Assembly: GCA_000002445.1 (NCBI GenBank)
Contig: CP000069.1
Coordinates: 512,001-576,000, forward strand
Direction: 5' to 3'
DNA: 64,000 nucleotides
DNA from: Trypanosoma brucei
Lineage: Eukaryota
Shown: positions 1 to 64,000 of the stretch, one piece after another
Numbering within the stretch: position 1 is the first letter of the stretch
Layout: every line of letters begins with the position of its first letter
Made by a program: the position numbers and the translations under genes
The notes under the pieces: model-generated
What the model saw: only the letters and a program-made list of their open reading frames with translations
The model's database searches: none
Told to the model about the DNA's origin: nothing

Positions 1-568
1 GGTACCTTGTGGTGTTTGCTACCTCCTCCTCCAGACGCCGCGCGTGCGCCTCCTTCGCCTCAACATTCATTTCCCTAAATTTCTCCGCGTATGTGGAGGT
101 TTCCGTTGCGGCCGCACCTCGCAAACCTGAATGGGCGTCCACCGCCTCTGATTTTGCTGTGACGATCCTCTGTACTTCTTCATATCGCTCGCGTGTAAGG
201 AAGCAGAGCCACTCATTGGAAATGGCATCCCGCTCAAATGTGACGAATCCCTCCTCGCGTGCCTGTTTTAGCACCTCACGAAGATGCCTCTTACTATCGA
301 GCACGATCTCCGGGTCGTTCGTGCAGTGTTCCCAAAGGCCTCCTACCTCACATGGCTGATGCCGATAAAGAACGCCAAGTACAAAGTTACGGGGGATGGT
401 GCCAACATCGCGTGGAATAGCCTTGGTACGGAAGCGCTGTTCCTCCGTAAACTTAAAGTTTTCTGGAATGCGCTGTTCCGGCCAGTTCTTCATTTTAGCA
501 CCGCGGTAAACAACTCCATGCGGTGTATGCACGCCGCTCTGCCAACGCGCGATCAAGGACCTCTTCAT
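1..568 (-). CDS. Hypothetical protein, partial: the N-terminus is in the window and the C-terminus lies beyond the left edge. I translated it by hand; it is not in the ORF track.
   Basis: The reverse-strand frame is open from the window edge to an ATG (reverse complement of cat at 566-568), giving MKRSLIARWQSGVHTPHGVVYRGAKMKNWPEQRIPENFKF... An in-frame CT-rich polypyrimidine stretch lies upstream (forward coordinates 569-700), with a stop at 719-721. Codon usage looks coding. I did not recognise a domain. Confidence 0.35.
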   Translation of the reverse strand, partial: MKRSLIARWQSGVHTPHGVVYRGAKMKNWPEQRIPENFKFTEEQRFRTKAIPRDVGTIPRNFVLGVLYRHQPCEVGGLWEHCTNDPEIVLDSKRHLREVLKQAREEGFVTFERDAISNEWLCFLTRERYEEVQRIVTAKSEAVDAHSGLRGAAATETSTYAEKFREMNVEAKEAHARRLEEEVANTTRY

Positions 569-1112
569 GACGGAGAAGTCGCCGCTGCCGCAAGGGATGG
601 AACGGATTTGCGGGGCGCTAACACAACGAACTATACGAGGTAACGGAGACACAACTAGAGAAGACCAGAAAAACACGTCCGAAGTGTACAAACAACACAT
701 GTGTGTGCTGCGCCAGCGTTAACATGGAGTTAAGCCACAATGTAAGCACGATCGAGTAACAACCCAAAAAGGAAATTCCCATCGGTGGTAAAACACGAAA
801 ACAAAACTTGCAAGTAAATACCGACACTTGCACACGACAGTGAGCTGCCTTGGAGCTGTCCGGGCGTGATTTTCTCGGATCCGCGTACCGGTCACCGCCT
901 CTAGGAGGTTCACAATGGGACGAAACAAACAAAAAGAGAGAGGGATATCGGTAATACTGTGACAAGCGTAGGTGTAATTAAGGGAGAGAGTGGAATATAA
1001 AAAGTCTTGTGATGATTTAAACTTATCGTCTTCCTCAAGGACGATAAATAAATAAATAAATATATATATGTATTTACAACGCTCGAGCAGTTAGAAAAGT
1101 CACCACGGAACA

Positions 1113-1955
1113 CTAAGTGAGGTTCTTACTTCGCTCGGGCGTGGGACCGGGTTGTGAGGTCATGAATTGGAGCACGCGCTTGGAGGTTGGAAAACAAGCC
1201 ATCAAGCAGAGAACGTATGCAATACATTTCAGGAAGAGAAATCCCAGCTGCCTTACGTGACATCCTCCAACGAACTGCCTCGCCTCCTCCGCCGGGTTTA
1301 CGCTCCGCGACGGATCTAAAATCAACTTTCCCTGCGTGATACGTGTAAACCCAACTGAGAATCCCAGTAGGGGCGTTCCACTCAAGTAAAGAAAACTACC
1401 CGTTTTGTTCCCGCATTCATCCAAAACTGATACCATGGTGAAGTGCATAAGTAGAGGAATACTGACATCGAACCCCTTTCCCAAATGTATCACATGTGGG
1501 ATAGAGCGGAAGGTGACTTTGGGTGATATCCATCCAACTTGCATACGAATGAGAGCCTCAAGCCTTAACCCCCTCCTCGATTCTAGCAAGCAGCGATACC
1601 GAACTCTCGACATGTTTCCCTCCTTGTCGCTCACTGTTATTTGAGCATTGGGGTTCATAGGTTTTCCCGGGCCGGCAGCTATGTGTGGGTCAATGGCCAG
1701 AAAGAAACCTGAGACACGGATGGGACCCTTAAACGGTTCCTCCACACGAAACAAACCCTTAGTTCCAAAGACGGGGTGATCTGTGGGGAGTAACCGACGG
1801 CTGCTCTGCGCAGTTGGGAGTGTGGCCTGTTGTTGGCCGAAGAGGGGATGGCTGGTGCTTAAGAGGGTACGCCTGGGACGGGCGGGTTCTCCCCTCTTCC
1901 GTGTCCACAAATGAAGGGGAAGAAGCCGCCTCCAGCAGCGCACGTATGGTGCCAT
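1113..1955 (-). CDS. Conserved hypothetical protein.
   Basis: This is the 1113..2081 ORF. Its first 42 codons (SPLPPPRDVSPFLSLLISSFVFPPLFFFVLSAV) are a translated polypyrimidine tract, so the likely start is the ATG encoding MAPYVRCW, ending at 1955. The remaining 280 aa are non-repetitive and coding-like. No domain recognised. Confidence 0.5.
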   Translation of the reverse strand: MAPYVRCWRRLLPLHLWTRKRGEPARPRRTLLSTSHPLFGQQQATLPTAQSSRRLLPTDHPVFGTKGLFRVEEPFKGPIRVSGFFLAIDPHIAAGPGKPMNPNAQITVSDKEGNMSRVRYRCLLESRRGLRLEALIRMQVGWISPKVTFRSIPHVIHLGKGFDVSIPLLMHFTMVSVLDECGNKTGSFLYLSGTPLLGFSVGFTRITQGKLILDPSRSVNPAEEARQFVGGCHVRQLGFLFLKCIAYVLCLMACFPTSKRVLQFMTSQPGPTPERSKNLT

Positions 1956-1959
1956 CACT

Positions 1960-2078
1960 GCGCTTAGGACGAAAAAAAAAAGGGGAGGGAAAACAAAAGA
2001 AGAAATGAGAAGAGACAAAAAAGGAGAAACATCACGTGGAGGGGGGAGGGGAGAAAAGCGTTGACAAAGACAATTGGA
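1960..2078 (-). promoter_or_regulatory. Polypyrimidine tract on the coding (minus) strand, a candidate trans-splicing acceptor region upstream of the 1113..1955 gene.
   Basis: The forward strand here is almost pure purine (gaaaaaaaaaaggggagggaaaacaaaagaagaaatgagaagagacaaaaaaggagaaac...ggaggggggaggggagaaaagc), so the minus strand is polypyrimidine, directly 5' of the predicted ATG. Confidence 0.45.
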
Positions 2079-2513
2079 CATGTAGATAACAATGGCAAAG
2101 TACGGCTGGCGGCAAGCGAAGCAACCTGCAGCTGTACGTGTACCATTTTGATAGCTTTGGTAATAAGACGTTGTTGAGTGAAGTGTGGGAATAAATCAGC
2201 CACCGCCTTCATATTAAAGCAAAGAGTTCAACGAGAATAGGAGAAAAAAACGACAACAGTGAGTGAGATAGGGTCCAAGAAAGGGGTTAAACGTGAATAA
2301 ATGAACCAGCACAGGGCATCTGCTTTCTTTTTTTTTTGTAGTGTATTTGAGTTGCGTCTCAGTGAAAGAATTATTCCCCTACCGGGAACAAAAGGAGAAA
2401 AACAGCAAAATCTTCAATAGCACAGCGGGTCGAAGAAAAAAAGGGGCAGAGGAGTCAAAAGTCCCTGCCTCCCTTCCCGACATTTAGGGAAAAGGGGTAT
2501 ATCAAGCAGGGAT

Positions 2514-3758
2514 CTATGAATTTCTTGTCGCAAGGCACATATCCAACCGCTCCATAATATCCTCAGGCAACTGCGGAAGTTTGACAGACTTACGGTACTC
2601 TTCAATTGTTTCCCTGTACTTAACGCAAAGAAGTCGGGCAGCAGCAAGACATCGACTAGATGATATACCAAGTTTACCCTGAATGTAATTAATAGCACTT
2701 TTCCCTTCGACCATATTTGTAGCCAAAATACACATGGAAAGCATCAGAACACCCAGTGCCGTGACATGACTGGGTAATTGTATGAATTCAACATGTAGAA
2801 CGACTTCCTGGACGAGCACTTGACACTGATTCAAGAAGCGTTTATTAATATTACGCGGAACAACCAAAGTGCCACGCTCCACAAAAACGAAATTGACCCC
2901 TCCATTAGATAAACACAACCGGCTCTCCCTTTTACTATCCACGTACAGAGAGCGTAACGGCGTGTCGAGCGCAGTGCGGCGGGTAACAAGGACGTTTTCC
3001 CCAAACACCTGAAAAACTTCGATGTTGTTGCTTGCAGGAATTCCCGCAATTGCGCACAGTTGTGGGACAATGCTTGTGATGATGCAGTCCTCCGTCGCCT
3101 CGAGGCGCTTCCACTTGTGCACATCTTCCTCTACTACAAGAATATTAAGAATGACAATCTCTCCGGGTTCTCTTTTCACCACTGAACCACATGAAACGAG
3201 GTCTTCGCTTCCGAGCATGTGCAGTTGCAAGTAAAGGTGGTTGATGACAGTTGTGTGTGGAAGCCGCCACTTGAAGAAACAAAGTATTGTTTCCTCCATC
3301 TCCAATATTTGCTCACTAGAGTAGGCATCATCGCAAACGCGGACAATTTTCTTAAGTGAGGGTAAGCTATTGTCCATCTCCTCAAATTTCGCCGCATCCC
3401 ACAAACATGTCGCCGCCGCCAGTTGACACTTCTCAATTGGGAGTGTTTGCAAAGAGCCCGAAATGAAGGCGTCCGTCAGCTGTATCGCAAGGCACAACGT
3501 TGTCCCCTTCAAGTTCAAAGCCACACAAACGTCACGCAGCCAGTTCGTAATTATCTTCCTATTCCTATAGCTATAAACGGACTTCTTAAGTTTCTTAATG
3601 TCGTCGAGTGGTGTCATTTCCTTCTTTTTCATCATTTCAAATATAGCGACATGCGACACGGTATCACCCTCTCCCGGATGTGACTTATAGTCAATGGAAG
3701 AAGGATCCCCGAATGGCCCCGGTATGGAGTTTAGCGTCACAGTTGTACGTATGTTCAT
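2514..3758 (-). CDS. CYC3: Cyclin with an N-terminal cyclin box, probably the chromosome-6 mitotic-type cyclin.
   Basis: A cyclin-box signature is present: KIITNWLRDVCVALNLKGTTLCLAIQLTDAFIS ... LQLAAATCLWDAAKFEEMDNSLPSLKKIVRVCDDAYSSEQILEMEETILCFFKWRLPHTTVINHLYL. The ORF runs to 3959, but residues 1-67 are a translated polypyrimidine tract, so the first plausible ATG is at 3758 (MNIRTT...). The symbol is inferred from locus context only (my recollection that CYC3 sits near Tb927.6.1460), not from sequence identity. The symbol alone deserves about 0.35. Confidence 0.6.
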   Translation of the reverse strand: MNIRTTVTLNSIPGPFGDPSSIDYKSHPGEGDTVSHVAIFEMMKKKEMTPLDDIKKLKKSVYSYRNRKIITNWLRDVCVALNLKGTTLCLAIQLTDAFISGSLQTLPIEKCQLAAATCLWDAAKFEEMDNSLPSLKKIVRVCDDAYSSEQILEMEETILCFFKWRLPHTTVINHLYLQLHMLGSEDLVSCGSVVKREPGEIVILNILVVEEDVHKWKRLEATEDCIITSIVPQLCAIAGIPASNNIEVFQVFGENVLVTRRTALDTPLRSLYVDSKRESRLCLSNGGVNFVFVERGTLVVPRNINKRFLNQCQVLVQEVVLHVEFIQLPSHVTALGVLMLSMCILATNMVEGKSAINYIQGKLGISSSRCLAAARLLCVKYRETIEEYRKSVKLPQLPEDIMERLDMCLATRNS

Positions 3759-5182
3759 CGTGACCGCCCGCGATATAAATGTTAAATGTTCCGATGACAC
3801 CACCGTAACGCCCAGCTTTTCCTCCCATACATACACACATATCCAAAATGTATGAGGGGAATGTGACATAAGCAGAGGGAGACGAATACCACATGAAACC
3901 ACCAGCGAGGTGAAGAGAAGGGATAAGGGGAGTAAGTCGAGATAATTGAGTAAAGACAAGTAAAATGTTGTCGTTTCTCCCCCTTTTTAAATATTGAACT
4001 GGTATGTGGTGCCTGCGTCGTTGGTGGAGGTAAAGTGGCCAACAGAGGCGAAGATAAATTATCCGTAACAAATGAACACGAGTTTTCTTTTTTTTTTTCT
4101 GGAAAGAAATTATGGAGGAGAAGAAGAAGGAACCAAATAAGTTTTCGGCTTCACGTGCAGAAGTACTAATGGCAGCTACAAATCCTCATCTGCGAACGTT
4201 GATCGTACCTCCCCCCTCCCCGGCAGCTCCTTCTATTCGCAATGGTGCTGAGAATTACGCCACTTTACGCACGTGCGGCTCACTGTCCCCTCTTTTTTTC
4301 TTTGCCATTCACAAATTTGCCCCCGTCTCGTCCACAACAATCCTTTCGTTTCGTTTCTTTACCTGTCACTCCTCCATTACCTCTTCTTCTTCCTTTTTGG
4401 CACTTGGGGGACCGCTGCTATTTTTCCTTATTTCTGTTACATCAGGTAAAGGTAAGTAAAGGTTGGGAACCAAATGTCATTGAAGCCACTGTGTAAAAGA
4501 GTCCAACTGCACCTGTCAGCGCGCTCCGGCCGTGTCACGGCGCCTTCATGCTCTCGGCCGCGTGTACTTTTTTTTTTCCTTTACTCCGTACAAGACGGAG
4601 TAAAGAAATTGCTTGGGGAGACCAGCTTCGTACCTCCTCGTGACCATCCGCAAACTGGCGGCGACAACACGATAGAGGCGTGACATTAAATGAAGTGTGA
4701 GCGCACCTGTCCGGCGAACATCAATATTAACTCAGTTCAGTACCATCGCGGGCATTGTGCCTCCTATTGAGGTGCAGCTGTAGAACTTTTTGACGCATTA
4801 TTGGGAGAAAAGATCAAGCTGTAAAAGGAACCAAATGACTGCAGAAAGGTATTTCCTGTTTCACATGTTTTACACCAACATAGTGGGCATGTGCGCCTTT
4901 TGTCTACCATGTTTCTACTTCTCATACGCGCACGAGTGTCTGTACCCCCTTGCGGTGCCCCTCGTTCCTACATAGATGAAAATTTCAACTCCTCCACACT
5001 TTTCTTTTGGTTACCACTCGCCTAATCATTTTTGCTTTCAACTAACTTACAAGTTTGTTCTCATTTCCCCACTTTATTAATAGTTATACTTCTTTCCCTC
5101 TTTGGTTCACTCTTTTGTTATGGTGGTAGAAGTCCCATTTCCGCCCTTCAACAGCCTTCAGAGTTTCAAAACTACTCCTCCA

Positions 5183-5854
5183 TCAAGCCGCCCCTCGGAA
5201 CCGATCCAACTGCTCATCAAGACCCTCGCGCGTCATGGGCCCACTTCTGCGAGCCCCTTCTTTTTTATTGTGTGCGGAGTTGTTGCCTCCACGGGAGGAG
5301 CGGTTGGTACGTTGTAACAGTTCGTCATCCAGTTTCCTGCGCTGAGGTTGCTGCTGGGGCCGCTGGCGGTCGTTCTCGCGTTGAAGTCTGCGTCGCCTCC
5401 CTTCCACCAGACGCCGACGAAGACGGCCCATGGCCACTCCGCCGCGCAGAGGCAACCGCTCACGCAGACGATCACGGCGCTCCAAGCGCTCGAGTCGTTC
5501 AAGTCGTTCCAGGCGGAGCAAACGTTCCCTCCGCTCGCGACGCAGCTGCCGCTCAATGTCCTCATCCCGCGCAAAGCGGTCCGCAGCACTGCGTCGGAAG
5601 AGGCGCCGGTCGCTGAAGCGTCGGCTACGTTCCCCATCTCGGGAACGGCGGCTTCTGCGGACCTGGCGGTCACCATACCCGAAACCCTCAAGCCGTGTCC
5701 GGCGCTCACTGACAAGGTAGCGACGTGGTGCTGGGAGATCATCTTCCCTGTCACTTCTTCGTTGATCCCGCGCTTCAGCAAGTGCCCGGACGCGGCGCAC
5801 GTTCCGGTCGTACAAGTCGCGAAGACGCCTGCGGTCGAAGTCGTCTCGGCGCAT
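5183..5854 (-). CDS. Putative arginine/aspartate/glutamate-rich low-complexity protein (RD/RE/RS dipeptides with an RLERLERLERLER stretch). Coding status is uncertain.
   Basis: This 223-aa ATG-initiated minus-strand ORF lies in a GC-rich island (about 5030-6000). Overlapping ORFs exist on both strands there (5032..5616+, 5348..5998+, 5233..5862-), which is typical of a compositionally biased coding region. I favour the minus strand because the whole unit is minus-strand. The composition resembles RS/RD-domain nuclear proteins. Confidence 0.3.
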   Translation of the reverse strand: MRRDDFDRRRLRDLYDRNVRRVRALAEARDQRRSDREDDLPAPRRYLVSERRTRLEGFGYGDRQVRRSRRSRDGERSRRFSDRRLFRRSAADRFARDEDIERQLRRERRERLLRLERLERLERLERRDRLRERLPLRGGVAMGRLRRRLVEGRRRRLQRENDRQRPQQQPQRRKLDDELLQRTNRSSRGGNNSAHNKKEGARRSGPMTREGLDEQLDRFRGAA

Positions 5855-6219
5855 AGCTTCAAGCCTGTTTCGTATATTTATTTATTTTTCTATTTTCCTT
5901 CCTCACTCCACCTTGATTCGTTCTCTTCTTTCACTCGCTCTAGTCGTATTGACCCTCTGGGTGTCCTTTACTCCTCTTACGCTGCCGAAAAGCAATAGCG
6001 TTTGCGATGCGAACGGCCAAAAACGTAAGCTTTGTGTCCTCCACATCGGTGGACAAACACGTGGCGATGCGTGATGTGTGTGACAGACATTTGAAGGAAA
6101 GTGGGGAAAGCGAAAACGGTCTCATGACTGCCTTTCCTTCGTCTCCCGTATGTCACAAGGACACATTTCAACGAAGAGGGAGAGATACAACACAAAGGGG
6201 AAGCCACTTCTTTACATAT

Positions 6220-9200
6220 TTATGGCCCGTGGCGAACGCCGTTCAGGAGAACCTCGCCGGTTGTGTGGCCAGTCAGCACGAATGACTCAGGACCGTTCTT
6301 ATATGTAGCAACGCAGAGGCATTTGTAATTTGATAACTTGGTCGCTGCTCCCCCCCGCCTGACATTCACCAGGAAAACTGATCCGCACCCGGCCACTACC
6401 ACAACCAACCCTGAAACGTAAACGCATTGCACAGGCTTCAGAGTTGCTGGTGGGGGTAATGTGGAGACCTTCTGCACTTCGAAACGAGCGGAAGAGTCAA
6501 CACCATCTACGTGTAGATGAAAGAGATGGAAATAAACATCGAAAAAGAAGAGTGAGACCACCGGTGATTCTGTGTCACGCGCTGCGGCTGCTATTTGGAA
6601 GGGATGCTTGTAGGAAGTCCTCTCTGCGTGATTTTGAAGACTCCAGCAGCGCACCGTGAGATCCTTGCAGACACTGATCAAAACATCTTCGACAAAGAAG
6701 CCATAAAAAACGTGGCCGCTGTGTCCAATAAACTGGTTCAGTAGGGACCAGGTGGACACCTCGTACACGTAAAGTGTAGATCCTTTATCGAAGTTTGAAA
6801 CAACGGCAAGGTACCTGTCGTCCGGGTCGGCTACAAAGTCCAGTGAAGCTTTTTCTCTTGCATCAGTCGGCAGAAGCATTTCCGATACTTTGAACTCCTC
6901 TTCATCCAGATCAATGTAACAAAAACACCCCGCCTTTTCCTTAAAAGAGAACACGAGATAGTTACAGAGGAACACCATGCCCTCGACCTCTTTGACAGCG
7001 CAGACAGTTGGTGGACCGCCTTTCGTTGGTTGAAGCAACAATGCGCCGTCGGAGTCCAAAGCCGCGAAAAGTGTTCCTTTGGAATTTGCGGTAATACGTT
7101 CAATTGACACAGCTGACAATTTACCGCTTAACCGCCAATTGGACGACAAGGACTTCTTCTGGAGCACCTTCGTGGAGAGGAATGGGTTGTCACCCAGACG
7201 CCACACTTTCACTTCATTCCGAGAAGTAAGTGCCATGACCAGTTGATTCCGTTCTTGCACAAAGGTAATTGCCCCGATGGCGCACGTGAGGACACCCACA
7301 GGTCGCCGGGTGCTGGCATCCCACACATAAAGGTAATAACCACACAAAGCAATGATGAAGGAATCACTCCCCGTTATGAGCAACTGCGTGGGGATTTCGT
7401 CGAACAGCTGATCCAATTTCTTGAACCTTCCGCTGGACGTCTCCCACAATTTCAGTCCCTCTTGCTGCCTGGAGAGCAGTTGCCCACCGTTAGAATTGAG
7501 GTAAAGTTCTTCAATAGGGGTTCGCCCAGCATTAGCAATGTGTAAAAGCTCGCCAGCGCCGGACCAAATCCATATGTCTTCGTCCACTGACGAGGCAATG
7601 AGACGATCGCTTGCGGGGAAAGCCACACATCGGATTACCCCCGTATGTGAAAGTTTCTGCACCCTGCATCCCCTGATAATAAATAAATCGTACAAACTGG
7701 TAGCGAGGACGGAACTACCGAAAAAGTATGCTTCACGTGCCTCCGCCTCTAGGGTTGGTAATATTATGACTTTATTTTTCTTAGTCAGGTCCATAATTGA
7801 GAGAGATTTGCTCAAATTATGCTGTACAGCAATATTAGTCCCCAACACGTCGAGTGCCCTGTCAGACAGTGTAGCGGTGACATCATCAACATTAGAGTGA
7901 CCACCCGTCAAAAAGTCAAACGTTGCGAGATGTCTGTCCCATATCAAAACAATGCGGGTACCACAAGCGCTGAGCGCACCCTGGAAAACGGCGTCTTTGT
8001 TGCAAGTAGTGTCAAACGTGGCAACTACCTTATCGAAATTCCCAGTGGAGTACACAAACACAGTTGTTTTAGTCGATATCACGAGGTATTTCTCACGCAA
8101 GTGAACATAAATCGGCGTTTCATTGACGGGGATGGAAATTGAGGAGCCCTCCTCCCCAGCCGTGTTCAGAGGTGCAAGCACCGAATATGGCACTTCCTCT
8201 GAAGTGGAGGCGTCTCTGTAATATGGCGAAACCTCCGACAACTGAAGCGCGGACTGAAAAAAGAAACAGTCAAATGATTGAATATCTTTAGCCGCATTCA
8301 GCAGGGCGGAACGGCGTTGGCTCTGATCCTGCTTATCGAACACAAAGTACTCCCCATCGTGCAGCTGCGACAGGAGTCGATAGGAATTCAAGAGACGGAA
8401 AATGATGTCAATGGCATATTGGGTATTGCTCTTTTCTCTAGAAAAAGCGGCATCCATTATACTGGCATCCAAAATGAGCGAGTACGCGTTCTCAAAACTA
8501 CCGTTGACAAAAATGAGAGGTCCAATTTGCCTGAAACACAGAGAGAGATCAGGGCTCCGTGTTTTGACTAGGCGATACAAATGATTTTCCACCAATGCAT
8601 TGACATTATCCAACAAATCGCTGTAGAGGGAGTTCACAACCTCGTGTACCTCTGGCCCCGCCAAATGCGCCACAGAACCACCGTGAATTTCCACAATGCC
8701 GTCATCAATGAGCATGAGAAGAACTGGGATCGTTTTATTGCGTGGGCATGGCCCGAGATCTTCACACACGCATACAACCTCTGTGACAGGCAGGGAAGCC
8801 GCAGCAAGGCATGTGAGGACGTAGCGCACAGTAAGAGGATCTCCCTGGTCTTCGTGGACCTTCAGAAGCTTAACCAACAGCTCCCTCATCGTATTAGGGA
8901 CCTCCGAGGGGAGGAAGAAGGTGACATCCTCTGAGTCGGTAGTTAGTGAGAAGCGGAAAAGAAGTGATGCTGCGTAAGTGTCAAAACTTGTAAACTTGGA
9001 CCCATCCTTATTCAAGAATGCGTTACCCACCACTCTTTTCCATGCTTCACAGTTAGAGGTGTCCCCGCCATCCTCCTGATGTCCACCTGCAGTTCCCCCT
9101 AATATGCCGCGCCGCACAAGTTCTTCAGTAAAGAGCCATGAACGCACCTCGTCTGGAAGTGGGGCGTTTAACACTTCAAACGGTTGAGGAAGTCGCTTGC

Positions 9201-18745: not shown

Positions 18746-19608
18746 AATATAACATAAACATTGACGATCATGATTTCTTTTCCCTCTCATTTCACTTTTT
18801 TTTTCCCCCCCTCCCCCATAACTCTCTCCCCTATTCGCTCCTTAATTCATTGCTTTATTTCATTTACATTACCGTTCATCATCAATGTTTTCCCTTTTTT
18901 CCTTTTTCTTTTTCCTTTTCTTTTTTGCTTAATTGTTCAATGAAGGCTTTCACAAACAAATTAACCAATCAATCAACTTATCAATTAAATTACTTGTTTG
19001 TTCATTCACCAATGAAAAAAAACTGAACAAAGGAAGCAAAACAGCTGTACAATAAGGGAAAACAAAACAAAGCAGCAGCGGAAATATAAGAATAAAATAA
19101 ATAAAATAAGATATAAGAAGATATACGCAAGTAAAATAAAAAAAAAAGCAAAAGGAAAGGGGAAACCGTTCGCTCTTATTTCAATATTTGGAAAGGAATA
19201 GTGGACAGAGGAAAACAAAAGGAAAAAAGATATAACAAAAAAAAAAAATTTAAACAATCGACCATTTAAAAGTAGGGGGGAAAAACACAACTACGAAACG
19301 CTCAATAAAAATACGTGTAACAAAAAGAACAAAGTGACGGTGAGGCAAAAGAGAAAAAAAACAATAAAAAAATCCCTTTTTTTTTAAATTTCGAAGGAAG
19401 GAAGAGTTAACAAAGAAAAAAGAAGGGTGGGAAAGGCGGAATTTGATTTTAAAAGAAAAATCACGCTCAAAAATGCCTTTTCCGAAACACTTCACTTCAC
19501 ATCACATCACTTCACTTTCCTTCCTTCTTGTTTTTTTTTCTCGTTGCAACTCTTACAGACACTTTTCACCCTTTTCTTTCATTTTATTTTTCCCTTTGGA
19601 CATAAAGT

Positions 19609-19712
19609 TGGGAAGTGGAGGAGGAGGAGGAGGAGGATTAATTAAATACAAACAAACTGAAAATAAACACACACAGACACAGACACACACACACAGACAG
19701 AGAGAGAGAGAG
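19609..19712. repeat. Cluster of simple repeats: (GGA)n at 19614-19637, then (CA)n, (GACA)n and (GA)n at about 19668-19712.
   Basis: The runs are ggaagtggaggaggaggaggaggaggatta and cacacacagacacagacacacacacacagacagagagagagagag. Confidence 0.85.
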
Positions 19713-20495
19713 TTAACAGTAACACCAACAGCAACAGCAAACCCAACATAACAGAACGCGAAGACGAATCAAAACACCATATCCCCATTCTTCTTTCTTT
19801 CTTTCTTTTTTTTTTCGTTTTTGTTGCTGTTACTGTTGGTTACTTGCATTTTCCGCTACTTAATTAAACAAATTAAGAACAACGAAAACAACAACAGAAA
19901 AACATCGTTTCGAACATTTGCTTCGTCCAGTACATTTTATCGCTTATTAATGTCACTTAATGATACTGATTTTAATAATCGTAAGCATGATAGTGATGAT
20001 AAACAAACAAAGAATTAATAATAATAATAATAGTTAATCGTTATACTCGTTTTGATATTTCCACTTCCCAACATTCGTTTCTTTTTTTTGTTTTTGCCTT
20101 TTTTCATCCCTCTCTTCTTAAATCCCTTTTTTCCCCCCTTTAAATGGACCCCTTCCATTTTCTGTTTGCTTCTCGCGAGAGTCGCAAGCACTTGAATATG
20201 CAAATGCGCAAAGAAAATGTCACGGTTACACTTCAGAGCTTATCTTTAAGTCTAAATGCTACAACCCGCAAGCGGTTCCCTTTCCCCCTTTTCCCTTCTT
20301 TTCTTCCTTCAACATCAGTACAATTTTCATTCGTTTACTTTCATTTTGTCTTGTTCTTTTCCCCCCTTTTTTTTTGGCTCTGTTTCTTTTTTTTGTTTTC
20401 CTTTTTTTTTTTTGGAGAGGAAGGGGAGAAAAGGGAGAAGGAGAAAAGGGGGTTGTTTTCACTACGTTGCTCGTCTTATAACCTTTGCGCGTGTA

Positions 20496-21461
20496 TTAGT
20501 AGGGAACAAAGTATTTGTAGAGGAAAAGGCCAAAAATGCCTCCCAAGAAGGGGATAAACAACGGCACCCAAAAGTAATAATTTCCCGTCGTAAACACCTC
20601 GGAACCGAAGAGAATAGCGGAGAAAACTCTTGGACCAAAATCACGAGCCGGATTAATCGCATAACCGGATGCATAACCAATGTTGTTTCCAATAGCAAAC
20701 ACAAGAGCACCAACTGCCAGCGGTTCATGTCCTTTGGCAGGTGAGTTATTGGGATCAAATATGCCACCGACGCAAAAGAGAAGAATTGCTGTGCAGATAA
20801 ACTCGGAAAAGATGCAGTAAAAGAGACGATTCCCTTCGCGTGGGTACGTGCTGAACATACCGGCAAAACCCTTATCACCAAAACCAACCAACCCACCGCT
20901 GTGTTGCTTCAGAAGATCAGCATAAACACCATAAGCACATGCCGCACCAACAAAAGCACCGAGCATTTGTGCTGCGATGTAACCGGGTACCCGCCTCCAT
21001 GGGAAACAACCAAAAACGGCATTGGCGAGGGTAACCGCCGGGTTAAGATGACCACAAGATATTCCCAATGAAATATAAAGACCCATCGTAACGGCAATTC
21101 CCCAACCAAGCGTGATGCTGAGAAATCCCAAATCCTTATCCAAAATTGTTGTGGCCACTACACCATTACCCATGAAAAGTAGGACGAAGGTTCCAAGAAA
21201 CTCACCCATATAGTTGCGGTAATCCAAACGCAGTTGTCGTGGAGCCCAGTAGTTGACATCAACGGCATCATGTGCTTCATTGTCCGCATTATCACCCACC
21301 AACTCGTTTTCATTCTTTTCCTGTGGATTGGCACTCCGGTTGGGAATGGGTTCATTATTTTCTTCAAAAGGAACCTCACAGGCACCTCCGTTTCGGGCTT
21401 TCAAGCCACGCACATCGGTCTCTGATGGATATTGATGCACGTTAATTTTTTCGTCAGACAT
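20496..21461 (-). CDS. AQP1: Aquaglyceroporin (MIP family) with canonical NPA/NPA filter motifs.
   Basis: 321 aa. First motif is [10 protein letters not shown] and second is [13 protein letters not shown]. Six transmembrane helices are evident. Position after KRS2 matches TbAQP1 (Tb927.6.1520). AQP2 and AQP3 of T. brucei have non-canonical filters, so this is AQP1-like. Confidence 0.85.
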
Positions 21462-22600
21462 GGTAATAGTTATAGTAGTAGTAATAATGATAATAATAAT
21501 AGTAATAATACGCCAACAGCACCAGGGGGAAGTAACAAAAAAGAAAAAAACAAAAGTGTTTACCGGTCTATTTTTGATTGTGGTGGACCCCTTTCCTTTT
21601 TTTTCTTTATATATATTGTTCTCCCGCTTGTGTGGTTGTTGTTTTTTTTTTTTTGATAGAACGAACGAAAAACAACAACAACAACAAAGAAGATGCCTGC
21701 TTTATTCTGTGATATATCTGAATAATTTTCTTTCTTCCTTTTTTTCGAGTTGACCAATTAAATATATGTATTTATTTACCGTACCATAACCAATGGTAAT
21801 AAGTTGTTGGAGCACGGAGAAAAAAGAAAGCAAAGCAGAATAAAATAAAAATAAAAGGGGAAAAGAGGGAATACATGCAAATAGTATAAACACAGCCACA
21901 TATATTTATATATGCATATTAAGTCAGATGGAGAGATGCATAAATAAAAATAAAGGCGACATCGTTTGATGGGGTTAAGTGGAAGAACGTCTCCACTCCC
22001 CACGGAAATGAGTTCGTTTACCTTCCAGCTACTGCGCACAGGTGCAAGATACCTCTTTTTTTTTTTCACTGATTTTTTAAAAATTAATATCGAGGAAAAA
22101 ATACGCATATATATATATATATATATATATTTCAATATATTTCAATTTATATTCATATAAATAGGTAAAAAAAAGAAAGGTTAATAAGGAATAATTTCCC
22201 TTTTGTTTTGTTTTCGTTATTCTTGGTGTCGGAAAATAAAAAGAAGATGGGACACGATTATGCTACGCGACAAAAAAAAAATTCAGATGCTGAACGATAG
22301 AAAAGTATCAAGTGTGGGGGGGGGGAAACCGTATAAAAAAACACACAAAAAAAAAGGCAAGCACAAATATTCGCCTTCCCAGAAGCACGCGTACACCCGT
22401 TCGGTTATGTCTCCACTTTTCTCTATTACTTGCCTTTAAAAAATACACAGTTCAGCGCAAGTGTCATGGAGTGGTGAAGTAAAGCTACTTTATTTTTTAT
22501 CGATTAGTCTATCGTTCTTTTTTTGTTTTTTTTCACTGTTTTTCTGCGAGTTAAAAGTTATACCATATCTTTGGCGCAATCTTTCTGCTTTCACTCCCCG

Positions 22601-22638
<38 letters not shown>

Positions 22639-22645
22639 TATATCT
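22601..22645. repeat. (TA)n microsatellite.
   Basis: tatatatatatatatatatatatttatatatatatatttatatc. Similar (TA)n runs occur at 22107-22130, 26548-26568, 38671-38690, 39295-39320, 51059-51078, 55632-55649 and 59108-59131. Confidence 0.9.
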
Positions 22646-22861
22646 TTCCCTTAAAAAAAAAAGGAAAATTATATCCATCTCTTTTTTTTTCTTTTTGGAA
22701 ATTACTATATTTCGTTCTAACATCCATTGATTCCCTTATACTCTTTTTTTTTTTACGAAATAAACGTGCAGCTCTCGCGTATACGTGTGTCGTGTTAACC
22801 CCTTCCCTTCAAGCGCCATAATAAGATTATGGCGCCCCTCCGCCAAACTGTTGCGATTACC

Positions 22862-23806
22862 TTAAAAAAGGAAACCAGAACACCACGTGTCGTAAATACT
22901 GTCTGCAATGGGACGGTTCTGTTCGATACGTCCCTCACGAAGGCACTTTTCAATACACTCGCGTGTCATGGAACCTGGGGACACAAGTGGCCTCCCATCA
23001 GGCGTTTTCGCACCTTCCGCTCCTTTTCTGAGAATATCTGCAAGTTCCTCTTCGGTGTATAATGTGGGGAATTGAGAAGAAATGAGGCTTCTCACCTTAT
23101 CCTCATCCACTTCAGGATGAAATTGCATTCCCAGAGCAAACTGATCCCCAACCTGAAAGGCTTGATTGGCACAATATGCCCCGGTTACAATTCGGCGAGC
23201 ACCTTGTGGGATGGTGAAGGAATCCGTGTGAATATGAAACGCATCGAAGCGTTTCCGTCCACCGAACCAATCCTTCACATCCTCCGCCTCCTCCACCACC
23301 ATTTCATACCAACCAACTTCAATATTTTCTGAAAGCACAATGCGGCCGCCCAGCGCACTTGAAAGCAACTGGCCTCCGAGGCAATGCCCAATGACGGGAA
23401 TCCTCTTCTCCAAGCACGACCGCATGAGGGAGCGAATCGATTCAAAGTAGGATAATTCATCATTAACACTCATCGAGCCACCAAAGCTCGCCACGGCACG
23501 GATGCGGCAATCCTCCGCAACATTGGAAGATACGGGTGCTAAAGAGGTTGAGGTTGTTACTAATGATTCAGATTCAGTGCTGGGAGCTGCTGTGGAATTA
23601 ACCAGACACGGTACATAATGATGGGGCTTGTTTGCCACCGGTAGGCACCGAATCGTCTCACCAGCAGCTTTGGGCACAAGCGAAGCAACCCGTTCTTCCC
23701 AGCAACGAAACATGACAAAATCCATTCCTCTAGTGACGAGATACTTTATCATATATGCGCCGGTGTCTTGTTCTTCGTGGAGAAGCATCACAATCACGGG
23801 CCGCAT
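22862..23806 (-). CDS. Class I glutamine amidotransferase-like protein.
   Basis: The glutamine-amidotransferase class I catalytic Cys motif is present (PVIGHCLGGQLL), as is the downstream His motif (GMQFHPE). 314 aa. Confidence 0.6.
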   Translation of the reverse strand: MRPVIVMLLHEEQDTGAYMIKYLVTRGMDFVMFRCWEERVASLVPKAAGETIRCLPVANKPHHYVPCLVNSTAAPSTESESLVTTSTSLAPVSSNVAEDCRIRAVASFGGSMSVNDELSYFESIRSLMRSCLEKRIPVIGHCLGGQLLSSALGGRIVLSENIEVGWYEMVVEEAEDVKDWFGGRKRFDAFHIHTDSFTIPQGARRIVTGAYCANQAFQVGDQFALGMQFHPEVDEDKVRSLISSQFPTLYTEEELADILRKGAEGAKTPDGRPLVSPGSMTRECIEKCLREGRIEQNRPIADSIYDTWCSGFLF

Positions 23807-24814
23807 TTTCCTTTTTGTTCTTTTTTGGTTAAGTATTTTTTTTTTAATTAATTTTACCTATGCTACAGCCTTTCTGTCTTTTCCTGCCCTTTGGTTTCCT
23901 TACAGCGCGCAAGGCCTGAAACATCGCATATACAGTTGGTTCCATGAAAAGCGGAAGAAAATCACGTATGTTTGAGATAGTGCAACATATTCATTAGTGT
24001 TTCTTACGTTCCACCAAAAAGAAAACAACAACAACAACAATAGTAACCACAGGTAGCACAATGTAACAAAATATAAAAATGGTATAACAGCAATACAGAA
24101 CTCGTCACAATTCCATGAAAATTGGATAGTGTGGTGGCATGGAATGCATCGGTATGTGTGAGTGAAGAGAATCAATCAGAGGGTGAGATAGAATCACCTT
24201 GTAGCTGCCTTCACATTATTCCTTCGTGAAGGCGCCAATAAAAATTCAGTAGTTTTTCTTTTTTCTTTTCCCCCTCTCAAAAAACCTTCCATATGGGTCT
24301 ATCCTCTTCTCTTCAGTTCACGCGCACATGATCGCTAGTCACTTCTTCCTTTTTCATCCTTCATATATCCATATCTTCTCTCAGTCAGTCCTTTTCACAC
24401 AACCTTTTTTTCTTTTCTTTTTCTTTCATTCGCTCCTCTCCAACGCTTACGCCTCTCCTTCCCCTCCTTTCGTCCAGTTTACCTTCCAGCCATCAATTTC
24501 TCCTTTTTCCCCCCCTTTCCCTTCCAATTATCTCGCACGTTTCTCCTTTGGTTTCCCTTTCATATCAACAACCAACCATGCCAACCCGCACCTCATCATC
24601 ATCACCTCATATCCGCTCCTCCTCTCTCCCTCCAAAACAAAAGGAAGAAGCAGAAGAAAAAAAAAAAAGGAAGTTAATAAACGGTTCATTTGGCGGTTTG
24701 GAAGGTAAGCAATAACAAAACGTTAATAGCGACGGTGGCAGTAATAACACAATAGCAACAAGTGGAAGCAGACACGGCGTGACTAACGTGTAAATATGGC
24801 GAAACGATCACCAC

Positions 24815-25975
24815 CTAAAAGCTGTAGTTAAGGAAGTAAAACTTGAACGACAATGTAATAAGGAGATGAAGCACAGCAACCAGCCCCGACAACCCAAGAT
24901 GCCACTGTGCGGGTAGCATTGCTTTCCACAGCTTTCCGAAATTCGTGAGCAGGTACGCAGTTGAAAGACCACCGCCCATCAGTACAAGAAACCACTGAAC
25001 AAATGATATAGGAATAGCACATAGGATTGTAATAGGAATAAAAACAAACATGCTGTAACCGTAGAGACATAGTGTGTCTGTTAGTGACAAGGGTAGACTT
25101 TTAAACCTCATCACACCCCACAGAATACAGCTGAAGCCAAAGCAGTAGAGGTAAATAACAAGACTCGCTATGGATGCCATAGTGAAATCATATGTCCACT
25201 TCTTGTCATGGTTGGGATTCCTACCATATTCAATGCGGCTCATGATGTTGCTCACAATACCGAGCAACATCCACAATGTGGTACAAATCCAAAATGGACC
25301 GTAGAGGTCAGGTTTAACGGTGTTTGCGGTATCCTGACCGTCGGTCGCCACATCAGCAAGTGATCCGGTACCTGCTACCCATGTGTGATTCTTCATATAA
25401 TCGGGTGTCATGGTGGGGATAAGTGAATCCCTCATGCGGTTGAGCACAACTTCAGTGGTTACATCAAAAAACTGCTGATAGAATTCGATGGTCCAAATCT
25501 TCATCGACGGTTGTGCAAAGATTTCGCCCCCTTGTTGCTGTTGAAGGGGAGGAGGTGGTGATTGGCTTCCGTAAGTTCCACCAGGCACACCGGCAGGAGG
25601 AACCATTCCTGTGGGTGACGGAGACATCTGAGGTCCTGATGGTTGTCCTCCATATGTGCCAGTGACACCCGCAAACGGTTGATTTGGTTGAGCGTATGGC
25701 TGAGGTGACGGTTGACTCATTGGAGCGTACGGTTGAGGCGGCTGCCCGTATGACGCAGCTGTTGGTTGAGCCATTGGAGGTTGGAAAGGCGTTGCAGCTG
25801 TTGGTTGACTCATTGGAGCGTACGGTTGAGGCGTTTGCCCGTATGACGCAGTCGTTGGTTGAGCCATTGGAGGTTGGAAAGGCGTTGCAGCTGTTGGAGG
25901 TGCGGCAACCGGTGCAGGGGAGCCACCAAACTCCTTGAAGGGGTCAAACGGTTCATCACTTCTACTGGCTGCCAT
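24815..25975 (-). CDS. Yip1/Yif1-domain membrane protein with a Pro/Gln-rich N-terminal region containing an in-frame tandem repeat.
   Basis: The KPDLYGPFWI signature is followed by five predicted transmembrane segments. The N-terminus carries about 2.3 copies of a 31-aa unit (TPFQPPMAQPT[T/A]ASYGQ[T/P]PQPYAPMSQP), visible as a 93-bp DNA tandem repeat at about 25690-25900. Confidence 0.55.
   Translation of the reverse strand: MAASRSDEPFDPFKEFGGSPAPVAAPPTAATPFQPPMAQPTTASYGQTPQPYAPMSQPTAATPFQPPMAQPTAASYGQPPQPYAPMSQPSPQPYAQPNQPFAGVTGTYGGQPSGPQMSPSPTGMVPPAGVPGGTYGSQSPPPPLQQQQGGEIFAQPSMKIWTIEFYQQFFDVTTEVVLNRMRDSLIPTMTPDYMKNHTWVAGTGSLADVATDGQDTANTVKPDLYGPFWICTTLWMLLGIVSNIMSRIEYGRNPNHDKKWTYDFTMASIASLVIYLYCFGFSCILWGVMRFKSLPLSLTDTLCLYGYSMFVFIPITILCAIPISFVQWFLVLMGGGLSTAYLLTNFGKLWKAMLPAQWHLGLSGLVAVLHLLITLSFKFYFLNYSF
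25690..25900 (-). repeat. Intragenic in-frame tandem repeat (93-bp unit, about 2.3 copies) encoding a Pro/Gln-rich motif.
   Basis: Near-identical DNA copies: ggttgactcattggagcgtacggttgaggcg[g/t]...gccattggaggttggaaaggcgttgcagctgttgg occurs twice back to back. Confidence 0.7.
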
Positions 25976-27341
25976 GGAACAGTGTCTCTTTTTCTCCTTA
26001 CCTAATCACTCGTTACTTTCTTTCCCCTCCTTGCCTTGTCTAATAATAAGGTTCCCCTTTTGGTGGTGGAGCTCGGGTGCAGTACTCCTTTTTTTTTCTT
26101 CTCTCTTTTTACCCTTTTAGGTCCGTAGTGGTGAAATGGCCGTGTCTTATAGATTTGGAGGTAGTGGCGGCACTTTTCCTTCGGTTCTTTACATGAACAG
26201 AAGAAGGATTGACATCAAGGGGAGAGCAGTAGGAAGGTAAGATGTACATGAGAAGGGAGAAAAATCAGAAATAAAGAAACCAACCTCTGAATACAACTGC
26301 TGTTGACGAAGTTGCAACCCTCTACACGTTGACGCTGCTATTCGTTACGTCCAGCTACCTCTCTTTTTTTTTTTTTTGAAAAAAAAGTAAAAAAAGTAAA
26401 AAAAATAAAAACACAGACTCACACATGAGACCCAATATTTGTTTGCGGGAACGTAGCTATAGCTCTCCCACTGAGGCAAGTTTCTTTACGCTTCATCGTG
26501 GCTGAAGCTTACAAAATATCCGCTTTAATACATATCTGTTTCTGTATTATATATATATATATATATATGAATGGTGCATTACGTTAAGTGATTGGTAGAA
26601 ATGTAATTAAATACAAGCACGTATTAATTCATTCTTTTTTCTTTCGTTTTGAAGAGGTCCAATTGTATATGACCTTACTTTCGCTTTCGCTTCCGTTTGT
26701 TGGTTCCTTTTTTTTATACGTTACTTTTACGATTAACTTCGAGCTACGGTCTCGTTTCGTGACATACCGCCTTTTATTACCGACTTCAGTTATATGTTTT
26801 AATCCTCTCCACCTTCATAATCAAAAGACTCTACGCTCTCACTTATTTTTCCTCTGGAAACCTCACCTTTCACTTCTTCGATTTTTTATTTTTGTCTCCC
26901 ATTCCGCCACGCAGTCGGTTTAGCAGTTTAATCCTTAGTTGTTTCATTCTCTATTCCCGTCCACGTAAACACACCTCAGTACACATTGATATATATATAC
27001 ATATAATCGTTCTTCCTCACATTCATTTACTTCACACTCACGTACCTGAGTCAAAGCGAGACTGGCCGAATGAAAAGGATGAGAAGATAAATAGCCGTGA
27101 GTGTATGAAGAGGAGGCAATGCAGTAATGAAGACCACCATCCACGTTAATAATGATAATAACAATAATAATACTGTTGCTGTTGATGGAAGACAAATTAG
27201 GCACTTCGGTAAGTGAGAAATGAAAAGGGGGAAAAGGGCGGAGAAATCATGTTGACAGGTAGAGCAGGCTGATGCGTTGTGATGGAAGGAAAGTAAGGCA
27301 CAAAATGGTTCGCAGTAACATGAGGCTATTCGCCGTCTGAA

Positions 27342-28403
27342 TCAGCGCGCTGCGACCCGCCTCCTTTTAAGCAGCACGGAGCCAAGGTAGGTTAACGCAA
27401 CAACACTGAAGACGCTGGCAGCAGCAACGCAGAACCGCCGCGTGCGCATGTCCCTAATCTCCCGGTCGCTTCTCTTTGTTTTAAGTGCCGCATCCAATTC
27501 AATTTCCGTTGAAAGGCGGACGTCAGGGTTGTTGTACCACTCAATCAGTCCGATACCACACGTTGGGGAAAGCACTGCATGTACTAGCGCCTGCATATCC
27601 TCATCAGAAAGATTGGAGGAGCACAAATCCAACGAGTAGAGATGGCGCATGTGCTCCACGTAATGAATAAATGCGCACCTTCCCTCGGGCCCGACGTTAG
27701 CATTGCATCCAAGGTCTAAGTGTGAGAGGCGAGTGTTGCTAGTGCGAGACAACGCCTCCCCGATGGCGCTGAAACCCGTGTCGCCAATGACGTTGACGGA
27801 TAGAAAAACACTCTCTAGCCTCGAGTAGGGAGAGAGAAAAAGATAATCGGCGATATCAATGGCTCCCTCATCTCCGATGCGGTTGTCACTAATGTCGAGC
27901 GAGCGCAGCGTCGGATGAGCTCCGAGTGCTCGGGCGAGGAGTGAGGCTCCCGCATCACCAAGCATATTGAAAGCAAGGGACAAATTAGTGATGCACTTGC
28001 TGTTGAGGAGTCCATCACAGAGAGTTGGCACTCCACGCGGGGTTATGTGAGAGTTCACCAGTAAAAGTGTTTCGATACAACCTTGGTCAAGTAAATATGC
28101 GACATCCACCAGGGATTCATCGAGGATACTGTTTTCGCTTATATCAAGGTAACGCAGTTTGGGACAATGCCGAATGAGGGCCTTGCAGAGGCACTGCGCG
28201 CCAGGGGGGCCTACTCGATTGTTCTTGACGTCAAGTTCCTCCAGTTTCTTCATGCGAACGATATGTTCCCTCACCATATCCACAAAGACATCGGGAGGTA
28301 TACTGTTGCCGGAAACGTTGAACGTTCGGACGATTTCATGATTCGGCACAACCGTATCAAGTGAATGAGCTTCAAGGTCACCATATGAAAGATCAATGTC
28401 CAT
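27342..28403 (-). CDS. Leucine-rich-repeat protein of the ribonuclease-inhibitor-like class, with a C-terminal hydrophobic anchor.
   Basis: Leucine-rich-repeat units are present (LDISDNRIGDEGAIDIADYL, LDLGCNANVGPEG, LDISENSILDESLVDVAYLL). The C-terminus (FCVAAASVFSVVALTYLGSVLLKRRRVAAR) looks like a tail anchor. The track start (28415) is a GTG; the first ATG is at 28403 (MDIDLSYG). Confidence 0.6.
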   Translation of the reverse strand: MDIDLSYGDLEAHSLDTVVPNHEIVRTFNVSGNSIPPDVFVDMVREHIVRMKKLEELDVKNNRVGPPGAQCLCKALIRHCPKLRYLDISENSILDESLVDVAYLLDQGCIETLLLVNSHITPRGVPTLCDGLLNSKCITNLSLAFNMLGDAGASLLARALGAHPTLRSLDISDNRIGDEGAIDIADYLFLSPYSRLESVFLSVNVIGDTGFSAIGEALSRTSNTRLSHLDLGCNANVGPEGRCAFIHYVEHMRHLYSLDLCSSNLSDEDMQALVHAVLSPTCGIGLIEWYNNPDVRLSTEIELDAALKTKRSDREIRDMRTRRFCVAAASVFSVVALTYLGSVLLKRRRVAAR

Positions 28404-29235
28404 AGTGTACTTCACAGTGAGGAAGAGCAGAATTCAAGGGGGGGAGAAGGCCCAAAACAAAGTTAACAAGCATCTACTACGGTGAAAGATAGCAAGCACC
28501 CCAAACCGTCATAATAATCGAATTTTCCTCGGTGAATAATAATAATTTCAACGGCAACAAACCATGCATACGCATTTACGGGATGATTGTGAACGAAAAG
28601 GAATCAGCGAATTGTAGGAGGTCCACAGACAAACCGTGCCAAGCATGCGTACTACACTCCTACGAGCAGATCCCTTTTGTCTCTTTAAAAAAATAAAAAA
28701 TAAACAAGCAACGGCGCCGCAGTGCGGAAGAACCAACAGAGAACAGTGGAGAGATGCAACAACAAACGGTGAATAATGGAACTTGCAAACACTTGACAAA
28801 AGCGAATGCTCTCCTGTAACTGCAACCTTGCACAGATAAACAGTTCGCAATGCATGTACAGGGAGTTCAAGCGGTAGAGGCGTCAACATTGACCAAAGTT
28901 GGTAGATAAATGAACAGAAATAACAAATGACGACAAAGATTCCTTGCATTAGACGGCGGCTTTCAGATTTCGTAATAAACGTGACGAACCAATGAGCTCC
29001 AACAGCCTTGACCAAGTAGGCCCAACGAACGGCAGTCTATACATGGCGAGGAATAATTAAGCAGCCAAATGAAAGCAACACGAAACAGCAGTTAATGCGC
29101 TACTTGCCGATTGCACGTATCATCACACTAACCAGTTTGGCGCGCCCACCCATTCGCAAGCCGCTCTCTCCCGTTCTTTCCTCAAATGTTTCATTCCTTC
29201 CTGATAATGTTTCTCCCTTTTAATTCCGCCACAGT

Positions 29236-30987
29236 TCACACGGCTTGCTTTACTTTCTCTGTTTCGATGGCCGCGGCTCGCACACTGCACCACTCAAGAC
29301 AACGGTTACCGATGCGCTCCAGACCCCTACGAAGTACTTTACAAAGGGTTACGTTACGTGTGTTGGTGACGATATCGTCGGTGACTTCCTCCGCTAGTGC
29401 TTCGGAGCCGGCGCTTCCTTCACAGCCTTCCGCATGGTCAACATCACCATCTGGATCTGTGGGAAGTTCAATTATGCAACGGACTGTTTCAGCAATTACC
29501 GCAATGATTTCCAGTTCGGTGCAGTGGCTAACTCTGGTGAAGGGACCATGGCGCTCCAAACTCGCAAATTCCTCGGCCTGTGCCAGGTGTATACGCATCA
29601 ATGCAATCAGGGCAGGTGGCGGTATACCACTGTAACCTATCCAACAAGAACCCGCGAGATGAAGCGAGTACTTTTGAACTAAACTGGCCCTACGCTTATC
29701 CCACTCCTTATCAATATCCAGGGTGTGAGAAGCATCAGTAGCTATAGCTGAAGTGCGAGCACATTCTCCGCCATCAGCCTCGTGAACATCAAAGGGAAAC
29801 GGTAATTTGTCGTGTTCGTTATCATCGAGAACAAACCCATAATGTTGCAGCAGCTCCCAATTCTGCAAAGGGCCATAGCTCATTCCAAGTTCTCGCCCCA
29901 CATCTTCTCTCGTTAAACCTGCACCAACTTGCATAACAAAATCCCCTCCACATGGTTCCACCCTCCGTATTAGCACGTCAGGATGATTACTGTGGTTAAT
30001 CATATCTGCACAGGGCACTAGGGCCAGAACGACGCGCCCGTCGACGTTAAGGTTAAAAGCACGTGAGTCGAAAACCGCTCGAGCCCACATGATGTTTTCA
30101 ATGGTGAAGTGCCCCATGAATTCCTCTCTTTCAATTCCTGAGCAGCCCTCAAGTGCGTCGTAAATTAGTGGTAGAACGCTTGTAACTTCCGTGTGAAATT
30201 GCCGTAGTCTCTCTTGTTTCGCAAGTACATCATCCAACACATCCAAACCATAAAGACCAGATAAGTCGTTCCAGTTCCAATAAGACGGAACCGTTGGAAA
30301 ATCAGTCGGGCACGAAAGAAGCAGATCCTTCCAGTGTGAAGTGCGCGCCACGAAGCGCTCGTAGATGAGAGCTAGCACCAGAAGTTGTTCCTCTCCTCCA
30401 ATTATATCGCTAAGTTCAGGCGAGTCGTGAATGACACGACCCAAGTCACAAAAAACTTTCACAGAATCAACAAAAAACATACGTTTACGCGATACGCGTA
30501 GGAGTTCACCAAAAGGTTCAAGTGTTCCGTTACAAACAATTAGACCTTCCTTCCCCTCAGTCGCTGGTACGATAAGATATGGGCAATCTTCACTGTCACG
30601 ACACTGCTTTTTTGCCTCCGCACGTGGGTGTGCTTGCGTCGGTGGCGGCTTCACTACAGCAGTAACGTGCTTGTGAAGTTCAACCCTCAAGGTTGTAGCA
30701 GCGGGCTCATCAACACTGTCCTCCAGCCGAACCCGCAGCAACTTGACAGCAAGTTGTTCGTTCCACATGTCAACCGGTTTCTGAAAAGAGTCAGTGAATG
30801 ACTCAGATATGTGCTCCCATACCACACGCCTGTCAGCAACAATGATGCGACACATCCAAAGAAGACGAAGAAATGGGCTTAGTTCACTTTTCTCAATAAC
30901 CTCCAGCTTAAGGTAGAAGCGTTTCACAGGGGCGCACTCGCTTGTGTCAAGCTCGCGCCAGAACCACTGCCTAAGTTCCTCTGGCAT
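29236..30987 (-). CDS. SET-domain protein of the Rubisco-LSMT/SETD6-like class, a putative protein-lysine methyltransferase.
   Basis: Matching segments are RVVLALVPCADMINHSNHPDV and ELGMSYGPLQNWELLQHYGFV, which fit the LSMT-type pattern (LVPxADMxNH ... E/LxxSYG ... ELLxxYGF). 583 aa. Confidence 0.6.
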   Translation of the reverse strand: MPEELRQWFWRELDTSECAPVKRFYLKLEVIEKSELSPFLRLLWMCRIIVADRRVVWEHISESFTDSFQKPVDMWNEQLAVKLLRVRLEDSVDEPAATTLRVELHKHVTAVVKPPPTQAHPRAEAKKQCRDSEDCPYLIVPATEGKEGLIVCNGTLEPFGELLRVSRKRMFFVDSVKVFCDLGRVIHDSPELSDIIGGEEQLLVLALIYERFVARTSHWKDLLLSCPTDFPTVPSYWNWNDLSGLYGLDVLDDVLAKQERLRQFHTEVTSVLPLIYDALEGCSGIEREEFMGHFTIENIMWARAVFDSRAFNLNVDGRVVLALVPCADMINHSNHPDVLIRRVEPCGGDFVMQVGAGLTREDVGRELGMSYGPLQNWELLQHYGFVLDDNEHDKLPFPFDVHEADGGECARTSAIATDASHTLDIDKEWDKRRASLVQKYSLHLAGSCWIGYSGIPPPALIALMRIHLAQAEEFASLERHGPFTRVSHCTELEIIAVIAETVRCIIELPTDPDGDVDHAEGCEGSAGSEALAEEVTDDIVTNTRNVTLCKVLRRGLERIGNRCLEWCSVRAAAIETEKVKQAV

Positions 30988-31496
30988 GGCTCTTTATTTT
31001 CTTTAAAACACTATGAGTAGGCATTTGAAGAACAAATCAATGACAATAAAGAACAAAAAAGCGGAGGTTAAGGGGACCTCAACGCAAAAGCGAAGTATAC
31101 CGGGAGTTTTCTTTTTCTTACAAAAAGCGAGAAGGGCGGTAAAAGAGGGGCCGACAGAACCCCACTCACACACTTGCCATGCCCGCTGTGGGGATAAAGG
31201 GAACGGAAAAGGAGCGTCAAATAAAAAGTCCCTTGGAACCGTGTTCACCAGGTGAAACAAAAGCAGGAGGAACACACGTACACACAAACGTTCTCGTCGT
31301 TAGTCTTATTCCCTTGGACCCCCCAAAGTACAACGATTATGTAATTTCGTTTTAGCACTACCCCCTCCCCTGCTTGCAGGTCCCTCAATTCGTATATTAA
31401 AATAATATAAAAGAAGAAAAATGCCCATGTGCGTGTGCGTATGCGTTTGTTGAAAACGACAAACAGTTACCGATCTGAGGATGATTGGGGAGATTG

Positions 31497-32399
31497 TCAT
31501 GGCTTGGTCTCCTTAATCTTGCAGTTGGCCATGCGCTCTAACACGCCAATGATAGCAGAGTTGTCCAAATCACCTTCGCCGTGTTGCAACATCGACTGGT
31601 ACAACTGTGTATTCACAGCTGTGCTTGGCATGGGCACACCAAATTCCCTCGCGGAATCCATTACGATGTTAAGGTCTTTGGTTTGGAGCGCTGCCTTAAA
31701 GCCAGGTTCTCTGTTACCAACGAAAAGACGTTGCGGTTTTACGTCCAGCGCCCAGCACTGCGCGGATCCACCTCTCACTGCATCGATGACCTTCTGACCG
31801 TCCACTCCGCATTTCTCAGCGAAGACTAACATTTCCCCCATTGCCACCATCTGCGCTGCGATCATGATTTGGTTTGCTGCCTTGCACACTTGTCCAGCAC
31901 CTGAGACTCCAATATGTGTGATGGTCTTCCCCATCGCTTGAAGCACTGGCCTGACTTTCTCAAGCACCTCGGGATCACCACCCACCATAATTGTCAACGT
32001 ACCGTTGCGGGCACCGATGTCTCCACCTGAAACGGGAGCGTCAAGGCACGGTACTTGTTTCTCTTTCCACAAACGTTCCGCAATTTCCCGAGCGGTGCTT
32101 GGCTTGATGGTACTGTTATCAACAAAAATGGTGCCCGGACGAACGCCGCTGTAGACGCCGTTTTTTCCGAAGACAACTTCATACACATCTGACGAATCAG
32201 ACAAGTTGGTGAAGACGACATCGACGACCGCAGCCAATTCGGCAGGGGAGGCCGCCTCTTTGGCGCCACTTGCCACCAACTCAGCCGCTTTCGATCTGGT
32301 GCGGTTAAACACAACAAGTGGGAAACCGGCTTTAAGAATGTTCGCCGCCATGGGTTTCCCCATTAGCCCGAGCCCGATGTAGCCAACTCGCAGCGACAT
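31497..32399 (-). CDS. NAD(P)-dependent dehydrogenase of the 3-hydroxyisobutyrate dehydrogenase / 2-hydroxy-3-oxopropionate reductase family.
   Basis: An N-terminal Rossmann motif is present (VGYIGLGLMGKPMAANILKAGFPLVVFNRT) and the whole sequence is alignable to the HIBADH family. The ORF runs to 32648, but residues 1-83 are a pyrimidine-rich leader, so the ATG at 32399 (MSLRVGYIGLG) is the start. Confidence 0.65.
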   Translation of the reverse strand: MSLRVGYIGLGLMGKPMAANILKAGFPLVVFNRTRSKAAELVASGAKEAASPAELAAVVDVVFTNLSDSSDVYEVVFGKNGVYSGVRPGTIFVDNSTIKPSTAREIAERLWKEKQVPCLDAPVSGGDIGARNGTLTIMVGGDPEVLEKVRPVLQAMGKTITHIGVSGAGQVCKAANQIMIAAQMVAMGEMLVFAEKCGVDGQKVIDAVRGGSAQCWALDVKPQRLFVGNREPGFKAALQTKDLNIVMDSAREFGVPMPSTAVNTQLYQSMLQHGEGDLDNSAIIGVLERMANCKIKETKP

Positions 32400-32745
32400 G
32401 ACTTTATCCCTCACCGTATGTGCGTAAGTATATGAAACTTTAAGAATGTACTTGCAGTCTGTTAAAAGTATTAGAAAGTTGTGAAACAAGACCCACGGAG
32501 AAAAATAAGGGAAACCAGACACGGTCAAAAAACGCAGGAGTAAAGAGAATACCAAAAGTGGATGCGGACGTAGAAACAAATGAGGCGCGGAGGGGGGGGG
32601 ACGGACCAACGCTTGCCAAAAACAAATTGGAGATAAACCAAATGTCAAATCCCCTCGGTTCCAGACCGATTACGTGTGATTTCCTACACGATGGGAATTG
32701 GCGCGAGCGCCTGTCTCGGGATGGGCTTTGTGGGAACTTAATTCG

Positions 32746-34176
32746 TCATGAGAGCAGGAAAAACTCCCTCTTGCTGTCTTTGGGAAGGCCATCAAAGGAT
32801 GCAACAGGTGGAATTTCCACCAATTCTTCGATTCCCATTGACCTCACCGAATCAGCCGTCCAACTATCAAATTTAGACTGGTACACGTTATAGGCCACTC
32901 GGCTAATCTTGGGGGCAACGCCAAGCCGCGCGCGAACGTTTGACATGTGCATGGACATTTCCTTTGATATTCGAAAAAGGAATAACCGCACGGGGAGCGG
33001 TGACCTTCCTGATCCATCCTGCTTAACCACCTCCACGAACACCCTGCAATCTTCATGCGAGGGATTTGTATTGTCAATCACAACACTCTTCCCAGCTTTC
33101 CACCACCTTCTTGCCTCTGCAAGACACTTCTCCCTCGTCTGAAGTTTGTCACGGTTTACGTGAGCGTATCCATGTGGCTCGAAGAAGCGCTCAAAAAAAG
33201 TCGTCTTTCCACAACCTGGATAACCCACGAACACAATCATTTCCTGAGAAGCTCTATGGAACGCTGCAGGCGACGAGACTTCTATGATGTCTTTTGTTCC
33301 ATTGGCTAAAATGCGATGGATGGTAAGACCACTATATGATTTTGGCAGCTTGCTAAGCTCAGTTGGCCCAACCCCTCCCCAATCCACAGTACATGAGGCT
33401 TGTGCCACATTCAAAAGACGGTGAGAAACCACCTTGCCGTCGACAGACGGCGTGTCATCACTGCCCTTCTTCCTTTCTTCAAGTAGTTTGTCCTCTGGGC
33501 ATGAGTAGAACTCTTCAGGAGTGAAGAATGGAATGCCGATATTATAGGCGAATTTCCGATCGGAGCAGCTGAAGTCTTTCTTCCGACCCGCAAGTGTTGT
33601 TATCTTGCGACCAGCGGCATCGCCGACATAAAACGCGTACCCGCAAGTGTCACTGCCGATCACTACCTTTTCCTTCAGGATATCACTCGCGTGCTCTTGC
33701 AACATAGTCCACATGCCAACATTCGGTTTCCTCCAAATATCGTCTTTTGTCGAAAGGAATGCTGTTAAGGGAATATTGAGCCCCTTGCTTAGACGTACCA
33801 CCTTCTGCTTCACAACGTCCGCCTTCTTTTCGTTCCACTGCTTCCCTCCTATCCCAGCCTGGTTACTGAAAATCACTACCATAAAACCTCCATCGTGTAA
33901 GACGCGTAGGTGAGTGGGAACCAACGGTGTCAGCCACTTCCAGTCAGTTGGATCGTCACGAGGAAACACCGCCCCGGTCTTTGGCATGATGAGTGTGTCG
34001 TCCAAATCAAAGGCTGCCACTTTGAGACACAAATTCTCCCCTGGTAGTGAGGTTATCGACCGCTTCAGCTGCTCAGCGGATGGAAGGAGTGCTAATACGG
34101 AATTATGCAAGAGCTTCCAATCGGCAATGGTTGCAAGTGAAAGGCCCTTTGGTGATGGGCTCCTTGCGCGCTTCAT
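32746..34176 (-). CDS. PNKP: Bifunctional polynucleotide kinase / 3'-phosphatase.
   Basis: The N-terminal HAD-type phosphatase motifs are present (FDLDDTLI; IFSNQAGI; WRKPNVGMW; YVGDAAGR; KDFSCSDRKFAYNIGIPFFTPEEF). The C-terminal P-loop kinase motif is present (VGYPGCGKTT). Confidence 0.8.
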   Translation of the reverse strand: MKRARSPSPKGLSLATIADWKLLHNSVLALLPSAEQLKRSITSLPGENLCLKVAAFDLDDTLIMPKTGAVFPRDDPTDWKWLTPLVPTHLRVLHDGGFMVVIFSNQAGIGGKQWNEKKADVVKQKVVRLSKGLNIPLTAFLSTKDDIWRKPNVGMWTMLQEHASDILKEKVVIGSDTCGYAFYVGDAAGRKITTLAGRKKDFSCSDRKFAYNIGIPFFTPEEFYSCPEDKLLEERKKGSDDTPSVDGKVVSHRLLNVAQASCTVDWGGVGPTELSKLPKSYSGLTIHRILANGTKDIIEVSSPAAFHRASQEMIVFVGYPGCGKTTFFERFFEPHGYAHVNRDKLQTREKCLAEARRWWKAGKSVVIDNTNPSHEDCRVFVEVVKQDGSGRSPLPVRLFLFRISKEMSMHMSNVRARLGVAPKISRVAYNVYQSKFDSWTADSVRSMGIEELVEIPPVASFDGLPKDSKREFFLLS

Positions 34177-34484
34177 TAGCCTTTGAAGGAATACTCAACG
34201 AGTACCCCAGAGAATTGTGGAGAAAAGAGGCTTTTTTCTGGTATCTTCGTTTCTTTTTCTTTTTTTTGTGTGTGCGTGCAAGAAAGTTAGAAACGACGGA
34301 AGTTGGGGGGGGGGTGTCGACGACTTTTCAGTGGCCAATTATAACCTTGACGACTTAGTTAATCGCACTGTGTTAACAGACATATCGCCATCTCGATAAT
34401 CCCGGCCTCCTCACCCGCCACCTTTGCATACGCAGCGCGCCAGCATTTAGAAGTCTGTATTTTCACACACCGTTCCCTAACCCG

Positions 34485-36029
34485 TTATTGAGGTGGCGCC
34501 CTAAGTTCTTGCTGTAGTAATTCCATCTTTCTTACTACACCGAAGGTAGCCCTGAAAACTTTCTTAAAGTCCTCGGTATTCATGGCCAGGAACACCGTAA
34601 TGTCGATATCCTCCCTATCCAAAATGGGACAAAGCGACGCCATGCCGTGCTTCTCGAAGTGTTTCTTCAGCTCCTTCGTACCAGAGGTGTGGTTAGACAC
34701 TTTTGACGGACCTGAAGGCATGGGAGGTGTTGCCTCATGGGATGTATTCTTCACGACAGGGTCTGGCGGAAGTGTAGCAGCGGCGTGAGCCAGCGTGCGT
34801 GCAAGTCTTCCACAATAGGCGGCAGTGGCCCAACCCTTATATTCATCCAACACTTCCGGTGTAGTTTTTGTCGCTGCTTTCGTCGTCAGTAAGCACTCCG
34901 TAAATATCTTATCGCTCAGTAGCGCACTCCACTTCTCCATATCCCGTCCCGTATCCGTCGCAAGGCGGTGACCCAACCGGCTACGGAGCTCTTCCAGCTT
35001 CTGTGCCGATTGTCGCAGCTGCTCAAGATATCCGCCTGCCCCACCTGGAATCTCTCCGTAGCTTGTTGTTAACACACGTTGAGTCTCCGGAAACTTTTTG
35101 AGTGCGGTTACTATGCGGTGGAGTGACTCACGCAAACGCCAGACTTCCAGAAGAGAAGAACCATTAGACTTTTGAGCCGCAAAGTAGTCTGGTAACAACA
35201 ACAGCGCCGCAGAATCCACCTCTGGTACGATAAGTGGCACCCATGAGAGATGGACACCGACAGAACTGGGTACGTGCATAGCCTGGAAAGCGGGGTCTTG
35301 CACAAATAGCGCATAGGACTCGAAATGCTTCAGTTTGTTCTTGCGCTCCCGACGCCACCGCTCCCGCGTTTCAGCAAGGTCCCCCGTTACAACCTGAAGC
35401 TGCCTACCGGCTCCCAAAGTAGATATTACCGAACCATCTTCCAACGTCTGTAGGTTTTCTTGAGAGACGTTGGCAAAACTCATGGCTTCCTGCGGGATAG
35501 TCCTGTCATTCTCGCGGAGCGTCTTCACCACACCCTTGAAAAATTCCCCATCGGAGATGAAAGCGGCAGTCTGCGCATTACAGGCAATTTTCAGCCGTGG
35601 TAGCCGCGACAACAACTCTCTCACGGCATGCCCAATGAGAGGATGGAACTCTGGAATCACAAGCGTCTGTATGCCATCTAGTGGAAGTGCCATACCGTTA
35701 CGAGACAACGCCGTACGCAGTGCGGCATCCGCAAAATGCACCGCCTCTGATGTGTTGCGTGCCACGGGGCTCGCAAATAGGACGCTGCGTGCTTCACGGA
35801 AGGAGGTGTCGTCACAACCACTTGATGCAAGCAGGTAAGCGCCGTTGGTGAGTGGAGGTTCACTCTCCGAGGAAACATCCACCAGCATCGTTGCATGGCG
35901 CTGTTTGTACTCGTAATCACATGTAATATATAGGCCTGGAGGTGCACGCCGCAAGTACGCGGGTGTGCGGCTTACATTTCTAACTGACTGCTGCAGTGAA
36001 CCTCTGCGAATCAACGATAAACGCAGCAT
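34485..36029 (-). CDS. Conserved hypothetical protein with a C-terminal SAM (sterile alpha motif) domain.
   Basis: The C-terminus (KKHFEKHGMASLCPILDREDIDITVFLAMNTEDFKKVFRATFGVVRKMELLQQEL) fits the SAM fold pattern. 514 aa. ATG confirmed at 36027-36029. Confidence 0.5.
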   Translation of the reverse strand: MLRLSLIRRGSLQQSVRNVSRTPAYLRRAPPGLYITCDYEYKQRHATMLVDVSSESEPPLTNGAYLLASSGCDDTSFREARSVLFASPVARNTSEAVHFADAALRTALSRNGMALPLDGIQTLVIPEFHPLIGHAVRELLSRLPRLKIACNAQTAAFISDGEFFKGVVKTLRENDRTIPQEAMSFANVSQENLQTLEDGSVISTLGAGRQLQVVTGDLAETRERWRRERKNKLKHFESYALFVQDPAFQAMHVPSSVGVHLSWVPLIVPEVDSAALLLLPDYFAAQKSNGSSLLEVWRLRESLHRIVTALKKFPETQRVLTTSYGEIPGGAGGYLEQLRQSAQKLEELRSRLGHRLATDTGRDMEKWSALLSDKIFTECLLTTKAATKTTPEVLDEYKGWATAAYCGRLARTLAHAAATLPPDPVVKNTSHEATPPMPSGPSKVSNHTSGTKELKKHFEKHGMASLCPILDREDIDITVFLAMNTEDFKKVFRATFGVVRKMELLQQELRAPPQ

Positions 36030-36574
36030 CTAACAGCGCAAGGAATAATGACTCCGATGTCTATGTATTTAAACCGAAAGGGGGCACAGATGGTGAAGCA
36101 GAGGTGAAATGGTGACGACTTTAAGCAGAGGCAGTATGTGGCAAGATGGCGAAAGCAAATAATAATTATGCAAAAGGAAGTTAAGGCAGTGGAAACGCAA
36201 GAGAATAAAGAGTCAACTCTTCGTGACCATATGCATGTGTATCCGCCCAACCATCCCAGCGCCTTGAAAGTAAGCAAGAGGCAAAAGAGATGGTGGCCTA
36301 ATGAGGACGTAGATAAAAGGAAGACAAGTGGTGGTGCCTCAGAACGATAAGAGGCGGAGCCTAGGCGAAAAAAAAATGAAGAGAAAGGAGATGCGAAAGC
36401 GACTAACACTACCAAGGCAAAGATAAGTTCCTACCCGGATAATTTTCTTGCATCCAAATGCGGGATCACGCTGCGCCAAAGGGTCAGACCTTCATATCAG
36501 TGTTTCCCCATATCCACCCTTCTCCCTTTCTTTGCACTACTAAAGCGCTTTCCCAAAGCCCAAGCACAGGGACG

Positions 36575-36597
36575 CACACACACACACACACACACAA
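36575..36597. repeat. (CA)n microsatellite.
   Basis: The run is gacgcacacacacacacacacacacaatcacacaatcacac. Confidence 0.8.
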
Positions 36598-36675
36598 TCA
36601 CACAATCACACAAAAACGCCCCATTTTGATAATATAATTACCGTTAGATGGGAAAGTTGCACCTGCTTATTATCA

Positions 36676-37011
36676 TCATTTGCGCCAAGGTTCCTTAGAC
36701 GACTTCGCATAATACCCGCCAATACCACCGAAGACGACACCGAGGACAGCACCGAAGGCTGTGCCACTTGTGCTGCTGTCGCCCTCCAGAATGACGAGGG
36801 CACCACTCACTGCTGAGGCTGACAGAGTCGCTGCCGCAATGGTTCCACTGACAGGCGTTACAAGCAGGTGGAAGATGGCCAATATGGTTGTGCTTGTAGA
36901 GAGTGCAGAGCATGTGCCCAGAACAACTTTGTCGGTAAAGCGGCGTTGCGGTGTTCGCATGGATGGCACGGCATATGCCATCGCGGGAATCATTATCCGG
37001 CGACGCAGCAT
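36676..37011 (-). CDS. Small (111 aa) putative membrane protein with a glycine-zipper transmembrane helix and a presequence-like N-terminus. It may be mitochondrial.
   Basis: Starts with ATG (37009-37011). The N-terminus is MLRRRIMIPAMAYAVPSMRTPQRRF. There are two hydrophobic helices, the second being GAVLGVVFGGIGGYY (a GxxxG zipper). GC3-rich codon usage is typical of coding DNA in this window. An overlapping ORF in another frame (36695..37048) is not favoured. Confidence 0.35.
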   Translation of the reverse strand: MLRRRIMIPAMAYAVPSMRTPQRRFTDKVVLGTCSALSTSTTILAIFHLLVTPVSGTIAAATLSASAVSGALVILEGDSSTSGTAFGAVLGVVFGGIGGYYAKSSKEPWRK

Positions 37012-37541
37012 TACGACTCGGAAATGTACACACGGATCGGTGCCCCACTGCTTAAGTGCACTCTAACAAACTTTACATCGAAAAGAGGTTTAGTAGGTGA
37101 AACGTATGACGAAAGAGAGGGAGAAAGAAGCAAACGAATAAATCAGCACATCCGTTTACTCAACGGTAAGAATAGCGAACCGCCTACCCACCTGCGTACG
37201 TTTCTGGGATACAAAATATTACCGTACTCAATGAAAAACAGTTAATACCAAATATTACTCGAAATTGAAAAAAAAGAAGTGCTACTTTTGTCATATCAGC
37301 ATGCTAAGTAACACCAAGTCCTCACAGGTTTGACTTGTAGAAGCGTCACAACGTCGTGAAGATGAACGTACACGCGACCACCGTCCTCATAAATTTGACA
37401 ACGTTTCCCCTCTTCATTATCCGTCATTTTATTCCCTCTGCTTTGCCGCATAGCGGATAAAGCTCCCTTTTCCACGTATGATGGCGACAGTGTCCAGTCC
37501 TTTTCGTCTCTCCACTCCCCGCTGCTGCTGCGTTGTTACAA

Positions 37542-38576
37542 CTACACAAAATGGATATCATTCTTTGTGAAGCAACAGAGTAATTCCATAATACTCTCCT
37601 GATCAAGCACTCGCGCCCGCTTATCAAAGATCGGTTCTTGAAGGATTGACTCAAGGTGCTGTCGAAACTCCTCAAAAGTTTTAACATCCTTCACCCCTTC
37701 CATTCTTTGGTAGCTACAGTACTTGTCATAAAGCGTGCGTACCGTGTTCTTTGTACGGAAGATGGAAGATACCTTCTTGTTCTTCCTATTAAAGATGTGT
37801 TTCACAAGTCCATCCCACTCCTCAAAGTCAACGCTCGGGGCGGGATGCTTTGGGTCAAGTCGAATGACGCTGGATTCTACTTTGGGTGGAGGGTTAAAGC
37901 TGTTCTTGCTAATTTTCATTAAGTGGCTGCATCGTGCTAAAAGCTGCGAGTTAACGGAGAGGCGGCAGTACGCCTCGGAGCCGGGTTGCGCGCATACACG
38001 GAGGGCGAACTCACGCTGAAACATCAACACGGCACATTTAAAGTTCGGCCGCTTAAGAAGTTTGAACACTAATGCGGATGATATAGCATACGGTACATTA
38101 GCTACGCATTTGTCAAAGTAGGGGAATTCATGATCAAGACAGTTTCCTCTTATAACCTGCAACTTAGGGGCTAAAGGAGAATTTTGAAACCTTTTGTTTA
38201 GTTCCGCAACCATACGAGGGTCCACCTCAAACGCAATGACCTTTTTGGCCGCTTGCAACAATTTCTCAGTTAAGTTACCAGTTCCCGGACCGATTTCCAA
38301 AACGATATCCGTTGGTTTCACCGCCGCCTTCTCCACGATAGCAGCAATAACGAGCGGGTTCTTCAAGATGTGTTGACCAAAACCTTTATTAAACACCATG
38401 CCGCTCTGACTTCCGCCAGTCTTAAGTCCTGTTGGGGCACTTTTCTTCGTCGCCTTGCGTACCTCAGGTTTGCCAAGGGTTGTAACTTTTGTGGTGAATT
38501 TTAGCTTTCGCGCCGCCGCCTGCAATGGTTCGGCAGAGATGACGCCCATTGGAACGCTGCGTTGTTCCTTCGGCAT
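37542..38576 (-). CDS. DIM1: rRNA adenine N6,N6-dimethyltransferase (18S rRNA dimethylase; Dim1/KsgA family).
   Basis: The SAM-binding motif is present (VLEIGPGTGNLTEKLL), along with VIAFEVDPRMV and the catalytic NVPY region (VANVPYAISSALVFKLL). The track ORF starts at 38654; the ATG at 38576 (MPKEQRS) follows a pyrimidine-rich leader. Confidence 0.8.
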   Translation of the reverse strand: MPKEQRSVPMGVISAEPLQAAARKLKFTTKVTTLGKPEVRKATKKSAPTGLKTGGSQSGMVFNKGFGQHILKNPLVIAAIVEKAAVKPTDIVLEIGPGTGNLTEKLLQAAKKVIAFEVDPRMVAELNKRFQNSPLAPKLQVIRGNCLDHEFPYFDKCVANVPYAISSALVFKLLKRPNFKCAVLMFQREFALRVCAQPGSEAYCRLSVNSQLLARCSHLMKISKNSFNPPPKVESSVIRLDPKHPAPSVDFEEWDGLVKHIFNRKNKKVSSIFRTKNTVRTLYDKYCSYQRMEGVKDVKTFEEFRQHLESILQEPIFDKRARVLDQESIMELLCCFTKNDIHFV

Positions 38577-40483
38577 CGCTTCTAAACCTTTTTTTTTGTT
38601 TCCTATTACCGACACAACTGATGCAGTAATAAAAATACAAGTACACGGAAGCAAGTCGGTATATCAAAAATATATATATATATATATATATTTATTTATA
38701 TATTTATTTATACACATACAATTATTGTTGTTATTATCTACGCAGTGAGTCTTTCTTCACGTGGCAATAGAAAACAACACTTCCACACAACTACACGCTT
38801 GATCTACTACTTACAGAGCACGGTGCACGTTCGTTACAGCACCAAACGGTTATACGATTTTGTTCATTAGAAGGCGTATGAAGGGAAGAAAAAGACCACG
38901 AGGGCAATACCAGAGAAGAAAAGAATAAAACAAAGGGAAACGGTGTAATAAATGAAGGTTCCGTTGCACACCGCACAGGGCTTATTTCACCATGCAGAGG
39001 AATACACAAAAGCAGAGAGACACACACAGAGAGAGAAAAAAAAAGAGAGAGAGGGATAGGGATATATACAGATGAGCAACAAAATCCAAATGCTCGTCAC
39101 ATACGCACTAAGGGGAGAAAAAACAAAACAAAACAAAAAACACCAAAACTATTTGGCACACAATTTTTCTGCATTTTTTTTTCTTAGCATATGCTTCCCT
39201 CTTTCCCTCTTCTTTTTTTTTCTTCCTTTTCCGTTCCTTCCATGTGACCAAAGGAAGTAAAATATACTTTTAGATGTTTATGTTTTATATATTTGTATAT
39301 ATATATATATATATATATAGTTTGCGCCTTTGTTATCGTTAATATGATTCCTGTTGGTGCCGTCACATAAATATCGACTTGATGCCGAATAGGTAAATCG
39401 AACGGAAAAGAAGAAAAAAAAAAAGAGAAAAACAACAGAAAGGAAAGAACAAAGCAGCAACGTACAGTGGGTACAGAAAAAAGAAAAAAAAACACAACAA
39501 AGCAAAGCGAAGCGGAAAAAAAAAAGAACACAGCACAGAGGGGATCAAAAGAAAAAGTTTCATTTTTTTTGACCCTCATTTTTCCTCTCTTTTCTTTTTT
39601 TTTTCGTTTTTGCTACCGCCAACACCTTTCTCCCTCTCCCAGTGAAATTCGCAACCCTCCTTCTTTTTTTAAAGCGGTATTTTTCTTTTTTCTTTTTTTT
39701 TATATATCCGTTTCATGCTTTTTCTTTATTTATTTTTTTTCCTTCACAAGCGGGTTAAACGCATAAAACACTGCCAAAACGCGTGCACGGCCGACTGCCA
39801 CATCAAACATCAGTGTTGAGGGATGTTGTGGTACAAAAATCATAATGTTCCACACCCAGCTGTACGAAACAGACGAGAAAAAAAATTAAAAGGGAAACGA
39901 AACACGTAAACACTTCTGCTGATGCGAGTAAAGGCAGTGGAATAAACTAGGTAAATGTGTTCCCTATTGATGGGAAGTAAAAGAAAAGAACCAAATAAAA
40001 ACAAAAAACAAAAACAAACTTCAACATTTAACATAAGAGGGGAGGGGAAAAAACTGGACAAGAATGAAAAGGAAAAAAAAAAGAAGAGAGGGAGAAAAAA
40101 AAAAGGAATATAGGAACAGCGTTTCCTATACGCACGCCCCTGGCAAAAAATGTGTGTGTATGTGGTGGTGGTGGGGGGGGGGACAAAAAACCTCCGAACC
40201 TTTTCTCAGAAGGTAAAGACCAACATTTTTTTTTTCATTTTTTTTATTTGTTGTTGGAAAGGGTATTTGAAGATATAACTAAACAATACGAGCAAAGAAA
40301 CACCTTGGTACATAATTCATTTTAATTGCTTCATATTGCTCTTGCATTATATAAATTTTCCCCCCTTTAGTTTCGGCTCTCCTGAAGCCTCTCTTCACTT
40401 ACTTTCCCCAATCCCTGTGTGTCACGCATTCGTTTCATTAAAAGGAAAAAAAAAAGGAAAAAGGAACATACAAAATGGAACAT

Positions 40484-41284
40484 TCACACGTGAGACACCC
40501 CACCTCCCTCCACACTAACACTTGGACAAGCCACTGAATTATTGACTTCACCTCCATCATCACTACACGTGTGCTTTTCCTTCTGGCCGTTCACCACAGC
40601 ACTTTTATTCCCAAGTGGAAATGTGTTACTATTCCTATACCTCGCCGCACCACATGCAAGACATGTCTCATCTGTACTGCGGTTAACTGATGTACAAATT
40701 GGACAGGGCCATGCTGCTGGCCCATCTGCTGAGGCGGCAGTACCCACCGTACTTTCTGTGGGACTATACACTACAATATCCTGAGGCCTGGGATCCACGA
40801 AACGAACTGATTTGTTTTCGAGAACAATCGCACGCAGAAGGTGACGGCCAGTGCGCTGTTCAACTTTACGAGCAAGTACCGCAAGTGACTGAAGTTCCGG
40901 TTCGTCAGCAAACATGCGAGAGTACTCCAACAATGTCAACCTTGCAAGATGCCGGGACCGACGCCGCTCTGATCCCTCCGCACGGCCAATCGCTAATGAA
41001 ACTAAATTTTCCTGCAAAACGCAGTCTTGAGCCATGGCGCTATGGAAGGAGGAGCTGCAGGAGTTGACAAGCCCTTCTAACAACACCAAATATCCATATA
41101 AATGCGCTCCAGAAGTTCTACCAAGGCCGTCACCGATAACAGATGCAACTAAGTGTGGATGTGCCTCCGCCAACTCCATACATTCCGTCGGCGGTACGGC
41201 GGGGGCTTTGCTTGCTTCGGAGCAAACTTTTGAAACATGTAAACGGAGCTTGATGTCATGAAACGTCCGCCGGAAGAATTCCAT
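40484..41284 (-). CDS. Hypothetical protein with a C-terminal RanBP2-type zinc finger.
   Basis: WPCPICTSVNRSTDETCLACGAARY fits the W-x-C-x2-C-x3-N-x6-C-x2-C pattern. The track start is GTG; the ATG is at 41282-41284 (MEFFRRT). Confidence 0.5.
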   Translation of the reverse strand: MEFFRRTFHDIKLRLHVSKVCSEASKAPAVPPTECMELAEAHPHLVASVIGDGLGRTSGAHLYGYLVLLEGLVNSCSSSFHSAMAQDCVLQENLVSLAIGRAEGSERRRSRHLARLTLLEYSRMFADEPELQSLAVLARKVEQRTGRHLLRAIVLENKSVRFVDPRPQDIVVYSPTESTVGTAASADGPAAWPCPICTSVNRSTDETCLACGAARYRNSNTFPLGNKSAVVNGQKEKHTCSDDGGEVNNSVACPSVSVEGGGVSHV

Positions 41285-41855
41285 CACTTTTCCTTCCCCC
41301 CCTTAAAAACTGTTCTTCCTCCTCTTTTCAATCCCTTTACCTGCTGACACACACACACACACACGCCAGTGTGTCAAAGTGTTAAGCCACAGCAGCAAAG
41401 CACGACTTAAAGTCTGAGATGGGCTGACGCCTCCCTTTCCCTCAATGAAGTAGCCTCACCACCTAAGAAAATGTGAGCTAATGTGGAAGAGTAAATACAT
41501 GTCGGCGAAAAAAAAAAATGCAGAAAAATAGAGTCGGCCACCGTCGAGGTTCGCGCGTGTGAGTCGGCGGTAAAGAAAGAAAAACAAAAACAGGGTGATA
41601 ACTAACAAATTAAAGGCATTAGGCTCCGTGAGCCATCGCACAAACACACAACTTCATAGTAGAGCAGCGTACGCCTTTCCAACCACCGCTCGTTGGTGCC
41701 ACTCAAACCAACTCAAAGTCACTGAAGGCAACTTATCATCCCCCCTTTCCCTCCCCCCCGAAAAAAAGTTGTGCCCTGTTTAAGGGACTTTCCTTCGCCA
41801 AGTGTGTGGACGCACCAAAATAAAAAAAGAGAAAAAAAAACAGGCGTAACTTTCC

Positions 41856-42905
41856 TCAACCCCGCTTAAACTCGTAGGTTGGAAGTGTTTCCGCGTACGG
41901 ACCTGCATGGGGGCTGTACAATGGTTGATTCACTTCCCCGTGCATCTTCCGCAGTTCCGGGTGAAGCTGCTCCGTCAAGTGCCTCGAACATAAATCATAC
42001 GTCACCAGCAGTAGTGCCGCAGGGATGGAATTTAGTATCGGGCGGCTAGCGAAAAAACCATCGTAAATTTTGGTGATTCCATGTTTCCTGCGCACCTCCA
42101 CTATGTAAGAACGGAATGTGTGCGGCCGTCCGCGTGTGTGTTGATTCCGAATACGCACCTGCTGTCGTATGGAAAGAAATGGGTACTGCAGTATTTTACC
42201 TAGCAGCGCACCGCCGTGACAGTAAAGAAACAATACGGGAGTCCCGTGATACACGCCATCATACCTCACAGCGTTATACACACCCCATGTAGTGCCTAAC
42301 AGCGCCACTTGACTACAGGCTGCTACAGATACGCCGCGGTAAATGCCGAGAAGCACATTTGGTTTTTCAGTCACCGCCTTCATGAAGACATCCCAAGCAC
42401 CCACAAACTTCATTGGACCCTTCTCTGCCTCTGCTGTCGCGAGGAGGACCTCATACGGATGACGGAGAACCGCGTACAACAAACCAGTTAAACAGCCAGC
42501 AGTAAAACCACAAGTAGTGTTGCTTTCACATGGAATCAAATCGCGAAGCTTTGTGAATGCGGTCAACTGAAACGCGTAGCTGGCAATCGTCCATAGGTTA
42601 GATGGACCTGCAAGCCATTTTATGCCAAAAAGAGTCCTAAAGAAATGTGCACGTTTGTCTGATGCGTAAATGCGACTAGATTCACCTGGGACGTCACAGA
42701 GAAAGTAAAATGCATGCAGTTTTTCAATTGGACGCCGCAACCACGCCGTGATAGTGGAAGCAGAAAGAATAACTGCCGCATGTTGTTGGTGACTTAGTTG
42801 CGGCTCCGTATACCCACGGACCCTTATTGCAGGGTCACAAAATTTCCCTACGGGACGGAATCCAAAGGAAGCATGATAACCAGTCGTGCCAGTGGACGTT
42901 TGCAT
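41856..42905 (-). CDS. Mitochondrial carrier family-like protein (divergent).
   Basis: A three-fold internal repeat structure is visible, with carrier-like segments (PYEVLLATAEAEKGPMKFVGAWDVFMKAVTEKPNVLLGIYRGVSVAA; YPFLSIRQQVRIR...KIYDGFFASRPILNSIPAALLLVTYD). The signature motifs are degenerate. Confidence 0.45.
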   Translation of the reverse strand: MQTSTGTTGYHASFGFRPVGKFCDPAIRVRGYTEPQLSHQQHAAVILSASTITAWLRRPIEKLHAFYFLCDVPGESSRIYASDKRAHFFRTLFGIKWLAGPSNLWTIASYAFQLTAFTKLRDLIPCESNTTCGFTAGCLTGLLYAVLRHPYEVLLATAEAEKGPMKFVGAWDVFMKAVTEKPNVLLGIYRGVSVAACSQVALLGTTWGVYNAVRYDGVYHGTPVLFLYCHGGALLGKILQYPFLSIRQQVRIRNQHTRGRPHTFRSYIVEVRRKHGITKIYDGFFASRPILNSIPAALLLVTYDLCSRHLTEQLHPELRKMHGEVNQPLYSPHAGPYAETLPTYEFKRG

Positions 42906-43504
42906 AAATTTCGTTTCACCACTTTAGGTGACGAAATTTCCCGTTTTTTTTTTCCACTCCTATGTTTGTCTGGCACTTCGCGTTCGCAAATACAAGAAAA
43001 AGAGGGGTGGTGGCGGTGGTGGTGGTGGTAGTGAAAGAAAACGGAAGACAAATGGCCACAAGCACGACGTGTACGAGCTAAAAAACACGTACAAATAATG
43101 ATAATAATAATGATCCAGTTGTACAAATGCAACTGGGTTCCCCGGTACTGCCACCAACATCGTCGTCGCGTCAGACCCCAGTTCTCTTACGTCGGTAACG
43201 TACAACAAAAAAAAAACAGTAGTTAAGCAGCAAAACACCACTTTCGTTCCTTTTTCTTCCACCGCTAGTGGGAGCGCCCCCTGCGGTGTAATTTCATATC
43301 TGTGATGGTGGGGAAACATTTTCCACGAAGGCAAGAATAATGTAAATTAAAACCCGCCCTGCAAGTAGCAGATTATACTCGTGGCAAATAATACAGCATT
43401 TGCACCGTGCTGGTTATCTGTGACTCTTTGAGACAAACGCACAGATCAGCTGAATCATGACGTAACTTAAATGCATTTGTCCCGAGTGTTCATACAGATG
43501 CACA

Positions 43505-43507
<3 letters not shown>

Positions 43508-43553
<46 letters not shown>
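43508..43553. repeat. Compound microsatellite (TA)n followed by (TG)n.
   Basis: The run is catatatatatatatatatatatatatatatatgtgtgtgtgtgtgtgtac. Confidence 0.9.
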
Positions 43554-44534
43554 ACGCGTTGCTATCACCATTACTTTTCAGACAGCAAAGAAGAAAAGAG
43601 ACCGCAACATATTACAGTTCTATCGGTGGACCACCAATCTGAAAAAAAAAGGTGCAGTGAACATATTTGTGCACTATCAGCAACAGCACCTCCTCATTGG
43701 AACCGTAAAGATATGGTTAACTATCACCTCAACGATACGCTGAAGACAGCAGATTTTTAGCCTAGAAGTATGAAAGGGTCATATATCCTACAGTTATTTC
43801 ACCCTTATGATTGTTGCACTCGCTAGCGGGAGGCTACACAAAAAGACAACAGAAGAAATGTAATACAGAAGCCACAGAAATGCGCATAAAGGGTAGCGTA
43901 ACCGATAGATATTGAAAAAACAGCAACTGAAAGCTAAGGAAGCGTGTCCGTGTCTGTGTGATGGGTGAAAATGCCTCACATAATATAACGGTTAAAGAGC
44001 GTCGCACTGCCAGTTGATGTGGTGCTTGTACATTTAAACCCGCGTCCTCTATTTATTCTGCATTACTTGCAGAGTATCATTATCCACCACCAACTCACAG
44101 TCCCGCGCATTATTGCGCAGCGGGGGGGGGAGAGGGGAGTAGCGCGGCGAGGGATCACACCAGCAGAACTTAGGCCTAACAGCGCAGAGTGTTATTAAAA
44201 GAACACACGAAACAAGACCATAAGCACTGGAAGGTTTTTAAAAAAAATATCGATAAGAACAGTTAATCTTAGGGGAAAAAATAACGAATAATTTGATGTA
44301 TGGTTCATATACGTTACACACATTAAGTCCATCCATATCTAACAAGGGTAACAGGAACAAAGGGGAGTTTAAGTGACTACTGCCGCTAGTAGAATATTGC
44401 GTTAGAAAAATAAACCAGCGGACGTGGGCGGAGACAAACACATCACAAGTAGGGGAAATTTACCTGTCCTCTATGAGCCATCAGCCGATGCCCATGTTTA
44501 AAAAAATAAAACATTTCCCCACGGGATCGTCTAG

Positions 44535-45425
44535 TTATTTCCCCTTCTTTCGGAGCACGGTGTTGAGGTGTGTGGCCAAACGGTAACCTGCGAGCGTTAT
44601 GCGCTTTTCAGCCATCTCCTTGCATGCACTAATATACTCCTCTGACAATTCAGTTCCATTAACAACATTAGCGTACGCCACTTTCTTTGCAAAATTAGAG
44701 CCCTCCTTCGATATTGCGGTGGCGCCAGTTTTCTTTTTCTCGCCTTCTGAAAATTTGTACGTTGCAATCAGTTTAGTGGCAAAATCTCTAACTTTAGAGT
44801 AATCCTCCGTATTAAGGGGCCGCTCCAATGACTCTGAAGGACCCCGGCAAATGGAATCCCACACGGCATGGAGCTTCATTGGGACCCCTCTGAAATCCAC
44901 ATGCACCAAATTGCCACCCTGATCTCCTTCCGGATAATCAGCGGAAACCTGCGAAGTCGTATGCAGAGGTTGATGAATATCACCATAGTAATGTACGAGA
45001 TGGGCAAGGGCAAAGGATCGCACATATATGGGAGTATCTGTCCGTCTTAGTGCCTTCGACAAACCGTTGATAACACTTACAACATCGGACTTTTGTTTAA
45101 GAGTTACGTTCGGTTTAAAGCCATCCCTAATGTACATATTGGCCGTATAGTGCCAACCGTCCATGGCACCCATGCGGTAACGCTTCAAATCATCTGGCCA
45201 ACAGGCACTTTGAACGAAATCGGGAATATTCGGGAACGGCCCGCTTTCGCTCAAGTGTTGTATATATGTCTCAACCACCCTGGCTACATCATTGTCAAGG
45301 TTACGTCGGGCTATTTCAGCAACAACCATATGGCCGAAATCCCACCACCCATCAACAGCCGCTGGAATGAAGGAAGTAATCAGAGCCAAGGTTATGCAAA
45401 GTGATGAAAGTGATGGATTCTTCAT
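44535..45425 (-). CDS. S1/P1-type (class I) nuclease / 3'-nucleotidase-nuclease family protein with a signal peptide. This is paralogue 1 of a tandem pair.
   Basis: MKNPSLSSLCITLALITSFIPAAVDGWWDFGHMVVAEIARRNL carries the WGxxGH zinc-ligand start typical of P1/S1 nucleases. The track ORF (to 45533) begins at a GTG. The ATG at 45423-45425 matches the start of the downstream copy. Confidence 0.75.
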   Translation of the reverse strand: MKNPSLSSLCITLALITSFIPAAVDGWWDFGHMVVAEIARRNLDNDVARVVETYIQHLSESGPFPNIPDFVQSACWPDDLKRYRMGAMDGWHYTANMYIRDGFKPNVTLKQKSDVVSVINGLSKALRRTDTPIYVRSFALAHLVHYYGDIHQPLHTTSQVSADYPEGDQGGNLVHVDFRGVPMKLHAVWDSICRGPSESLERPLNTEDYSKVRDFATKLIATYKFSEGEKKKTGATAISKEGSNFAKKVAYANVVNGTELSEEYISACKEMAEKRITLAGYRLATHLNTVLRKKGK

Positions 45426-47145
45426 GGTGTTGAGATGTCTTCCCTTTTCGAGGTATTTCCCACTTTTCCTCTTTGTCAAGCGCTTACGGAAAACTGTATA
45501 AATTGTATCTGTAGTTTTTATTCGTGTGAACACCTACTACGGTCGGTTTGTATTCACCCTGATTGGTTTTCTACGAACAGTATCACATTGGTGAGACACA
45601 AGACAAAGAACCAAGGGTTAGGGGGCGTAAGTATTTGCGTTGACGATGAACGAATAGATAAAGGTAAAACAACCACAAAAAGGCAAGCCCCATTACAACT
45701 ACAACAGGTTATATTAGCATAACTTTTATAGTGGGGGGTGATTGGAGCAAACGAATATTTATATGGAAGTTGGCTTCAATAGACAAGCGCAAAAATTGAG
45801 CCACACTCCTAACGTGACGATGGCATTTGTACATGAAATCTACGGGATCCAGCAATCTCCACAATTCGGAGAGCGTCACCAAAAGGCCCACCACGGCACT
45901 GCACATCACAGCAGAGAGGAGAAGGCAACATAGGCAGGAAACCTGAACAACGAAGCCAAGAGGACAGCAACAGGAAACCCCGAGAACGGTCACAAATACC
46001 GTATCTGGTGTGCCCCGCAGCAGATAACGTGAGATGTACCAACGGTTTCGATTCCACCATATCCTTCACAAACCAGAGAACAACAAAGCGCAAGACAGAA
46101 AAAAGCATTAAACAAACATAGCAAGTGCTTACGCAACTTTTTCTTTACAAAATATAACGCACAAATTACGACTGCCTCACTGGTCTTCAGCAAACAGATG
46201 CTCATCACCTCCTACATAGTCCGGATTCGCTTCTCGTTTTTCCCCTCGCACTCTCAGCACGGTATTGAGATGTGTGGCCAAACGGTAACCTGCGAGCGTT
46301 ATGCGCTTTTCAGCCATCTCCTTGCATGCACTAATATACTCCTCTGACAATTCAGTTCCATTTACAACATTAGCGTACGCCACTTTCTTTGCTAACTCGA
46401 AACCCTCCCTTGACATGACAACTGGGTTGGTTTGTTCCTTCTCCTTTTGTGAAAATTTGTACGTTGCAATCAGTTTAGTGGCAAAACTCTTCAATCTTAT
46501 GTAATCTATTATGTTGAGGGGCCGCTCCAATGACTCTGAAGGACCCCGGCAAATGGAATCCCACACGGCATGGAGCTTCATTGGGACCCCTCTGAAATCC
46601 ACATGCACCAAATTGCCACCCTGATCTCCTTCCGGATAATCAGCGGAAACCTGCGAAGTCGTATGCAGAGGTTGATGAATATCACCATAGTAATGTACGA
46701 GATGGGCAAGGGCAAAGGATCGCACATATATGGGAGTATCTGTCCGTCTTAGTGCCTTCGACAAACCGTTGATAACACTTACAACATCGGACTTTTGTTT
46801 AAGAGTTACGTTCGGTTTAAAGCCATCCCTAATGTACATATTGGCCGTATAGTGCCAACCGTCCATGGCACCCATGCGGTAACGCTTCAAATCATCTGGC
46901 CAACAGGCACTTTGAACGAAATCGGGAATATTCGGGAACGGCCCGCTTTCGCTCAAGTGTTGTATATATGTCTCAACCACCCTGGCTACATCATTGTCAA
47001 GGTTACGTCGGGCTATTTCAGCGACAACCATATGGCCGAAATCCCACCATCCATCAACAGCCGCTGGAATGAAGGAAGTAATCAGAGCCAAGGTTATGCA
47101 AAGTGATGAAAGTGATGGATTCTTCATGGTGTTGAGATGTCTTCT
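44556..47145 (-). repeat. Tandem gene duplication with a 1,702-bp period: two near-identical S1/P1 nuclease units carrying a short divergent internal patch.
   Basis: Identical shadow ORFs lie 1,702 nt apart on the plus strand (44868..45050 and 46570..46752; 45093..45404 and 46795..47106, the latter differing by 2 aa). Identity breaks around 44690-44830 versus 46392-46530 and resumes on both sides. Confidence 0.85.
46177..47127 (-). CDS. S1/P1-type (class I) nuclease family protein with a signal peptide. This is paralogue 2 of the tandem pair and has a longer acidic C-terminal tail.
   Basis: The N-terminal roughly 230 aa are identical to copy 1. The C-terminus diverges (…VLRVRGEKREANPDYVGGDEHLFAEDQ). 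Confidence 0.75.
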   Translation of the reverse strand: MKNPSLSSLCITLALITSFIPAAVDGWWDFGHMVVAEIARRNLDNDVARVVETYIQHLSESGPFPNIPDFVQSACWPDDLKRYRMGAMDGWHYTANMYIRDGFKPNVTLKQKSDVVSVINGLSKALRRTDTPIYVRSFALAHLVHYYGDIHQPLHTTSQVSADYPEGDQGGNLVHVDFRGVPMKLHAVWDSICRGPSESLERPLNIIDYIRLKSFATKLIATYKFSQKEKEQTNPVVMSREGFELAKKVAYANVVNGTELSEEYISACKEMAEKRITLAGYRLATHLNTVLRVRGEKREANPDYVGGDEHLFAEDQ

Positions 47146-48624
47146 GCTGTGATATCTCTTCTCTTATTATTTGGTCTGAAATACGTTTTTTTGTGTTGCA
47201 ATAATATGTGTTTATGGATGTGTTTGCACGCTTTCGGCGGCGCAGCAGTATTTCCTCAGAACCCCGTTGACCCACAAGAGGAAGGGAATAAAGCAAGGAA
47301 TAGAGAGAAAAGGGTTTGCGGCGTACATCGCACAGTGTAACAGATTAAGGCCCAGCATCATCTCTAACAAAACAAACTCCAAACAAACCCTGGGCAAAGA
47401 CGGAGTGTGAACCATCATTCCGCCATGTACTCTCGGTGCTATCCCTGAGTACATGCAGCGGTACTCCCTCCATTAAAACATCAAGTGGAGTTTCAGAAAG
47501 TGTCGTACTCTTACGCACTGCATTCGTATTTCATTTTTTTTTTACCTGTTGGACAGCAAATCCTCAGAAGAGTTGTGAATCATCTACATTAGCACCGACT
47601 GCAACGCGTTATTTGAGGACAGGTTATAGTCGTTTCAACTTGTAAGCACAAGGAAAAGAACAGAAGAACAAAAGAAGAAACAACACAACGATGTTAGGAA
47701 TACGAAAGGTTGTCCCCTGTCGGATATATCGCAATTCCAACCAACCCTCCCTCACAACTTCTCATGATTTGGTTACACTATGCATGGCTCCTTTCATCAC
47801 CTTTTTTTCGTTTTTATCGATTTTTTTTTTAAACGCAAAAGGGACAGTAAAAAGCAACAGAAGAAAAAAGTCACTTGCGATTACATGGTATTCACTTGTT
47901 TCTTTCCATTGGACATGACGCACGTCACACGCGTTCAAGGCAGTTACTCTGTCATACACGTCTTAGTGGAGGTACGCTTGAGCTTTTTGTGTTGTCTTCG
48001 ACTAATAAAATAGTGTGTCACCCATCCCCTGCTTTATTCCCTTACACTTCCCGCACCATAAAACAAAGAGTAGAAGAAAGGCAAGAACACGAGGGTAAAA
48101 GAAAAGAGAATGGATGTGGTAGACAAGACAGGGTTTGAATTGTTACGCACACACATGTGAACGCAGAAAACACACACACATATATATATGTATATATTGA
48201 CGTTGCTTTCCCTCAATCGGTAACACTTTTGCACGTTAGCGCGGCCGCTCACAATAACCCAACATTATGAAGAGGGCACGACTAAAAGGAAAAGAGGGGA
48301 ATGGGGACGCAACAACAATTCATATAACCCCTCGCCTCCTCATGCACTTTTCGTCGCTTGCGCCGTTGATGCAACCGGAGTTTCTCCACCAAGGCGAGGA
48401 AAGTGAAGGAAGGAAGGAAAAAAAAAAAAAGAGACGAAGGAATATGTGTGCGTGGGATAATATAACAAGAATGTATGCCTTTTCCTCCTGGCGTTGGGCG
48501 GTCGTGAATTTCTACATGTACGCCAATCCCGTCAGGAGGTGTGCGACATGGCAAAAGGAAAGTAAGAAACGAATCAACTTTTTGAACATGTGTACGGGTC
48601 GGCTACGGAGGTTCGCACAGCCTC

Positions 48625-50337
48625 TCACCAAATCCATTTCTCTTCAGAGAGGCACCTCTGCACGATCTCCTCACCCCGTTCGGAGAAAATATCATCAAAA
48701 AAATTTCTCACATCGCGCTCTGCGTTGCTAAGCGGTCTGTCAAGTCTCTTACCAGGGCGAAGTAGCCCCAGTTTAACACGAAACGTGTTCGTTGGGGGAT
48801 CACCACCTGCCTGCCCAGTTTCTGCACCACCTTCACCTGAAACAGGAGCGGCAGAAGCTTTGGCGGTGGGCTCCAGTCCGAGAATATCAAGAAGGTTCCT
48901 GAACTCTTCCGGTTTCAGAACAACCATAAGTGGATCCGATAGTTCCACCAGTTGTGTTGGCATCTCATGTGGTCTCTCAGAGAGTGTGGAGGAATACACC
49001 TGATACCACGCGTCAAGGGCCATTGCAGTTAATTCATTCTTGACACGATCCTCCGGTTTATCTTCCAGTGAGGCGCCCGCATGTTTCTGTGCCATGGCAT
49101 CAAGCTCCTGCTGAGCGAGTGTCGGGGACGGGAGGCCGGAGTTTATTTCCAGGTTCCTCAAAGCATCCTCCAGTAGTGTGTCTGCGAAGTAGGTCATTGC
49201 GGGCCTGAGGGGATGTCTCAACGGAACCTTAAGGTTGTTTCCTGTCTTGGGTAATTTCTTTGGTGAAAGCCCAAGGCGCTTGGCCTCGCGCACGTGCGAG
49301 GCGTTACATTGATGGCCAAGATCATTGTCACGCGAAAGCTCGTACAGCTCTGTATCCATAATGAGCAGATGCCTCTGCCGATCCTGCCGTTTCTTTATCC
49401 GATCTTTTGTAGAGGAACCATTGTTCAGCATCTCCACGCGCATGGTGAGTGTGACTGGAATGCGGACGGTACGTGGATTTAAGCTATCACCAGACACACG
49501 CAGGGAGCTGCACCAGAGTAACCACGGTCGGTTATCATCATCTATACGGAAATGCAATACCATTCGGGTGATCAACTTGCGGTCAGTAAAATACACATGG
49601 TCAACCACCTCCCGACAAAGGAGGTCTAAACGACCCTTTGTTTCGTCGGCAACAAGGGATAGTTCACTCAGGTGATTATCGCCGTCAAAAGTTGCAGCGC
49701 GCATATGAACGGGCACGCGATGATCGTCTAGTCTGTACTTGTTTGTTCGTTTGTACACTACCGCCATGAGTGGTGACCAAGATACCTGTAGCTGCGCGTT
49801 GCGCCGCATCGTCGTCTCGCCCTTTGGAGGCACAAACTTCTGCAGGATGCCGTCGGGCTTTCGTGATTTATTAAAGAGAAATTCACGGAGCGTCTCGGCA
49901 GTGAAGATTTCCGAGTAAGAGATCAGTTCTCCATTTGGTGTGAGGGATTCTGGGTCGTCCACAGGGCAAGTGGTGAGGAATTGTGCCACAATCTCATACC
50001 CTGCTGTGGGCCGGCTGAAATGTTGGTAGATGGATTGGGCGTCCAGCATCTTTCCCGGATGTTTGTTAATCTCACGCGCTTCGGCGTCGTATGTGTACCA
50101 TGCTCGCGGGAAATTGTGTTCGTACACCACCGTGTCGGGTAAGCGCACATTCTTCAGGCGGCTCTCACTGCCTTTATTCTTCTTCCACAAATGAAGGTAA
50201 AGTTGTGGCCTCAGCCCGTCGCCCTCGAGTGGATGGTGCTTCGCCCAGTCTTTGCTGTACAACACCTTCACACCAGAAGGCGAGACGTACCCACGGCGAT
50301 ACGTTGGCACATCGGCAAACATGCGATTGCTCGACAT
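48625..50337 (-). CDS. Conserved hypothetical protein (570 aa).
   Basis: A long ATG-initiated ORF with non-repetitive, coding-like composition. No domain recognised. Confidence 0.5.
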   Translation of the reverse strand: MSSNRMFADVPTYRRGYVSPSGVKVLYSKDWAKHHPLEGDGLRPQLYLHLWKKNKGSESRLKNVRLPDTVVYEHNFPRAWYTYDAEAREINKHPGKMLDAQSIYQHFSRPTAGYEIVAQFLTTCPVDDPESLTPNGELISYSEIFTAETLREFLFNKSRKPDGILQKFVPPKGETTMRRNAQLQVSWSPLMAVVYKRTNKYRLDDHRVPVHMRAATFDGDNHLSELSLVADETKGRLDLLCREVVDHVYFTDRKLITRMVLHFRIDDDNRPWLLWCSSLRVSGDSLNPRTVRIPVTLTMRVEMLNNGSSTKDRIKKRQDRQRHLLIMDTELYELSRDNDLGHQCNASHVREAKRLGLSPKKLPKTGNNLKVPLRHPLRPAMTYFADTLLEDALRNLEINSGLPSPTLAQQELDAMAQKHAGASLEDKPEDRVKNELTAMALDAWYQVYSSTLSERPHEMPTQLVELSDPLMVVLKPEEFRNLLDILGLEPTAKASAAPVSGEGGAETGQAGGDPPTNTFRVKLGLLRPGKRLDRPLSNAERDVRNFFDDIFSERGEEIVQRCLSEEKWIW

Positions 50338-51440
50338 CCCGCTTTCGTTAGCCTACTAACTTTCCCTTGTCTTTCACTTTTCTACTTACAAACACAATTG
50401 CTGTTTGTTTGTTTGTCCTAACACTTGTCTTTTCTTCTTTTTCGTTTGTCTTCTACTAGTCACTTTTGCGTCTTTTCTCTCTTTTCTTTGGTTTTGTTCG
50501 CCTACTTCTTGGTTCCTGGTGCGCGTTTGTATAGCGTTGCACCCACCCGAGAGGCTCTAAAGTAATTATGCAAATAATCTACTTGTTGGTATAAGTAATG
50601 TAATAAGTATTAGTGCACTCTTTACCTTTATTTCTCCGCGCTTTCCCTCTCTAATGTGAACTTTTAACCCTGCTCTCTTTATCTATCTTTTCCCCTCACG
50701 CACTCGCTCCCCGACGGACGAGTTGTGTTTGTTGTTAAATTTCTTTATTTGCTGGGGAAGCTAACCAAAAAAAAAAAATGCCACAAGAGTGTAAATTTAC
50801 GAACGAAAACAACCGGCCGAACGACCAGTTTGGCCGGAGGAGATAAAGAGAAAAGGACAAAAAAGGGAAGAGAATACAAAAAAAACAGTAGTAGTGTTCA
50901 GTGAAGGGAAGTTCTCCTTTCAGCCGTTCCTGTAGCCTACTGGAAACGGGGATAGTCTACGAAAAGACACACATGCACAAACAGTGGAAGTGGGAGCAGA
51001 GATGTTGCAAAGAGCGGCTGAAACAACAGAACACTTCAAAGCACTCACACGTGCGTACAATATATATATATATATATTGTACGCACAGATTTGTATACAT
51101 TCTCTCACCACCTTCCTTTCTCAGCACCCGCAACTCCATGAACTCCACGTGCCGCACTCACTTGCACGTGCCCCCCCCCCACTAATCTTCACGTGCATAC
51201 GCGCACACAAACACAAAGGACGCGCAATGTCACCATACAACGCTCAAGGCTAAGGGATACAAACATTTTTTTTTTGAAAAAAGGAAGGCCAAGAAGAGTC
51301 CACACAACGACAAACCCCCCTCGACACATTGACCCAACACAAGAATCAGCTTTCAACAAAATACCCCCTCTTTTTTTTTCTTGCTCTCGGCTATTTATTC
51401 ACCTTGTCTTATTTTGTTCCCGACGCTGCTACAATTTCCT

Positions 51441-54400
51441 TTAGCAACCTCGCGCCACCGGCACAGTAACAGAAGCAGCAGTGTTCCCACTCCCCCCATC
51501 CCGTGATACGTCAAGGAACGGTGGTGGCGTTGGGGTGTGGACGGGTTCAAGAAGTGGTGAACTAAAAGAGTCCCGCCCTTCAGGAACGTACCAGCTGGTT
51601 TCCACACCGGTTGCCAGTAACTTATCCAACACCGTGTCAAACTTTCCCTCTTCCTTCAATTGCTGATATTTGCGATAGAGGCGAAGAGACGTTCGGGCAT
51701 CCTCTACAGAGTCGTGTTCACCTTCTTGCACACGCTCACCCAGTACATGATAGGCCAGGAAACGCAACGACAAATATCTGCCCCCAGGTCTGTGAAAGAG
51801 CGTGAGCGTATCAATCATCTGATTCGGAGGAACCGCAATATTACAAACACGGAAGTCCTGATGTAGACCATGACCAACAAATGTCACTGAACGGTCCACC
51901 AAAGCCCGCAGTTTAAGATAAGTTGCCTTGAGGCTTGTAAGACACTTGGATGACTCCAGTGGGTCAAGATCGCCTGGGTGGATGCCACTGTACTGAGTTC
52001 ACGTAGTCCAAAATTGCTTCCGGAGTGTGAACGTAGTCATCCACAATCGTTCGTTCGTCGCCTGGAGCACTGCTCAGTACGCAGCTCAGTCGTGCGAGTG
52101 CCATGTGTCGCTGTTGTGCCAAGTTACCGGGTGAATCCGTAACACATTGACGCTTGTTCCAATCAAGTACCACATACTCCGCATCAAGAGCAACAAGGTC
52201 CTCTGGCTTGATGTCGAGATGGGATCTCAGTGGCGACTTGAAACGCTGTATCGAAGGATTACGTTGCAGGGGCCTTGCCAGAACATCATTTATTAGTAGT
52301 GGACCCAACGTCTCAAACATATTTGGTGGTCGCTCACCATCCTCTGCGCTGTACAGTGGTGTGGACAATTTGTCAAGGGCATAAAACGAAACAACCGCAC
52401 GGTGCGAACGTAGGGCAGGCATGGATACCTCCAACTTTTGTTCATCATCTGACTTTGTTACGAGATAGTCGTTGACAAGGCTGAAACGATCATCCTCAAC
52501 GCGCTGGTGGCTAACGAAGTTCCCCGGGTCATCTGCGTCATTGGAAAGGTGGATGATATTGCTGCAAAGTAAATAATTGGAGTCATCTTTTGCATCACGC
52601 GAGATGCGGAGACACCTGGGTGGTTTTAGTGTTCCTCCCTCAGGGTTCAGTCGCAGTACGATGATGGGTGGAAGGCGCTTTATTTGTACGTTACTGTTGT
52701 GCCCCTCCAGTTGCTTCAATAAGTGCTGCAGTCCCTCATTGACCTTGATAGCAGACGCCGGAACATCCCAATAGAACCGAGGTTCCACATGAACTTTACC
52801 ACCAGATGAAAACTCCGTACCAAAAAGACTAGCTATCGACTTGTCAAAATCTCCACAAGGTTGCTTATGGTTCATAAATGGATACTCCTTCTCGTCCTGC
52901 AGACCACGATGTAATGCTTCGAGCAACACCAGTTGCGCCATGTGCATCCGCTTCACCGCTTCATCACGGGATTTTATTGGCTCGAAAAGTGGGGCAGCGG
53001 AAGGACACCTGTACATAGTACGGATGAGATTCCCCACTTGTACAATGGGATTAAGACCAGCTACTGAAGTCATCATCATGTTAGAAAACACGAATGCAAT
53101 TTCACAGGCGATGCAATACTCCTTCGCACAAATATGATGCACGACCACCCTACGGACAGGGAATTCCTTCGGGTGACACAGGTACAGAGACTGAAGCAAT
53201 GTTGTAATCCAGCACTCAGGAAAACTATTATCGAGCCCAACAACAACCTTCGGAATCCTATTGTACTTTTCCCACTCGAATCGCTGATGTGACCCATAAC
53301 ACACGAGGTTAGCGGCATCTTGCGGCACGTAGTTGTCGGCAACCCCTCCGCGAAAGGTGCTCTGCCGCCGCTTCTTCTCCTTGTTCAGTTCCAATAGCAA
53401 GTGCTGCACCGCTGCAGGATCGTTCCCCAACATTAAATTATACGGATATGGATTCGGAAGGAGTGGTGCGAGTTTGTCTCTTGGGTCAGGGAGATATGAA
53501 TCAGAGCGCCGGAGGCCCCATCGATTGGGCTCATAAGTCCACGACTCCCCGTTGACACAACACGTCGAAGGAGCCACTTGTAAGATCATGTAGTTTTCCG
53601 GTGGCCAGTTGGAGGCGAGTTCCTCAACAGGTACAGACTCGTCGAAGAACGCAAACGTGTCACCTTCCTTATCTTCCCAGCGCGCTGTAAAGACGGGGTT
53701 AACAGGGCGCTTCGGTTGTACGAATCGAGACATGACGTAGTCCTCACGTGTTGCTGGATGGCCAAGAGCCATGAAGTGACCCTTATCGTTCCCTATTGCA
53801 GCGCACATTGCGTTGGGCGATACGCTCACCGAGGTGCAGGCGTCGTCAAACAATCCACTTGAGCTGTAGACGGGTGTTGTTTGATCCATCTGGACAATGT
53901 GAAACCCGCGTGAAGTCAACACGAAAGCACGGTCGGGCAACACACCAAAAGGGTCACGATAACGACGAACTTGCGAAATACTGTCTGACGGTATACCATT
54001 AATGGTGTTGAGCGGTTCAGCCATCTTCCGTACATCATACACACGAACGCTACTCGTCATATTCCGCTCCACCACGGCAGCAATGACCGTTTCGTCGTCT
54101 GCGTCCATGGCGAGCACACGGTTGCGAGACGACGGTATGGAAGCAACCACCTGAAGTTCGTTTGCATCTCGTACCACGATGCCGCCTGACGTGGCGCCTG
54201 TAATAACCCACTTGCTTGTCTGTCTCAACGACACCACCTTGCCTTCCATGAGGGGAACGGTTACGTGATTACACGCGGTTCCGTCGCTGATGGACATTCG
54301 CGTTAGTCCAACATCACCAACGATACTCACCACACCTGTATCGCCGTTTGCCTGAAAAAGTTCAATATGGTCCTGTGACTGTGGTGGAAGAGGGCAATAC

Positions 54401-54696
54401 ATGCACTGCGCACCGCCTCGTTTGTAACCCCGAATAACATCATGGTCTGCCACCATTCCTACCGTCTCATTGCCCATCCTTAGGAAAAAGATCCCAAAGA
54501 TAGGCCTTGTGGATGCGGCAAATGAGGAATACACCGCCCACGAAAGAGTATCCGTTTGACTCTGCGTGGTGAAACTCATCAAGCGACCAAAACTGTCCCC
54601 GACCCATAAAAGTTCCACATCGGGGTCGAACTCAATCGCATTGACAATACCAACAAATGCTTGAACGCTACCTCGAACCTTCCACGGAACGCTCAT
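51441..54696 (-). CDS. PAN2: PAN2 poly(A)-specific ribonuclease catalytic subunit (WD40 region, then a UCH-like region, then a DEDDh exonuclease). In this sequence the reading frame is interrupted by an apparent +1 frameshift near 51993.
   Basis: The 910-aa ORF 51964..54696 carries exonuclease motif I (LVALDAEYVVLD) and motif II (DDYVHTPEAILDYVNS) and then hits a stop. The next frame (ORF 51441..51902, which is open upstream to about 51990) continues with YSGIHPGDLD...FVGHGLHQDFRV...EGEHDSVEDARTSLRLYRKY. That aligns colinearly with my recollection of human PAN2 (YSGIKPGDLD...FVGHGLQKDFRV...HDSIEDARTALQLYRKY). The junction is DYVNS|g|YSGI, that is, one extra base on the coding strand. Confidence 0.75.
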
Positions 54697-55710
54697 TTAT
54701 ACGCTGCCAATACCCAGTGCAGCACCAGAGGCCGCAGTGATTGGGAGCGAAGCGAAAAAGAAAAAAAACAACGGTGGCGGGAAGAGGGAAATCCCCCGCC
54801 GCACGCGTCCGCCACGTGTCTCAGCTGACCGCTTCCCAACAACAACAAAAAATATATAGATTTTTTTACCTGCTACCCTTTCAACCGCCACGCGGGCTGC
54901 CCAAAGCAAAAGAAGATACAAGATCAAAATGAAGAAAATAGTAATATCTCTGAAGTTTCGGGTTGGTTCAATCCTTTTCCTTTGTTCCCTACTACTTATC
55001 CTCACCGACAGGTGATGTCGGCAACCCCTACCGCGCGTTTCTTCAAACCCCTATTTCCTCCAATTTACGGTCACTACTGGTGGAAAATAGACAAGGAAGG
55101 AAGAAAAAAAAAACAGCGATTGCCACCCCGTAGAAGGTAACGCAAGCAAACAATAAGGTCATATCCAACAGAGATAACTCATAACCACTTTTGTGTTTAT
55201 TATTATATTTTGTTTGGGATGGAGGTAAAAAAAAAATGGGAAAAGAACTGCACCGACCGCAACAGCCACAGTACGTCCCTTTCCCTTGTCCAACAACAAC
55301 AACAGCACCATAAATCGAACAGAGGCCTTTAACATGTGATTGTCCTTCGGCATATAATTGTGTAATTAATCCAGGAGGAAGCCACAATGGTGAAGAGGTT
55401 GTAAATATCCCGGTCACTAGAGCGCAACAGCTGTCGCAGGTGTTGATTGCGTTTGTTCATCCCACCACCGCACCCTTCCCCTTTAATGCACCTCCTCCAC
55501 ACGTAAATAACGGCTCGTTAAACAGTGTGTAATATGATGGAAATATAAATATTCCACATTACCGTACACTTTGTAACCGTGATGACCACCGCTATCTCAG
55601 GAGAGGAAAAAATAAAAACAACAACAACCGTAAATATATATATATATATGACCTGCATCCATTATTCAACGAACAAAACGGCAGTTGCGTTTCCTCCCCA
55701 AAGAGTACGT

Positions 55711-57384
55711 TTACGACGTCACCTCACTTACCTCCGTAGTTTTCTTTCTTTTTTTGACCTTACGAGGGCCTTGTGGTGATGCCGTTGCCTCCACCTCAGA
55801 AGGCACTGCTGCACTCGTTGAGGCCGCGACATGAGATGCCGAAGTCGGGGCTTCAAATGGTTGGGCGGGAGCGCGGGGGTCCTTTTTGTGGTGCTTTACC
55901 GCATGACGGTGCAGGTCCTCGTGACTAAGAAAAAAGCGCTCACATGTCGAGCACTTTACATGCGTCAGTAGTCCAATATCCGATAGTCGGATTGTCTTGT
56001 GTTGAAGACTCAGGTGCTCTTCGAGCGAATAAATATCGGCGAAGACACGCTTACATGCAGGACATGGATGAGTTTGTGAAGATAAGCCGTGCTTATTTTG
56101 CATGTGCCCGTGCAGCCCCTTTGCTGAAGAGAAACCCTTTTCGCAATCGTGGCACCACCAACAATTATTTGCCGTCACCCGCCCAACCACATTTTGTGCT
56201 TCTCCTTGTTCCGCATGCTTGCTATTAAAGTGTCCATCCAATGCAGCAGCGGAAGCGAAAGCCTTCTGGCAAACCGTGCAAACGAATGATGAGACCGTCT
56301 TCTGCTCGCGGATGAGGCGTTCAACATGAAATGCGGCGTCTTCGTTGGGGTGTTTAAAGCGAATGTGCGAAAACAAAGCAGACGGCATTTTGTAAACTTT
56401 CGATGATGACACGCATAAATCACAAATCACGTGCACACGCTGGTCTCCACCCGTAGTTGCTTCCTTTGCGGAAAATTGCGCCACATCAGCGATGGCGGCG
56501 GAGTCAACACCTGCGGGCCCCTCTGCAGTCCCATCGGGGTGTCGTGTTTCAAGGTGCTGCAAAAGATCAATTTCACTGTTGAACGTGCGGTTACACAACT
56601 CACACGGAAACTCTGTGTCGCTGAACTGCGCTGTTGCTTTCAGTGGTCTATCAACACCCCGAGGAAGGGAGATGCCGAGAATTCGGGGGACTGCATTAAT
56701 CGGTTCACTCTTCTCAGCCACAGCTACGACACCATTCAGGCGCCGCGTCGGTTGCGGTCCCCCATCCCCATTGCTTTTTTCCACAACTACTCCACGTGGC
56801 GGCAAGGGGACGTGCGGCTCCACCTCCTCTAAATCAATATCGGTATGCACGTCGGCAACATGTTTAAGAAATTTATCTCGCGTTGCGTACACATCACTGC
56901 GGCGATCACACCAATTACACATGTAACCTGTCGGCAACACAGTTGGCAAAAAATCCAGGACGCGGCGCCCAGATGACGTTAGTTCGGATTTCTTCAGAGG
57001 AACGCCAATTACCCGCTCGTACAAGGCAAGTCGTTCTGTGCACATTTTGCGGCAATGCGTTTGGTCAAGCTCACGGTGGGCCGTTATAAGGTGTGTGAGC
57101 ATATCGCACATATGAACGACGCGGCTACAGGCTGGACAAGAGGCGTATGCTATGTCCTCATGTGTATGAGAACGCGGCGCTGCAAGTTGCACAGATGGGA
57201 TGCGCAGTGGATGATGGCAACGCCGCACGGGTTGCAATAACTGATGGAGCTGCGGCGCCATTGAAGCCACCAACCAGCGCCGCATCTGCTCTGCTGGCAC
57301 TATAAACCTAACAAAGTTTTTTATGAAGTTTTTTTTTGTTGTATGAGTCCCGTCACATGCAGATATGAGCGCGTGTGTACACAT
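55711..57384 (-). CDS. C2H2 zinc-finger protein with at least five fingers.
   Basis: Repeated C-x2-C...H-x3-5-H units are present (FVCTVCQKAFASAAALDGHFNSKH; WWCHDCEKGFSSAKGLHGHMQNKH; HPCPACKRVFADIYSLEEHLSLQH; VKCSTCERFFLSHEDLHRHAVKHH; FPCELCNRTFNSEIDLLQHLETRH). The true start may be an internal ATG (MRRWLVASMAPQ). Confidence 0.6.
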   Translation of the reverse strand: MCTHALISACDGTHTTKKNFIKNFVRFIVPAEQMRRWLVASMAPQLHQLLQPVRRCHHPLRIPSVQLAAPRSHTHEDIAYASCPACSRVVHMCDMLTHLITAHRELDQTHCRKMCTERLALYERVIGVPLKKSELTSSGRRVLDFLPTVLPTGYMCNWCDRRSDVYATRDKFLKHVADVHTDIDLEEVEPHVPLPPRGVVVEKSNGDGGPQPTRRLNGVVAVAEKSEPINAVPRILGISLPRGVDRPLKATAQFSDTEFPCELCNRTFNSEIDLLQHLETRHPDGTAEGPAGVDSAAIADVAQFSAKEATTGGDQRVHVICDLCVSSSKVYKMPSALFSHIRFKHPNEDAAFHVERLIREQKTVSSFVCTVCQKAFASAAALDGHFNSKHAEQGEAQNVVGRVTANNCWWCHDCEKGFSSAKGLHGHMQNKHGLSSQTHPCPACKRVFADIYSLEEHLSLQHKTIRLSDIGLLTHVKCSTCERFFLSHEDLHRHAVKHHKKDPRAPAQPFEAPTSASHVAASTSAAVPSEVEATASPQGPRKVKKRKKTTEVSEVTS

Positions 57385-58112
57385 GACATGTGGGATGAAC
57401 AGTTAGGAAGCCCATTATTTTTTTTTATTTTCAAAAAGGAGGTGAGTAGCGGGGTAGACTTAAACACTCAAGAGTTCCAGCGGACTATAAAAATGCCGAT
57501 GGCAATAGCGATAATTATTGTGATAATAGCAGTCAACCTATGCACCCGATTGATAGTCGCAAGATAATCACAAACCACCGTGTGTAACATATGGTTCAGG
57601 AGTTTATTGAAAGTGGCAAAAAGTTATAACCTCTTCCATGCGCAAAATTCCCCTTGAGTTCACCACTCTCCGGTTGGCCGCTGTCGCGGTGATAGAAACG
57701 GAAAAGGAATTTCTTTTTTTTTCTTCAAAAAAGGAAGAAAATACAACAACACAGGAGAGAGACCTCCGCTGTCACGGCAGCTGTAATGCTACAGACAGCA
57801 CATCCTCCAAAAAAGAAAAAAAGTCGATACAACTATTAACACTCATAGAAATAATCGTTTACAACGAACGAACACAACAAAAGAAGACGAATTAAAAAAA
57901 CCTCTATGACGAAGCTGAATGATTTGACAACCATTTCCTAAAATGATCGGTCATTCACAAAATCTCCATGGATACCACCGTCATCATATTTTCACTTGAC
58001 ACAGCAGAGAGGGAAAAAAGCAAAAGAGAAAGAAAGAAAAAGCAGGTCCCAGCAACAGTAAAGAAAGACTAAAACGTAAACAACTACAGTCAAAACCGAC
58101 CAGCACAAACAC

Positions 58113-59096
58113 TCATGGTTCAGTTGGCCACTCCATTACTAATGAATCCACTGGGGTATGGGGTCCACCACGATACACAGACACTATCGGATGCAGTTTC
58201 TGCTTTGAAAGTCCTTCGATTCGCTTTTGAAGACTTTCCCAACGCGATTGGGAATCAACAAAGAACCCTAAAAAAAATGAAGTGTCCACTTGACCATATG
58301 GAACAGACCGTAAGTTACTCGATGTTGGCTTCACAACCCCCGTTTCGCCTGGCTCACTCGACAACAAAGCATCTTGTGTCTTGCAGTGAGGATCCAAATA
58401 AAGCAATAATTCCTGTGCTCCAGTACCGATGATATAATACCCACGGTTAGGGACACCGCCCACCATTCCAACACTCTCCGGTGCAAGCAACAGATGCTCC
58501 AGTGAAAGAAACATTTTTTGACTCATGTAACGGCTTGCACCACAACGTAAGGGCGCGAGTATAAGAACGTTTCGCGACTCCTTCAGATGGCAACTTACCT
58601 CTTCTGCAGGAACAGCACCAGCCACTGTAATGACAACACTAAGTGGACTCGAAAGAATTCCCCTTTCCGTTGCTCTTTTAACGCAACCACTAATAGCCTC
58701 ACATCCCTGACTTGGTGCCCAGTAGACGGGTCGGAGCGACTCACCTTGCTTCAGTATGTGGCGCACCATGCAGTGTAATGAAAAAGGTGCTACTTGTTCA
58801 TCATCCAAATCGGCGAAGTATTGTAACTTACAGTCTTGTGCGCTGTGTCTCCGCAGACTGCAAGCCAAAAGCATTTGCGTAGCGCGTGCCAGGCAACCCC
58901 ATCCCTTGTCTGACGTAAGCGTAGAATAAGGAAGAGGATCGAAATACCTGCGGTAGGTGAAGAGGTAAAAGGAATTCTCAAGGTGCTCGTCCAACTGCTG
59001 AGGCTCCCTTTGGATCGTGCCAAGAACACAACACGGATACTCAATGTGTGCATCACAACCGACAACGGAGTGTACGAAATTTTTCAGACGCTCCAT
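58113..59096 (-). CDS. ATG4: ATG4 autophagy cysteine peptidase (family C54).
   Basis: The catalytic cysteine context is present (YSTLTSDKGWGCLARATQMLLACSL, consensus GWGCMLRxGQM). The gene is about 327 aa. Position next to PAN2 matches my memory of ATG4.2 on T. brucei chromosome 6. Confidence 0.7.
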   Translation of the reverse strand: MERLKNFVHSVVGCDAHIEYPCCVLGTIQREPQQLDEHLENSFYLFTYRRYFDPLPYSTLTSDKGWGCLARATQMLLACSLRRHSAQDCKLQYFADLDDEQVAPFSLHCMVRHILKQGESLRPVYWAPSQGCEAISGCVKRATERGILSSPLSVVITVAGAVPAEEVSCHLKESRNVLILAPLRCGASRYMSQKMFLSLEHLLLAPESVGMVGGVPNRGYYIIGTGAQELLLYLDPHCKTQDALLSSEPGETGVVKPTSSNLRSVPYGQVDTSFFLGFFVDSQSRWESLQKRIEGLSKQKLHPIVSVYRGGPHTPVDSLVMEWPTEP

Positions 59097-59608
59097 ACGA
59101 ATCTACGATATATATATATATATATATATATTTGTATATCTATGTATATTATATGTGCTTAGCGACACACTGCTTTGTTTCTTCGCTTCCTTATGGTGTT
59201 GTTTTCACTCTTCACTTTCCAACAATTAATGGTTATTAATGACGTCAGGTTGCGAAGTTGCGTCGCAGCCTCGCACAGCTCAGCAACGGAGTCTGGTGGC
59301 CGTCAGATGAACTCGTTTCGCCACTGCTATTCCCTTTTCCTATTGAAAAGGCGCTGTTCAGCGGGTGTAACCGCAATTCCCACCATAGAGAAGTAATAAC
59401 AAACAACAATTAAAAGGGAGAGGGAAGAAATGCAGTGAAAGCCAACAAACATTTAAAAGATAAAAGAAAAGAGGAGAAGCAATAAACCACGGGTAATTCG
59501 TTCGCGCGCACGTCAGCGACAACACGATAAGGGCCCCCAACCTCGTACCCACACACAGAAAGAACGGAAAGCACAGATTTCGTTCACATGTAGCCGTACC
59601 CAAATCGA

Positions 59609-60181
59609 CTAACTGTTTGGGTCGAACAAAAACTCCATTTGATGACTGTGCCGTGGAAAAAAGTGTCCCGTTAGGCGAGATCCCGTACGGTGCGTGTTAA
59701 CGTATGATGTGTGCCAACGACGCGTGGGAACCCGCACGTCCCTCCCGAGGGCGCATGGGATGCACCATGCTTTGCCATCTTTTGAGTAGAACTTGTTGTG
59801 TCCGAGCCTGTATTTACATCGGTTGCACTTGAAACAACCGAAGTGAAAAAAGTACCCCTGCGGCGTAGGCACTGTTGCGTTACCAGCAGGTATCCACACG
59901 TAGCTATTGACATCTCCCGCGTCAATGGGTTTGTCACAGTTAAAACAGATTGCATCAGGTGGCACAACCATGGGGCGGTCCACATCTTCATTATAAGCGG
60001 GAAAGTGCGGCCGTGACTTACATTCATCATGAGGCATTGCTGTGAGGTGCCGCGCCTTCGACTGCGTCCACCAGCGGCGGCTGTGTTGCGTGCGAACTTT
60101 ATGGGATTGCGTAGGTTTCCCATGCATTGCTCGGCACTGAACCAACGTTACAACAACACATGGGATACGTGACCGCAACAT
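59609..60181 (-). CDS. Small protein with a LIM-like double zinc-binding module and an N-terminal presequence-like region.
   Basis: The pattern is CFNCDKPI...(27)...HFGCFKCNRC...(17)...CIPC, giving CxxC...HxxCxxCxxC...CxxC spacing. The N-terminus is MLRSRIPCVVVTLVQCRAM. Confidence 0.4.
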   Translation of the reverse strand: MLRSRIPCVVVTLVQCRAMHGKPTQSHKVRTQHSRRWWTQSKARHLTAMPHDECKSRPHFPAYNEDVDRPMVVPPDAICFNCDKPIDAGDVNSYVWIPAGNATVPTPQGYFFHFGCFKCNRCKYRLGHNKFYSKDGKAWCIPCALGRDVRVPTRRWHTSYVNTHRTGSRLTGHFFPRHSHQMEFLFDPNS

Positions 60182-61566
60182 ATATTGTTACTCGGCAGGT
60201 ATGGGAAGAAAAACAAAAAGATTGAAAAAGGAAGGATGGAGGCGAATGGAACTCCACCTTTCCTTTTCCTTCCCTTGCTATTACTTCTTTTTGTTGATGT
60301 TGTCCGAAGCCCTACTGACTGTACCAAGCACACTGTGCTTGTAGCACATATATGAGAGGAAAAGAAAAAAAAGTAGTTGATGAATGCAAGCTATCAATAC
60401 ATATACACATTAACACCAAAACAATTTGTGTCTTTTTCTTTTTTTGTTAATTTCTTCCCTTGCTGCCTATTTGCCACGTTCTAATAAATTCTAACGATGC
60501 ATTTCTGAGTTTTGCAGGAGAAAAACAATTGCTCATCCATTCAATCCTCTTCCCCTGTCGATACGGTTCCTCAAGTTGTCGGAAGCCGGAAAAAAAAAAT
60601 AAAAACAAATGCAGCAGGAAGTGTGTACTCAAATCTATGTGAAAGACTCCACGCATTGAATGGGAATCCGCATGAGGACCACATCATGAACCGGGAACTT
60701 GTGGTAACGAAGCACCACCAATAATAATAAAAAGGATAGCGAAACCGAAAAAATAGGCATCATGATTCCTTTTCTTTCTTCTTCACACTAACACGACCAA
60801 ACAAACACATTAGCTGTACTTAACAGGAACAGCATTTCATCAGTATTATCCACACGGCGACGGGCAACAAACACCAGTAATGGCGCCAAGAAAGGCGTGA
60901 TGAAAGCATCCGCTTGCCTCGGCAAACATAAACTGCGATCCGAAATAGTCACGAAAGAAAGAAAAAAACAAACAGAAGAGGAAACTCAGCCATACGTGTT
61001 AGGTACGGCTCTTTATTTTTCCCCCTTTCTCCCATCTCCTTACCTTTTCCCTTAAAAAAAAAAAAAACAATAAATTAAGGTTTCTGCCCCTGCATTTTAC
61101 CTTCAAAAAAAAACAATAAAAAGAATGGACAATATTAAAATAGATATGTGACAGAGCAACTCTTTCCTTATATTACATTTTCCCCGTATCAACGGACCGC
61201 ACCGGCACCGCATCCCCGGGACGTCTAACCTTAACTGTGAATTCATTATCAATCCCACATCCCTTTTACTCTCAAAGCATCAAAACAGCTGCTACAGTCG
61301 CTATATTTTGAGCACCCGACATGCATGAAAGATGTCTCTCAGCATCCGACGGCTTCATCTCATCTTGTCTCCAAACGCCCGCCATGTGTATTTGCGCACA
61401 CGGGGTGTTGGTAATCTATGGGAGCCTTCATGATTTAACATCGATGAGCATTAGGGCAAATCCACTCGTTACGCTCCCCTTTCCTGTATTCCCTCTTACA
61501 ACTATTCATTTATTCCTTCATTCTGTACTGTGCCATCTGTCCGTGTATACGTCTATATATGGATGG

Positions 61567-61896
61567 TTAAACCTTAAGAAATTCCTGCGAGAGCAAAGGG
61601 CGATCCTCCGGGTAAATGCTACCATAAATATCTGGACCCAACTCCTCTACCAGTTCTATTATCTCAACATCATAAGGTGAATCCACATCATCCCAATAGC
61701 GATGCGTTAAGCGATCGGCATCGACATCCTGTATGTCAAAATGGGTGCTAGTGCCGCTGTTACTGTTCTTTCTGTCATTCCCACCGTTGCTCGTACTAAA
61801 ATCCTGAGAACGGAAACCAATAGCGCCAAGAGGAACAGCAAATACTGAATTCCCTACTGCCCGCAGTGGCCTAAACGCAGCTAGCCGTCGTAACAT
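61567..61896 (-). CDS. Small hypothetical protein (109 aa) with a presequence-like N-terminus and an acidic C-terminal half.
   Basis: ATG at 61894-61896. The N-terminus is MLRRLAAFRPLRAVGNSVFAVPLG, followed by YWDDVDSPYDVEIIELVEELGPDIYGSIYPED. Intergenic position on the coding strand. No domain recognised. Confidence 0.25.
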   Translation of the reverse strand: MLRRLAAFRPLRAVGNSVFAVPLGAIGFRSQDFSTSNGGNDRKNSNSGTSTHFDIQDVDADRLTHRYWDDVDSPYDVEIIELVEELGPDIYGSIYPEDRPLLSQEFLKV

Positions 61897-62494
61897 CCAA
61901 CACTAATAGTCCCCCCACCTCACACACACACACACACACACAAACAAATAAACAAATATTTATTTATGTATGCAGGTAGAGAAAGGGAGCTGAAGCACGG
62001 CGGGAGAACGCCCGGAACTGCGAAGGCAACGGCAAATGATGGAAACAAAATACCGACAACAGGGAGTATAGAGAGTCCTCACTCCAAACCTTTACGTCAC
62101 TATGTAGTTTATTTTGCTATGGTGGAAGTACTCGTTAGATGAGCGACTGCGAGGGAACGGGGGAAAGCTATTAAGCTTTCTCTTGGTGCAAGTGTTCTGG
62201 ATGGCAAAAACCGAAGCAAAACGCTACAACTACGAATAAACAAGGAAAACAAAAAACAGTCAAAAAGGAAGAAACATCGCCTTTCGATGACACAGGTGTA
62301 CAAATGCATAACCGCAGGGAGAGACGTTTCTATGAAACAGCTTGTGATGTATAGTGTAGTTTGCATGATCAAAGAACCGTAAGAAGGGGGACAAAGAGTC
62401 TATACATGAGTAAACAACGAATGAACAAGGGGTGAATGGGCCTTTCCATTCAACTTCAGGTTCAACATTTCGTAAAGTGCCGAATCATACCGTA

Positions 62495-63835
62495 TTAATG
62501 TGCAGCGTTCATTAGGCGTGCCACTTCTTCCTTGCTCTGAGCTGATGAGTTACACGCTCCCTCAAGAAATTGTGTGGCCGCTGCCTCGAGACCAAGCGCT
62601 GAATTCGAGAGCTGGATGGAACGAAATCGGGCAGCTAAGGGGAAAACCATCCCTGATGAAAGGGTGTTGCTCAATACATTACCCGCGCCCATATGACAGG
62701 GTGCCTCTGCGGGCAGCTCCAGGGCAGCGATGTGTTCCTCATTTTGACGATAACGCGGCGCTAAGCGCTCCAGCACTTGGGCCAATGCATACGGTGTCAT
62801 TTGAGGAAAGTACTTAATCAATGTAGGGTAGAGGCTACGTAACAATCCATTCACGGTCAAGCACGCCACAGACCCGTTTGTGGTGGGCCACCACACAGCG
62901 TTGTCAGTGAATACGGCGCAAAACACTTCTTCTTTTTCCTGCTCCTCATACGGGGGCTTTTGCTGTTGTTGCTGCTGTTGTTGTTGACGCTGCAGCTGCT
63001 GTTGTTTTGTCAACCCCTGATACAAACCAGATGTTTGGCTCGTTGGCCTCAACTCGTATGTAACGACCTGCTGCAACGGTGGCAAGTCGTCTATCTTGGC
63101 GACAACACGGTTGTAGTGCACATCCCATAGGTAAGTGGCGTCTTCACAAATAAGCAACAAGAGTGGGAGGTCACCTAGTGGAACTGTTACACGCAAACCA
63201 TCGACCTCATGTATGGAATTAGCGGTCGCACAATTCATTAAATTTGCTAAATGCGGTCCTCTCACATGTGCCAACGTAGTGCAGCCTTTTGTCTTGAGCG
63301 CTACTGTGACTGATGGCACGTGACCATGACCACCATCAGAAATATAGGGTGTCACTCCTAGCTCGCACGGGCTTTGACAATACGATGGTGACCCGATGTT
63401 GCACACAGAGGCAATGCCTCTGGCATCCATGAAATACACACAACTGTTCTCACACACCACAGCAACCAGAGATCTGTCCCCAGCGGCCACTTCTGCAGCG
63501 ACAATGACACTAGGAAGTAGGTTTTTGTGGCTGCTGGGAAGTGAAAGATGATCCCCCGGGATGTTTACAGTGCTCGAAGCGCGCGACCGGCCTCTCCTAG
63601 TATGTCTCTCTGACGTTCGCGGTGTTCCTTTGGACTTGGAAGCAGAAGCAGCAAGCCTTTCAACATTGCTTTCTGTCCCTATAGCATCAACAGCTGCCAA
63701 CACGGCCGGTTTCCCCTCTGTACCACTCCTAGAGGGACGCAGAGGACAGCGGGAGAAAGCAGTACTACCTACCCACAGCAGTAACCCCAGTATGCAGTGC
63801 CTGCTGAACGATGAGTCCCCGGACGCCGGTGGCAT
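62495..63835 (-). CDS. Hypothetical protein with a poly-glutamine tract. It may be 5'-extended beyond the window.
   Basis: 446 aa from the ATG at 63835. The tract is QQQLQRQQQQQQQQQKP. The same frame stays open with no stop from 63836 to the window end, so the true start could lie upstream of the window. Confidence 0.5.
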   Translation of the reverse strand: MPPASGDSSFSRHCILGLLLWVGSTAFSRCPLRPSRSGTEGKPAVLAAVDAIGTESNVERLAASASKSKGTPRTSERHTRRGRSRASSTVNIPGDHLSLPSSHKNLLPSVIVAAEVAAGDRSLVAVVCENSCVYFMDARGIASVCNIGSPSYCQSPCELGVTPYISDGGHGHVPSVTVALKTKGCTTLAHVRGPHLANLMNCATANSIHEVDGLRVTVPLGDLPLLLLICEDATYLWDVHYNRVVAKIDDLPPLQQVVTYELRPTSQTSGLYQGLTKQQQLQRQQQQQQQQQKPPYEEQEKEEVFCAVFTDNAVWWPTTNGSVACLTVNGLLRSLYPTLIKYFPQMTPYALAQVLERLAPRYRQNEEHIAALELPAEAPCHMGAGNVLSNTLSSGMVFPLAARFRSIQLSNSALGLEAAATQFLEGACNSSAQSKEEVARLMNAAH

Positions 63836-64000
63836 GGCAAAACTCCCGGTGGTTGAATTCCTTAGGTTGTTCGCTGATGCGCAGTTACTAAAGGTTCCTA
63901 GTGACTGAGTTTTAACCCCAAACGAAACTCCCTGTCGTGACAGATCAGGGATGTAGAAAATGCGAACACCCCCGCCGCCAAAGGCTCCCTCGGCGTACGC

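What the first reader, a model, noticed from the sequence alone, without database searches (positions are those of the whole stretch)
44535..47145. Tandem pair of secreted S1/P1-type nucleases with a mosaic identity pattern suggestive of gene conversion
Two class I nuclease genes sit 1,702 bp apart, head to tail. Their N-terminal two-thirds are identical at the nucleotide level, and the flanking shadow ORFs are identical too. An internal patch of about 130 bp is strongly diverged (44690-44830 versus 46392-46530; protein NTEDYSKVRDFATKLIATYKFSEGEKKKTGATAISKEGSNF versus NIIDYIRLKSFATKLIATYKFSQKEKEQTNPVVMSREGFEL). Identity then resumes up to the last roughly 6 residues. Copy 2 ends in a longer acidic tail. 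Identical sequence on both sides of a diverged patch is hard to explain by simple duplication followed by drift. It points to ongoing gene conversion with a protected or selected variable segment, possibly a surface-exposed loop. Both copies carry signal peptides, consistent with ecto or secreted 3'-nucleotidase/nucleases used for purine salvage.
Basis: seen in the sequence. Interest (0 to 1): 0.55.

Follow-up and report, generated by a model that had tools for sequence, protein, structure and literature searches.

The report
Tandem nuclease genes homogenised except two patches
Two neighbouring Trypanosoma brucei genes for secreted zinc nucleases are kept almost identical by copying sequence from one to the other, except for two short surface-coding patches as different as between distant species; this is a clear but ordinary case of a process already known in this parasite.

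Summary
The window is T. brucei TREU927 chromosome 6. Two S1/P1 (class I) nuclease genes lie head to tail exactly 1,702 bp apart on the minus strand.

- **Extent of homology:** it runs only from 17 nt upstream of the ATG to about nt 872 of the coding sequence. The flanks show no detectable similarity.
- **Mosaic:** 44 of the 49 differences fall in 88 nt, at nt 612-641 and 678-735 (P about 1e-38). In these patches pS is 0.82 and pN 0.41, as deep as against T. vivax or the distant paralog. Elsewhere pS is 0.025.
- **Other genomes:**
  - gambiense DAL972 has lost the second patch type.
  - equiperdum has three copies, including hybrids.
  - Copies within a strain share strain-specific variants.
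  - T. vivax (same locus) and T. melophagium (other locus) also carry homogenised pairs with different C-terminal tails.

This is concerted evolution by gene conversion and unequal crossing-over of an old duplicate pair. The patches lie in the most variable region of the family, a helix-loop-helix that is probably surface-exposed. They align with a secondary ssDNA-binding site and a glycosylated helix of the plant enzyme AtBFN2.

Selection protecting the patches is not shown, and a divergence barrier to recombination explains them equally well. The case is a new member of a known kind and of modest interest.

The parts
46177..47127 (-). Inferred to be Tb927.6.1650. Patch type B/B and a long acidic C-terminal tail.
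   Evidence: Pfam S1-P1_nuclease E = 6e-68. Exact match to the TREU927 protein. The gene ID is inferred from gene order and from memory that PAN2 is Tb927.6.1670; the papers are consistent with it.
44535..45425 (-). Inferred to be Tb927.6.1640. Patch type A/A and a short basic C-terminus (KKGK).
   Evidence: Pfam E = 1.3e-67. The start is taken at the ATG at 45425, where homology and the signal peptide begin.
46256..47144 (-). Homogenised block of the upstream copy, from nt -17 to +872 relative to the ATG.
   Evidence: Identity with the other copy starts 17 nt upstream of the ATG and ends at about codon 291.
44554..45442 (-). Homogenised block of the downstream copy, from nt -17 to +872.
46487..46516 (-). 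Sub-patch 1, type B (codons 204-214, LNIIDYIRLKS). It forms the N-terminal half of helix 206-222 and is the derived version compared with outgroups.
44785..44814 (-). Sub-patch 1, type A (LNTEDYSKVRD). It is outgroup-like. A close variant is present in equiperdum copy 2, and a finer A/B mixture in copy 3.
46393..46449 (-). Sub-patch 2, type B (codons 227-245, QKEKEQTNPVVMSREGFEL). It covers the short helix 227-231, a loop, and the start of helix 235-250. It is outgroup-like.
44691..44747 (-). Sub-patch 2, type A (EGEKKKTGATAISKEGSNF). Among the seven T. brucei copies examined it is seen only in this TREU927 copy.
45443..46255 (-). Inter-copy spacer. It holds the tail-coding end and 3' flank of the upstream copy and the 5' flank of the downstream copy. 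It is unrelated to the sequence upstream of the pair or downstream of it.
   Evidence: local alignment scores are no better than shuffled sequence (z = 0.5 and -0.5); two 5' flank types and two 3' flank types are conserved across strains.
47050..47127 (-). Signal-peptide coding segment (MKNPSLSSLCITLALITSFIPAAVDG) of the upstream copy. The same segment in the downstream copy is at 45348-45425. Predicted cleavage exposes Trp27, the zinc-binding N-terminal Trp of the family.
   Evidence: Direct reading of the sequence. W27 is nearly invariant in 85 homologs. The solved enzymes start at this Trp. The segment has low pLDDT in the models.
46177..46254 (-). Copy-specific C-terminal tail of the upstream copy (VRGEKREANPDYVGGDEHLFAEDQ). 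It is acidic and predicted to be disordered.
   Evidence: One search gives pLDDT below 50 for residues 306-316.

Best explanation
These are two old tandem duplicates of a secreted, zinc-dependent S1/P1 (class I) nuclease gene. Their coding cores are repeatedly overwritten from one another by gene conversion, and their copy number changes by unequal crossing-over.

Only the coding core has stayed similar enough to recombine. The untranslated flanks and the C-terminal tails have diverged beyond recognition. They probably give each copy its own regulation and its own tail.

The two short divergent patches are leftovers of the old divergence between the duplicates. They lie in the least constrained stretch of the protein, which is probably surface-exposed. 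About 50% nucleotide mismatch there stops heteroduplex extension or leads to its rejection, so conversion tracts tend to end at the patch borders. Occasionally a tract or a patchy repair event does cross them. That explains the gambiense state (both copies type B) and the equiperdum hybrids.

Shown:
- the mosaic itself;
- saturated synonymous divergence inside the patches against near zero outside;
- non-homologous flanks;
- within-strain sharing of variants;
- strain-to-strain differences in tract limits and copy number;
- an intact catalytic set and the same predicted fold for both versions.

Inferred:
- the age of the duplication;
- the barrier mechanism;
- secretion;
- the biological role in nucleic-acid scavenging.
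For: 1. Family. Pfam S1-P1_nuclease at 1e-67. All nine zinc ligands (W27, H32, D78, H92, H145, D149, H155, H186, D190) are present and invariant or nearly so in 85 homologs. The AF2 models have pLDDT 89-92 and match AtBFN2, SmNuc1, TBN1, S1 and P1.
2. Mosaic. 44 of 49 differences lie in 88 nt, P = 1.7e-38. Third-position differences are 20 of 29 inside the patches against 5 of 261 outside.
3. Depth. Patch pS is 0.82 and pN 0.41. That equals the divergence from the third paralog, T. vivax and T. melophagium (pS 0.78-0.95, pN 0.35-0.44). The rest of the gene has pS 0.025 and pN 0.
4. Flanks. No similarity between the three flanking segments of the two copies. A simple recent tandem duplication would leave the spacer repeated on one side, so it is excluded.
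5. Concerted evolution.
- nt 333, 336 and 822 are shared by both TREU927 copies and differ in all gambiense and equiperdum copies.
- nt 851 is shared by both gambiense copies only.
- Within-strain core differences are 1-6, against 8-12 between positional orthologs of TREU927 and gambiense.
6. Variable tract ends.
- gambiense carries type B in both patches of both copies.
- equiperdum copy 2 is A'/B, and copy 3 is a finer A/B mixture.
- The gambiense downstream copy has a hybrid C-terminus created at a GGGGAAA junction.
7. Copy number. There are 2 copies in TREU927 and gambiense and 3 in equiperdum.
8. Same architecture elsewhere. T. vivax has a pair at the syntenic locus with a block from -91 to +902 at 99.1% identity. 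T. melophagium has a pair at the other locus, 100% identical over 1,046 nt. Both have different tails.
9. Position of the patch. It coincides with the highest-entropy 30-residue window of the domain. Positions that are conserved across the family and fit a buried helix face change only conservatively (V212L, I238M).
10. Mechanism in this organism. T. brucei homologous recombination is impeded by mismatches and shows short-patch mismatch repair (PMC1904282). Mosaics and concerted evolution are documented for its larger tandem arrays (PMC1855330; PMC2854126).
Against: - The 36 nt between the two sub-patches are identical although that stretch is also variable across the family. A pure relic model therefore needs a very short conversion tract or patchy repair there.
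- If conversion can erase the patches within the time separating T. brucei subspecies, their survival since a duplication possibly older than the T. vivax split is hard to explain without some selection against erasure.
- Each TREU927 copy carries one outgroup-like and one strongly derived sub-patch. This could reflect accelerated, selected change.
- The age of the duplication is not fixed. The T. vivax pair could be an independent duplication.
- Type A of sub-patch 2 was seen only in the TREU927 reference.
- Only three T. brucei genomes were available, and the equiperdum assembly has indel errors.
Confidence: 0.6

Rival explanations
1. Same gene-conversion background, but the patches are kept different by selection. 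Under this reading they form part of an accessory nucleic-acid-binding or otherwise interacting surface. The two versions give the two enzymes different substrate handling, partners or antigenicity, and conversion events that erase the difference are usually removed.
For: - Patch divergence is as deep as between species while the flanks are homogenised. Erasure does occur on the subspecies time scale, so long survival suggests counter-selection.
- AtBFN2 Lys201, which contacts the ssDNA backbone in the crystallographic secondary site (PMC4144908), aligns with K230 inside sub-patch 2.
- Both versions keep the predicted fold and keep the positions that are conserved across the family, so both are functional-looking.
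- Each copy has one strongly derived sub-patch.
Against: - gambiense has type B in both copies, and equiperdum has lost type A of sub-patch 2. The dimorphism is therefore dispensable in at least some lineages.
- pN/pS is about 0.5 with saturated pS, which gives no signal of positive selection.
- The region is the least constrained in the family.
- The alignment to AtBFN2 is at about 23% identity, and no coordinates could be inspected.
- T. vivax and T. melophagium pairs show no dimorphism at this place.
Confidence: 0.25
2. The pair is recently duplicated or recently fully homogenised. One or both patches were then pasted in by short-tract ectopic conversion from a diverged S1/P1 donor elsewhere in the genome.
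For: - Segmental, short-tract conversion is well known in T. brucei (VSG mosaics; PMC2854126).
- The patches are short (30 and 57 nt) with sharp borders.
- The patches retain family-typical residues (Y209, E229, K230, T233, E241, G242), so any donor would be an S1/P1 gene.
Against: - The protein search found only one other T. brucei S1/P1 cluster, the third paralog, reported in the literature as Tb927.6.2890.
- Against that paralog both patch types are as diverged as the rest of the gene (pS 0.81-0.92, pN 0.35-0.38).
- No other copy of either patch sequence occurs in the 64-kb window at up to 3 mismatches.
- Non-homologous flanks argue for an old pair.
Confidence: 0.1
3. Assembly artefact, or recent duplication followed by local hypermutation. 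Either one copy is a mis-assembled duplicate, or the patch arose by clustered mutation after a young duplication.
For: - Near-identical tandem repeats are prone to collapse or expansion in assemblies.
- The equiperdum third copy carries frameshifts typical of long-read errors.
Against: - Three independent assemblies (TREU927, DAL972, equiperdum) show at least two copies at 1,702-1,704 bp spacing, with the same two 5' flank types and two 3' flank types.
- Type A of sub-patch 1 recurs in equiperdum.
- 6 of the 10 conserved amino acids inside the patches carry silent changes, against 2 changed codons of 203 upstream. Selection on amino acids or a short burst of mutation does not explain this well.
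- The substitutions respect the positions that are conserved across the family.
Confidence: 0.03

Closest known systems
Concerted evolution and sequence mosaics in T. brucei tandem gene arrays (Jackson 2007, PMC1855330; Jackson et al. 2010, PMC2854126)
   Same: Tandem duplicates in one polycistronic unit. Copies within a genome are more alike than positional orthologs. Gene-conversion breakpoints lie near coding-sequence boundaries, mosaics are subspecies-specific, and copy number varies.
   Different: Those surveys covered arrays of more than three copies and do not mention this nuclease pair ('nuclease' occurs 0 times in both papers). Here there are only two copies, the flanks are completely unrelated, and the divergence is confined to two tiny islands as deep as interspecies divergence.
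Leishmania class I nucleases: secreted LdNuc-s, surface 3'-nucleotidase/nuclease, ER-located P4/LmC1N (review PMC8554303)
   Same: Same S1/P1 family (36-43% identity to Leishmania and related trypanosomatid homologs). N-terminal signal peptide. Stage-regulated paralogs with different C-terminal ends. The T. brucei pair lacks a hydrophobic C-terminus, like the secreted LdNuc-s.
   Different: No activity, location or role has been measured for the T. brucei pair. 3'-NT/NU has a C-terminal membrane anchor, which both tandem copies lack. The third T. brucei paralog does have a hydrophobic C-terminus. I found no report of a mosaic pair in Leishmania.
Solved S1/P1 nucleases: AtBFN2/ENDO2 (3W52, 4CXO), SmNuc1 (8QJL), TBN1 (3SNG), S1 (5FB9), P1 (1AK0)
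   Same: All-helical fold around a trinuclear zinc site with all nine ligands and an N-terminal Trp. Profile E-values are 1e-29 to 1e-42. Foldseek probability is 1.0 with target-normalised TM 0.71-0.79.
   Different: Only 20-25% identity. The patch region is the part of the family that varies most in length and sequence, and it is shorter in SmNuc1. The match of K230 to AtBFN2 Lys201, and of helix 206-222 to the helix carrying the Asn184 glycan, rests on sequence alignment only.
Islands of divergence in duplicates that undergo gene conversion, such as primate red/green opsins and RHD/RHCE, and the Teshima-Innan models (from my own knowledge, not checked here)
   Same: Homogenised duplicates with small regions that stay different.
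   Different: In those cases selection on the divergent sites is documented. Here it is not.

Membership tests
S1/P1 (class I) zinc nuclease family, Pfam PF02265 | Significant match to the family profile over the whole domain | tested here: met
   E = 1.3e-67 and 6e-68, profile positions 1-257 of 258, against a cut-off of 29.5 bits.
S1/P1 (class I) zinc nuclease family, Pfam PF02265 | Nine ligands of the trinuclear zinc cluster (P1 numbering W1, H6, D45, H60, H116, D120, H126, H149, D153) | tested here: met
   W27, H32, D78, H92, H145, D149, H155, H186 and D190 are present in both copies and invariant or nearly so in 85 homologs. The correspondence to P1 numbering is from family knowledge and the alignments.
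S1/P1 (class I) zinc nuclease family, Pfam PF02265 | Mature N-terminus is the zinc-binding Trp, exposed by signal-peptide cleavage | tested here: inconclusive
   The sequence MKNPSLSSLCITLALITSFIPAAVDG|WWDFGH has the n, h and c regions of a signal peptide, with V at -3 and G at -1. Solved chains start at the aligned Trp. No signal-peptide predictor or experiment was available.
S1/P1 (class I) zinc nuclease family, Pfam PF02265 | Helical phospholipase C / P1 nuclease fold | tested here: met
   AF2 pLDDT 89.3 and 91.9. The top 21 Foldseek hits are all S1/P1 nucleases, followed by zinc phospholipases C.
S1/P1 (class I) zinc nuclease family, Pfam PF02265 | Zinc-dependent cleavage of single-stranded nucleic acids and 3'-nucleotidase activity | not testable with these tools
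   Needs enzyme assays.
Concerted evolution of tandem duplicates by gene conversion | Paralogs within a genome are more alike than positional orthologs between genomes, and share lineage-specific variants | tested here: met
   nt 333, 336 and 822 (TREU927) and nt 851 (gambiense) are shared by both copies of one strain. Core differences are 1-6 within strains, against 8-12 between positional orthologs of TREU927 and gambiense. T. vivax and T. brucei both have a pair at the syntenic locus, yet the copies cluster by species.
Concerted evolution of tandem duplicates by gene conversion | Identity extends to synonymous sites and ends abruptly, and the flanks are not homologous | tested here: met
Concerted evolution of tandem duplicates by gene conversion | Tract end-points differ among related genomes (ongoing process) | tested here: met
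   the patch states differ in the three genomes, and the gambiense downstream copy has a hybrid C-terminus.
Selection-maintained island of divergence | Excess of non-synonymous change, or another population-genetic signature of selection in the island | tested here: inconclusive
   pN 0.41 and pS 0.82 (saturated) over 30 codons. No population sample was available.
Selection-maintained island of divergence | The dimorphism is retained in all lineages that keep both genes | tested here: not met
   gambiense DAL972 has type B in both copies. equiperdum has type B of sub-patch 2 in all three copies.
Leishmania-type surface 3'-nucleotidase/nuclease (membrane-anchored) | C-terminal transmembrane anchor | tested here: not met
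   The tails are KKGK and VRGEKREANPDYVGGDEHLFAEDQ, with no hydrophobic stretch. The third paralog, P0003, does end in a hydrophobic stretch.

The most novel reading that the evidence does not exclude
The two patch versions are an ancient dimorphism, maintained by balancing selection, of an accessory nucleic-acid-binding surface. It would be older than the T. brucei / T. vivax split and would have survived continual homogenisation of the rest of the gene. The two neighbouring enzymes would then have different substrate handling or partners. Together with their different tails and untranslated regions, this would make them two functionally distinct secreted nucleases.
Probability: 0.15. Interest if true: 0.5.

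Novelty: new member of a known kind. Interest (0 to 1): 0.3.

Why it matters
The pair is a compact, well-delimited example of how gene conversion shapes trypanosome gene families.
- It has 890 bp of homogenised core, two islands of 30 and 57 nt with interspecies-level divergence, unrelated flanks, and natural recombinants in sister subspecies.
- It could serve as a small natural test system for conversion tract length and mismatch tolerance in T. brucei.
- It flags a 40-residue surface segment and the C-terminal tails as the only places where the two secreted nucleases can differ in function.
- It does not change what is known about the enzyme family or about concerted evolution in this parasite.

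Tried and rejected
- **Third paralog as donor of a patch:** rejected. Its patch region is as diverged from A and B as the rest of the gene.
- **A donor elsewhere in the window:** none found at up to 3 mismatches.
- **Residual homology of the flanks:** local alignment against shuffles gave nothing. A simple recent tandem duplication is therefore rejected.
- **Compensating frameshifts as the cause of the patches:** rejected by eye. The two versions do not match at any offset, and GATTAC stays in register.
- **dN/dS in the patch:** uninformative because synonymous sites are saturated.
- **Trans-specific signal (A with T. congolense, B with T. vivax):** not supported.
  - T. congolense is 47% identical to both types in sub-patch 2.
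  - Type B of sub-patch 2 and type A of sub-patch 1 are simply closer to all outgroups.
- **Solvent exposure and distance to the zinc site:** I used secondary structure, conservation periodicity and alignment to AtBFN2 instead.
- **TREU927 DNA of the third paralog:** not on record, so the gambiense copy was used.
- **Literature:** no paper describing this pair's mosaic was found. The gene IDs appear only in two omics papers.
Full report
**What is there**

The window is from Trypanosoma brucei brucei TREU927, on a 1,618,915-bp chromosome record. Both predicted proteins match XP_845286 and XP_845287 exactly; both are annotated 'single strand-specific nuclease, putative'. All ORFs of 250 aa or more in the window are on the minus strand, as expected for one polycistronic unit.

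The upstream gene (copy 2) is 46177-47127, 316 aa.

From gene order and my recollection that PAN2 is Tb927.6.1670, I infer these are Tb927.6.1640 and Tb927.6.1650. The order is PAN2-like gene, a 570-aa axonemal protein gene, the two nucleases, then a mitochondrial-carrier gene. One proteomics paper lists Tb927.6.1650 with Tb927.6.2890 among 'nucleic acid-binding' proteins that rise early in bloodstream-to-procyclic differentiation (PMC4765897). Another calls Tb927.6.2890 a single strand-specific nuclease (PMC8648117), and a third places Tb927.6.1660 in the axoneme (PMC11971395). The IDs remain an inference.

The two genes align at an offset of exactly 1,702 bp without indels.

| Codons | Differences between the copies |
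|---|---|
| 1-203 | 2 synonymous changes |
| 204-214 | 49% nucleotide identity |
| 215-226 | identical |
| 227-245 | 53% nucleotide identity |
| 246-290 | 3 synonymous changes |
| from 291-293 | sequences unrelated |

In nt 1-872, 44 of 49 differences fall in 88 nt (binomial P = 1.7e-38). A 506-nt run without a difference was never reached in 100,000 permutations. Third-codon positions differ at 20 of 29 sites inside the patches and at 5 of 261 outside.

- The patch is two sub-patches separated by 36 identical nt.
- The N-terminal two-thirds are nearly identical, not identical.
- The 'shadow ORFs' are antisense ORFs inside the genes and differ at two residues.
- The true start of copy 1 is the ATG at 45425, not the GTG at 45533.

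**Both genes look functional**

Both hit Pfam S1-P1_nuclease end to end at about 1e-67. All nine zinc ligands are present and conserved in an 85-sequence alignment.

The N-terminus reads as a signal peptide whose cleavage would expose Trp27. The solved enzymes begin at the aligned Trp. Neither tail is hydrophobic, so the products are predicted to be soluble secretory proteins, like Leishmania LdNuc-s and unlike the membrane-anchored 3'-NT/NU (PMC8554303).

AlphaFold2 models of both copies are confident (pLDDT 89.3 and 91.9). They have the same secondary structure in the patch: helix 206-222, helix 227-231 and helix 235-250, at pLDDT 94-98. Foldseek returns only S1/P1 nucleases at the top.

**Gene conversion is strongly supported**

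1. Homology is confined to nt -17 to about +872. The sequence upstream of the pair, the spacer and the sequence downstream show no similarity beyond shuffled controls. A plain tandem duplication would leave the spacer repeated on one side, so a recent simple duplication is excluded.

2. The contrast lies at silent sites. pS is 0.025 outside the patches and 0.82 inside. Purifying selection therefore cannot explain the identity.

3. Other genomes show the process at work.
- T. b. gambiense DAL972 has two copies 1,704 bp apart, and both carry patch type B.
- T. b. equiperdum has three copies. The first is B/B, the second A'/B, and the third a finer A/B mixture in sub-patch 1 with B in sub-patch 2.
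- The third equiperdum copy has frameshifts, possibly assembly errors.
- The same two 5' flank types and two 3' flank types recur in all strains. The array is therefore upstream flank - core - spacer - core - downstream flank, with one extra core-plus-spacer unit in equiperdum. That is the expected product of unequal crossing-over.

4. Copies within a strain share strain-specific variants: nt 333, 336 and 822 in TREU927, and nt 851 in gambiense. Core differences are 1-6 within strains, against 8-12 between positional orthologs of TREU927 and gambiense.

5. The gambiense downstream copy has a hybrid C-terminus (…VRGEITRRSRGEMFYFF). It was created where the two tail types share GGGGAAA, which shows a different 3' tract end.

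Independent assemblies with unique flanks also rule out an assembly artefact.

**How old are the patches?**

In the 30 patch codons the two neighbours differ by pS 0.82 and pN 0.41. Either one differs from the third T. brucei paralog, T. vivax and T. melophagium by pS 0.78-0.95 and pN 0.35-0.44, so the depth is the same. The third paralog lies on the same chromosome and is about 60% identical.

The third paralog is not the donor. No other copy of either patch exists in the window. The protein database holds only these two T. brucei S1/P1 clusters.

At the syntenic locus, T. vivax also has a tandem pair. Its homogenised block runs from -91 to +902 at 99.1% identity. Five of its eight differences cluster in nt 764-783, and the tails differ. 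T. melophagium has a pair at the other locus, between a kinesin gene and an HD-domain gene. That pair is 100% identical over 1,046 nt and again has different tails.

The family is thus repeatedly found as homogenised pairs that differ in the tail. The T. brucei pair may predate the split from T. vivax, but an independent duplication cannot be excluded.

**Where the patches sit**

Across 82 homologs (the three T. brucei tandem-copy sequences left out), the eight most variable 30-residue windows of the domain start at residues 204-211. Patch columns have higher entropy than the rest (2.74 against 2.08 bits, P = 1.5e-4).

Positions that are conserved across the family and show helical periodicity (212, 216, 219, 223, 238, 241, 242, 246) are unchanged or change conservatively (V/L, I/M). 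The radical changes fall on the variable positions, which are presumably exposed.

By phmmer and profile alignment, K230 in sub-patch 2 aligns with AtBFN2 Lys201. In the crystal, Lys201 contacts the ssDNA backbone in the secondary binding site (PMC4144908). Helix 206-222 aligns with the AtBFN2 helix that carries the Asn184 glycan. The S1 'Half-Tyr' accessory site (Glu177 and Tyr183; PMC5201275) would fall just upstream of sub-patch 1. That placement relies on my recollection of the S1 sequence, and I did not verify it.

I could not inspect coordinates. 'Surface-exposed and possibly part of an accessory binding surface' is therefore an inference.

**Why the islands persist**

Two readings fit, and both rest on gene conversion.

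- **Relic plus barrier (preferred).** The least constrained segment diverged most between the old duplicates. About 50% mismatch then blocks or aborts heteroduplex formation. In T. brucei, homologous recombination is impeded by mismatches, and mismatches can be repaired in short patches (PMC1904282). This accounts for sharp borders, fine mosaics and occasional erasure.
- **Selection against erasure.** This is suggested by the contrast between very deep divergence and erasure seen within subspecies time. It is also suggested by each TREU927 copy having one outgroup-like and one strongly derived sub-patch.

Against selection, gambiense and equiperdum have lost type A wholly or in part, pN/pS is uninformative, and other species' pairs show no dimorphism here.

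**Comparison with what is known**

Concerted evolution, conversion breakpoints near coding-sequence boundaries and subspecies-specific mosaics are documented for T. brucei arrays of more than three copies (PMC1855330; PMC2854126). Neither paper mentions this nuclease pair, and I found no paper that describes it.

The enzyme family is well known. The case is therefore a new, clean member of a known kind. It is useful as a small natural test system for conversion tracts and as a pointer to where the two enzymes can differ, but a specialist would not find it surprising.

Noticed in passing
window 51964-54696 (minus strand), insertion at about 51999: The PAN2-like gene (UCH_1 plus RNase_T domains) is cut to 910 aa by a 1-nt insertion (GTGAACTCAG against GTG-ACTCAG in T. 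b. gambiense, where the gene is 1,084 aa). The frameshift lies inside the exonuclease domain. It could be a reference sequencing error or a real strain difference.
   Followed up: partly
L002 4297-5247, 6001-6951, 7701-8592: T. b. equiperdum carries three copies of the nuclease gene instead of two. The third was not called as a gene and has several frameshifts and a 3-nt deletion in sub-patch 1. It may be a pseudogene or the result of long-read indel errors.
   Followed up: partly
L005 6001-7005 and 7836-8785: T. vivax has a tandem nuclease pair at the syntenic locus (PAN2 ... mitochondrial carrier). Five of its eight differences cluster in nt 764-783 and change DGVDNNT to AGVDNDG, which removes an N-glycosylation sequon. 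The second copy is split by a 1-nt deletion at nt 308.
   Followed up: partly
L004 6001-6960 and 7606-8601: T. melophagium has a tandem pair at the other S1/P1 locus (kinesin ... HD-domain gene), which is syntenic with the single third paralog of T. brucei (L003). The pair is 100% identical from -143 to +903 and then has unrelated tails, one of them hydrophobic.
   Followed up: partly
L001 7705-8625: The gambiense downstream copy has a 9-nt deletion in the signal peptide (it loses SLS). It also has a new C-terminus (EITRRSRGEMFYFF), produced by a one-base frame change at the GGGGAAA junction that reads through the TREU927 stop codon.
   Followed up: yes
L003 3001-3981; proteins P0003, P0126, P0127: The third S1/P1 paralog, reported in the literature as Tb927.6.2890, differs in annotated length between strains: 326 aa with a hydrophobic C-terminus in gambiense, 276 aa in TREU927 and 228 aa in equiperdum. 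This suggests truncations or annotation differences.
   Followed up: no
window about 43471-43743: A spurious plus-strand ORF translating as ...HMHIYIYIYIYICVCVCV... points to a TA/TG dinucleotide repeat in the 3' flank of the downstream nuclease gene.
   Followed up: no
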